From contig CAZYLT010000010.1 of the NCBI GenBank assembly GCA_964648855.1, positions 1 to 32,000 of the forward strand: a stretch of DNA of 32,000 bases, in the 5' to 3' direction. The translations under genes were made by a program, and so were the position numbers. The notes below the pieces were generated by a model. That model ran no database searches and was not told where the DNA came from. It worked only from the letters and a program-made list of their open reading frames with translations. This document shows positions 1-32,000 of the stretch, piece after piece. Position 1 is the first letter of the stretch, and each line of letters opens with the position of its first letter. The stretch comes from an uncultured archaeon. Its GTDB lineage: Archaea; Asgardarchaeota; Thorarchaeia; Thorarchaeales; Thorarchaeaceae.

Positions 1-1
1 A

Positions 2-595
2 GAAATTTCAGACACGTTGAGGTCACTCAATCTGTCAGAAATAGTTTATCTAGACGCCTCCTCTGGAATGTTAAAAAAAGCAGTCAGCAAGTTTCCAGAG
101 ATAGAATACATTCAATCTCCTGCTGAAAAACTTCCCTTCGAAAATGACGGGTTTGATCTTGTCTATATGACTGATGTAGCACATCATCTCTCAGATGTCG
201 GCAGTGCGCTACAAGAGACCTATCGTATACTGCACTCCTCGGGGAGGTGCTGTGTCGTTACTCAATCGCATAATCAGATAGAGAAGAGAATGACGTCTCG
301 ATTCTTTCCAGAAACTGTCAAGATTGAACAAAGGCGATATCCATCAATAAGCCATCTTTGCTCTATCATGAAGAGAATTGGATTTTCCGAGGTTGACTCC
401 AAGGAGTACATTTTCGAGCCGGTTGTTTTTGGAAATGACTTTCTCAATACGGTTGAACAGAAGGGTTTCTCGATACTCCACAAAATACCAGAGGCCTCTT
501 TCTTCTCCGGTCTAAGACGTTTGCGAACGGCAATAGAGCGCGGGTCCAACCTAGACTATGCTGTAGAATACACATTTGTCTGGGCTACCAAGTGA
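2..595 (+). CDS. Class I SAM-dependent methyltransferase (Methyltransf_11-like), 5'-truncated by the window edge
   Basis: Frame is open from base 2 (EISDTLRS...). Motifs YLDASSGML, AEKLPFENDGFDLV and HHLSD...L..GG-like are present. The motif-I glycine loop lies upstream of the window. Confidence 0.85.
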   Translation, partial: EISDTLRSLNLSEIVYLDASSGMLKKAVSKFPEIEYIQSPAEKLPFENDGFDLVYMTDVAHHLSDVGSALQETYRILHSSGRCCVVTQSHNQIEKRMTSRFFPETVKIEQRRYPSISHLCSIMKRIGFSEVDSKEYIFEPVVFGNDFLNTVEQKGFSILHKIPEASFFSGLRRLRTAIERGSNLDYAVEYTFVWATK

Positions 596-601
596 ATATT
601 G

Positions 602-949
602 CTACTCTGTAACAGTGACTTGCACATCGTAGGTGTCTTCCACCTCAAACCGAAATAATTTTGTCACAGTGATTTCCGTCTTCCCTGGCCTTATCGCCTT
701 GAAGAACCACTTTCCAAGCTCTGCATCTCCTCCTGTCCAACCAGGCTTCATTCGCTCCGGATGTTTATAGTGAACGTCGGTTTCTATATGTTCAACAATA
801 TTCTCATCCTCAATTTCGAATGTTCTATCCTCACCGACGGATCCATGACGGTGGAAATTGAAGTAGAATGTGGTCCCAACTGAAACTGTGACCGAGGGAT
901 CCTCTATTTTCCAACTGACCTCGATTGACTCTTCTTTTGGAGGCTTCAT
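602..949 (-). CDS. Chagasin/I42-like Ig-fold protein (possible cysteine-protease inhibitor), divergent
   Basis: Pattern VTVSVGTTF..., GGD..GKWFFKA..PGKTEITV matches the chagasin layout. Its start overlaps the upstream stop (TAATG at 949). Confidence 0.55.
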   Translation of the reverse strand: MKPPKEESIEVSWKIEDPSVTVSVGTTFYFNFHRHGSVGEDRTFEIEDENIVEHIETDVHYKHPERMKPGWTGGDAELGKWFFKAIRPGKTEITVTKLFRFEVEDTYDVQVTVTE

Positions 950-1698
950 TATCGCTCACCTAGCTGTTGAACCAACGGTTTTCTTCCACGGTACCATTTG
1001 TAGACAATGATTGCAGCGATAAATCCAAATGCAACTCCTAATGCTATCAGAAGAATCGTAACTAGTGGTGTGTCAGGAGGCAATACAGTCGGCATCCCCG
1101 GATGCCAATGAACAAAGACTATGTCCACCACATTCGCACCTTGAACTGTGTTGGTGAACCTGAGGTAATTCAGAGTGCCATTCTCTTTCTCATATCGCCA
1201 TTCAAGATAATAGTCGACAGTAGTATCTCCCGAGATATATTGTCCCGATTGAATTGTTCCCCATTCCTCGTCCGTGTCTATAAACTCAATCTGTGGTGCA
1301 CTCTCGCTCAAAAGGTCAGTCAGAAAAGCCCAGTCACCTATAGGAAAGAGGAATGCTGTGGAATTGGCGGTTAGGACTATTTCGTTGTCTTCCGTTAATA
1401 CATCACAATAGGCTAAGGGGGCATCTTCACCAGATTCAATCTCGTCAGATATTGGATACAGATGTGTGACATTTACTTGGACCTTCTCTCCCGCATCAAT
1501 CAGCTCGATGAAATCCATCCAAGAAGGGAGACTACCCTCTAAAGAGGGCGAGATTGTCTTTCTCTGAAGAGCATAGGTGAATTGCTCCCCAACCTCTACG
1601 CCCCATTCTAGACTATGAGATTGTGCATCAGCAGGCATAGCGAACGATGCTGACAGAACTATAACCAAAGCAAGGGTAACTACTCTTTTCTGAAGCAT
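949..1698 (-). CDS. Secreted/surface protein with C-terminal transmembrane anchor, unknown function
   Basis: Likely start is ATG at 1698 (MLQKRVVTLALVIVLSASFAMPADA, a signal peptide). It then has LEWGVEVGEQFTY, an acidic ectodomain, and a hydrophobic C-terminal helix followed by a basic tail (KWYRGRK). Confidence 0.8.
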   Translation of the reverse strand: MLQKRVVTLALVIVLSASFAMPADAQSHSLEWGVEVGEQFTYALQRKTISPSLEGSLPSWMDFIELIDAGEKVQVNVTHLYPISDEIESGEDAPLAYCDVLTEDNEIVLTANSTAFLFPIGDWAFLTDLLSESAPQIEFIDTDEEWGTIQSGQYISGDTTVDYYLEWRYEKENGTLNYLRFTNTVQGANVVDIVFVHWHPGMPTVLPPDTPLVTILLIALGVAFGFIAAIIVYKWYRGRKPLVQQLGER

Positions 1699-1756
1699 TC
1701 TAAGACATCCATATCGTCCAGCGATATACGTGCAATGAGAATGACCATAATTGAAT

Positions 1757-2509
1757 TTATCCTCTCGGGAATTCAATATGCGTTATGAGGTCTTCAGGAT
1801 GCTCTATGACAACAGTTCCTTCTGGTGCCTTTGTCTTTTCTTCTTTGTCACACCATGTTACGAGTACAGGCAACATCTCCGCACGGATTGCTGCAGTGAC
1901 ATCATATTCAACAATATTGCCAATATATGCACAGAGACGTGGATTAACGCCCATCTCTCTGGCCGCGCGAAGGAGCATATATGGCGACGGTTTCATGTAT
2001 CCTGGCACGTTGGAATACTCTATTATCTCAAACAGCGAATTGATTCCATCGTTTCGAAGATACCTTGTTGGATCTCCGAAGCGATTGGATGCCACGCCGA
2101 GACGAATGCCCTGTGAATGATAATGATTTAATGCCTCTCTCACGCCATCTACCAACTCGTACTGGTACTCAGCTATTGTGGCGTCCCACAAATCTTGATA
2201 CTTGATAGCCAGCTGTTCAATATCCCCTTCGACGCAGAGTGCCTCAAGAAACCTACGGTCATGTTCAATCCAAAGCTCTCGTGATGGTTCCCAGTGAGGA
2301 CCAACATTATGCTCAATCATATACTGATTCAGCCATCCGTCATGTTCCCTGAGCAAAGCCAGTTCTATTTGCTCATCAGTCATATTCTCGCAATCACCGA
2401 CACCTGCATCTATCAAGTGTTGTCGAGCAATATCTATCAAATCAGGTGCAGGATGATAGAGCGTTCCACCAAGGTCGAATATCAGGCCCTCTATTCTTCT
2501 CTGATTCAT
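1757..2509 (-). CDS. HAD-superfamily hydrolase (subfamily IA)
   Basis: Motif I variant FDLGGTLY, motif II VASN, KPSP, and motif IV variant YIGNIVEYDV. Confidence 0.88.
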   Translation of the reverse strand: MNQRRIEGLIFDLGGTLYHPAPDLIDIARQHLIDAGVGDCENMTDEQIELALLREHDGWLNQYMIEHNVGPHWEPSRELWIEHDRRFLEALCVEGDIEQLAIKYQDLWDATIAEYQYELVDGVREALNHYHSQGIRLGVASNRFGDPTRYLRNDGINSLFEIIEYSNVPGYMKPSPYMLLRAAREMGVNPRLCAYIGNIVEYDVTAAIRAEMLPVLVTWCDKEEKTKAPEGTVVIEHPEDLITHIEFPRG

Positions 2510-2611
2510 GGCTCTCCCTGCTTGATATTTTTTCCTTCTTAATTCTTGTCGCTTCTTCTAGTTGCTGCAATCATCTGAATGCTTTTCAGGCTCTCGAGAT
2601 ACTTTCACTCG

Positions 2612-3766
2612 ATGGTAATGCCCTCGGTCAGAGAAGCTCTAGATTCAGTTGAACGGCATCTGGAGAAACATCCAGATGATGCACAAGCTTGGAATAGCAA
2701 AGGGGTTCTCTTGGCACAAATGGAGGAATTTGGTGAGGCACTAAGAAGCCTTGAGAAAGCAATCACATTGAAGGCTGACCTAACCGAGGCGCATTTGAAC
2801 AAAGGAAGGATTCTCCTCTCCCTGAGTCCTGATAACGCAGAGAAGGCCCTATCTTCATTCAAATCAGTATTGGAAATATCTCCGGAGAATGCAATAGCCC
2901 TTCAGGATGCTGCTAATGCTCTAAGAAGTCTTGGGAATAGCGAGGAAGAACTACGCCTACTAGAACAGCTTCTGAGCGTTACGGAGAATACAAAACCCGT
3001 TCTTCTGAGAATGGGGGACATTCATCTTGAGTCCGGTCGTTTTGATGAATCATTGGTCTTCTATAACAAAGTCTTGCAACATGACGCGAAATTAGTCCCG
3101 GCTCTCTTACATCGTGCTATCGCTTATTCTATGGTAGGAGACTGGAAAAAAGCTCGGGACTCGGCAGAGAAAGCGCGAAAGATTGCTCCTGAGGATATTG
3201 AGTCATGGCGTGTATTGGCAGATGTGAATTTGAGGGCGGGACGAAATCGAGCAGCCTTGAAAGCGCTGGAAAGAGCATCACAAATTGATCCAAGTGATGC
3301 CAATGTAGAGAATACAATGGGCATGGTCGAGTACAAGGAGCAACGTTTGAAGGATGCAGAAAAACACTTCAAACGAGCCATTATCAGGGATAGAGAACAT
3401 GTGCGGGCACTCCGTAACTTGGCTTTGATTTCCATGGAATTGGAGAAATGGCGACAGGCAGTGAAGGCATGGAAACGATACCTATCAATCGAGAAAGATG
3501 ATCCCAATGCGTTTGATGCCTTGGCAACTGCCAACGCACGACTGGAGAGGTTTTGTGCTGCAGCAAAGGCATGGCAACGGGCGAGGAAGATCTTCAAACG
3601 CAAAAACAATGACAGTGAGGCATCGCGGGTTACACAGTTAGGGCGCGCGGCCAGAATAAATTGCTCACGTCAAAAAGAGGCTGCACGGGAGGCTCGAAAG
3701 CATGAGAAGGCAAGCCGGTCTTTTTCAGATCGTTTCAGACTTAGAAAAGAGAAACGAGAGAAATAA
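2612..3766 (+). CDS. Tetratricopeptide-repeat protein with a basic C-terminal helix
   Basis: Many TPR units (PDDAQAWNSKGVLL, AHLNKGRIL, DPSDANVENTMG, DDPNAFDALA). Start is probably ATG 2612 or 2618 rather than 2579. Confidence 0.9.
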   Translation: MVMPSVREALDSVERHLEKHPDDAQAWNSKGVLLAQMEEFGEALRSLEKAITLKADLTEAHLNKGRILLSLSPDNAEKALSSFKSVLEISPENAIALQDAANALRSLGNSEEELRLLEQLLSVTENTKPVLLRMGDIHLESGRFDESLVFYNKVLQHDAKLVPALLHRAIAYSMVGDWKKARDSAEKARKIAPEDIESWRVLADVNLRAGRNRAALKALERASQIDPSDANVENTMGMVEYKEQRLKDAEKHFKRAIIRDREHVRALRNLALISMELEKWRQAVKAWKRYLSIEKDDPNAFDALATANARLERFCAAAKAWQRARKIFKRKNNDSEASRVTQLGRAARINCSRQKEAAREARKHEKASRSFSDRFRLRKEKREK

Positions 3767-3770
3767 GTCT

Positions 3771-3980
3771 CTATATCTCAAAATCTACTTCAGACTCGAT
3801 GGCACGGGCTAGTGCATCGGCAGCTTTGTCATCAAGTTCCATCATACTATATAATTCGCTTAACTGAAACCATGCCTGGGTATGGTGCGGACGGATTGCT
3901 ATGGCTTTTTTCAGCGCATAGTGGGCTCTCCTTAATACTACTCTGCTTTCTGATGAATCAATGTTCGTTCGCTTCGTCAT
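3771..3980 (-). CDS. Small single-TPR protein or TPR fragment
   Basis: ALKKAIAIRPHHTQAWFQLSELY...DKAADALARAI is a good TPR consensus. It fills the gap between the convergent TPR gene and the MBL gene. Confidence 0.6.
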   Translation of the reverse strand: MTKRTNIDSSESRVVLRRAHYALKKAIAIRPHHTQAWFQLSELYSMMELDDKAADALARAIESEVDFEI

Positions 3981-4770
3981 GAAGCAATGATTCGACAAGA
4001 AAATCGATTGCGAATCTACCTTCAGTTAACCCGAGATACCAAGGCCCTTCCCAGCCCATTTCCCTAACTATCTCCGTTACAGTCAATCCTTTTCTGCTTA
4101 GTTTTCTTACAGTTTCTTGGGTTTTGGTGAGATAATCGATTCTTCTCTTGATGTGTTCCTCAGGTTCAATAATGGGACCCTTATGACCATCAAACAACAC
4201 CTCAAGATCAAGCTCCAGAATCTTCTTCATCGTATCGACCATCATGGGAATATTCTCTTCCGGCATTGCAATATACTTCTTGGAGGGTAAGGGAACTGCA
4301 TCAGCTGAGAAAAGCCAGCCCTTTGAGGGTTGGTGGAAGCCCACCATCTCCTGATGATGCCCCGGTAGTTCGATGACGTTGAAGTTCAGTCCTTGGACCT
4401 GAAATGACTCTGGCATATCCTTTACAGATCGAATACCTTTTGGCTGTCCCCAAACAAATTGGAAAAACTCGTCAAGTTCTGTAGGATGCATTAGTTCCTC
4501 ATGTGCCGATTTGGGTGCAAAAACCTCGCATTTTTCGGCAAGAACAGAAAGACCTCCAATATGGTCTTCATGGGCATGGGAGATGAAGATTCTCGATATC
4601 TCGTACTCATTTTTGATTCGTTCAAAGTCACGCGCGGCATTAGCACATCCTGCGTCAAACATTACATCATGTACCAAGTAGGAATAGACCCACATTATTG
4701 GTTCCCCGTCATGAATTGTTGCAGTCTTTATGCATTTCACCGTATCATTGAATTCTTCGACCACCAGCAT
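3958..4770 (-). CDS. Metallo-beta-lactamase-fold hydrolase
   Basis: SHAHEDHIGG (HxHxDH), PGHH, LFSAD and DGHKGP metal-ligand motifs. Confidence 0.9.
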   Translation of the reverse strand: MLVVEEFNDTVKCIKTATIHDGEPIMWVYSYLVHDVMFDAGCANAARDFERIKNEYEISRIFISHAHEDHIGGLSVLAEKCEVFAPKSAHEELMHPTELDEFFQFVWGQPKGIRSVKDMPESFQVQGLNFNVIELPGHHQEMVGFHQPSKGWLFSADAVPLPSKKYIAMPEENIPMMVDTMKKILELDLEVLFDGHKGPIIEPEEHIKRRIDYLTKTQETVRKLSRKGLTVTEIVREMGWEGPWYLGLTEGRFAIDFLVESLLHDEANEH

Positions 4771-4844
4771 GACGGAAACCTCTACTCAATGTCTGATTAC
4801 TTGGATTGATAAAAATATCAGCACAAACACTCCGATATGACTAT

Positions 4845-4979
4845 TTACCATGCGAAGTGTTCGAGAATTGCTTCCTCCGGACAAATATCCTCACAGGCAA
4901 GATACTCTATGCAGCCGCCATCCTCAAATTTCACTTTGGTGGTCACTTCTCTTCAGCTCTGATGTTTTCTCGGATTCAT
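4845..4979 (-). pseudogene. Degenerate ferredoxin (4Fe-4S motif remnant) directly after korB
   Basis: Minus-strand translation from ATG 4979 (overlaps the korB stop as ATGA): [43 protein letters not shown]. This is CxxCxxCxxxCP with the second Cys as Tyr, plus an in-frame TGA. Confidence 0.6.
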
Positions 4980-5866
4980 GTTTTCGCCTTTGAGCGAATC
5001 AATTCGAGCAGTTTCTTACCATCTACTTCTCGCTTGTACAGCGGACTCTTATCCTCATCATAGACTCCAGAATCGTCTTCGAAAGTCGTTCTATCAGGAT
5101 TGGTATAAAATACTCCCAGAGGAAGTTTATCTGACTGCATTGCTTTTTGTAAGGCCTCAGTTGGGTCTCTCACATCATGCGACTCGTCAAGATATTCCGT
5201 ATTATCCTTGAACCACTTGAACGTGTTCAATTTGTTGTAAGTGACACATGGCTGAAAGACATCGACAAGGGCAAAGCCCTTGTGGCTTATCGCCTTCTTT
5301 AGAATCTCTTTAGTTTCATCCCGATCACCAACAAATGCTCGAGCAACAAACGAGGCGTCCATGGAGATTGCTAACGCCAATGGATTGAACGCTTTGTTCG
5401 TCCATCCTCCTCTGTCAGCTGGTTGAACGGGTGTGGTGAATCCAAGCTGAGTGGTTGGCGATGCCTGCCCTTTTGTCAGTCCATATACCATATTGTTATG
5501 CACGATCATGGTGATGTTGGGATTTCTCAGAATTGTGTGTACGAAGTGATTTCCTCCTTCGCCGTACATGCATCCATCGCCACTCTCTGCTATCACGGTT
5601 AATTCGGGGTTTGCCGCCTTGATAGCAAGTGCCGGGGGGAGTGCTCGGCCATGGAGGCCATTGAAGAAATTGACATTGAGATAGTGTGGAGTCTTTGCTG
5701 CTTGTCCAATACCGGACACCATCACAACCTCAGTGGGTTTCAATTCCAATTCTGCCAGTGTCGATTGCATGATTTTTCGTAGCGGATAGTTTCCACATCC
5801 TGGACACCACGCAATATCGTAGCCAACGCTATCCATTATCTCGTAATCTTTAGAATCCAAGTTCAT
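4976..5866 (-). CDS. korB: 2-oxoacid:ferredoxin oxidoreductase beta subunit (TPP-binding)
   Basis: [51 protein letters not shown]. Substrate specificity cannot be determined. Confidence 0.95.
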
Positions 5867-7593
5867 CGCCTCCTCTTTGCAGCCTCTTCAATAAACTCCG
5901 TAACCATTTCAACTGGGAACGGTAGACCATCATATTTCAAGAGCTTATCTTCCTGCGATATGCTCACTCCCAACTCCGTCAAAAGAAGATTGCAGAATTG
6001 CCCAGTTGCATTATTCTCGACAGCTAAGACTTGTTCTGCCTTGTCAAAGTGTTTGTTCACATCTGAAGGCAATGGATATACCTGCTTGAAATGCAATAGT
6101 GCAATATCATCCAAATCCAGCTGTTCTAGAGCTTCTTTGACAACATAGTAGTTCGACCCCCAAGCAACCACCAAAGTCTTGTAGTCCTCGTTTCCGACCA
6201 GCTCGGGGTAGACATAGTCCTTTTTGATGGCTTCAATCTTCCTGTGTAATCGCTTATTCACCATCTCAATTCGGAGGTTCATGTCCTCGGTGATATGACC
6301 GTCTTCATCATGTTCGTCACTATCAGCGCGAACAAAACCGTCACCAAAGCCCGGAATCCCCCGTGGAGAAATGCCATCTTCAGTAATAGCATACCTCTGG
6401 TAATCCTCCTCTGTCTTGACAATATGTTTCTCTACCCTGAGATTTGAAATATCAAACTCAGGTATGTTGTAGGAAGAATCCACAAAGAATTGATCTGTCA
6501 ATACAAACACCGGGACTTGATATTTGTCTGCCAGATTGAATGCCTTCTGTGTGAGATAGAATCCCTCCTCATAGGTTCCGGGTGTCAAGACAATTCTTGG
6601 AAATTCTCCATGCGCGGCTCCCAGTACATGTTTCAAGTCTTCCTGCCCGGTTCTTGTCGGAAGGCCAGTTGCAGGACCCGGTCTTTGTGCAACATGAAGT
6701 ACCATCGGAGTTTCCGTCATTCCTGCAAGACTGAGCCCCTCGGACATCAGAGCAAAGCCGCCTCCGGAAGTCGTTATCATAGCTCGTGCACCGGCATACC
6801 ACGCGCCTAGTCCCTTGTTAATTCCCGAGATCTCATCCTCAACCTGGTCAACAACTATGCCAAACTCTTTTGATTGCTGGCTCAGAAATACAAGAACGCC
6901 CGTCGAGGGGGACATGGGATATGATGCAATGAAATTACATCCTCCTGCAATGGCACCTAATCCAATTGAGTCAGTCCCACTGATCAGGATGTCATCTTTC
7001 ACTGCTTCTTTCTTTTTAACTCCAAACTTGAGCTTGCCTTCTTGCTTCAGCCGATTGCCAATTTCTACGCCTCTATTGTACGCATCGATGTTTTCGTTGA
7101 CTACATCTTCTCCTTTATCGCCGAATCTTCTTTCAAGGTACTCCCGAACAATATCCAGGTTTACACCAAAGAGGGACGTTATGACTCCTGCCGCTACAGT
7201 ATTGGAGTATATTTTTCCTCCCACTTCCTTCGCTATTCCCGAGAAATCAACCTTAATCACATTATCAGGGTCAACACCTGATTGCTCTCCTACAAAGTCT
7301 TCCTCGCCCAATACCTGAGTGTCTTCTTGGACCCTTCGATATTTACGTAGATGAGGTATTGCATCCTTGGTCAGCGGCACAAGAAGGTCTGTGCGCCGAA
7401 CATATGCTCCTGTTCTTTGAGAACAAATCCGAAGTTGGAGTGAGTTAGTTCCTCCTCTAATTCTAGACATAAATTCGCGAGTCACAAAAACGTGATAGCC
7501 TGACAGTTTTAGTACGGTGGCCATAAAATCAGCAGCCGTTTCTATTCCTTGCCCGGCCGCACCGGCTATGACTATTGATACATCTCTCTTCAA
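5863..7593 (-). CDS. korA: 2-oxoacid:ferredoxin oxidoreductase alpha subunit (fused gamma-alpha type)
   Basis: [55 protein letters not shown] start, and ATGA coupling to korB. Confidence 0.95.
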
Positions 7594-7640
7594 GGTTCAG
7601 TCCCACTAAAATATAGTGTAGACAACCTTGGTTTTAAGAC
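7591..7640 (-). promoter_or_regulatory. Putative korAB promoter with an overlapping imperfect inverted repeat
   Basis: TTAAAA on the minus strand at about 7632-7637. Inverted arms caaggtt..gtc.cacta (7591-7608) and tagtg..gac-aaccttg (7614-7630). Confidence 0.35.
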
Positions 7641-7746
7641 TATAGACATAACATTTCAGACGCCTCTGGATAGAATTGTGGCACAGGGCTGGTCTAAACT
7701 ACCAAACTACACCGCTCATCCAGTAGCATTCTTGAGTGTGGGGTAC

Positions 7747-8532
7747 TTACAGAGCTGTCCATCCACCATCGACACTGATATTCTCACCAGTGACATAGTT
7801 TGAAGCTGGAGACGCCAAGTAGATGATTGCTCCCTTCAGGTCAGAGGGCTTACCGGTCCTTCCAAGCGCTGTCCTAGATTTAATCAGTTCAAGGGTTTCC
7901 TCATTCTCGAAGATATCTTCTGTCATCTCGCTTGGGAAGAATCCGGGCGAAATCGAATTGACATTGATTTTATGTTCTGCCCATTCGATTGCATGGGCTC
8001 TTGTGAGGTTTATGACTGCCGCCTTTGATGCGTAGTAAGGTGCTGCATGAAATCGGTCTCCCACTTGACCATAGATGCTTGCAATATTGATAATCTTACC
8101 ATAATCATTCTTGATCATCTCTCTGGCTGCTATTCGTGAAACAAGGAAGACACCAGTGAGGTTCACATCTATGACTTTTCTCCAGGTTTCGACAGGCATA
8201 TTGACCGATTCTTCCATAGCTGCGATTCCAGCATTATTGACAACAATCTCCAGTGACCCAAACTCGTCTACTGCTGTCTTGACGAGCTTCTCCACCTGCT
8301 CTTCGATAGTAACATCCGCTTCCACAGGTAAGACATTGGAACCAGTTTCTTCTTCTATTCTATCTGCTACATCTTTGAGTTTCTCGAATCGTCGTGCACA
8401 GATTACTACGTTCGCTCCTGCTTCTGCTAATGCCTCAGCGAATGTGACTCCAAGTCCTGCTGACGCTCCCGTCACTATTGCCGTTTGGTCTTCTATTCCG
8501 AAACATAATTCAGTGATTGTTTTATCACTCAT
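7747..8532 (-). CDS. Short-chain dehydrogenase/reductase (gluconate 5-dehydrogenase-like)
   Basis: TGASAGLG, NNAG, catalytic YYASK (YxxxK), PGFFPSEMT, VDGGW. Confidence 0.92.
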   Translation of the reverse strand: MSDKTITELCFGIEDQTAIVTGASAGLGVTFAEALAEAGANVVICARRFEKLKDVADRIEEETGSNVLPVEADVTIEEQVEKLVKTAVDEFGSLEIVVNNAGIAAMEESVNMPVETWRKVIDVNLTGVFLVSRIAAREMIKNDYGKIINIASIYGQVGDRFHAAPYYASKAAVINLTRAHAIEWAEHKINVNSISPGFFPSEMTEDIFENEETLELIKSRTALGRTGKPSDLKGAIIYLASPASNYVTGENISVDGGWTAL

Positions 8533-8688
8533 CTCTATCAGTTAACTATAATAAACAGGGGCTTATGAGTACTTCCATCTGTAAAAAATAGCTTCTTACT
8601 GGCTCGATTCAGGCAATACGTGATGGTAGTCCAAGGATTTTGGTCATTCTGGTTTTTTCGGGTACAGTTGCAACACAAAATTGCATGC

Positions 8689-9810
8689 CTAACTCCCGTT
8701 TCGTAGGACGGGCGGAGAAAACTTCCTGAGTTTTCTTAGTCCGACCACTTGATCTCGACGTCCTAGTTTCGCATCTTCCAAGACCTTCTCCAAGAATGAA
8801 ATCGCTTCATCGTACGCCTCACGAGGAACCGGGAACGGGACGCCATCCTTTCCACCGAACGCAAACGTCATGCGGACAGGGTCAGACCACGAGGGTTCAT
8901 CGCCAAAGATGAGGTCAGATATGAGCGATAGTCCCCTCACAGTTGCGGGACCCATCCCTTCCATAAGGATGAGTTGTTCGTAATCTGTAGGATCTGCTTC
9001 ATAGGCTGCACGGACTGCTGACCATTCCATTCGGTGGGGTAACACCTTGTAAGAAGGTAGTTCGGTTGGCTGTTCAATGCCGTCAATCCAGGGTATCAGC
9101 GTTGTCCTCCCATAGGATTTGATATCATTGAAGAGACGACGAACCCGCAATTCGCCCTCCTTAGCAACATCAAGTGATGTCTTTCGGCACTCATCTGACT
9201 TCTTCGATGTCATATTCAGTGTGGAATTCTTCACACTTCCAGAAATCATGCCAGTATGGGGCTCTTCAATGAATCCGTGAAACTCCTCTGATGTCCAGTG
9301 ATACCTTCGAGCATCATGAGATTGCTGATCCATTCCCTGTTGTACAACTGTCCAATTCTCATCCGAGTCAACAAAAAAGACGTGCTGGTAGAGGTTGTAT
9401 CCGTCTTGAAGTGCAGCATTATCGATTTTGGCTACTGCTTTGCTAGTGTCTGCAAGTCCTGCTCCATCGAGTCCGTAATCTTCCAGGGCTCGAAGTTGTC
9501 CTGGTGTCTTTCTTGAAGCCATGCCCTTACCTCCAGCACCAATCATACCATGTTTCTCAAAGCTCAATGCTGCCTTCAACACTCCACATGTGACGGTAGT
9601 GCTGCCACTTGAATCCCAATCATATCCGAGGGCGTTGGAGAGGGCTTGAAACCAGACAGGGTCAGAAAGTCGCCTCAGAAGCTCAAGAGTCCCATACTCA
9701 TCCACTATGAATTCGCATACAGCACTTGCCATTGGTATCATTCGCTTGACCAGCCAATGGGGTGCCTTGCCGGGATGTAGTTTGAGATCTGCTATACCCG
9801 AACGCTTCAA
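8689..9810 (-). CDS. DUF763 family protein
   Basis: GIADLKLH.GKAP.WL..RM, RLSDPVWFQA, GYDWDSSGSTT, KIDNAALQDGY, GMGPATVR, FAFGGKDGVPFPV. Confidence 0.92.
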   Translation of the reverse strand: MKRSGIADLKLHPGKAPHWLVKRMIPMASAVCEFIVDEYGTLELLRRLSDPVWFQALSNALGYDWDSSGSTTVTCGVLKAALSFEKHGMIGAGGKGMASRKTPGQLRALEDYGLDGAGLADTSKAVAKIDNAALQDGYNLYQHVFFVDSDENWTVVQQGMDQQSHDARRYHWTSEEFHGFIEEPHTGMISGSVKNSTLNMTSKKSDECRKTSLDVAKEGELRVRRLFNDIKSYGRTTLIPWIDGIEQPTELPSYKVLPHRMEWSAVRAAYEADPTDYEQLILMEGMGPATVRGLSLISDLIFGDEPSWSDPVRMTFAFGGKDGVPFPVPREAYDEAISFLEKVLEDAKLGRRDQVVGLRKLRKFSPPVLRNGS

Positions 9811-9883
9811 GTCTTACTGCCTCTGCTTGGTTATTGGGGGGGCGGTTAAATAAGCGCAACAGATTACCGAAAGTATTGTGTCT

Positions 9884-10576
9884 CTAGATGTCCTGTAGTT
9901 TCCTACTCCCCTCTCTCAAGACCAAAGGTGTCATCTTAGACCTATTTTCTCTAATGAACTCTCTAGCCTTTTCAGGTTCCCTCTTGCTAAATTCTCGTAG
10001 AGCCCATGCCGCCGCTTTCCCAACGAAGAACTCTTTGTCGTCAATATGTGGTTGGATTGCTGCCAGTATTTCCTCAGCGAACTCTTCTCTGTAGAAGGTC
10101 TTCTTTGCAAGATGCAGATATGGGAGGATGGATGCACGACGTCGCCAGAAGTTCTTTGCTGATGCCCACTCACGAAGAACCTCCTCTATACTTGACTGTC
10201 GGAGCAGAAGTGTTCCGATGCAATTAGATCCGAGTGGATCCATATGCGCCCACGTATCGATTTCGTCAATCCAGTGGGATGAGATTTCCAAGGCTGTTCC
10301 GATATCTCCTTTCTTGGCATATGTCTTCATTACATCAATTGCTGCGATTTTTGTCTCATGTTTCCCAAGTTTCCAAAGGTCTTCCATAACCTGAATTAAC
10401 CCGCTTGTGTCGGCTCCTTTTGTACATTTATTGACTGCTTGATGAATGAACGGCAGATTGACACCAAGTATACTATCTAAGGGCATTTTCAGGTATCTAG
10501 CTATCTGCTTTGCTTGTTCAGTATCTTCTTTTCCTCTTAACTCTTGAAGAATACAGTCCACGAGATTACTTGGCAT
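9884..10576 (-). CDS. DNA alkylation repair protein (AlkD-like HEAT-repeat glycosylase family)
   Basis: YLK...ILGV, IDTWAHMD, WASAKNFWRRRAS, DKEFFVGKAAAWALREFSK, LREG. Likely start is ATG at 10576. Confidence 0.88.
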   Translation of the reverse strand: MPSNLVDCILQELRGKEDTEQAKQIARYLKMPLDSILGVNLPFIHQAVNKCTKGADTSGLIQVMEDLWKLGKHETKIAAIDVMKTYAKKGDIGTALEISSHWIDEIDTWAHMDPLGSNCIGTLLLRQSSIEEVLREWASAKNFWRRRASILPYLHLAKKTFYREEFAEEILAAIQPHIDDKEFFVGKAAAWALREFSKREPEKAREFIRENRSKMTPLVLREGSRKLQDI

Positions 10577-10740
10577 GGAAATCTCCCAATCCCTAGAAGT
10601 TATATTGTTTATGTGGCTTTTCTTGATGCTTACCAAGGAACTAAAAGGTCTTAGATGTCATCAAAAAAACCTTTTATTCGGCTAAACCTATGCTATTACA
10701 CCGGTTCCTCCGGTAGAATTCTATTAAATCCACAATTGAA

Positions 10741-11286
10741 GTGAAAAGCATGACTGAAATCTCAGAATGGAACGAGGCCATCGAGTACAAGAAATTCCTC
10801 GAAACCGCCAGAGAACATGTAGAGTTGATGAAAGCACGATACGATGATCTCATGTTAGATGAGCAGGATGAGGAGCTTCTCTCCAGCATACAGCATGATA
10901 TCAAAATTCTTGTAATCGGTACCGACAGATGCAACGATACTGCAGGTAATCTTCCGGTTATTGCTAGAATGGCTTCGTATTCCCCGCATGTTGAGGTCAG
11001 AGTGCTTGACAGCGATGAGCACGCTCGTTTCCATCAGAACTATCGAATAAACGGCAAAAGGAAGACACCAGTCGTATTGTTTCTGAGTTCTGAATTGATG
11101 GAGCTATGTCGATGGGTCGAGCGTCCGAATGCCGTCTACAGCATTATCAATGAGAAGGATCTTTCACTGGATGAGCGACGCGAAGAGCTCAGACAGCTGT
11201 ACAGTGACTCCGAGATTTTGCGTCAGAGCTTGAGCGAATTGTCTGACCTTCTCCTGAGAGCAGATTTGATTTTAGGAAGAAGCTGA
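10741..11286 (+). CDS. Thioredoxin-fold protein (Thioredoxin_9-like), single active-site Cys
   Basis: IGTDRCNDTAGNLPVI, NGKRKTPVVLFL and WVERP match the family layout (W-C-x-D...N-L-P, cis-Pro loop). Confidence 0.75.
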   Translation: MKSMTEISEWNEAIEYKKFLETAREHVELMKARYDDLMLDEQDEELLSSIQHDIKILVIGTDRCNDTAGNLPVIARMASYSPHVEVRVLDSDEHARFHQNYRINGKRKTPVVLFLSSELMELCRWVERPNAVYSIINEKDLSLDERREELRQLYSDSEILRQSLSELSDLLLRADLILGRS

Positions 11287-11288
11287 GA

Positions 11289-11954
11289 ATGGACAATTTG
11301 GCAAAAGCTAACTGGGCCGATCCGGAGCGTGTACAAAGCCTCGCAGAATCGTACGACCGTCGTTATAATGAGGAGTTCTGGGCCGCTTTCTGCAATATTA
11401 TCCGTAATTCCCATCCTGATGTTGTGGCAGACTTTGGCTGTGGCCCTGGTCTGTTTTTGGTTGATTTGGTCAAGAAGCTTGGAGCAACGAGGGTATATGG
11501 GTTCGATGAAAGTGGTGAGATGCTGTCACAGGCAGAGGAATTCTTATTGACAGTCTTGCCCAAAGATAAGATCACCCTTCACAAAACGAATTTTGACAAT
11601 GACCCAATAGAATTGGACTCTGCGTTCGCAAACCTCGCATTCAGCGGATATGTGATTCATGAAGTTGAGAACCCGCTCAAACTGCTAAGGAGCGTCAAGA
11701 AACAACTGGCTCCGCTTGGTGAGTATGTGATACTTGATTATATTTCTGGAGACCCGGAGGCTTTCGTTAACGCTATGACTAAACGTGGAATGGATGAATC
11801 AAAGGCCAGAGCACGCTACCCACATATGTGCAAGAATTCTCTCGACGACTTGTGTGATTTCCTTATCGAAGGCGGCTTTGAGGATATAAGACATAGAAAA
11901 ACTCATCCGTTCAAAGGATTATTGTCAGGAGTAAAGAATGTTGGAGCAGACTGA
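11289..11954 (+). CDS. Class I SAM-dependent methyltransferase
   Basis: VADFGCGPG, GFDESGEML, VIHEV..P, LAPLGEYVILD. Confidence 0.9.
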   Translation: MDNLAKANWADPERVQSLAESYDRRYNEEFWAAFCNIIRNSHPDVVADFGCGPGLFLVDLVKKLGATRVYGFDESGEMLSQAEEFLLTVLPKDKITLHKTNFDNDPIELDSAFANLAFSGYVIHEVENPLKLLRSVKKQLAPLGEYVILDYISGDPEAFVNAMTKRGMDESKARARYPHMCKNSLDDLCDFLIEGGFEDIRHRKTHPFKGLLSGVKNVGAD

Positions 11955-11968
11955 CAGAGTAGATTATA

Positions 11969-12184
11969 ATGTCATCTGGTCACTATAACTCACCATGAGC
12001 CTATGATGATACTGAGATAAAATGCCCCAAGTGTGGTAGCGAGAAAGGTGATAGAGTATTGGAACAGTGGTGCAGAATTCGTGGCATTCAAGCATTTCAT
12101 TGTGCTAATGTGGAAAATGATTCTACAGCAGAGGGCATAACAACTACCCGCCTACCTATGAAAACTAAATACTCAAGTGGCTAA
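11969..12184 (+). pseudogene. Decayed small zinc-ribbon protein gene
   Basis: ATG 11969 gives MSSGHYNSP*AYDDTEIKCPKCGSEKGDRVLEQWCRIRGIQAFHCA. A 1-nt shift at about 12108 then gives CGK*FYSRGHNNYPPTYEN, i.e. CPKCG...CAxCGKxF. Confidence 0.5.
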
Positions 12185-12214
12185 ATATCCGTCATCGGGA
12201 AGAGGTGTGAATAA

Positions 12215-13336
12215 CTGCCGACACGACTCCAACTCCTGAGATATCCGTTCTCAAAGGAGTCCAGATCAGTCACTAGAGCTATTGCCAATAACGTCGAAGA
12301 GCTCATTGAGAGAATTGAAACTAAAGAGGGAGAGTATGTCGTCGAAGAGGCTGCTAATAGGGTCTTGGCCGCATTGGATCAGGAAGAGATTCAAACAGTA
12401 AATACGAACCACGAATACGACCATCTAATCTATCAGACTGCCAGAATAATTGCTGAGAAAATAGGTAATCCTCGGTTAAAGATGTACCAGGCTGAAGCTG
12501 AGTCGAAGATGGTCAATAAGCATCTGCGCAAAGAACCGGCTAAATTTGTTATCGATCTTGCAACCGAATCCTTTGACTGGGGAATAAAACCAATTGGTGA
12601 GGGAATACACAAGGCCAAATTACCTTATCATATTCGAACATTTGATCTTGATATCCGTTTCGAGAATTATCTTGAAGTTGCCCCCTCATTTCACTCTGCC
12701 GAATGGAAACTGGTGAATAGGCATGTCAAGGACGGATGGGTGGCAATTAAGCAGTCTGAGCTGAATCGACTAATTTCAGGGAAATTCAAGAGACTGATAC
12801 TTGATAGCTCTCTCAATGTTCCGAGCCTACCAAGCAATTTAACATTGCAGATTCAACGGATTGAGAGCGAGCTCAAGAGCAAGATTCGGAGTACACGACC
12901 TATCGAAATGTCTGAGAACATAGTTTCTGCATTTCCACCCTGCATGGCACAGATGCATTCAGATTCAATCCAAGGAAAGAATCTCTCTCACGAGGCCCGG
13001 TTTGCTCTTGCTGCCTTTCTGCTGAAGATTGGCATGACTGAGGAGGAAGTCCTGAGCGTTTTTCAACCGGCCCCCGATTTTGGAGGAGGTCAACTGGCGA
13101 AATACCAAGTCCATCATATCGCCTCAAAGGGCGGTGAGGGGTACACACCTCCTAGCTGTCAGAAGATGCAGGGCAACACACTATGTCCTGTCTATTTGGG
13201 TTCTGTCTTCGACCCACTATGCGAATATATTCTCCATCCACTACAGTTCTACCAAATCCGTGCGTGGGAGATATCAAATGATGTTGAGAACCATTCTTGG
13301 TACGCTGAAAAGAAGGAGAAGAAACAGAGTTTCTGA
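12215..13336 (+). CDS. priL: DNA primase large (regulatory) subunit with C-terminal Fe-S domain, probable CTG start
   Basis: WKLVNR.V.DGWV, FPPCM, LSHEARF, Y.PPSC..M, LCP...C..ILHPL.FY. The frame is open from CTG 12215 (after TAA 12212-14) and includes the N-terminal RYPF motif. GAGGTG lies at 12202-12207. Confidence 0.92.
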   Translation: MPTRLQLLRYPFSKESRSVTRAIANNVEELIERIETKEGEYVVEEAANRVLAALDQEEIQTVNTNHEYDHLIYQTARIIAEKIGNPRLKMYQAEAESKMVNKHLRKEPAKFVIDLATESFDWGIKPIGEGIHKAKLPYHIRTFDLDIRFENYLEVAPSFHSAEWKLVNRHVKDGWVAIKQSELNRLISGKFKRLILDSSLNVPSLPSNLTLQIQRIESELKSKIRSTRPIEMSENIVSAFPPCMAQMHSDSIQGKNLSHEARFALAAFLLKIGMTEEEVLSVFQPAPDFGGGQLAKYQVHHIASKGGEGYTPPSCQKMQGNTLCPVYLGSVFDPLCEYILHPLQFYQIRAWEISNDVENHSWYAEKKEKKQSF

Positions 13337-13400
13337 AACCGATCAAGACTTCTTCAACTCGGTCTAATACGAGATATACGTGCGGGAAATAAAACATTCT

Positions 13401-14267
13401 CTATGCACAATGTTCACCCATTCCAAGCTGGCCTGTATCGTAAGTGCTGCGCGTATAGAAATACAGGTACTCCTGAGCATACCCTGCATACTGACCATAG
13501 TATCTCCTGGCTGCCTCCGATTTCTTTGCATATGAGTTTCCGGCCCCCTCAAAGATATCATTTTGTTGCTGAATTGCTCTCTCTATCCAGACATCTATTG
13601 GAAATGCTTCTAGGTGACCCAAGGAAAAGAGACAGACGCAGTCAGCCACCTTGTCTCCAACGCCATGCAGTTTTTTCAACTCAGAATGCGCTTGCTCATA
13701 AGACATATCCGCAATGTTGTCTGGCTGAACCTCTCCGGTGAGAATTGACTCTGTTGACCGTCTAACGAATTTGGCTCGGTATCCCAGTTCACATCTCCTC
13801 AGCTCCTGTACTGTCACACCGTTCATTTGTTCGGGGACAGGCATTCCATAATACGAGGTGCCTCGAAAATCGAATCTAGTACCGTAGCGTTCCCTGAGAT
13901 TATCGAGAATCCTCCTTATCGAGGGTATGTTCTTTCGAGTAGAAGATACGAAGGAAATAAGACATGGATAGAATGGGTCATTGACTATGCGCAAGCCTGG
14001 AGCATATTGGATGCTCTTCTGAATTAGAGGATCTTTACTGATTTCTTGTTGAATTTTTTGTAGCGGATCATTTAGCCTTAGGAGCCTCTCAATATCCACG
14101 GAAGAATCAGATGTATCGTAATAGAGGATGTTATCCTGTTGCTCAACATAGACAACCTGCCCGATATCCGCGTTGATGTAACCCGGTCCCGCCTTTTTCC
14201 AACTGAAGGTCTGTCCACATTCCACTGATGTTTGCAAATTGAAATTCTCAACTTCCAGACTCTTCAT
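13401..14267 (-). CDS. ogg: 8-oxoguanine DNA glycosylase (OGG1-type, OGG_N plus HhH-GPD)
   Basis: FNLQTSVECGQTFSW, PGLRI, LGYRAK, HhH motif LHGVGDKVADCVCLF, FPIDVW, YAGYAQEYLY. Confidence 0.9.
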   Translation of the reverse strand: MKSLEVENFNLQTSVECGQTFSWKKAGPGYINADIGQVVYVEQQDNILYYDTSDSSVDIERLLRLNDPLQKIQQEISKDPLIQKSIQYAPGLRIVNDPFYPCLISFVSSTRKNIPSIRRILDNLRERYGTRFDFRGTSYYGMPVPEQMNGVTVQELRRCELGYRAKFVRRSTESILTGEVQPDNIADMSYEQAHSELKKLHGVGDKVADCVCLFSLGHLEAFPIDVWIERAIQQQNDIFEGAGNSYAKKSEAARRYYGQYAGYAQEYLYFYTRSTYDTGQLGMGEHCA

Positions 14268-14306
14268 GGTTCTTTGGTTTTTTCTTGATGCAAGATGAGT
14301 ATTTTG

Positions 14307-15185
14307 CTACAGGCGATTTGCTCGATTATCGTTTGCCACCTCTCGGAGTCTTCTCATCAATTGAACATCAATCTCCAAATCTTTAGCCCGCTCAACTCTC
14401 CTTATGACTTCTGCAAAATGTGCGCTTACCTTGTGATCGATTTTCCCCTGCAATAAATCCGAAGCAAGTTTAGATAAATTATAGATGTGGACCTTTAGGG
14501 CATCAGAACTCAGTTCAAAGACGTCCACATCCCAATGAATCATTTGTGAAATGTACTCTCTATTTGACAAAAGGAGTATCGAGTCCGTTTGAACTGCATC
14601 GTGACCTGCTACTAATGTCTGCCAATCCATTTCCACGTAGGAATCCAGTATTCTAAGATATGTTTCGAAGTCCAAAGAATTCAGGAGTGGTAACGGATGT
14701 TCGATATTGTCGCCGACAAAGAGAATCTGGTCTCTCTCATCATAACATGATGCAGAGTCTGCTGTATGACCCGGTGTATGAAAGAATCTTACTCCTTCGT
14801 CCACCCACATGATGCTATCCTCAAAAACGAGATTGGGTGGAATCAATTCTATTTTCCCCTGCGCATGAGAACCATATTTCTCCAGTGCCTCTTCCCCTTT
14901 TTCGATGACTCTTTCTCTGCAAAGCTTGTGACCCAAGATTGTGCTTTTGAAGAAGCTATTTCCCCAGATGTGATCGTAATCCGCGTGGGAATTGAAGACA
15001 AACAATTCCTCAGCAGGATTCTCGTTCTCATGCAACCAAGACATTAGGTCACTCATGGGATCTGGACCGCAGAAGGTATCACAAATATAGGTCCGATTCT
15101 CTCCCAAAATGACGTATACATTCGTCAGAAATGGCTCGGCAAATGAGAAGATTAAACCTCTCTGTCCGACTCTGGTTACATACAT
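14307..15185 (-). CDS. Metallo-beta-lactamase-fold hydrolase
   Basis: NSHADYDHIWGN (HxDxDH variant), HTPGHT, FVGD, AGH. Confidence 0.88.
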   Translation of the reverse strand: MYVTRVGQRGLIFSFAEPFLTNVYVILGENRTYICDTFCGPDPMSDLMSWLHENENPAEELFVFNSHADYDHIWGNSFFKSTILGHKLCRERVIEKGEEALEKYGSHAQGKIELIPPNLVFEDSIMWVDEGVRFFHTPGHTADSASCYDERDQILFVGDNIEHPLPLLNSLDFETYLRILDSYVEMDWQTLVAGHDAVQTDSILLLSNREYISQMIHWDVDVFELSSDALKVHIYNLSKLASDLLQGKIDHKVSAHFAEVIRRVERAKDLEIDVQLMRRLREVANDNRANRL

Positions 15186-15314
15186 AGTTCACGCCTCGTA
15201 GACGATGTCAGTCCTATGCGCCACATTGTACCCACACTATATGGCTATTGATTTCAGCGACTGGTAACATTGGTTCTTGTGCGGATGAATGGGCGGTAGC
15301 TTTGTGCGGGTGAA

Positions 15315-17342
15315 TTACTCTTCTTGTTCATCCATGCGCGTATAGAGATTGTATTTCATGAAGCTGTAAATGCCTGCTAGCATAATGATGCTAAGCAATC
15401 CCACGGGCGCCACCACCGAAATCCAGTGTTCTTGTGGATCCCAATCGATTCCATCAGGAATCCCATCACCATCTGTGTCGGGATTAGTCGGAGATAGGCA
15501 GTATTCAACCTCATAGGCATCAGACCATCCGTCTCCATCTGTGTCTCTGGAGGTCGGGTCCAACTGATTGAGTACCTCAAAGAGGTCGCTGAGAGAGTCA
15601 CCATCCGAATCTGGAGATAAGGGATCAAGGCCGGCTTCTATTTCAAACCCGTCATCTAAGCCATCATAATCTGTGTCCTTTCGCGTTGGATCGGTCAGAT
15701 ATACTTGCCATTCGTCAAAGTCGCTAATCCCATCGCCATCCGTATCTATCTTTATCGGACTAGTTCCAAGTTCCGCTTCTTCTCCATCAGAAATTCCATC
15801 TGAATCAGTGTCGGTAAGTAAGAGGCTTGAGCCCCCTATGTATTCATCGTAGTCTAGTGCCCCGTCGCCATCAGAATCGGCTGCTGTTGGATCTGTTCCC
15901 AAGTCCACTTCAAAACCATCATCTAAGCCATCAAAATCGCTATCCAAGAAGAACGGATTAGTATTGATTAGACACTCATATTGATTTGATAGGGTATCCC
16001 CATCAAAATCTTCCAATTGCGTGAAATTGAGCCAGAATTTTGTCGTGTTGGATCCAATATTTTCTATATCGATTCTATGCGGCCCAAAGTCATTAGAGAG
16101 ATATCTCAATCGGATGAATCCGTCAGATTCTGTTCGCTGATAGACCACAGAATCCGATTCATCCTCGATTATACTTGCTTGCAGCGTTGTATCATTTGTC
16201 CAGCTGATACTGGCATTCACAAAACTGGAGATTGATATCGTGAAGGTATGCGTGGAACTGTTTGTAGGGTAAAGCGTCCCGTGTTCGTATCGATAGCCTG
16301 CAGAACCCTCTTCTATCATCGCAAGATTAGCGAGAACACAGGCTACTATTGCCACCGCTTCCTTCGGTTTCTGGAAGCTGTAGTACTGACGGTCCCAAGT
16401 ATCATCTTCGGAACTAGCGTACGGGTCCGGGAAGAAACCTTGCGTAACATGAATCGCCGGTCTACCAACCTGCCACATCTCATAAGCAAGCGAGCGCTCT
16501 GCAGTGTCGAGGTCGGTCACCTGTTGAATCCAAGAATGCCCAAACTTTGACGAGAGGTCTATCATCAAATCTGGGATCCAGCCATTTTGATGATACAACT
16601 CCTCTTCACTGAAGCTTCTCAAAGAAATAAGATTGCCATAGACGTACTGGGATCGATGGAAAAGCAATCTATCAAATGCGAAGGTGGTATATGTTTCTAC
16701 ATCATTCTCCTCTAACCACTCAACGAATGCCTTGCTTCCCAAATCTACGTCTTCCTCGATGTGTGCACCATTGATTAGTACAAAGTAGAGGTCATAATTC
16801 AGTTCATAATCACTAAGGACTCGTGCCAACTCCAAAACTGCTGCTACACTTATGCCCGCATCATTCGCTCCAGGATTGTTGTCAGAGTCAATCATTCCAG
16901 ATACTACAATTGCTGGTCGCGGAGTAGGCCCCATACCGGTCTTGATTGCAACAAGGGTATCGTATTTTGTCACTGGCTTGAAGCCAAGCTCATTGTCTGT
17001 GTAATTTAGTAAGGTTTCATTAGCCCACTGCCATGCATCAATAAGATTCTGACTGGGCTGTAGAAAATCAGGATTCTGCGATTCCCAAACTCTGCTAGGG
17101 TACTGCTCCGTTAGCTCCTTCGTAAGGTTTCCGAGGCCATATTCAGATGTTTCATCCCACAGGAATTCAAAAGCCTCCGTCATGTTTACCATAGTCTGTT
17201 CAGAGAGCACAACGGTTCCTTCGGGCGATTGTCCGGTCCGGATAGAAACACTTGGTTGCTCGAATCCACTAAGCACTACTAGTTGACCCAGTGCAAGGAA
17301 GAGGGCGAAACCAACTACTACTCGGAGTTTCTTGGATCTCAT
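15315..17342 (-). CDS. Membrane-anchored surface protein: degenerate M28-peptidase domain, beta-sandwich domain, 9 Ca-binding repeats, C-terminal TM (paralog 1)
   Basis: Likely start is ATG 17342 (MRSKKLRVVVGFALF, signal/TM). PGANDAGISVAAVLELARVL, LYFVL..., LGSKAFV and AFDRL are M28-like. DxDxDG repeats and a TM helix follow. Confidence 0.85.
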   Translation of the reverse strand: MRSKKLRVVVGFALFLALGQLVVLSGFEQPSVSIRTGQSPEGTVVLSEQTMVNMTEAFEFLWDETSEYGLGNLTKELTEQYPSRVWESQNPDFLQPSQNLIDAWQWANETLLNYTDNELGFKPVTKYDTLVAIKTGMGPTPRPAIVVSGMIDSDNNPGANDAGISVAAVLELARVLSDYELNYDLYFVLINGAHIEEDVDLGSKAFVEWLEENDVETYTTFAFDRLLFHRSQYVYGNLISLRSFSEEELYHQNGWIPDLMIDLSSKFGHSWIQQVTDLDTAERSLAYEMWQVGRPAIHVTQGFFPDPYASSEDDTWDRQYYSFQKPKEAVAIVACVLANLAMIEEGSAGYRYEHGTLYPTNSSTHTFTISISSFVNASISWTNDTTLQASIIEDESDSVVYQRTESDGFIRLRYLSNDFGPHRIDIENIGSNTTKFWLNFTQLEDFDGDTLSNQYECLINTNPFFLDSDFDGLDDGFEVDLGTDPTAADSDGDGALDYDEYIGGSSLLLTDTDSDGISDGEEAELGTSPIKIDTDGDGISDFDEWQVYLTDPTRKDTDYDGLDDGFEIEAGLDPLSPDSDGDSLSDLFEVLNQLDPTSRDTDGDGWSDAYEVEYCLSPTNPDTDGDGIPDGIDWDPQEHWISVVAPVGLLSIIMLAGIYSFMKYNLYTRMDEQEE
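15435..16010 (-). repeat. Nine ~22-aa DxDxDGxxDxxE Ca-binding (thrombospondin type-3-like) repeats
   Basis: DFDGDTLSNQYE, DSDFDGLDDGFE, DSDGDGALDYDE, DTDSDGISDGEE, DTDGDGISDFDE, DTDYDGLDDGFE, DSDGDSLSDLFE, DTDGDGWSDAYE, DTDGDGIPDGID. Confidence 0.9.
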
Positions 17343-17423
17343 CCTGCCTCTTCGACTATGAGTCCGATTAAATAACTTGCCAAGCCAGCATCTACTTATT
17401 GAGGTTGCTGAAAAAATCACAAG

Positions 17424-19424
17424 TCATCCTCTCCGTAGATACTCTTGGCGCTTCTTCAGCAGAAAAATCATTATTGCTATCGTGAAAATTCCGAGACCTA
17501 TGATGGGCAAAGCAGTTATCCAGTGCTCTCTGGGCGCCCAGTCAGCCCCATCGGGAATGCCGTCCCCATCCGTATCGGGGTCGAATGGTTTCAGACAGTG
17601 TTCTACTTCATATGCATCAGTTAGGCCGTCAGAGTCAGTATCTGCAGATAAGGGATTGAGTCCATTCAATACCTCGAATAGATCGTTGAGTCCGTCGCCA
17701 TCAGAATCTGGGTTGGCAGGGTCGGTACCGGCCTCAAGCTCAAGCGGGTCAATAAGACCATCTGAATCCGTGTCATTGGACAAAGGATTCCATCCGTTTT
17801 CGAGCTCAACGTTATCTGGAATAGTATCGCTATCCGTGTCATTGCTTGTGGGATCCATCCCTAGGTCGATTTCTTCACCATCAAGAATGCCATCAGAGTC
17901 TGTATCCTGAACAAGCGGATCTGAACCAATGATATACTCTATTCCATCCATTGCCCCATCCGAGTCGGAGTCTTGATTTCGCGGGTTTGTACCCAGCTCT
18001 CGCTCTAGGTCATCCCGAAGATAGTCATTATCAGAGTCCTCTGAGAGCGAGTTTGTTCCAAAGATGAATTCCTCATGGTCGTCTAGGTTGTCCTTATCAT
18101 AATCATGCCAATGAGAGATGTTGTATTGGAATATTGCCGACTCATTGCCTAGATTCTCTACAGTTATATTATGCACACCCTTGTTTGTGGGCATGTATTC
18201 TATTTCAATATCCCAGTCAGATTCGTTTACAGAATAGGCCAAAGTGCCAAAGGGGTCAATGATATCAACTTTTAGCGTGGTATTTGCCACCCATATGATG
18301 GTGGCGTTAAGAGATGACATGCTTGATACAGGGACATTGTATCTTCTAGTAGCATCAACTGCAATACTGTTTGACCCGGAGAACAAAGGCTTCTTGCCAT
18401 TCCCCATGTATCCTAGAAATGCCGCCAAACAGGCAGCAATTCCCGCTGCTTCTTTTGCTTGCGAGTAATCATATACAGTGATATCCCACTGATCATTTGG
18501 TCCTCCTCCCAACCCGGCTGCGCTATACTGGGAAAATGAGAATCCAGGTATTCCCCACACCCAAGCCTCCTCTGCTCCTGTTCCTGACCACAAGGCTGTC
18601 TCTGGGTCATGATTGCCATAGACTTTTCCCTGTCCAACTCTCGATGAGCCCTGCTCCGCCAATTGTACAACGAGTTCTTCGGAACTGAATCCACTCTCAA
18701 GTGTATTGTAGTGAAGTGGAACCATATCGCCGAGTGTTTCCCCGCTATCCCTGTAGAGAAGGCGATCGAACCAGAACAGTGCAGATGGCTTGGTCCCAGT
18801 TTCATTGAGGTGCTCCAACAGGCTCTGTATTCCTAGATTTCCGGATACAGAGCCACCATATGTAGAAGCATAAGCGTTTACAAGCACGTAGTAAATGTCG
18901 TTGGTGAAGTTGTAGCTATGGAGTACACGGGAAATCTCAAGTACTACGCCTACTGCCGCCCCCCACATATTCGCACCTGGAGAATATCTGCCTGCAATGT
19001 TTGTTGCGAAAACAATTGGTGCTGAATTTTGGTCAGTTCCGTGTTGTATGGCAACGAGACTCTTCTCTTCCGTCACAAAGCCAAATTTCAGTTCATTACC
19101 CGTATACGATTTCAGTGTTGAATTGGCGTAATTCCATGCCCCAATGAGTGGGTCAGACCCTTCTTTATGTAAGGGAAACCAGACACGATTCTTATAGTCT
19201 TCAGATAGCACCTTGGTGATTGATTGGATATTCGCTTGGCTGATGGAGGAATATATTGCGCTCCAAGTATCGTAAACTTCAAGCACTTCATTCTGAGCCA
19301 GTACATGATCAAGAGAATGCAATTTTTCAGCTTTTATTCCCGTCGTAGTCGGACCATCGAGAAACGATAGGGATGAAGCTATCATTACAAAAACAACAAA
19401 AAAGGCAAGCGTTCTCCTTCTCAT
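17424..19424 (-). CDS. Membrane-anchored surface protein: highly degenerate M28-like domain, 9 Ca-binding repeats, C-terminal TM (paralog 2)
   Basis: Likely start is ATG 19424 (MRRRTLAFFVVF). PGANMWGAAVGVVLEISRVL and FDRLLY align with paralog 1. Same repeat block and EHWI-TM-basic tail. Confidence 0.85.
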   Translation of the reverse strand: MRRRTLAFFVVFVMIASSLSFLDGPTTTGIKAEKLHSLDHVLAQNEVLEVYDTWSAIYSSISQANIQSITKVLSEDYKNRVWFPLHKEGSDPLIGAWNYANSTLKSYTGNELKFGFVTEEKSLVAIQHGTDQNSAPIVFATNIAGRYSPGANMWGAAVGVVLEISRVLHSYNFTNDIYYVLVNAYASTYGGSVSGNLGIQSLLEHLNETGTKPSALFWFDRLLYRDSGETLGDMVPLHYNTLESGFSSEELVVQLAEQGSSRVGQGKVYGNHDPETALWSGTGAEEAWVWGIPGFSFSQYSAAGLGGGPNDQWDITVYDYSQAKEAAGIAACLAAFLGYMGNGKKPLFSGSNSIAVDATRRYNVPVSSMSSLNATIIWVANTTLKVDIIDPFGTLAYSVNESDWDIEIEYMPTNKGVHNITVENLGNESAIFQYNISHWHDYDKDNLDDHEEFIFGTNSLSEDSDNDYLRDDLERELGTNPRNQDSDSDGAMDGIEYIIGSDPLVQDTDSDGILDGEEIDLGMDPTSNDTDSDTIPDNVELENGWNPLSNDTDSDGLIDPLELEAGTDPANPDSDGDGLNDLFEVLNGLNPLSADTDSDGLTDAYEVEHCLKPFDPDTDGDGIPDGADWAPREHWITALPIIGLGIFTIAIMIFLLKKRQEYLRRG
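17531..18104 (-). repeat. Nine ~22-aa DxDxDG Ca-binding repeats
   Basis: DYDKDNLDDHEE, DSDNDYLRDDLE, DSDSDGAMDGIE, DTDSDGILDGEE, DTDSDTIPDNVE, DTDSDGLIDPLE, DSDGDGLNDLFE, DTDSDGLTDAYE, DTDGDGIPDGAD. Confidence 0.9.
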
Positions 19425-19535
19425 ACTAACTCTGTCGAAAGGCAAGCTCAGTTATATCTTACGAATCCTGCTGATTTTCATTGCTATTGTAGTAAGCTTA
19501 AAAATCACTTGAGGTCGTCAAGCTGGAGGAGCAAA
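19425..19535. promoter_or_regulatory. Divergent promoter region
   Basis: About 110 bp between divergent starts. TATA-like cttaaaaa at about 19497-19504 (+) and gatataac at 19451-19458 (-). SD-like GGAGG at about 19525 before ATG 19536. Confidence 0.45.
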
Positions 19536-20318
19536 ATGCCCTTGGATAGCAACGTTGCAGTACAGTGTATAGACCTTTATCGGGAATTTGAGGATGGTCG
19601 AAGAATCATCAAAGTACTCAGAGGTACTAATCTTACCGTTAACCGTGGTGAGTTCGTTGCGATAGTGGGAGCAAGTGGTTCGGGCAAGACCACCCTTCTG
19701 AATCTCATAGGTGGACTTGACAGACCCACCGCTGGCGAAATCATTGTTAATGGGGTCGAGATAACCGACCTCAAGGACGAAGAGATGTCACAAATACGTC
19801 GACACAACATAGGTGTCCTGTTTCAAGACCAGCATCTTCTTCCCATCTTTACTGCAATAGAAAATGTACAAGTTCCTATGCTCCTTGATGAAGTACGTGC
19901 CAAAGAGCGGTACGAACGTTCCATAAAACTTCTTGAAGCGGTCGGTGTGGATCACCGTGCTCACCATATGCCACATGAACTCTCCGGCGGAATGAGATCG
20001 CGGGTCGCTCTTGCTCGGGCTCTGGCAAATAACCCGACAGTTTTGCTTTGCGACGAACCGACAGGAGATTTAGACCACAAGACTGGCGGAGAAATTATCA
20101 AATTGATGCGAGATTTGGCTAAAGAAGAGAATCGTGCCGTCATCACAGTCACACATGATCCAGAAACCGCGAGAATGGCCGACAGGATTTTGCTGCTTAG
20201 GGATGGTCAACTAGTTGACGAACTCATTGGCGAGTTCTTTAGAGCAAGTGGTGTAGAGGTCGAGTCTCGCCCCCAAGGCACGCCACCCGATCAGAAGGAT
20301 ACTGCGGTGGAGGGCTGA
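19536..20318 (+). CDS. ABC transporter ATPase, LolD/MacB/FtsE family
   Basis: Walker A GASGSGKT, LDRPTAG, signature LSGGMRSRV, Walker B LLCDEPTGDLD, VTHD. Start ATG 19536 has a GGAGG SD. Confidence 0.95.
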   Translation: MPLDSNVAVQCIDLYREFEDGRRIIKVLRGTNLTVNRGEFVAIVGASGSGKTTLLNLIGGLDRPTAGEIIVNGVEITDLKDEEMSQIRRHNIGVLFQDQHLLPIFTAIENVQVPMLLDEVRAKERYERSIKLLEAVGVDHRAHHMPHELSGGMRSRVALARALANNPTVLLCDEPTGDLDHKTGGEIIKLMRDLAKEENRAVITVTHDPETARMADRILLLRDGQLVDELIGEFFRASGVEVESRPQGTPPDQKDTAVEG

Positions 20319-20322
20319 TTCT

Positions 20323-23211
20323 TTGGCTAGTGGAAAAGGGAATTACCGCAAACTAAGAGGTAATCGTGCCTACTCATTCTCATATGCCTTAAGTTCCATG
20401 AGAGCCTTCCCCTTTAGGGCACTGAGTCTTGCATTAACTCTCAGTCTTGGATTTTCTCTTATTGGCTCAGCCATGATTTGGGCTGATACCGGGGTTCAGG
20501 TGAGTATAGAGGAGTACTTCGATGAGAATGGTTTCCAATTGCTTGTCACAAACCCTGCTGGGCGAACTGAGTCCGTTGACGCCGCATCATTGTATGCCTT
20601 GAGCAGCGATTTCGTTGATAGCGCAACAAGAGTAAACTCGACGGTTGGGCTAGTCTATGGTACTGCGCTTCCGGATGATACGCCGTACGGGCTGGATTTG
20701 CCCATCTATAGTAGTGGAATCAAGGATTGTGAGGTTATCTTTGTGGATAACCAATTTCTTGAACAATCCAAGGGCCAATTCGAAATTGAAGGACGCTTTT
20801 CATTAAGCGATGACGAAGCTCTGGTTTCAACACAGTTCGTTAACTATGTATACAAAATCTATGGTCAGACACTGACACTGAACTCAACAATTAGTGTGGA
20901 GCTGTTGACTCGGCGGGCAATAGGTACTGAAGGTGCTATTGGCGATATGGGTAGAACAAGCCTTGATTCATTGACCATAGTTGGAATATACGAAATTGAG
21001 GGATACACCTCAATAATCGAAACCGCTTTTCCATCGCAGTTACGTAGCAACTATGACTATGTCAATTATGACGCTCCAGTGCTCGGCATTCGAGACAGCA
21101 TTATGGTACTTTCAAGTGCTGTGGATACGGGTGACCTCCCCGAGGTTGGCTTTTTTGGAGCAAAGACTTTCATTAGAGCATCAAGTGGCGCCCTTGTTGC
21201 TGCAGGGCTTGAAGATATTTCAAAGAATCTCATAACACTCAAGACCCGAATAGAGGAACAATTCTCTGTTCTCGTTGAAGGATTAGATGAGGTCCTATAC
21301 CTCCAGAACCTTGTTGATACTTATATCCAAACCATGCCCCTAGCTCTGCTCAATCTACCGATATTCATTCTCGCGTTGTTTCTCTCGGTGTTTGCTGCAG
21401 ACACCTTTATGGCAACACGAAAGACAGAGGTCAGCGCTCTGAGGTCAAAAGGTGCCAGTTCCCGTCAGATATATGGAATTTTCTTCGCTGAGTCAATCTT
21501 AATCGCGTCATTCAGTATAGCTATCGGTCTCTTCCTGAGTATGCTGTTTGCCGCCCTAATCCCCGCTGCAACAAGTTTCATGAGTTTTGATTGGGAAGTA
21601 TACTCGTATTATCTGTCAGAAACTGTTCTCAATCCCCAAAGTGTCTTGATTACTATTCTCGTATGCATTCTTCCTCCATTGCTGTTTATCCTTAACTCTG
21701 CTAGAAATGCAGCTCTCACAGAGATAGGAAGCCAGCTTATGGAAACCGCAGATACAGAACCATCTGAGCAACCTGCTTATGGCTTTACTATAGGAGCTTC
21801 CACAGTGCTGCTCGGGCTGGTCATGGCTGCGGTGTTATTCGTCCCAGGAAATCCCATTCTGCTCCTAGTTGAAATTGGCCTGGGTACTGCAGCGTGGTTC
21901 TTTCTGTCCTACAATGGATCGAGGATTACCCGTGTTGGATTTGCCAAATTCACTTCCCGACTTTCCTTTCTCCTCGGCGAGAAGAATATGATTTCGTCTG
22001 GAAATCTGAGGATGAGAAAAGGACGTGTTGTACCACTTATGGTGGTTCTTTCCTTAACCCTCTCATCGACAATAGCTTTTACCGTCCAAGCCGAGAGCTT
22101 CCAAGCCGACTTACAGAAAGAAGTGTCCTATGCGCTTGGTGCTGATTTACGAGTAGGAACGACCTCTAGACCGTTTTCGTTTAGGGAAACATTGGAGGAA
22201 TATCCTGGGGTTAATCGAGCAACCCCCATCCTTAGAACTTGGGCACAACTTGGAACCGAACGGATGACACTTGAAGCAGTAGATGCCATTGAATACTCCC
22301 TGATTGGGAAATTCGACCCATCGAGTTTCTATGGAGAAGATTCGAGCTTTCTCCTGTCCCGACTCTCATCAACTCCAAATGGCATCGTGCTGAGCAACTA
22401 TCACGCAAGTAGATGGAATAAGTCAATCGGCGATAGTCTCAACCTTCGTATCGGTGGAAGACTCCAAGCAGTCTATGTCAGCTTCCAAGTAGTCGGTCTG
22501 GTGCAGAGTGCGCCCGGTTTTGGATATGCATCAGCAGAAGATATTCCACAATCACGGTTGGGGCCGGCATTTGGCTTCCAAGCCCGATACTCTGGATTTG
22601 CCATTGCCAATATTGACTATATATCTCAAAGAACTGACATATCTACTGCAGATTTATTCCTCGCTGACCTAGTTTGTGTTACCGACCAGGACTTAGTTCT
22701 TCGTGCATTAACTGACCTGCCCGGGGTGTCCGCAACTACACCAGAATCGTTCGAACTCGACCGGTTTTCCTTTGGAACAGCATTATTCCTTAGCACAGTA
22801 GAAGGACTATTCTCAATTGGATTTGCTATGTCATTGATTCTAAGCATGTTTGCTCTTACATTGTTCCTCGGCTCAGTTGTTCGAGAAAGAAAACGAGATT
22901 ATGCCATTCTTAGAGCGGTGGGTGGTTCAAAGAGCCAAATAATTCGTGTGGTCATGTCCGAGTTTGCTGGGATTGTCTTTGCATCTCTAACTCTTAGTTT
23001 GGTCTTGGGAACCATATTTGGATATGTCATGAGTGCCGTGGTCTTTTCGATGAGCCCTTTTGCTAGAGTTCTCCAAGCAGTCATATCATTTCCGATTGGC
23101 TTTCTTACCGCCGTCTTGCTAGTGGAAATTGGAGCCATGATTGCAGGTGCTTACTGGCCAGCAGTAGAGGCGTCTAAGACAGATCCTGCGATAGTATTAC
23201 GAAATCTATGA
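20323..23211 (+). CDS. Large FtsX/MacB-type ABC permease with internal duplication (paralog 1)
   Basis: Two FtsX-type motifs (RKTEVSALRSKGAS..QI and ERKRDYAILRAVGGS..QI), GADLRV, two large extracytoplasmic domains, C-terminal DPAIVLRNL. Confidence 0.92.
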   Translation: MASGKGNYRKLRGNRAYSFSYALSSMRAFPFRALSLALTLSLGFSLIGSAMIWADTGVQVSIEEYFDENGFQLLVTNPAGRTESVDAASLYALSSDFVDSATRVNSTVGLVYGTALPDDTPYGLDLPIYSSGIKDCEVIFVDNQFLEQSKGQFEIEGRFSLSDDEALVSTQFVNYVYKIYGQTLTLNSTISVELLTRRAIGTEGAIGDMGRTSLDSLTIVGIYEIEGYTSIIETAFPSQLRSNYDYVNYDAPVLGIRDSIMVLSSAVDTGDLPEVGFFGAKTFIRASSGALVAAGLEDISKNLITLKTRIEEQFSVLVEGLDEVLYLQNLVDTYIQTMPLALLNLPIFILALFLSVFAADTFMATRKTEVSALRSKGASSRQIYGIFFAESILIASFSIAIGLFLSMLFAALIPAATSFMSFDWEVYSYYLSETVLNPQSVLITILVCILPPLLFILNSARNAALTEIGSQLMETADTEPSEQPAYGFTIGASTVLLGLVMAAVLFVPGNPILLLVEIGLGTAAWFFLSYNGSRITRVGFAKFTSRLSFLLGEKNMISSGNLRMRKGRVVPLMVVLSLTLSSTIAFTVQAESFQADLQKEVSYALGADLRVGTTSRPFSFRETLEEYPGVNRATPILRTWAQLGTERMTLEAVDAIEYSLIGKFDPSSFYGEDSSFLLSRLSSTPNGIVLSNYHASRWNKSIGDSLNLRIGGRLQAVYVSFQVVGLVQSAPGFGYASAEDIPQSRLGPAFGFQARYSGFAIANIDYISQRTDISTADLFLADLVCVTDQDLVLRALTDLPGVSATTPESFELDRFSFGTALFLSTVEGLFSIGFAMSLILSMFALTLFLGSVVRERKRDYAILRAVGGSKSQIIRVVMSEFAGIVFASLTLSLVLGTIFGYVMSAVVFSMSPFARVLQAVISFPIGFLTAVLLVEIGAMIAGAYWPAVEASKTDPAIVLRNL

Positions 23212-23220
23212 GGCAAAACT

Positions 23221-26139
23221 ATGGCGAAACTATCAAACCCCCGACAACGGATGAAGGGCAGCTCAACATGGTCGTTATCATATGCCCTTTCTTCTCTAAC
23301 AAAATATCCGAGCAGAAACATGGGCATTGCATTAGTCCTCGCCATCGGGATTGCTTTACCTACCACTGTATTTGTTTGGTCTAATACGGGCACCACCTTA
23401 GTCGTATCTGATTACTTTGAAGAACGCACGTATCAAATGTCGCTGCGTTTAAAGCCAAATGCACTTTACGACCGAAGACTGCTTGATGATATAATAGAAA
23501 CAGCAGAAGATCATCCTCTTACAGACACCGTCCACCGTATCGTTTCTACAGCAGGCGTCTTGGCAAACGATACTTTTCCAGACTGGGAGTACTATGATGC
23601 CTATGGCAGCTATCAATACAACTATGTGGAGGGAGTGAAAGATGGTCGCGTGGTCCTGACCACTAATGAGATACTCGGGAATTGGTCGCGGGAATTCGAC
23701 TACACAGGCAAGTTCACCTTAAATCCTGGAGAGTTGCTTGTGTCTGAGGGGTTCATATCCTATACACAAGATGTACTGGATATTGAACTTGAGATTGGAG
23801 ATGAGGTGGACATCGACATTATTGCTCATGAGCAGAGAGCTGGGCAATTGCGTTCTCGTGAAGAATTATCCGTTGAACCCGCTCACAATCTGACAATCGT
23901 AGGAATTTACAGTATAAAAAATCTCAACTCACAGATTGGGAATGCTTTCGTTTCCATCATGCGCAAGAATTGGGACCCTCTTGGTTTTGCTGAATCAGTC
24001 CTTGGGATCGAGGACTCGGTGATTATGCTCTCGAGTGAAATAGGTGAAGAAAAGACAGAAGAGATTGCCAATTGGGGGTATTTCAAATCCGCTATCCTTG
24101 TTCGCGCATCTGAGAGCGAACTGATTGCTAGAGGCTCCCAGAATTTCGCTGACAATCTCATAACCTTCAAGTCACAATTTGAGGAAGAGTTTCCTACGTA
24201 CCAGGTTAGCGGCCTGCTTGATATCTGGGAACTTGATTCGCAGATACAAACCTATCTTGATAGTCAAATTCTAACAATTGTGGCATTCCCTGTATTGATC
24301 ATGAGCCTGATGTTGACGGTATTCACATCAGAAGCAGCCGTATCCCGCCGGAAAGGAGAAATCAGTGCTCTCAGGGCTAAGGGTGCATCTTACAACCAAA
24401 TATTTTCAACATTCATGTGGGAATCTCTATTCCTTGCTCTAGCTGGTCTTTTGATTGGCCTTGGTCTATCGCTAGTGATGGGCCCATTGATTGGCTCCTC
24501 GACGGGGCTATTTGTGTTTAATATGGGGGTGTTCTTGGATTATATCACGCATCTTACCATGCCCAGCCTTGGATTGATAATTGCAGCAGTCATTGCTTTG
24601 TATCTGCCAGCGACTTATTTGCTCCATGTTGCTAGGCGAATTGATGTATCTGAAGTAGGACAGCCAATGGATAATCAACCCGATGAGGTTGCTGACACCG
24701 GGAATGGATGGCGATATGGCATTGGGCTTGGGCTCACTCTTTCTGCGCTACTATTGATGCCAACATTAGCATCCCCTCGGGGCATGGTGGCAATTCTTGA
24801 AACTCTAATAGCAACCTTGCTGCTGTTTGTCGCTTCATATTTTGGTTCTCGTGCGATGCGTCATTTTACTGCCCGTGTGTCTGGGGGCACGAATTTCTTA
24901 TTGGGCGAAAAGAGCCTATATCTGAGCCAAAGCCTAAGGAAACGTAAGGGTCAATTCATCCCCCTCCTAGTTATCCTTACTCTCACTCTCACCACGACAA
25001 CAATGATGCTTGTACAGACATCAAGTTTCCAAGCAACTGTAGACAACGAGTTAGCCTACGCCATCGGTGCTGACATGCGCGTTGAATGTGACCCAAAGCC
25101 ATTCGACTTCAATAAAACTCTGAAGTCATATCCAGGCGTCATAGATGCGACTCCTGTCATACAAACATGGGGTCAAGTTTCCACTAGCAGGTTCTTTTTG
25201 GAAGGCATTGACCCACTCAGATATCTAGACATAGGACGTTTCTCAGCGGGTAGTTTCGTTGGCAACTCTTCTGAATCTATTCTAACGGAACTGGACCAAA
25301 CCAACAACGGGATTGTAATCAGTGAATATTATGCAGACTTGTGGAATAAAACAACGGGCGATGGGGTTTTGGTCTACTATGGAGGCATTGAAGATACGCT
25401 ATTATCTTCCTTCAAAATCGTTGGAATCATGAAGAGTGCTCCGGCTTTTGGGATTGCTTCAACAGATGAAATCAACGGCCCCTCCTTTGCTGCACAATTT
25501 GGATTCCAAGCAGGACAGGGCGGGTTTGCCCTCGTGAACCTTGACTTTCTCTCGGAGCGAAGTGGCATAGATAGAGCGGAGCTGTTCTTGGTGGATACAA
25601 TATGCTTTGCGGATGTAACTCCTATCATTGAGTCTCTCTCTGAGGAAAAGAATACCCATGTCTTTACCGTTGAAACATTTGATATCTCTACACAATCATA
25701 CTCGCTACAGTTATTCTTGTCAGGCATTCAAGGGCTGACTGTAATCTCATTTGCTTTATGTGCCGCCATGGGACTTTCAGCGATAGCTCTGTTCCTTGGA
25801 TCCTCGGTTAGTGAACGGAGCCAAGAATACGCCTTGTTTAGAGCAATAGGGAGCACTGAGAAGCAGGTAGTCAGCATGGTATTCGGAGAATTTGCTGGTT
25901 CTGTTGTCGCTGCTATCTCTATCAGTGTGTTTCTTGGGTTCTTCTTTGGATACGCTATGAGCCTACTAACGTTTGGTGTTTCTCCCTTCTCACCTGTATT
26001 GGCAGAGGTTCTATCATTTCCAATTGCTATGCTGATAGTCATTATATCTTTGGAGAGCTTGGTTATGCTTGCCAGCTGCTATATTCCTGCCAAACGGGCA
26101 GGACGAGTAGACCCCGCGGAGGCCCTAAGGAATCTGTGA
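23221..26139 (+). CDS. Large FtsX/MacB-type ABC permease with internal duplication (paralog 2)
   Basis: RRKGEISALRAKGAS, ERSQEYALFRAIGS, GADMRV, C-terminal DPAEALRNL. Colinear with paralog 1. Confidence 0.92.
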   Translation: MAKLSNPRQRMKGSSTWSLSYALSSLTKYPSRNMGIALVLAIGIALPTTVFVWSNTGTTLVVSDYFEERTYQMSLRLKPNALYDRRLLDDIIETAEDHPLTDTVHRIVSTAGVLANDTFPDWEYYDAYGSYQYNYVEGVKDGRVVLTTNEILGNWSREFDYTGKFTLNPGELLVSEGFISYTQDVLDIELEIGDEVDIDIIAHEQRAGQLRSREELSVEPAHNLTIVGIYSIKNLNSQIGNAFVSIMRKNWDPLGFAESVLGIEDSVIMLSSEIGEEKTEEIANWGYFKSAILVRASESELIARGSQNFADNLITFKSQFEEEFPTYQVSGLLDIWELDSQIQTYLDSQILTIVAFPVLIMSLMLTVFTSEAAVSRRKGEISALRAKGASYNQIFSTFMWESLFLALAGLLIGLGLSLVMGPLIGSSTGLFVFNMGVFLDYITHLTMPSLGLIIAAVIALYLPATYLLHVARRIDVSEVGQPMDNQPDEVADTGNGWRYGIGLGLTLSALLLMPTLASPRGMVAILETLIATLLLFVASYFGSRAMRHFTARVSGGTNFLLGEKSLYLSQSLRKRKGQFIPLLVILTLTLTTTTMMLVQTSSFQATVDNELAYAIGADMRVECDPKPFDFNKTLKSYPGVIDATPVIQTWGQVSTSRFFLEGIDPLRYLDIGRFSAGSFVGNSSESILTELDQTNNGIVISEYYADLWNKTTGDGVLVYYGGIEDTLLSSFKIVGIMKSAPAFGIASTDEINGPSFAAQFGFQAGQGGFALVNLDFLSERSGIDRAELFLVDTICFADVTPIIESLSEEKNTHVFTVETFDISTQSYSLQLFLSGIQGLTVISFALCAAMGLSAIALFLGSSVSERSQEYALFRAIGSTEKQVVSMVFGEFAGSVVAAISISVFLGFFFGYAMSLLTFGVSPFSPVLAEVLSFPIAMLIVIISLESLVMLASCYIPAKRAGRVDPAEALRNL

Positions 26140-26236
26140 TTAACATGCCACGACTGAACCAAGAAATAACAGTGTGCAGAATGCATAGCTCAATAACCTT
26201 ATCTGAAAGCCCAGAAGGCTGTGGAATGATGCTCAC

Positions 26237-27250
26237 ATGACAACTGCAGAAGAAATCGACATTTACAGTGACTACCCTGATGATGTAGTTGTCAGTGCGG
26301 AGAATGTCTACAAGATTTACAAAACAAACGAACTAGAAACTGTTGCACTGAGTGGTGTTTCTCTTCAAATTCTTGAAGGAAAGATAATGTGTGTGGTCGG
26401 ACCAAGTGGATCAGGGAAGACCACGTTGACAAATATCATCGGAGGCATTACAAAAGCCACAGTCGGAAAAGTATACTGGGCTAATCTCCGTAAGGACATC
26501 ACCAAGATTTCGGAACGTGTACTTACTGAAGCACGACGTTCTTTCATTGGTTTTGTTTTCCAGGTTAACAATCTATTACCTCATCTCAATGCATGGCAAA
26601 ATGTGGAGTTGGCAGCTCGAATAGCTGGCGTTCCGAAGAAGATTAGAAATGATCGAGTTGATAGATTGATCAAACTCGTCGGCCTGGAAGAGAGAAAACG
26701 GAACAAGGCAACCACCCTAAGCGGTGGTGAGCGCTCCAGAGTAGCAATCGCTAGTGCTCTTGTGAACCTTATCGATACAGAAGGAAAGGGCTTAGTTCTA
26801 TGCGACGAGCCAACGGGAGATCTTGATCCTGAAACTGCTCAGAGGATTTTAGAGTTGTTCAAGGAATTGAATGAGACCCTTGGAACTTCATTCTTCATTG
26901 TAACCCATAGCCAACAGGTCGCTTCAATGGCGGATATCACCGTGGAGATACGAGACGGGATTGTTTCAGGATTTCATCGAATGGGTATTGACCTTGACAC
27001 TCTTGGAGCCACGCGGGTCGTTAGACTCGATAACAATTATCGGCTGCCCATGCCAACTGATCTTCTCGAGCTCGCTGGAAACCCGTCACAATTCAGAATA
27101 TCCTTCGAAGATGATAGGTTCATACTCGTGCCATACAAGGAGGACATGAGTGACACGATGCGGGTGAAAAAGGTCATTACCTGCAGGGTCTGCGGAGAAG
27201 AGATTCCACAAGGCAAGTTCATATGCCCCAACTGCGGAAGCACTGTATGA
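26237..27250 (+). CDS. LolD/MacB-family ABC ATPase with C-terminal AbrB-like segment and zinc ribbon
   Basis: GPSGSGKT, LSGGERSRV, VLCDEPTGDLD, VTHS. Tail VRLDNNYRLPMP..L...FRISFEDDRFILVP, then CRVCG...CPNCG. Confidence 0.9.
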   Translation: MTTAEEIDIYSDYPDDVVVSAENVYKIYKTNELETVALSGVSLQILEGKIMCVVGPSGSGKTTLTNIIGGITKATVGKVYWANLRKDITKISERVLTEARRSFIGFVFQVNNLLPHLNAWQNVELAARIAGVPKKIRNDRVDRLIKLVGLEERKRNKATTLSGGERSRVAIASALVNLIDTEGKGLVLCDEPTGDLDPETAQRILELFKELNETLGTSFFIVTHSQQVASMADITVEIRDGIVSGFHRMGIDLDTLGATRVVRLDNNYRLPMPTDLLELAGNPSQFRISFEDDRFILVPYKEDMSDTMRVKKVITCRVCGEEIPQGKFICPNCGSTV

Positions 27251-27267
27251 TTGTGGTGCGGGGATAA

Positions 27268-29073
27268 ATGAACAGAAATCAAGCAGTGATATTGACCCTG
27301 GTCCTACTCGTTTTCCTTGGTTCAGTGACATCCCTTATATTCTGGATTGGAAATCAATATCCTCTACGTCATTCTTCCCCTGCATCTGCTGACTTCTATG
27401 AAACCGATTATTGGGATCTCGGGCCGGCAGAAGATGAGCCACTGGATATCGTCAACATTTCAACCTCGGTTGTCACACATGAAACGAATTCGACACAAGT
27501 TGCACTAGAACGATGGCAATTCACCTATCTAAGTGAAGAGGTCAATTCGATTGAAGTAAGAATCCACTCGACGCTCACTATGCAAGTGAACCAAAGTGGT
27601 GCTCAGCCTGCTATCCTAATCCTTCACGGTTACGGTAGCAGTTCCTCTACATTCATGGGAATAATGAATGATCTCGCTGCAAACGGTATCGTTACTATGG
27701 CTATCGACGCTCCTGACTCTGGAGAATCCACTGCATATCCTCCTCTGAACTCGGACACGTTCTTGGATGTGTCTGAAGGTCCTGAGTCTGCCCATCTTTA
27801 TCATTCTGTATGGTCGGCGGCTCGGGCTGTGACCCTACTTGATTCTCTCCCCTTTGTTTCAGATATGATTATTGCTGGAGGCTCTATGGGCGGGATGCAG
27901 TCTATCATTCTTTCAGCCATAGACGAACGAATCGATGGCACAATACCGATGATTTCAGCCGGCAACCTGGATGAGTCTCTTCGCTCAGGTACCTTCTTGA
28001 ACAGTCTATTTCTTCCCGATAAAGAACTGGATTCAGAGGCAATAAATGACGCTTTAAGATGGTTCGATCCAATTGCCTATGCCCGGAAATTAACAGCCCC
28101 TGTCCTGATGTTTGCGGGCACCAATGACCCCTTCTTTCCTCTATTGTGCATCCACGATACCATTCATGCGATAACCGCCCCGCTGACTTTGAGTTTGTTA
28201 CCTAATGCAGGTCATTTCATTGACCCTACTTGGACCACTGTCATCCTGGAGTGGGTTGATACAGTGTTTAGAAATGGCGGAGAGTATCCATCAATTACTG
28301 TCACTCAACGAGAAGAGCTTACAATATACGGTTGGACCTTACGAATATCTGCTAATGTTACTGCCGATTTGCCTTTGAGAGTATGGTGGAGGACTGGTGA
28401 TCCTGGCTCGCCATGGCAAATGTCTGAGATGGAACTAACTCCTCATGGCTTCGTTTTTGATTTGACTCCAACTCATATAGGCAGAATCTCTTTCTTTGTG
28501 AGTGGAATGCGTGATGGCATTATCTATGCATCATCCGAGATTCATATTGCTCGGGGCGGGAGTTTTATAGTTCCGCTCATTAGTCTGCTTTCCGGGGTAG
28601 GGCTAATTGCAATGAGTAAGACTACGGGGTGGCATCCGACCCTTGCGAAAACAATCAGAGAACTCCCTATCATTGTCGGTATCGTCATGATGGTATCCGG
28701 TTTTCTACTTCCTTACTTTGGAATCAGTGGGCGAGTTGAAATTTCCCTTTTGGATTTCATGGAGATCTTCGGGAATTATCTTGGTTTGAGCGGATGGTTC
28801 CTCTCTCTCATCATAGTTCTGTTCTCTCTGATCATTTCATTGTCATCTACTCGCCATGGAATACCCCTGCAATTGACGGTTATTGTATGGATTCCTATTT
28901 TGGTTGCCCTATCAATTGCATACTTTTTCTTCGCTGGCGTATTTGCAGTTTCTGGAGTGCTATTCACTGTCTATGCAGGACCTGGAACATTTCTCCTACT
29001 TCTTGCAGTTCCAGTAATGCTGATTCTTGAGTCCTTGTTCAGAAAGCATTCGCAGTTTCTCAGTAGTCACTAG
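27268..29073 (+). CDS. Membrane-anchored extracellular alpha/beta hydrolase (acetyl-esterase/S9-like) with a multi-pass C-terminus
   Basis: N-terminal TM, LHGYG, nucleophile GGSMGG, acid GTNDPFF, base NAGH, and about 5 hydrophobic helices at the C-terminus. Confidence 0.85.
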   Translation: MNRNQAVILTLVLLVFLGSVTSLIFWIGNQYPLRHSSPASADFYETDYWDLGPAEDEPLDIVNISTSVVTHETNSTQVALERWQFTYLSEEVNSIEVRIHSTLTMQVNQSGAQPAILILHGYGSSSSTFMGIMNDLAANGIVTMAIDAPDSGESTAYPPLNSDTFLDVSEGPESAHLYHSVWSAARAVTLLDSLPFVSDMIIAGGSMGGMQSIILSAIDERIDGTIPMISAGNLDESLRSGTFLNSLFLPDKELDSEAINDALRWFDPIAYARKLTAPVLMFAGTNDPFFPLLCIHDTIHAITAPLTLSLLPNAGHFIDPTWTTVILEWVDTVFRNGGEYPSITVTQREELTIYGWTLRISANVTADLPLRVWWRTGDPGSPWQMSEMELTPHGFVFDLTPTHIGRISFFVSGMRDGIIYASSEIHIARGGSFIVPLISLLSGVGLIAMSKTTGWHPTLAKTIRELPIIVGIVMMVSGFLLPYFGISGRVEISLLDFMEIFGNYLGLSGWFLSLIIVLFSLIISLSSTRHGIPLQLTVIVWIPILVALSIAYFFFAGVFAVSGVLFTVYAGPGTFLLLLAVPVMLILESLFRKHSQFLSSH

Positions 29074-29533
29074 CAGGCTCAGGAGAATCCTTCTTCTTGA
29101 AGAGTGCCACCAATTCTTCTATGCAACGATAATTTCCCATCGCCCTTCCTATTTCTCTGCGTGCTTGTGTCTGTATTGGAATCTTCAAGATTTGTAGTTC
29201 TCTGGCAATCTCTTTCTTAATCTCTTTGCCTTCTTTATCAAAATCTGTTAGTATCAGAACGGCAGCACCATTCTTGACCATTTTCTCGATATACCTGAAT
29301 AGCTGAACTCTACTCCTCCACGACTGTGTGCGTACTATTGGTGCCTCTACTCCGAGGTCTCTTAGAACCTGTTCGTCTCGCTTCCCCTCTACTAGTACTA
29401 TCAGTGGTTCAAATCTTTCATCTAACGAATTAAAAAGCTCGATTAGTTGTCGCTCGTTCTCTTCCAATTTTTCTTCGCTTCGATATTCCAACGAGTCCTG
29501 CTCCTTCAACGAATAATCAGGGAAGAATAGCAA
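29060..29533 (-). CDS. Small stand-alone Toprim-domain protein (archaeal type)
   Basis: IVLVEGKRDEQVLRDLG, LILTDFDKEG (DxD), CIEEL. Exact start uncertain. Confidence 0.85.
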   Translation of the reverse strand: MLFFPDYSLKEQDSLEYRSEEKLEENERQLIELFNSLDERFEPLIVLVEGKRDEQVLRDLGVEAPIVRTQSWRSRVQLFRYIEKMVKNGAAVLILTDFDKEGKEIKKEIARELQILKIPIQTQARREIGRAMGNYRCIEELVALFKKKDSPEPASDY

Positions 29534-30560
29534 TTTTCATGCTCCGGCCTTCTCCCATCATCTCCAGCGCATCAGTAATCCTGCTGAGAGGCATCTCATG
29601 CGAAATTAAGATATCAGTGCTTATGTCTCCTGCCTTTAGCAGATTAAGTGCCTGCTCCACATGTTTTGGTTTCAGATGAAAGACTCCCTTGATGGTGAGT
29701 TGTCCATAGTGGAAGCGACCCGTGTCTACCTCAAATGTTGTGCCTGATGCAGCTCCTCCAAACAGAACTGTCGTTCCTGCATCTCTGGTCATCTTCACCG
29801 CTTGTTCCCACGTGGCAGGAAGCCCCACCGCCTCTATTACCACATCTGCCCCATATCCAGAGGTTTCTTGTTTGACAATTTCAATCGGGTCTGTCTTTGC
29901 TGGATCAATAATGATGTCTGCACCTGCTTTCGTTGCCATATTGCGCCTGAGTTCTGTTAGGTCTGATGCAATCACAGTAGATGCACCATTCTTCTTTGCA
30001 AGCATGATTAGCATCTGCCCTATTGGTCCAGCTCCAATGATCGCAACTGTGTCCCCGAGTTCTATGTCCGCCTCTTCTATTCCATGAACTACGCAGGCAA
30101 GAGGCTCTGTTAATGCTGCTTTTTCAAATGGGAGAGAATCAGGTATCTGATGAGTATTCCATCTAACAACCGCTTCGGGAACCCGGATGTATTCCGCAAA
30201 TGCTCCATTTACTAGGGTATTCTTAAGTTGTTTACAGAGGTTAGGATTATTCCTCTTACAGAAAAAGCAATTTCCACAAGGCGCGGAGTTGGTTGCAACA
30301 ACTCTCATCCCTGGTTCAAATTGCTCTACGCCCTCTCCAATTTCCTCAATAGTACCAGCATACTCATGACCAAACAAAGCTGGGAGCTTTCTCAGGAGCA
30401 GGGGGTGTCCTCTCTTGTAAGTCTTAACATCCGTTCCACAGGTCAATGCTTTTCCGATACGAATGAGCAGTTCGCCTCTCCCAATTTCAGGAACGTCTGT
30501 TTCTTCATATCGTACATCTCCTATATCGTAGTACATCGCAGCTTTCATGCGCCGACCCAT
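29517..30560 (-). CDS. Zn-dependent medium-chain dehydrogenase (iditol/threonine dehydrogenase-like)
   Basis: TCGTD, GHEYAG, CGNCFFC...C, EPLAC, GAGPIG. Start is probably ATG 30560 or 30548. Confidence 0.92.
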   Translation of the reverse strand: MGRRMKAAMYYDIGDVRYEETDVPEIGRGELLIRIGKALTCGTDVKTYKRGHPLLLRKLPALFGHEYAGTIEEIGEGVEQFEPGMRVVATNSAPCGNCFFCKRNNPNLCKQLKNTLVNGAFAEYIRVPEAVVRWNTHQIPDSLPFEKAALTEPLACVVHGIEEADIELGDTVAIIGAGPIGQMLIMLAKKNGASTVIASDLTELRRNMATKAGADIIIDPAKTDPIEIVKQETSGYGADVVIEAVGLPATWEQAVKMTRDAGTTVLFGGAASGTTFEVDTGRFHYGQLTIKGVFHLKPKHVEQALNLLKAGDISTDILISHEMPLSRITDALEMMGEGRSMKIAILP

Positions 30561-30672
30561 GGCATTCACACATAGCGAGAACGACAGTTCTGGTTTAAAT
30601 GACTTGCTGGAAATCCGTATCAACCAAAATGCTTATGCTCTAATGAGAATCGCCTCATTCAGGGACCTCCGT

Positions 30673-31125
30673 ATGAATCTCAAGTCGAAATATCCAGAAA
30701 AGATGGAGTATATTGCGAGTACTGAGTGGGATGGAATGACTGGAGGAACAGCCAGACTCAAAGATAGTGAATTAATCTTCGATACTCCAGAGGTTTACGG
30801 TGGTAGAGGTCAAGGCTTGTGTCCTTATAGATTGTTCATTGCAGGTATCTTGGGCTGTATCAACAATACATTTCTTGATATCCAGCGAATGTCAAATCTA
30901 GACCTCATCTCTTTCAAGCTTCACGGGAGGCTGCTGGTCCAATTCGATGGCTCAGGCTATTCCGTTTCCAAATTTGAAATCACCGGAGAAGTAGTGGTTG
31001 CTGAGGATGAGGTTTACCTCGGTGAGCGTTGCATTGAACAAGCAAAGAAATATTGTCCACTCACACGTTCAACAAAGGACTGTATACCTATCGAATACAG
31101 TATCTCAGTTCGAGAAATGAAATAA
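30673..31125 (+). CDS. OsmC/Ohr-family protein
   Basis: DTPEVYGGRGQGLCP..LF..GILGCINNTF and AKKYCPLT carry the two conserved Cys. Likely start is ATG 30673, which avoids overlap with the divergent dehydrogenase gene. Confidence 0.85.
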   Translation: MNLKSKYPEKMEYIASTEWDGMTGGTARLKDSELIFDTPEVYGGRGQGLCPYRLFIAGILGCINNTFLDIQRMSNLDLISFKLHGRLLVQFDGSGYSVSKFEITGEVVVAEDEVYLGERCIEQAKKYCPLTRSTKDCIPIEYSISVREMK

Positions 31126-31147
31126 ACTCCTCATCTCTATTTTCAGT

Positions 31148-31636
31148 TCATTCCATGGCTTCCATTAGTTCTGAGATATGGCTCACGTACTTCTGAATAT
31201 TATCCCAATATCCGCCCTGGAAGTATACCGCATCACAATCAGAACAATACCAGAACACGTCATAGTGTTCGTAGGTCTGTTCATGCACGAATTCTCGGAT
31301 TTTGCTCTTTTCCTCCATAGATATCCTGACAAGCTCCCCATTACATTTCGAACATCTTGCCTCATCCGGATCCACTTCGGGCGAGATTCCGAATTCATGG
31401 AACACCCTCGCAATTCTATAATCCACTGGGCCTCTCACCAGCATACTCTGAACTCCTTCTTTCAATGCCCTCTCATTGAGGTTGGCATCCGAGGTGAGAA
31501 TGATTCGGTTCTCAGATGCTGCTATCTCTATGATTCTATCGTCTTCAAGATCTGTTTCGTAAATTGCATCGACACCTACAAGCCTTAACCAGAGTGCGAG
31601 TCTGCCAAGCATTGCATCGATGATGAAGCGGCTCAT
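31148..31636 (-). CDS. Mut7-C RNase-like protein (PIN-like domain plus Zn ribbon)
   Basis: RFIIDAMLGRLALWLRLVGVD, RIILTSD, RCSKCNGEL, FWYCSDCDAVYFQG. Confidence 0.9.
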   Translation of the reverse strand: MSRFIIDAMLGRLALWLRLVGVDAIYETDLEDDRIIEIAASENRIILTSDANLNERALKEGVQSMLVRGPVDYRIARVFHEFGISPEVDPDEARCSKCNGELVRISMEEKSKIREFVHEQTYEHYDVFWYCSDCDAVYFQGGYWDNIQKYVSHISELMEAME

Positions 31637-31644
31637 GACGAATC

Positions 31645-32000
31645 TCACCCGCTTTTTCTTATTCGTTCAGCTGCCTCATGTAACTCATCAATGACCGAAA
31701 GAGGCACCGTGACATCTCCTATTTGGCCGTGGGAGGGTTCCCCATGTGCGTCACTTCCACCAGTAACTATCAAATCCAGGCCTTTTGTGGCGGTCCTTAC
31801 ATCTTCGCTTGTGCCTTCCATATTAAGGTGACCATAGTCATATTCTATTTCAACCCCCTCGAGTCCGATTTCCGATAGTTCAATGAGGAGTTCTCTGAGA
31901 TCCGTATTTGGAATAGTAAGCGGATGAGCGAGTACTGGTACAGCTCCCTCCATTCTCAAGAGTAGTATTGCCCTCTTCGTATCCATCCTCTCTTTCATCA
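31645..32000 (-). CDS. PHP-domain phosphoesterase (TrpH/YciV-like), C-terminal part, 5'-truncated by the window edge
   Basis: GAVPVLAHP, GLEGVEIEY, TGGSDAHG. Confidence 0.88.
   Translation of the reverse strand, partial: MKERMDTKRAILLLRMEGAVPVLAHPLTIPNTDLRELLIELSEIGLEGVEIEYDYGHLNMEGTSEDVRTATKGLDLIVTGGSDAHGEPSHGQIGDVTVPLSVIDELHEAAERIRKSG

Follow-up and report, generated by a model that had tools for sequence, protein, structure and literature searches.

The stretch of DNA analyzed in this work (the window, 32,000 nucleotides) originates from a Thorarchaeota (Asgard) MAG. It contains two genes for M28-like surface proteins that lie divergently to an arm of two ATPase genes, two permease genes and a hydrolase gene (Table 1). 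These seven genes are regarded as real because full-length orthologs exist in related genomes for 7/7 of them. An earlier note on this DNA had given the open reading frame coordinates and the gaps of 4, 9, 97 and 17 bp within the ABC arm exactly, and the divergent spacer, estimated there at about 110 bp, comes to 111 bp between the likely starts at 19424 and 19536, the latter with GGAGG upstream at 19525. The paralogy of the three pairs was confirmed as well, at 36–38% identity in all cases: M28A and M28B share 38% (E 4e-123), PERM1 and PERM2 36% over their full length (E 0), and ATP1 and ATP2 36% (E 2e-44).

Table 1. Genes and noncoding elements of the locus, with positions in the window
Feature	Position	Strand	Description
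M28A	15315..17420	(-)	Surface-anchored pseudo-M28 protein (predicted); likely start ATG 17342
M28B	17424..19445	(-)	M28A paralog of like architecture; likely start ATG 19424
Divergent spacer M28B/ATP1	19425..19535		111 bp; read from sequence
ATP1	19509..20318	(+)	MacB/LolD-type ABC ATPase; likely start ATG 19536
PERM1	20323..23211	(+)	YbbP-like 10-TM type VII ABC permease (model-based)
PERM2	23221..26139	(+)	PERM1 paralog, architecture as PERM1
Promoter-like element, core AATAACCTTATC	26183..26206	(+)	Alignment of PERM2-ATP2 spacers
ATP2	26237..27250	(+)	ABC ATPase with C-terminal Cys4 zinc ribbon
HYD	27268..29073	(+)	Predicted membrane esterase, alpha/beta-hydrolase

Predicted architecture of the encoded proteins

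M28A has a signal peptide and an M28-like head, followed by a beta-sandwich, a stalk of nine TSP3 repeats and, at the C-terminus, a TM helix. In Pfam, TSP3_bac was matched by both M28A and M28B (E 4e-16 and 4e-14), Peptidase_M28 by M28A only. The stalks contain tandem DxDxDGxxDxxE-type repeats, with nine DxDxD units invariant in 34 orthologs and paralogs. Judged by these residues, the stalks of both proteins are TSP3 repeats of the calcium type, in agreement with the calcium stalk that the earlier note had read here. The AF2 model of M28A (pLDDT 88) found its best Foldseek matches in the LapA, AAP and SGAP aminopeptidases. An active M28 enzyme was defined by two His, two Asp and one Glu as metal ligands plus the catalytic Glu. 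According to the ligand table, M28A orthologs are devoid of the two His ligands and of the Glu-Glu pair, the Glu-Glu-like pair of the window protein being specific to its genus. M28B of the window has lost all metal ligands, and its orthologs nearly all metal-binding and catalytic residues. From their residues, M28A and M28B are hence to be taken as catalytically dead. Their inactivity had been claimed before, and it agrees with zinc ligands that are lost in all orthologs of both proteins and kept in two paralogs of the same genome. Apart from M28A and M28B, this genome has two active-looking M28/TSP3 paralogs and a dead one, on contigs without an FtsX gene. Furthermore, the TSP3 stalk with a C-terminal TM helix is also found on unrelated heads in this genome.

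ATP1 matched ABC_tran in Pfam (E 3e-37), ATP2 both ABC_tran and Zn_Ribbon_1, and the Walker A/B, signature and H-loop motifs are all intact in the two translations. ATP1 orthologs show 67–93% identity inside the family, against about 50% for those of f12 and f2; the C-terminal extension of ATP2 with its CxxC...CxxC motif is kept in families f1, f12, f2 and f22. Each permease carries two FtsX domains (PF02687). The AF2 model of PERM1 (pLDDT 84, pTM 0.75) features ten TM helices (4+2+4) and predicts two large ectodomains, between TM1-2 and TM7-8. In Foldseek it matched E. coli YbbP best, along its entire length (9ge6_A, E 1.4e-21), followed by a second YbbP entry (9ge7_A, E 8.7e-20), with about 980–1010 aligned columns, and then by BceB (E 5e-13), LolE and MacB; matches of the ectodomains include LolE, LolC and MacB. 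Going by the PERM1 model, PERM1 and its paralog PERM2 belong to a YbbP-like subclass of type VII ABC permeases, and Pfam FtsX matches together with Foldseek bear out the type VII (MacB/FtsX) class assigned to the arm before. The doubled 2:2:2 machine of the earlier note holds insofar as the paralog pairs are confirmed, but two complete YbbP-like transporters are a better reading of the arm than a 2:2:2 complex. Much work exists on type VII ABC systems in bacteria; studies of them in archaea were not found in the literature searched.

Alternatively, the arm could be a module of the BceAB type that serves to detoxify or sense membrane-active peptides or lipids, and to which its neighbors would be irrelevant. 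BceB is the third-best structural match and has the 10-TM topology in common with PERM1, and the several such cassettes per Thorarchaeota genome are as expected for defence or efflux. Yet the YbbP match is much stronger (E 1e-21 vs 5e-13), PERM1 and PERM2 have two large ectodomains, as YbbP does, where BceB has one, and the Pfam scan of the window ORFs revealed no BceS/BceR-like kinase or regulator nearby. We consider such a module very unlikely.

In HYD, an N-terminal anchor precedes an external alpha/beta-hydrolase domain and a beta domain, and the C-terminal part is a conserved polytopic membrane domain. It matched AXE1, PhoPQ_related and Abhydrolase_1 in Pfam and is DLH-like. Ser206 (in GxSMG), Asp287 and His316 are invariant in 12 HYD orthologs, one of them unlinked to the cassette. 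With this Ser-Asp-His triad and its membrane parts, HYD is predicted to be the membrane esterase that had been proposed.

Among the window ORFs scanned with Pfam there was no HlyD/MacA, LolA or EnvC-like gene and no coiled-coil/LytM (EnvC, PcsB) type adaptor, in line with the earlier remark that adaptors or chaperones of the MacA and LolA type are absent. That note knew of no characterized archaeal counterpart, and the literature searched likewise gave no characterized archaeal system of like composition.

Conservation of the cassette and its neighbors

The comparison covered about 70 related Thorarchaeota genomes, 71 being informative for the count of HYD after ATP2. In 21 Thorarchaeota genomes, the ATPase-permease-permease-ATPase cassette occurs without M28 and HYD genes, in the order OGG-MobB-ATP1-PERM1-PERM2-ATP2-Toprim. 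In families f12 and f2 there are cassettes in which two permeases and both types of ATPase come without M28, TSP3 or HYD neighbors, and a second ATP-PERM-PERM-ATP cassette in the genome of the window (C18:41643-49035) has unrelated neighbors. Going by gene content, the conserved unit consists of the four ABC genes only, and the M28 pair and HYD are lineage-specific neighbors.

The M28 pair stands beside the cassette in 26 genomes. In 20 of these a MobB-like gene lies between M28B and ATP1; the MobB of the window genome sits on contig C2. Because most relatives have the MobB-like gene at this place, the direct divergent arrangement of M28B and ATP1 is by this comparison a derived state of the genus.

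Of 81 family genomes, 32 have HYD, and it is the next gene after ATP2 in 16 of the 71 informative ones. At the informative HYD loci (n=25), 13 are linked to ATP2 and 12 are located on other contigs, with one unlinked HYD adjoining MFS transporters and an AsnC regulator. On the cassette tree we counted one change for M28 presence, four for HYD and three for MobB, and on the HYD tree a single change between linked and unlinked. The genes priL, OGG, Toprim, ADH, OsmC and Mut7-C border the cassette in essentially all loci, and these unrelated flanking housekeeping genes are as faithfully linked to it as M28 and HYD. Gene order is conserved over long distances here, and adjacency alone is therefore weak evidence of function.

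The PERM2-ATP2 spacer measures 68–155 bp in M28-bearing genomes and 9–26 bp in the other clade. A conserved promoter-like element (core AATAACCTTATC), located about 35 nt upstream of ATP2, is found only in the clade with the long spacer, and the motif is absent from the short ones. The element at 26183..26206 may act as a promoter. One genome has an MBL gene inserted in this spacer.

A modular reading and its alternatives

The earlier note had combined all seven genes into one system in analogy to FtsEX-EnvC, in which the dead M28 pair would serve as partners or receptors of the permeases and HYD as the regulated effector. In FtsEX-EnvC, a dead peptidase fold regulates hydrolases. In agreement with this idea, the genes are adjacent and divergent in the window genome, all components except HYD are paired, the M28 pair was kept beside the cassette in 26 genomes, and HYD linkage is confined to M28-bearing genomes. 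However, the neighborhood survey of relatives speaks largely against it: because the M28 pair and HYD come and go, a single seven-gene surface system is unsupported. The four-gene cassette is complete and conserved with neither of them nearby in the sister clade and in other families, and so is its second copy in the same genome; HYD is unlinked in about half of the HYD-bearing genomes. Each linkage represents one evolutionary event inside a block of equally syntenic, unrelated genes, and MobB intervenes in most M28-bearing relatives. Furthermore, genus g12 has both permeases but M28A alone, the permease duplications look lineage-specific and do not match the M28 duplication, and no FtsX fusion occurred in the long matches tested among the 150 nearest representatives of the dead-head family. 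The seven-gene system is thus improbable in our view. We also regard it as highly doubtful that, in the Thorarchaeota clade possessing them, the dead M28A/M28B heads, riding on equal-length calcium stalks, dock as a heterodimer on the ectodomains of both permeases, with ATP-driven movement gating the co-transcribed esterase. If true, this would be an archaeal surface machine made of other parts and analogous to a combination of FtsEX-EnvC and YbbAP-TesA.

We favor, with a probability of roughly 0.6, a modular locus in which a four-gene transporter cassette and separable neighbors do not form one machine. The cassette would encode two type VII ABC transporters, both complete and YbbP/BceB-like. 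Each of the 10-helix permeases would be a pseudo-dimer that alone provides a full membrane domain with two Porter/Sabre-type ectodomains and that binds two ATPase subunits. In analogy to YbbAP, MacB and LolCDE, ATP binding and hydrolysis would cause a long-range motion of the stalk helices and ectodomains. This motion may remove a hydrophobic or amphipathic molecule from the outside face of the membrane, by extraction or expulsion, or act mechanically outside the cell; carriage of a solute across the membrane appears the less likely role. M28A and M28B most likely are an independent binding or receptor pair, perhaps a heterodimer, that would have been inserted once into a long-lived syntenic block and whose architecture of stalk and C-terminal anchor serves many unrelated surface proteins of the same organism. 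HYD, from an accessory family, is predicted to be an active serine esterase embedded in the membrane. It was presumably placed once directly behind ATP2 in one clade, where it is probably co-transcribed, with several later losses. Cooperation of HYD with the transporter would be possible there, but required by neither partner.

Some observations count against a modular locus. The M28 pair stays beside the cassette despite M28A identities down to about 36–43%, and family f2 encodes a different C-terminally anchored extracellular protein directly upstream of its cassette. Linked HYD genes always follow ATP2 at 17–30 bp, and they are linked only in the M28-bearing clade that also carries the promoter-like element before ATP2. 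Moreover, YbbAP-TesA is a case in which a transporter of the YbbP type has an esterase from a neighboring gene as its partner on the outside (PMC12646458).

In HYD-bearing lineages, transporter and esterase might form a YbbAP-TesA-like complex, with ectodomains that lift a lipid or another hydrophobic ester from the membrane and hand it to HYD for hydrolysis, and an M28 pair that is unrelated. YbbP is the best structural match of PERM1, and the known type VII transporter-hydrolase complex comes from adjacent genes. The HYD triad is intact and HYD is predicted to face outward; it lies 17 bp behind ATP2, probably co-transcribed from the promoter-like element, and the linkage was retained over deep divergence in several genera. 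On the other hand, this linkage has a single origin and at least three losses, from cassettes that themselves persisted, and among the unlinked half of the HYD orthologs two occur in genomes with a HYD-less cassette. With a conserved polytopic membrane domain of its own, HYD may reach membrane substrates unaided, and it belongs to the alpha/beta hydrolases, TesA to the SGNH type. Look-alike clusters in Bathyarchaeota and Thermoproteota, recognized by length and Pfam and to be read as a lead only, suggest a broader independent family. Such a complex is conceivable, but we hold it to be rather unlikely.

In several families of Asgard archaea a cassette of four genes is maintained, with two YbbP-like permeases and two distinct ATPases, one of them bearing a conserved zinc-ribbon tail. 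A lead is the one clade in which a membrane esterase probably belongs to the transporter transcription unit, echoing the recently solved YbbAP-TesA. Once flanking genes and sister clades are taken into account, the seven-gene surface system falls apart, a negative result that matters in itself.

Comparison with known systems

In E. coli, YbbAP-TesA joins a type VII ABC transporter and a lipid hydrolase in one complex (PDB 9GE6-9GE8). Its YbbP subunit spans the membrane with 10 helices and bears ectodomains between TM1-2 and TM7-8, and YbbAP has a 2:1 ATPase:permease stoichiometry and a topology as in the PERM1 model (PMC12646458). Like YbbP, PERM1 is modeled with 10 TM helices, internal pseudo-symmetry and Porter/Sabre-type ectodomains at these two positions, and a separate MacB-type ATPase and an esterase gene adjoin the transporter genes in both cases. 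Sequence similarity is remote, however, with 12–13% identity and no phmmer match. In contrast to YbbAP, the cassette encodes a pair of permeases and a pair of distinct ATPases, of which ATP2 has the zinc-ribbon tail. HYD is a predicted membrane-embedded alpha/beta hydrolase, unlike the soluble SGNH enzyme TesA, and lies downstream and linked in only part of the family, whereas the E. coli esterase gene is divergent. The host is an archaeon without an outer membrane.

BceAB, MacB, LolCDE and FtsEX-EnvC, which are further type VII ABC systems working by mechanotransmission, share the FtsX-type membrane module, stalk helices and ATPase type, with significant structural matches. Unlike these systems, the Pfam-scanned window ORFs include no MacA/TolC, LolA, BceRS or EnvC/PcsB-type partner. 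There are four TM helices in each chain of MacB, LolC/E and FtsX, and a single ectodomain in BceB.

The M28 pair resembles transferrin receptor, nicastrin and nicalin in a retained M28 fold, lost metal ligands and display at the membrane surface, and transferrin receptor was among the Foldseek matches of M28A. By analogy with such non-catalytic M28-fold proteins, M28A and M28B would probably bind rather than catalyze. They differ from them by a TSP3 stalk and C-terminal anchor and by having no PA or apical domain. Their closest relatives are ordinary secreted M28 aminopeptidases and Thorarchaeota paralogs. The two active-looking paralogs of the same genome (C1:61835-64015 and C1:33311-35242; 26–28% identity) likewise combine M28 head, beta-sandwich, TSP3 stalk and C-terminal anchor, but keep all seven catalytic and metal-binding residues and have no FtsX gene near.

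HYD, finally, agrees with AXE1, PhoPQ-related and dienelactone-hydrolase-like enzymes in its Pfam matches and GxSxG-Asp-His triad, and is set apart from them by an anchor at the N-terminus and by the conserved polytopic membrane domain at the C-terminus.

Gene layout and surface proteins

All seven open reading frames lie exactly where the earlier note had placed them: two leftward genes for surface-anchored M28-like proteins (M28A and M28B) and a rightward arm of ABC ATPase, two permeases, second ATPase and membrane alpha/beta hydrolase (ATP1-PERM1-PERM2-ATP2-HYD). Its gaps within this arm (4, 9, 97 and 17 bp) are exact, and the divergent spacer, put at about 110 bp, measures 111 bp with the most plausible starts, that of ATP1 being preceded by GGAGG. 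Identities of 38% (M28A/M28B), 36% (PERM1/PERM2) and 36% (ATP1/ATP2) bear out the proposed pairing as three true paralog pairs. The component annotations were correct overall: in Pfam, both M28-like proteins match TSP3 repeats and M28A also matches M28; each permease has two FtsX modules; the two ATPases fall in ABC_tran, ATP2 with an added zinc ribbon; and HYD matches alpha/beta-hydrolase families. Housekeeping genes flank the block (PriL, OGG, an MBL-fold protein, a Toprim protein, ADH, OsmC and Mut7-C) and, as claimed, MacA, LolA or EnvC-type adaptor or chaperone genes are absent among the scanned ORFs of the window. The closest public relatives of the window genome (G000) are Candidatus Thorarchaeota MAGs, which confirms an Asgard origin. 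Four sequencing runs contain the stretch, all of them DNA runs from a single study of microbial mats that is probably its source; none of those listed was RNA.

Coordinates of features discussed in the text
Feature	Sequence	Position	Details
M28B start	window	19424	ATG
ATP1 start	window	19536	ATG
ATP2 C-terminal tail	window	26897-27250	about 90 residues
Second cassette	G000, C18	41643-49035	L175:11643-19035; permeases of 936 and 940 aa
Large TSP3-repeat protein	G000, C8	26876-31627	
Large TSP3-repeat protein	G000, C16	1715-8236	
Large TSP3-repeat protein	G000, C2	20591-23329	
Large TSP3-repeat protein	G000, C2	24632-26659	
M28B-M28A single frame	G022, C305	5369-8575	P0008, 1351 aa
Anchored protein at f2 cassette	L086	15021-16535 (-)	504 aa

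The AF2 model of M28A (pLDDT 88) comprises a signal peptide, an M28 alpha/beta head, a beta-sandwich, a repeat stalk and a C-terminal helix, and structurally it is closest to the M28 aminopeptidases LapA, AAP and SGAP. An alignment of 22 M28A with 22 M28B sequences also included three paralogs encoded elsewhere in G000; two of these, both on contig C1, retain every one of the seven catalytic and metal residues. Both His ligands are gone in every M28A aligned, nor is the Glu-Glu conserved, the similar pair of the window M28A being limited to its genus; the M28B sequences have lost essentially all catalytic and metal residues. With this ligand loss, and with nine DxDxD units invariant in both groups, it is right to describe M28A and M28B as a pair of pseudo-peptidases carried on calcium-type stalks.

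This pair is not alone in having the stalk-plus-anchor module: G000 also mounts it beneath active M28 heads, beta-propeller-like heads and in giant proteins (1584 and 2174 residues). Large TSP3-repeat surface proteins of this genome (up to 2174 aa) end in a transmembrane helix and a basic tail, and a TSP3 stalk with such a C-terminal helix seems to be how this lineage generally displays proteins at its surface. An archaeosortase-type sorting signal at these C-termini was rejected, as the proteins share the helix and basic tail and no motif. In one relative, M28B and M28A form a single open frame, perhaps through a genuine fusion, perhaps through an artefact of assembly; the window genes share a frame too, with one stop codon and one codon between them.

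The conserved ABC cassette and its neighbours

The earlier note had joined all seven genes into a single surface system, in which the inactive M28 proteins serve as extracellular partners and HYD as effector, and had proposed a gene-neighbourhood survey. We gathered the locus from 74 distinct Thorarchaeota genomes, throughout which the block from priL/OGG through Toprim-ADH-OsmC-Mut7-C is syntenic; adjacency here is hence weak evidence for function. Of these genomes, 26 have M28 genes upstream of ATP1, while 21 others have the order OGG-MobB-ATP1 with neither M28 gene; these 21 have no M28A or M28B orthologs at any position and carry just distant paralogs, located on different contigs. A MobB-like gene (Pfam MobB) separates M28B from ATP1 in 20 of the 26 M28-bearing genomes, and in G000 it is located on contig C2, from which it follows that the direct M28B/ATP1 divergence is a derived state of the window's genus. 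Downstream, ATP2 is followed by HYD in 16 genomes and directly by Toprim in 55. Mapped onto a tree built from the four ABC proteins (47 genomes plus 3 outgroups), M28 presence requires one change, HYD four and MobB three.

Cassettes outside this locus point the same way. In families f12 and f2, one ATPase of each type (ATP1 and ATP2) clusters with two permeases in gene orders differing from that of the window, next to genes including a luciferase-like monooxygenase, TldD/PmbA and an ABC-2 system; no M28, TSP3 or HYD genes occur beside them. G000 itself carries a second cassette in the window's order, which adjoins a Ras-like GTPase, a phosphoribosyltransferase and an AMP-ligase on a contig that stops just past the second ATPase. 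Other M28/TSP3 paralogs of G000 lie on contigs without FtsX genes. The four-gene cassette is therefore a conserved unit from which the M28 pair and HYD are separable. When a dead-M28-head profile was searched against 1.84 billion representatives, the long hits among the best 150 of 1525 carried F5/8-C, PKD, Ig-like or MAM domains and no FtsX fusion.

We thus favour a modular reading of the locus, with a probability of roughly 60%. The seven-gene system is unsupported as a unit, with the cassette lacking M28/HYD in 21 genomes, and we consider it very improbable: a single change explains M28 presence on the ABC-protein tree, and the flanking block is equally syntenic. A point in favour of partnerships in general is that the f2 cassette has, immediately upstream, a gene for an extracellular protein of another kind, anchored at its C-terminus. 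This protein, encoded on the same strand, has a signal peptide and a weak BNR/sialidase-like match.

A narrower partnership, of transporter and esterase in the HYD-bearing lineages, is doubtful, though less so. HYD is predicted to be a competent membrane-embedded esterase, its triad of Ser206 (in GxSMG), Asp287 and His316 being invariant in 12 orthologs, as are many residues of its C-terminal polytopic membrane domain. We found orthologs in 32 of the 81 family genomes. For the gene context of more distant HYD relatives, a pattern scan over genome contigs reached only Thorarchaeota and, in three short matches, Verrucomicrobiales. HYD adjoins ATP2 at 13 of 25 informative loci, closely spaced behind it at every linked one; at the other 12 it lies elsewhere, twice in genomes whose cassette is HYD-less. 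One unlinked locus inspected in detail has MFS transporters and an AsnC regulator as neighbours, and a single change on the HYD tree accounts for linked versus unlinked loci. In the clade bearing M28 and HYD, the PERM2-ATP2 spacer is longer (68-155 bp) and contains a conserved promoter-like element, core AATAACCTTATC; in the other clade the spacer measures 9-26 bp and lacks this element. ATP2(-HYD) may accordingly be transcribed as a separate unit. Direct precedent exists in YbbAP-TesA, a YbbP-type transporter with a neighbouring esterase (PMC12646458).

In one relative (L030, G011), an MBL-fold gene on the opposite strand is inserted between PERM2 and ATP2, so the cassette tolerates splitting into two transcription units. 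Some cassettes (L038 in G015, L107, L150) contain three or four permease genes, with extra PERM1 and/or PERM2.

ATPases, permeases and relation to known transporters

ATP1 and ATP2 have complete ATPase motifs, and a degenerate site, sought as a sign of an obligate heterodimer, is present in neither. The C-terminal tail of ATP2 with its CxxC...CxxC ribbon is kept in four families (f1, f12, f2 and f22). It consists of an RLPxP-containing, beta-hairpin-like stretch followed by CxxC-x9-11-CxxC; an AbrB-like domain was unsupported, Pfam backing the zinc ribbon only. In a FastTree of the permeases (alignment A1), the two copies within each of f1, f12 and f2 are mutual closest relatives, the f2 pair being a long-branch join, which reflects either three independent duplications or homogenisation of copies. 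Unlike the permease copies, the two ATPase types predate the families.

The PERM1 model (pLDDT 84, pTM 0.75) has ten transmembrane helices. Foldseek places E. coli YbbP first (9ge6_A, E 1.4e-21; 9ge7_A) with full-length alignment, above BceB, LolE/LolC, MacB and HrtB; a sequence search against the PDB gave weak LolF matches only, and the predicted relation to YbbP is visible at fold level only. YbbP has the same ten-helix topology and forms a complex with two YbbA ATPases and one TesA esterase (PMC12646458). As this topology matches the PERM1 model, each permease would be a complete membrane domain. Hence the 'doubled' type VII machine of the earlier note, whose permease paralogs are real, may most simply be two YbbP-like transporters.

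The literature searched held nothing specific on Thorarchaeota with FtsX or ABC transporters. The closest known system is YbbAP(-TesA), absent from the comparisons made earlier, with which the PERM1 model shares the large ectodomains between TM1-2 and TM7-8. The cassette's own features are its pair of permeases, its two types of ATPase and the zinc-ribbon tail, which set it apart as a new archaeal variant among known systems.

Follow-up and report, generated by a model that had tools for sequence, protein, structure and literature searches.

Two tandem genes on the minus strand of the window, the 32,000-nucleotide stretch of DNA that we analysed, encode paralogous proteins, P0001 and P0002, that are 38% identical and share a common layout: a signal or transmembrane segment, an M28-fold head, a beta-sandwich, eight TSP3 repeats and a C-terminal transmembrane helix. 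Both ORFs are intact, and the interval named in the original prediction (16250-19300) takes in the two M28 heads, which lie at about 16308-17192 and 18396-19286. Paralog 1 (P0001, clade 1) occupies positions 15315 to 17420 as a 701-residue ORF opening with a GTG at 17420; its likely start is the ATG at 17342, which has a GAGG ahead of it and yields the 675-residue form found in the database. A hydropathy scan located an N-terminal hydrophobic segment at residues 31-54 (17259-17330), interpreted as either a signal peptide or an anchor at the N-terminus. This is followed by the M28-fold head (residues 77-371, 16308-17192), delimited by Pfam, the AF2 model and the alignment, and by an eight-stranded beta-sandwich (residues 375-468, 16017-16298), which bears a weak likeness to the C-terminal jelly-roll of the Thermococcus subtilisin Tk-SP (3afg) and to the PPC domain. 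A stalk of eight DxDxD TSP3-type repeats spaced 22 residues apart, identified by Pfam and motif count, extends over 15441-16010, and the C-terminal transmembrane helix (15357-15428) has a conserved DWDPQEHW ahead of it and a short basic tail behind it.

Paralog 2 (P0002, clade 2) is a 673-residue ORF at 17424-19445 opening with a TTG at 19445; its likely start is the ATG at 19424, and its stop lies 3 nucleotides ahead of the GTG that opens the paralog 1 ORF. Its head (residues 54-350, 18396-19286) was delimited by the AF2 model and alignment and its beta-sandwich (residues 352-445, 18111-18392) by the model, while Pfam and motif count again gave a stalk of eight TSP3-type repeats with 22-residue spacing (17538-18104). 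DWAPREHW stands ahead of the C-terminal helix (17451-17525). The bacterial-type TSP3 profile PF18884 (tandem DxDxDGxxDxxE) matches both proteins, with E-values of 3.8e-16 (P0001) and 4.3e-14 (P0002), and the repeat family suggests that the stalks bind calcium. The hydrophobic segments at both termini, together with 10-11 N-x-S/T sequons per protein, point to a location at the cell surface.

The assignment of the heads to the M28 fold is borne out by several lines of evidence. Pfam PF04389 matches P0001 with an E-value of 5.6e-10 (39.7 bits, against a gathering cut-off of 21.3) and, at E<=10, recognizes 22 of the 26 family members. P0002 alone does not match PF04389 and is placed in M28 by profile and fold only; a family profile searched against the PDB retrieved M28 aminopeptidases at 2.6e-8. 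The AF2 models of the two heads have pLDDT values of 87.8 (P0001) and 88.2 (P0002). Compared with the PDB, they lie nearest to bacterial and fungal leucyl aminopeptidases (Z about 29-30), and superposition on AAP, LapA/LapB and 2ek8 gave Z-scores of 29.3-30.1 and rmsd values of 2.5-2.9 over 255-269 aligned residues. As modelled, both heads have the MH-clan/M28 aminopeptidase fold over the whole domain.

The same fold is shared over the whole domain (Z 28.5-30.1) by the secreted leucyl aminopeptidases of family M28, namely AAP of Vibrio/Aeromonas proteolytica (1AMP/1RTQ), LapA/LapB of Legionella (6ESL/5GNE), the Aneurinibacillus enzyme (2EK8) and Aspergillus LapA (6ZEQ), and these also have the PGAN..LE.AR scaffold motifs in common with the pair. 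However, the secreted enzymes carry a full H/D/E/D/H dizinc site and a catalytic Glu, whereas the pair lacks both His ligands and paralog 2 lacks nearly everything. We took as reference the AAP ligands His97, Asp117, Glu152, Asp179 and His256 and the general base Glu151. P0001 reads SGMIDS (no His), PGANDAG (Asp retained), NGAHIEEDVDLGS (containing Glu-Glu) and FAFDRLL, with RSLAYEMW where SDHxxF is expected and PYASSEDDTWD where YHTxxDTWD is expected. At the ligand positions, His97 is replaced by Ile/Met and His256 by Ala/Ser, while Asp117 and Asp179 are retained, as is the equivalent of AAP D99. The Glu-Glu follows a 3-residue insertion and therefore comes 3 residues later than in the active paralogs, at a position that is variable in clade 1. 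P0002 reads TNIAG, PGANMWG, FWFDRLL and GGGPNDQWD; it has no Glu-Glu and no equivalent of the general base Glu151, and its sole surviving ligand is the D179 equivalent (FDR). Every motif quoted in the original prediction was found in the sequence, and its claims that both heads have lost their working zinc ligands, that the Glu-Glu of paralog 1 is displaced and that almost every ligand of paralog 2 is gone are all confirmed.

A ligand table over 135 aligned M28 domains placed this loss in context. In the active clade of the same build, every row (100%) carries H, D, E, E, D and H. Clade 1 retains the equivalents of D117 in 91%, D99 in 87% and D179 in 78%, and a Glu-Glu or Asp-Glu pair could be read from the alignment in 7 of its 21 members, the Glu-Glu form surviving in P0001 and its two closest relatives. 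In clade 2 the ligands are all replaced, the D179 equivalent mostly by Ser. Among about 23 clade-1 and 15 clade-2 sequence clusters, none has His at the first-His position, and none has His at the YH position except P0032, whose His shifts between that column and the preceding one with the alignment run. Judged from these alignments, ligand loss is a property of the clades and not peculiar to one genome, and heads with such residues are incapable of the co-catalytic zinc mechanism that M28 enzymes use. The public label 'M28 family peptidase' on these proteins is corrected by this result, and the pair should be left uncounted when extracellular peptidases are tallied in Asgard genomes from sediment.

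We then considered the ancestry of the pair. The host had been called a probable Asgard archaeon, rightly, as the homologs are named in their sources as Candidatus Thorarchaeota. The nearest relatives outside the dead clades are ligand-complete Asgard surface M28 proteins (E 1e-32 to 1e-25), comprising P0028 and P0029 from the same genome and P0053-P0078 from Thorarchaeota and Lokiarchaeota. Like the pair, they have an N-terminal hydrophobic segment, an M28 head, a beta-sandwich, TSP3 repeats and a C-terminal transmembrane helix. Unlike the pair, they keep all the ligands, their TSP3 repeats are fewer and less regular, and they lack the DWxPxEHW before the anchor. In an IQ-TREE phylogeny of the domain, clade 1 (support 97) and clade 2 (99) are sisters (100, stem 0.91), and the active clade (99) lies near them. 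By source name, the dead clades contain Candidatus Thorarchaeota only, while the active clade contains both Thorarchaeota and Lokiarchaeota. On this tree and shared architecture, we conclude that the pair descended from working archaeal (Asgard) surface aminopeptidases of the same build. The simplest account is a single loss of both His ligands in the ancestor shared by clades 1 and 2, after which a duplication would have produced clade 1, with three active-site Asp left, and clade 2, with almost none.

Loss of the metal site has not been accompanied by faster divergence. Relative to orthologs in the complete genome CP070761.1, clade 1 shows 48% and clade 2 39% identity, compared with 40-48% for the active paralogs; by this measure divergence is no quicker in the dead heads than in live ones, and purifying selection appears about as strong. 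In the alignment, positions that are invariant or nearly so in the dead clades lie next to the old ligands. Conserved residues that are new include an Arg after the D179 equivalent (FDR), a Glu and a Trp where SDHxxF used to be (AYEMW/EEAW), and a Gln replacing a conserved Glu; the Asn of GAN is also highly conserved. These substitutions suggest that an Arg/Glu network may stand in the metal's place. Clade 1 additionally has a carboxylate cluster (D178, D187, D250 and E314) and a His324 present in 87%, which might together bind a single cation other than zinc. Since the ORFs are intact and under constraint, the retained non-catalytic role that had been proposed is likely, and since the dead heads are constrained and carry new invariant residues beside the old ligands, non-hydrolytic binding or scaffolding is the most likely working mode. 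We therefore favor, as the likely explanation, that the pair are conserved non-catalytic pseudo-aminopeptidases, derived from active Asgard ancestors, that act on the cell surface by binding or scaffolding. Each protein would be exported and anchored in the membrane through its C-terminal helix, with the head and beta-sandwich carried on the stalk of eight TSP3-type repeats and the remodelled pocket most likely engaged in binding or scaffolding without hydrolysis. Were a binding function shown, the pair would provide a tractable model for the conversion of an enzyme to a receptor.

The heads might instead be purely structural parts of a stalk or envelope protein, the M28 fold being kept as a stable globular cap that lacks a specific binding pocket. 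A long, regular TSP3 stalk, hydrophobic segments at both ends and many sequons all fit an envelope protein, no partner or ligand is known, and clade 2 has been stripped of nearly every polar active-site residue. However, drift would be expected in a functionless pocket, whereas in both clades conservation is among the highest at the sites beside the old ligands, and the dead heads have not diverged more quickly than live enzymes, which leaves this explanation doubtful.

The arrangement of the genes bears on how the pseudo-aminopeptidases might work together. The clade-2 gene lies directly upstream of the clade-1 gene in four other genomes (loci L011, L014, L015 and L016), with stop and start overlapping or abutting, and in one case, P0031 (1351 residues), the two are fused. 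The pair would be co-expressed and would probably work as a clade-2/clade-1 hetero-oligomer, possibly together with the live paralogs. One Thorarchaeota genome, L012, has the clade-1 gene only, so a heterodimer cannot be a strict requirement. A more elaborate proposal, which we consider unlikely, is that the translationally coupled pair forms a heteromeric, calcium-stiffened surface receptor whose metal-free pockets capture the N-termini of peptides or proteins and either pass them to live paralogs or couple mechanically to a MacB/FtsX-type ABC machine. If true, it would be an archaeal counterpart of EnvC- and nicastrin-type pseudo-peptidase adaptors, reached independently in the lineage closest to eukaryotes.

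In bacteria, EnvC is a dead peptidase-like adaptor of FtsEX, and the pair could likewise be the extracellular adaptor of the divergent MacB/FtsX-type machine. An ABC-FtsX-FtsX-ABC operon, divergently oriented, adjoins the pair in the window and in L011, L012, L014 and L015. This adjacency weighs little, however, because the 20-kb neighbourhood is collinear across those genomes and includes unrelated housekeeping genes (OGG, PriL, methyltransferase, thioredoxin-like, DUF763 and MBL genes). Moreover, a MobB-like gene intervenes at three loci, and the other family paralogs in the genome are not beside ABC genes. An ABC adaptor is accordingly distinctly unlikely.

That at least clade 1 has remained a metalloenzyme, with an altered, carboxylate-rich site that uses a different cation or a single metal, is very improbable. 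The D99, D117 and D179 equivalents kept in 78-91% of clade 1, the new invariant E314, His324 and the Glu-Glu of P0001 could be read this way. Yet, P0032 excepted, both His are missing throughout, clade 1 does not conserve the general-base Glu position, and clade 2 shares the same remodelled residues while having no carboxylates at the ligand positions.

The original prediction had also raised a special evolutionary relation to nicastrin, nicalin and the transferrin receptor, with convergence as the alternative. TfR1, GPAA1, nicastrin and nicalin are membrane-anchored M28-like ectodomains that lack the metal site and serve in binding or scaffolding, and the pair resembles them in concept as an anchored, metal-free M28-like ectodomain. 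The TSP3 stalk is found in the pair and not in the eukaryotic inactive M28 proteins, and profile and Pfam searches gave no specific signal linking the pair to any of the four. At E<=10 the Nicastrin profile PF05450 matched none of the 26 family members, and a search of the genome with it gave no match; it cross-matches 22 of 96 ordinary M28 relatives, with a best E-value of 1.2e-7. Two exhaustive searches of PDB representatives matched TfR1 (Z 26.2-26.6), GCPII (22.3-22.8) and the GPI-transamidase subunit (19.3-19.7; chain 7w72_A, which we take to be GPAA1). Nicastrin and nicalin chains are absent among the best 50 matches (lowest Z 18.1), where M20 and M42 enzymes are present. TfR and GCPII (M28B) have a PA (apical) domain inserted in M28 and a C-terminal helical dimerisation domain, whereas the pair lacks both: its models show an uninterrupted M28 domain followed by the beta-sandwich, and Pfam found neither PA nor TFR_dimer in the pair or family members. 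A presenilin-like membrane protein with a GVGD motif is encoded on another contig (C41) as a sub-threshold match (E 2.8e-4), and a PF06550 search of the genome gave no match. That the pair are archaeal homologs or forerunners of nicastrin/nicalin-type ectodomains is hardly credible: the single C-terminal anchor, the inactive M28-fold ectodomain, the Asgard host and the weak GxGD protein speak for it, but active Asgard paralogs are the sister groups of Thorarchaeota-confined dead clades, the nearest folds are leucyl aminopeptidases, the Nicastrin profile prefers ordinary M28 relatives, the best 50 structural matches include no nicastrin or nicalin chain, and the presenilin-like gene lies elsewhere. 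The special relation is unsupported and this tempting link is removed; convergence appears to be the better reading of the likeness.

Inactivation of this kind is not confined to the pair. A third degenerate paralog in the genome, P0030, groups with P0069, P0076, P0089 and P0096 in a clade that is separate in the tree (support 100) and resembles the pair in its architecture and in losing ligands under conservation (47% ortholog identity). Its pattern of loss differs, in that it retains the first His and D179, has Gln or Asn for the bridging Asp, and lacks the Glu-Glu and last His; this loss was probably independent of that in clades 1 and 2. An Asgard surface enzyme family thus appears to have given rise repeatedly to conserved dead copies, one tandem pair being Thorarchaeota-wide and long retained, and at least eight changes of ligand-set state are required among 121 related domains.

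The two M28-like genes of the window lie in tandem on the minus strand. The upstream frame, which encodes paralog 2 (P0002), occupies positions 17424-19445 and reads 673 aa from a TTG, with a likely ATG at 19424. The frame of paralog 1 (P0001) occupies positions 15315-17420 and reads 701 aa from a GTG; its likely ATG, at 17342 and with GAGG before it, gives the 675-aa database form. The two ORFs abut, with 3 nt between the P0002 stop and the GTG of the P0001 frame. Compared end to end, the proteins show 38% identity (E 4e-123), and they share a common build. A hydrophobic segment at the N-terminus is followed by a head of approximately 300 residues, an eight-stranded beta-sandwich of approximately 95 residues, a stalk of eight DxDxD TSP3-type, presumably calcium-binding repeats spaced 22 residues apart (PF18884, E 3.8e-16 and 4.3e-14), and a C-terminal transmembrane helix with a short basic tail; each protein carries 10-11 N-x-S/T sequons. 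The beta-sandwich gave a weak profile match to the C-terminal jelly-roll of a Thermococcus subtilisin (3afg, E 1.6e-3) and also to PPC. Homologs bear the source name Candidatus Thorarchaeota, and the genome of the window amounts to 3.1 Mb in 62 contigs at 94.6% completeness. A DW(D/A)P(Q/R)EHW motif, present in both clades of the window pair, whose zinc sites are degenerate (hereafter the dead clades), and absent from the active paralogs, directly precedes the C-terminal helices (15429-15452 and 17526-17549, minus strand); it might serve as a signal for sorting, processing or packing.

The heads of both proteins are M28 domains. P0001 passes the Pfam Peptidase_M28 cut-off (39.7 bits against 21.3) and aligns to the PDB aminopeptidases 2ek8, 5gne and 6hc6, while P0002 alone scores below that cut-off. 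A profile of the 26-member family matched YwaD/BSAP, 2ek8, LapA and the Aeromonas/Vibrio proteolytica aminopeptidase (AAP) at E 2.6e-8 to 2e-4. Confident AF2 models of the ectodomains (pLDDT 87.8 for P0001 and 88.2 for P0002; pTM 0.88 and 0.90) both aligned to AAP, LapA/LapB, 2ek8 and Aspergillus LapA across the whole domain, with Z scores of 28.5-30.1 and an rmsd of 2.5-2.9 over 255-269 residues.

The original prediction held that both heads had lost their zinc ligands, and every motif it quoted for the two paralogs proved correct. The loss was confirmed in a table of 135 aligned M28 domains, drawn from the family, from this genome's paralogs and from the 150 top matches of an exhaustive profile search. 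AAP His97, Asp99, Asp117, Glu151, Glu152, Asp179 and the His of the YH motif, which are the established M28 site positions, were read through the ligand-complete paralog P0028; ligands were assigned by sequence and profile alignment, with the active paralogs as anchors. All of these ligands are present in 100% of the active clade with the same build. In clade 1, to which P0001 belongs (23 clusters in the tree), His97 is replaced by Val, Ile, Met or Thr and is retained in no member, while Asp99 persists in 87%, Asp117 in 91% and Asp179 in 78%. The Glu151-Glu152 pair is variable: in P0001 and its two closest relatives the Glu-Glu follows a three-residue insertion behind the strand, and other members have DE, DK, NL, DP, SQ and the like. 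The YH His is absent from clade 1 except in P0032, where a His falls at that column in one alignment run and one column earlier in another. In clade 2, that of P0002 (15 clusters), His97, the Glu pair and the YH His are all replaced, Asp99 has become Ala, Ser or Gly, Asp117 Ala, Gly or Met, and Asp179 mostly Ser.

Ten M28-profile matches were found in this genome, and four of them are long ORFs besides the window pair. Two of these, P0028 (632 aa; L002:559-2457, minus strand) and P0029 (694 aa; L003:319-2403, minus strand), both on contig C1, are ligand-complete surface aminopeptidases of the same M28, beta-sandwich, TSP3 and transmembrane build, with the motifs GGHYD[TS], GANDDGTG, [AS]EE, [VI]DML and AYH. 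Their counterparts in the complete Thorarchaeota genome CP070761.1 adjoin each other (3085591 and 3087940). The third, P0030 (699 aa; L005:1030-3129, plus strand, contig C5 at about 77956-80055), has the same architecture and another pattern of loss: HLD and FDE are kept (the first His and the Asp179 equivalent), GVNQNAGG places Gln at the bridging Asp, and the Glu-Glu and final His are missing. It belongs to a conserved clade of its own. The fourth (L004, 663 aa) also belongs to M28 but is built differently.

The exhaustive search fell in a sharp step from approximately 22 clusters at E<1e-57, which constitute the two dead clades, to a tier of 600-660-residue, mostly ligand-complete proteins at E 1e-32 to 1e-20; TSP3 repeats occur in 32 of the 96 best outsiders. 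Relationships were examined using IQ-TREE (LG+C20 PMSF, quick search, SH-aLRT) on 121 rows and 295 columns, with eukaryotic nicastrin, nicalin and transferrin receptor (TfR) left out. In this tree, clade 1 (support 97) and clade 2 (99) form a sister pair with a support of 100 and a long stem (0.91). Support is 99 for the active clade of the same build, whose 25 rows include P0028 and P0029, and 100 for the P0030 clade; the link between the latter and the dead clades is weak (89) and was drawn open. Since the two His are found in neither sister clade, bar P0032, the simplest history has both lost before the duplication; by parsimony, clade 2 would have been stripped further afterwards. The tree requires at least eight switches between a complete and an incomplete ligand set, and ligand loss has therefore been recurrent in this group. 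By source name the dead clades are Thorarchaeota, the active clade Thorarchaeota and Lokiarchaeota, and further relatives Hod- and Odinarchaeota. A small subclade (P0057, P0059, P0062 and P0065; support 96) is nested in the active clade, whose other members are ligand-complete. Its sites are partly degenerate, for example HDG..HD and HDC..LF, and it looks like one more case in which the zinc site decayed independently.

The original prediction found the heads reminiscent of nicastrin, nicalin and TfR and saw merit in an evolutionary comparison, with convergence just as plausible; an evolutionary link is not supported. TfR1 is a good structural match to the window heads (Z 26.2-26.6) but ranks below the active aminopeptidases. 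It is followed by GCPII (22.3-22.8) and a GPI-transamidase chain, probably GPAA1 (19.3-19.7), and the remainder of the 50 structural matches listed are M20 and M42 enzymes, down to Z 18.1. The fold searches suggested originally upheld the M28 fold and returned no nicastrin or nicalin chain among the matches listed by Foldseek, a VIA second look and two wide VIA searches. A PDB profile search at E<=10 likewise gave M28 aminopeptidases and beta-sandwich matches only, with no nicastrin or nicalin. At the same threshold the Nicastrin profile matched 0 of 26 family members; it also matched nothing in the genome, and it cross-matched 22 of 96 ordinary M28 relatives. Taken together with the tree, the structural and sequence comparisons support the view that the window pair descends from active Asgard paralogs and resembles the eukaryotic pseudo-M28 proteins by convergence. 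A polytopic membrane ORF of 292 aa (L017:97-975, plus strand), which lies on another contig (C41) and has no linkage to the M28 locus, gave a sub-threshold Presenilin match (PF01080, E 2.8e-4); its GVGD motif and PAIP stretch make it a possible GxGD intramembrane aspartyl protease.

Head and sandwich were compared with their orthologs in CP070761.1, where all five paralogs also occur. Identity was 48% for clade 1, 39% for clade 2, 47% for the P0030 type and 40-48% for the active paralogs; since these values are comparable, the dead heads evolve no faster than the live ones. Decay to a pseudogene, or an artefact, was rejected, as the ORFs are intact in approximately 38 sequence clusters and the live paralogs have diverged to the same extent. 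Residues that vary little or not at all across the two dead clades (P0001 numbering) include Asn186 of GAN, Glu197, Arg251, Glu314 and Trp316 of S-L-A-Y-E-M-W (once S-D-H-x-S-F), Gln327, and Asp340 of DTWD. Arg251 directly follows the Asp179 equivalent and is Met in active proteins (AAP Met180), and Gln327 stands where these have a conserved Glu. Met180 and Ser228 of AAP are second-shell residues of the zinc site. Mutants at both are represented in the PDB (3b35 and 3b3v), and of the two only Met180 can be mapped securely in the alignment, to Arg251, by its adjacency to Asp179. The new invariant residues are probably situated at the former metal centre, where Arg251 may be salt-bridged to surviving carboxylates, and we infer from these sequence comparisons that the pocket has been remodelled and is still used. 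The two window proteins are thereby non-peptidase homologues within family M28, unusual in build and conserved in their tandem arrangement; the retained non-catalytic role originally envisaged is supported, without its eukaryotic connection. Literature searches on nicastrin/nicalin, M28 and thrombospondin type 3 in Asgard archaea or Thorarchaeota returned nothing on this family, which is undescribed in the searchable literature; several members are named 'M28 family peptidase' at NCBI.

In four loci from other Thorarchaeota (L011, L014, L015 and L016) the clade-1 gene comes immediately after the clade-2 gene, its start overlapping or abutting the stop of the latter; L012 has the clade-1 gene only. 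P0031 (MDF1538913.1, another Thorarchaeota MAG) joins a clade-2 unit and then a clade-1 unit in 1351 aa, either as a true fusion or because the gene call ran through both members of the tandem. This pairing fits co-expression, and the products perhaps form a hetero-oligomer; a complex prediction for the P0001 and P0002 ectodomains scored 0.00, which makes no call for or against binding. A divergent ABC-FtsX-FtsX-ABC operon adjoins the pair in every long locus. We discounted it as a functional clue, since the entire 20 kb is collinear across loci, including OGG, PriL, a methyltransferase, DUF763 and an MBL hydrolase. A small MobB-like NTPase gene stands between the ABC operon and the pair in three of the other Thorarchaeota loci (L011:7421-7921, L014:7309-7890 and L015:7510-7968). 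The window lacks it at the equivalent position, and there 64 nt separate the paralog 2 ORF from the start of the ABC ATPase gene. After the second ABC ATPase the window encodes a 601-aa alpha/beta-hydrolase with AXE1/PhoPQ-related matches (27268-29073, plus strand), which takes the same position in L012.
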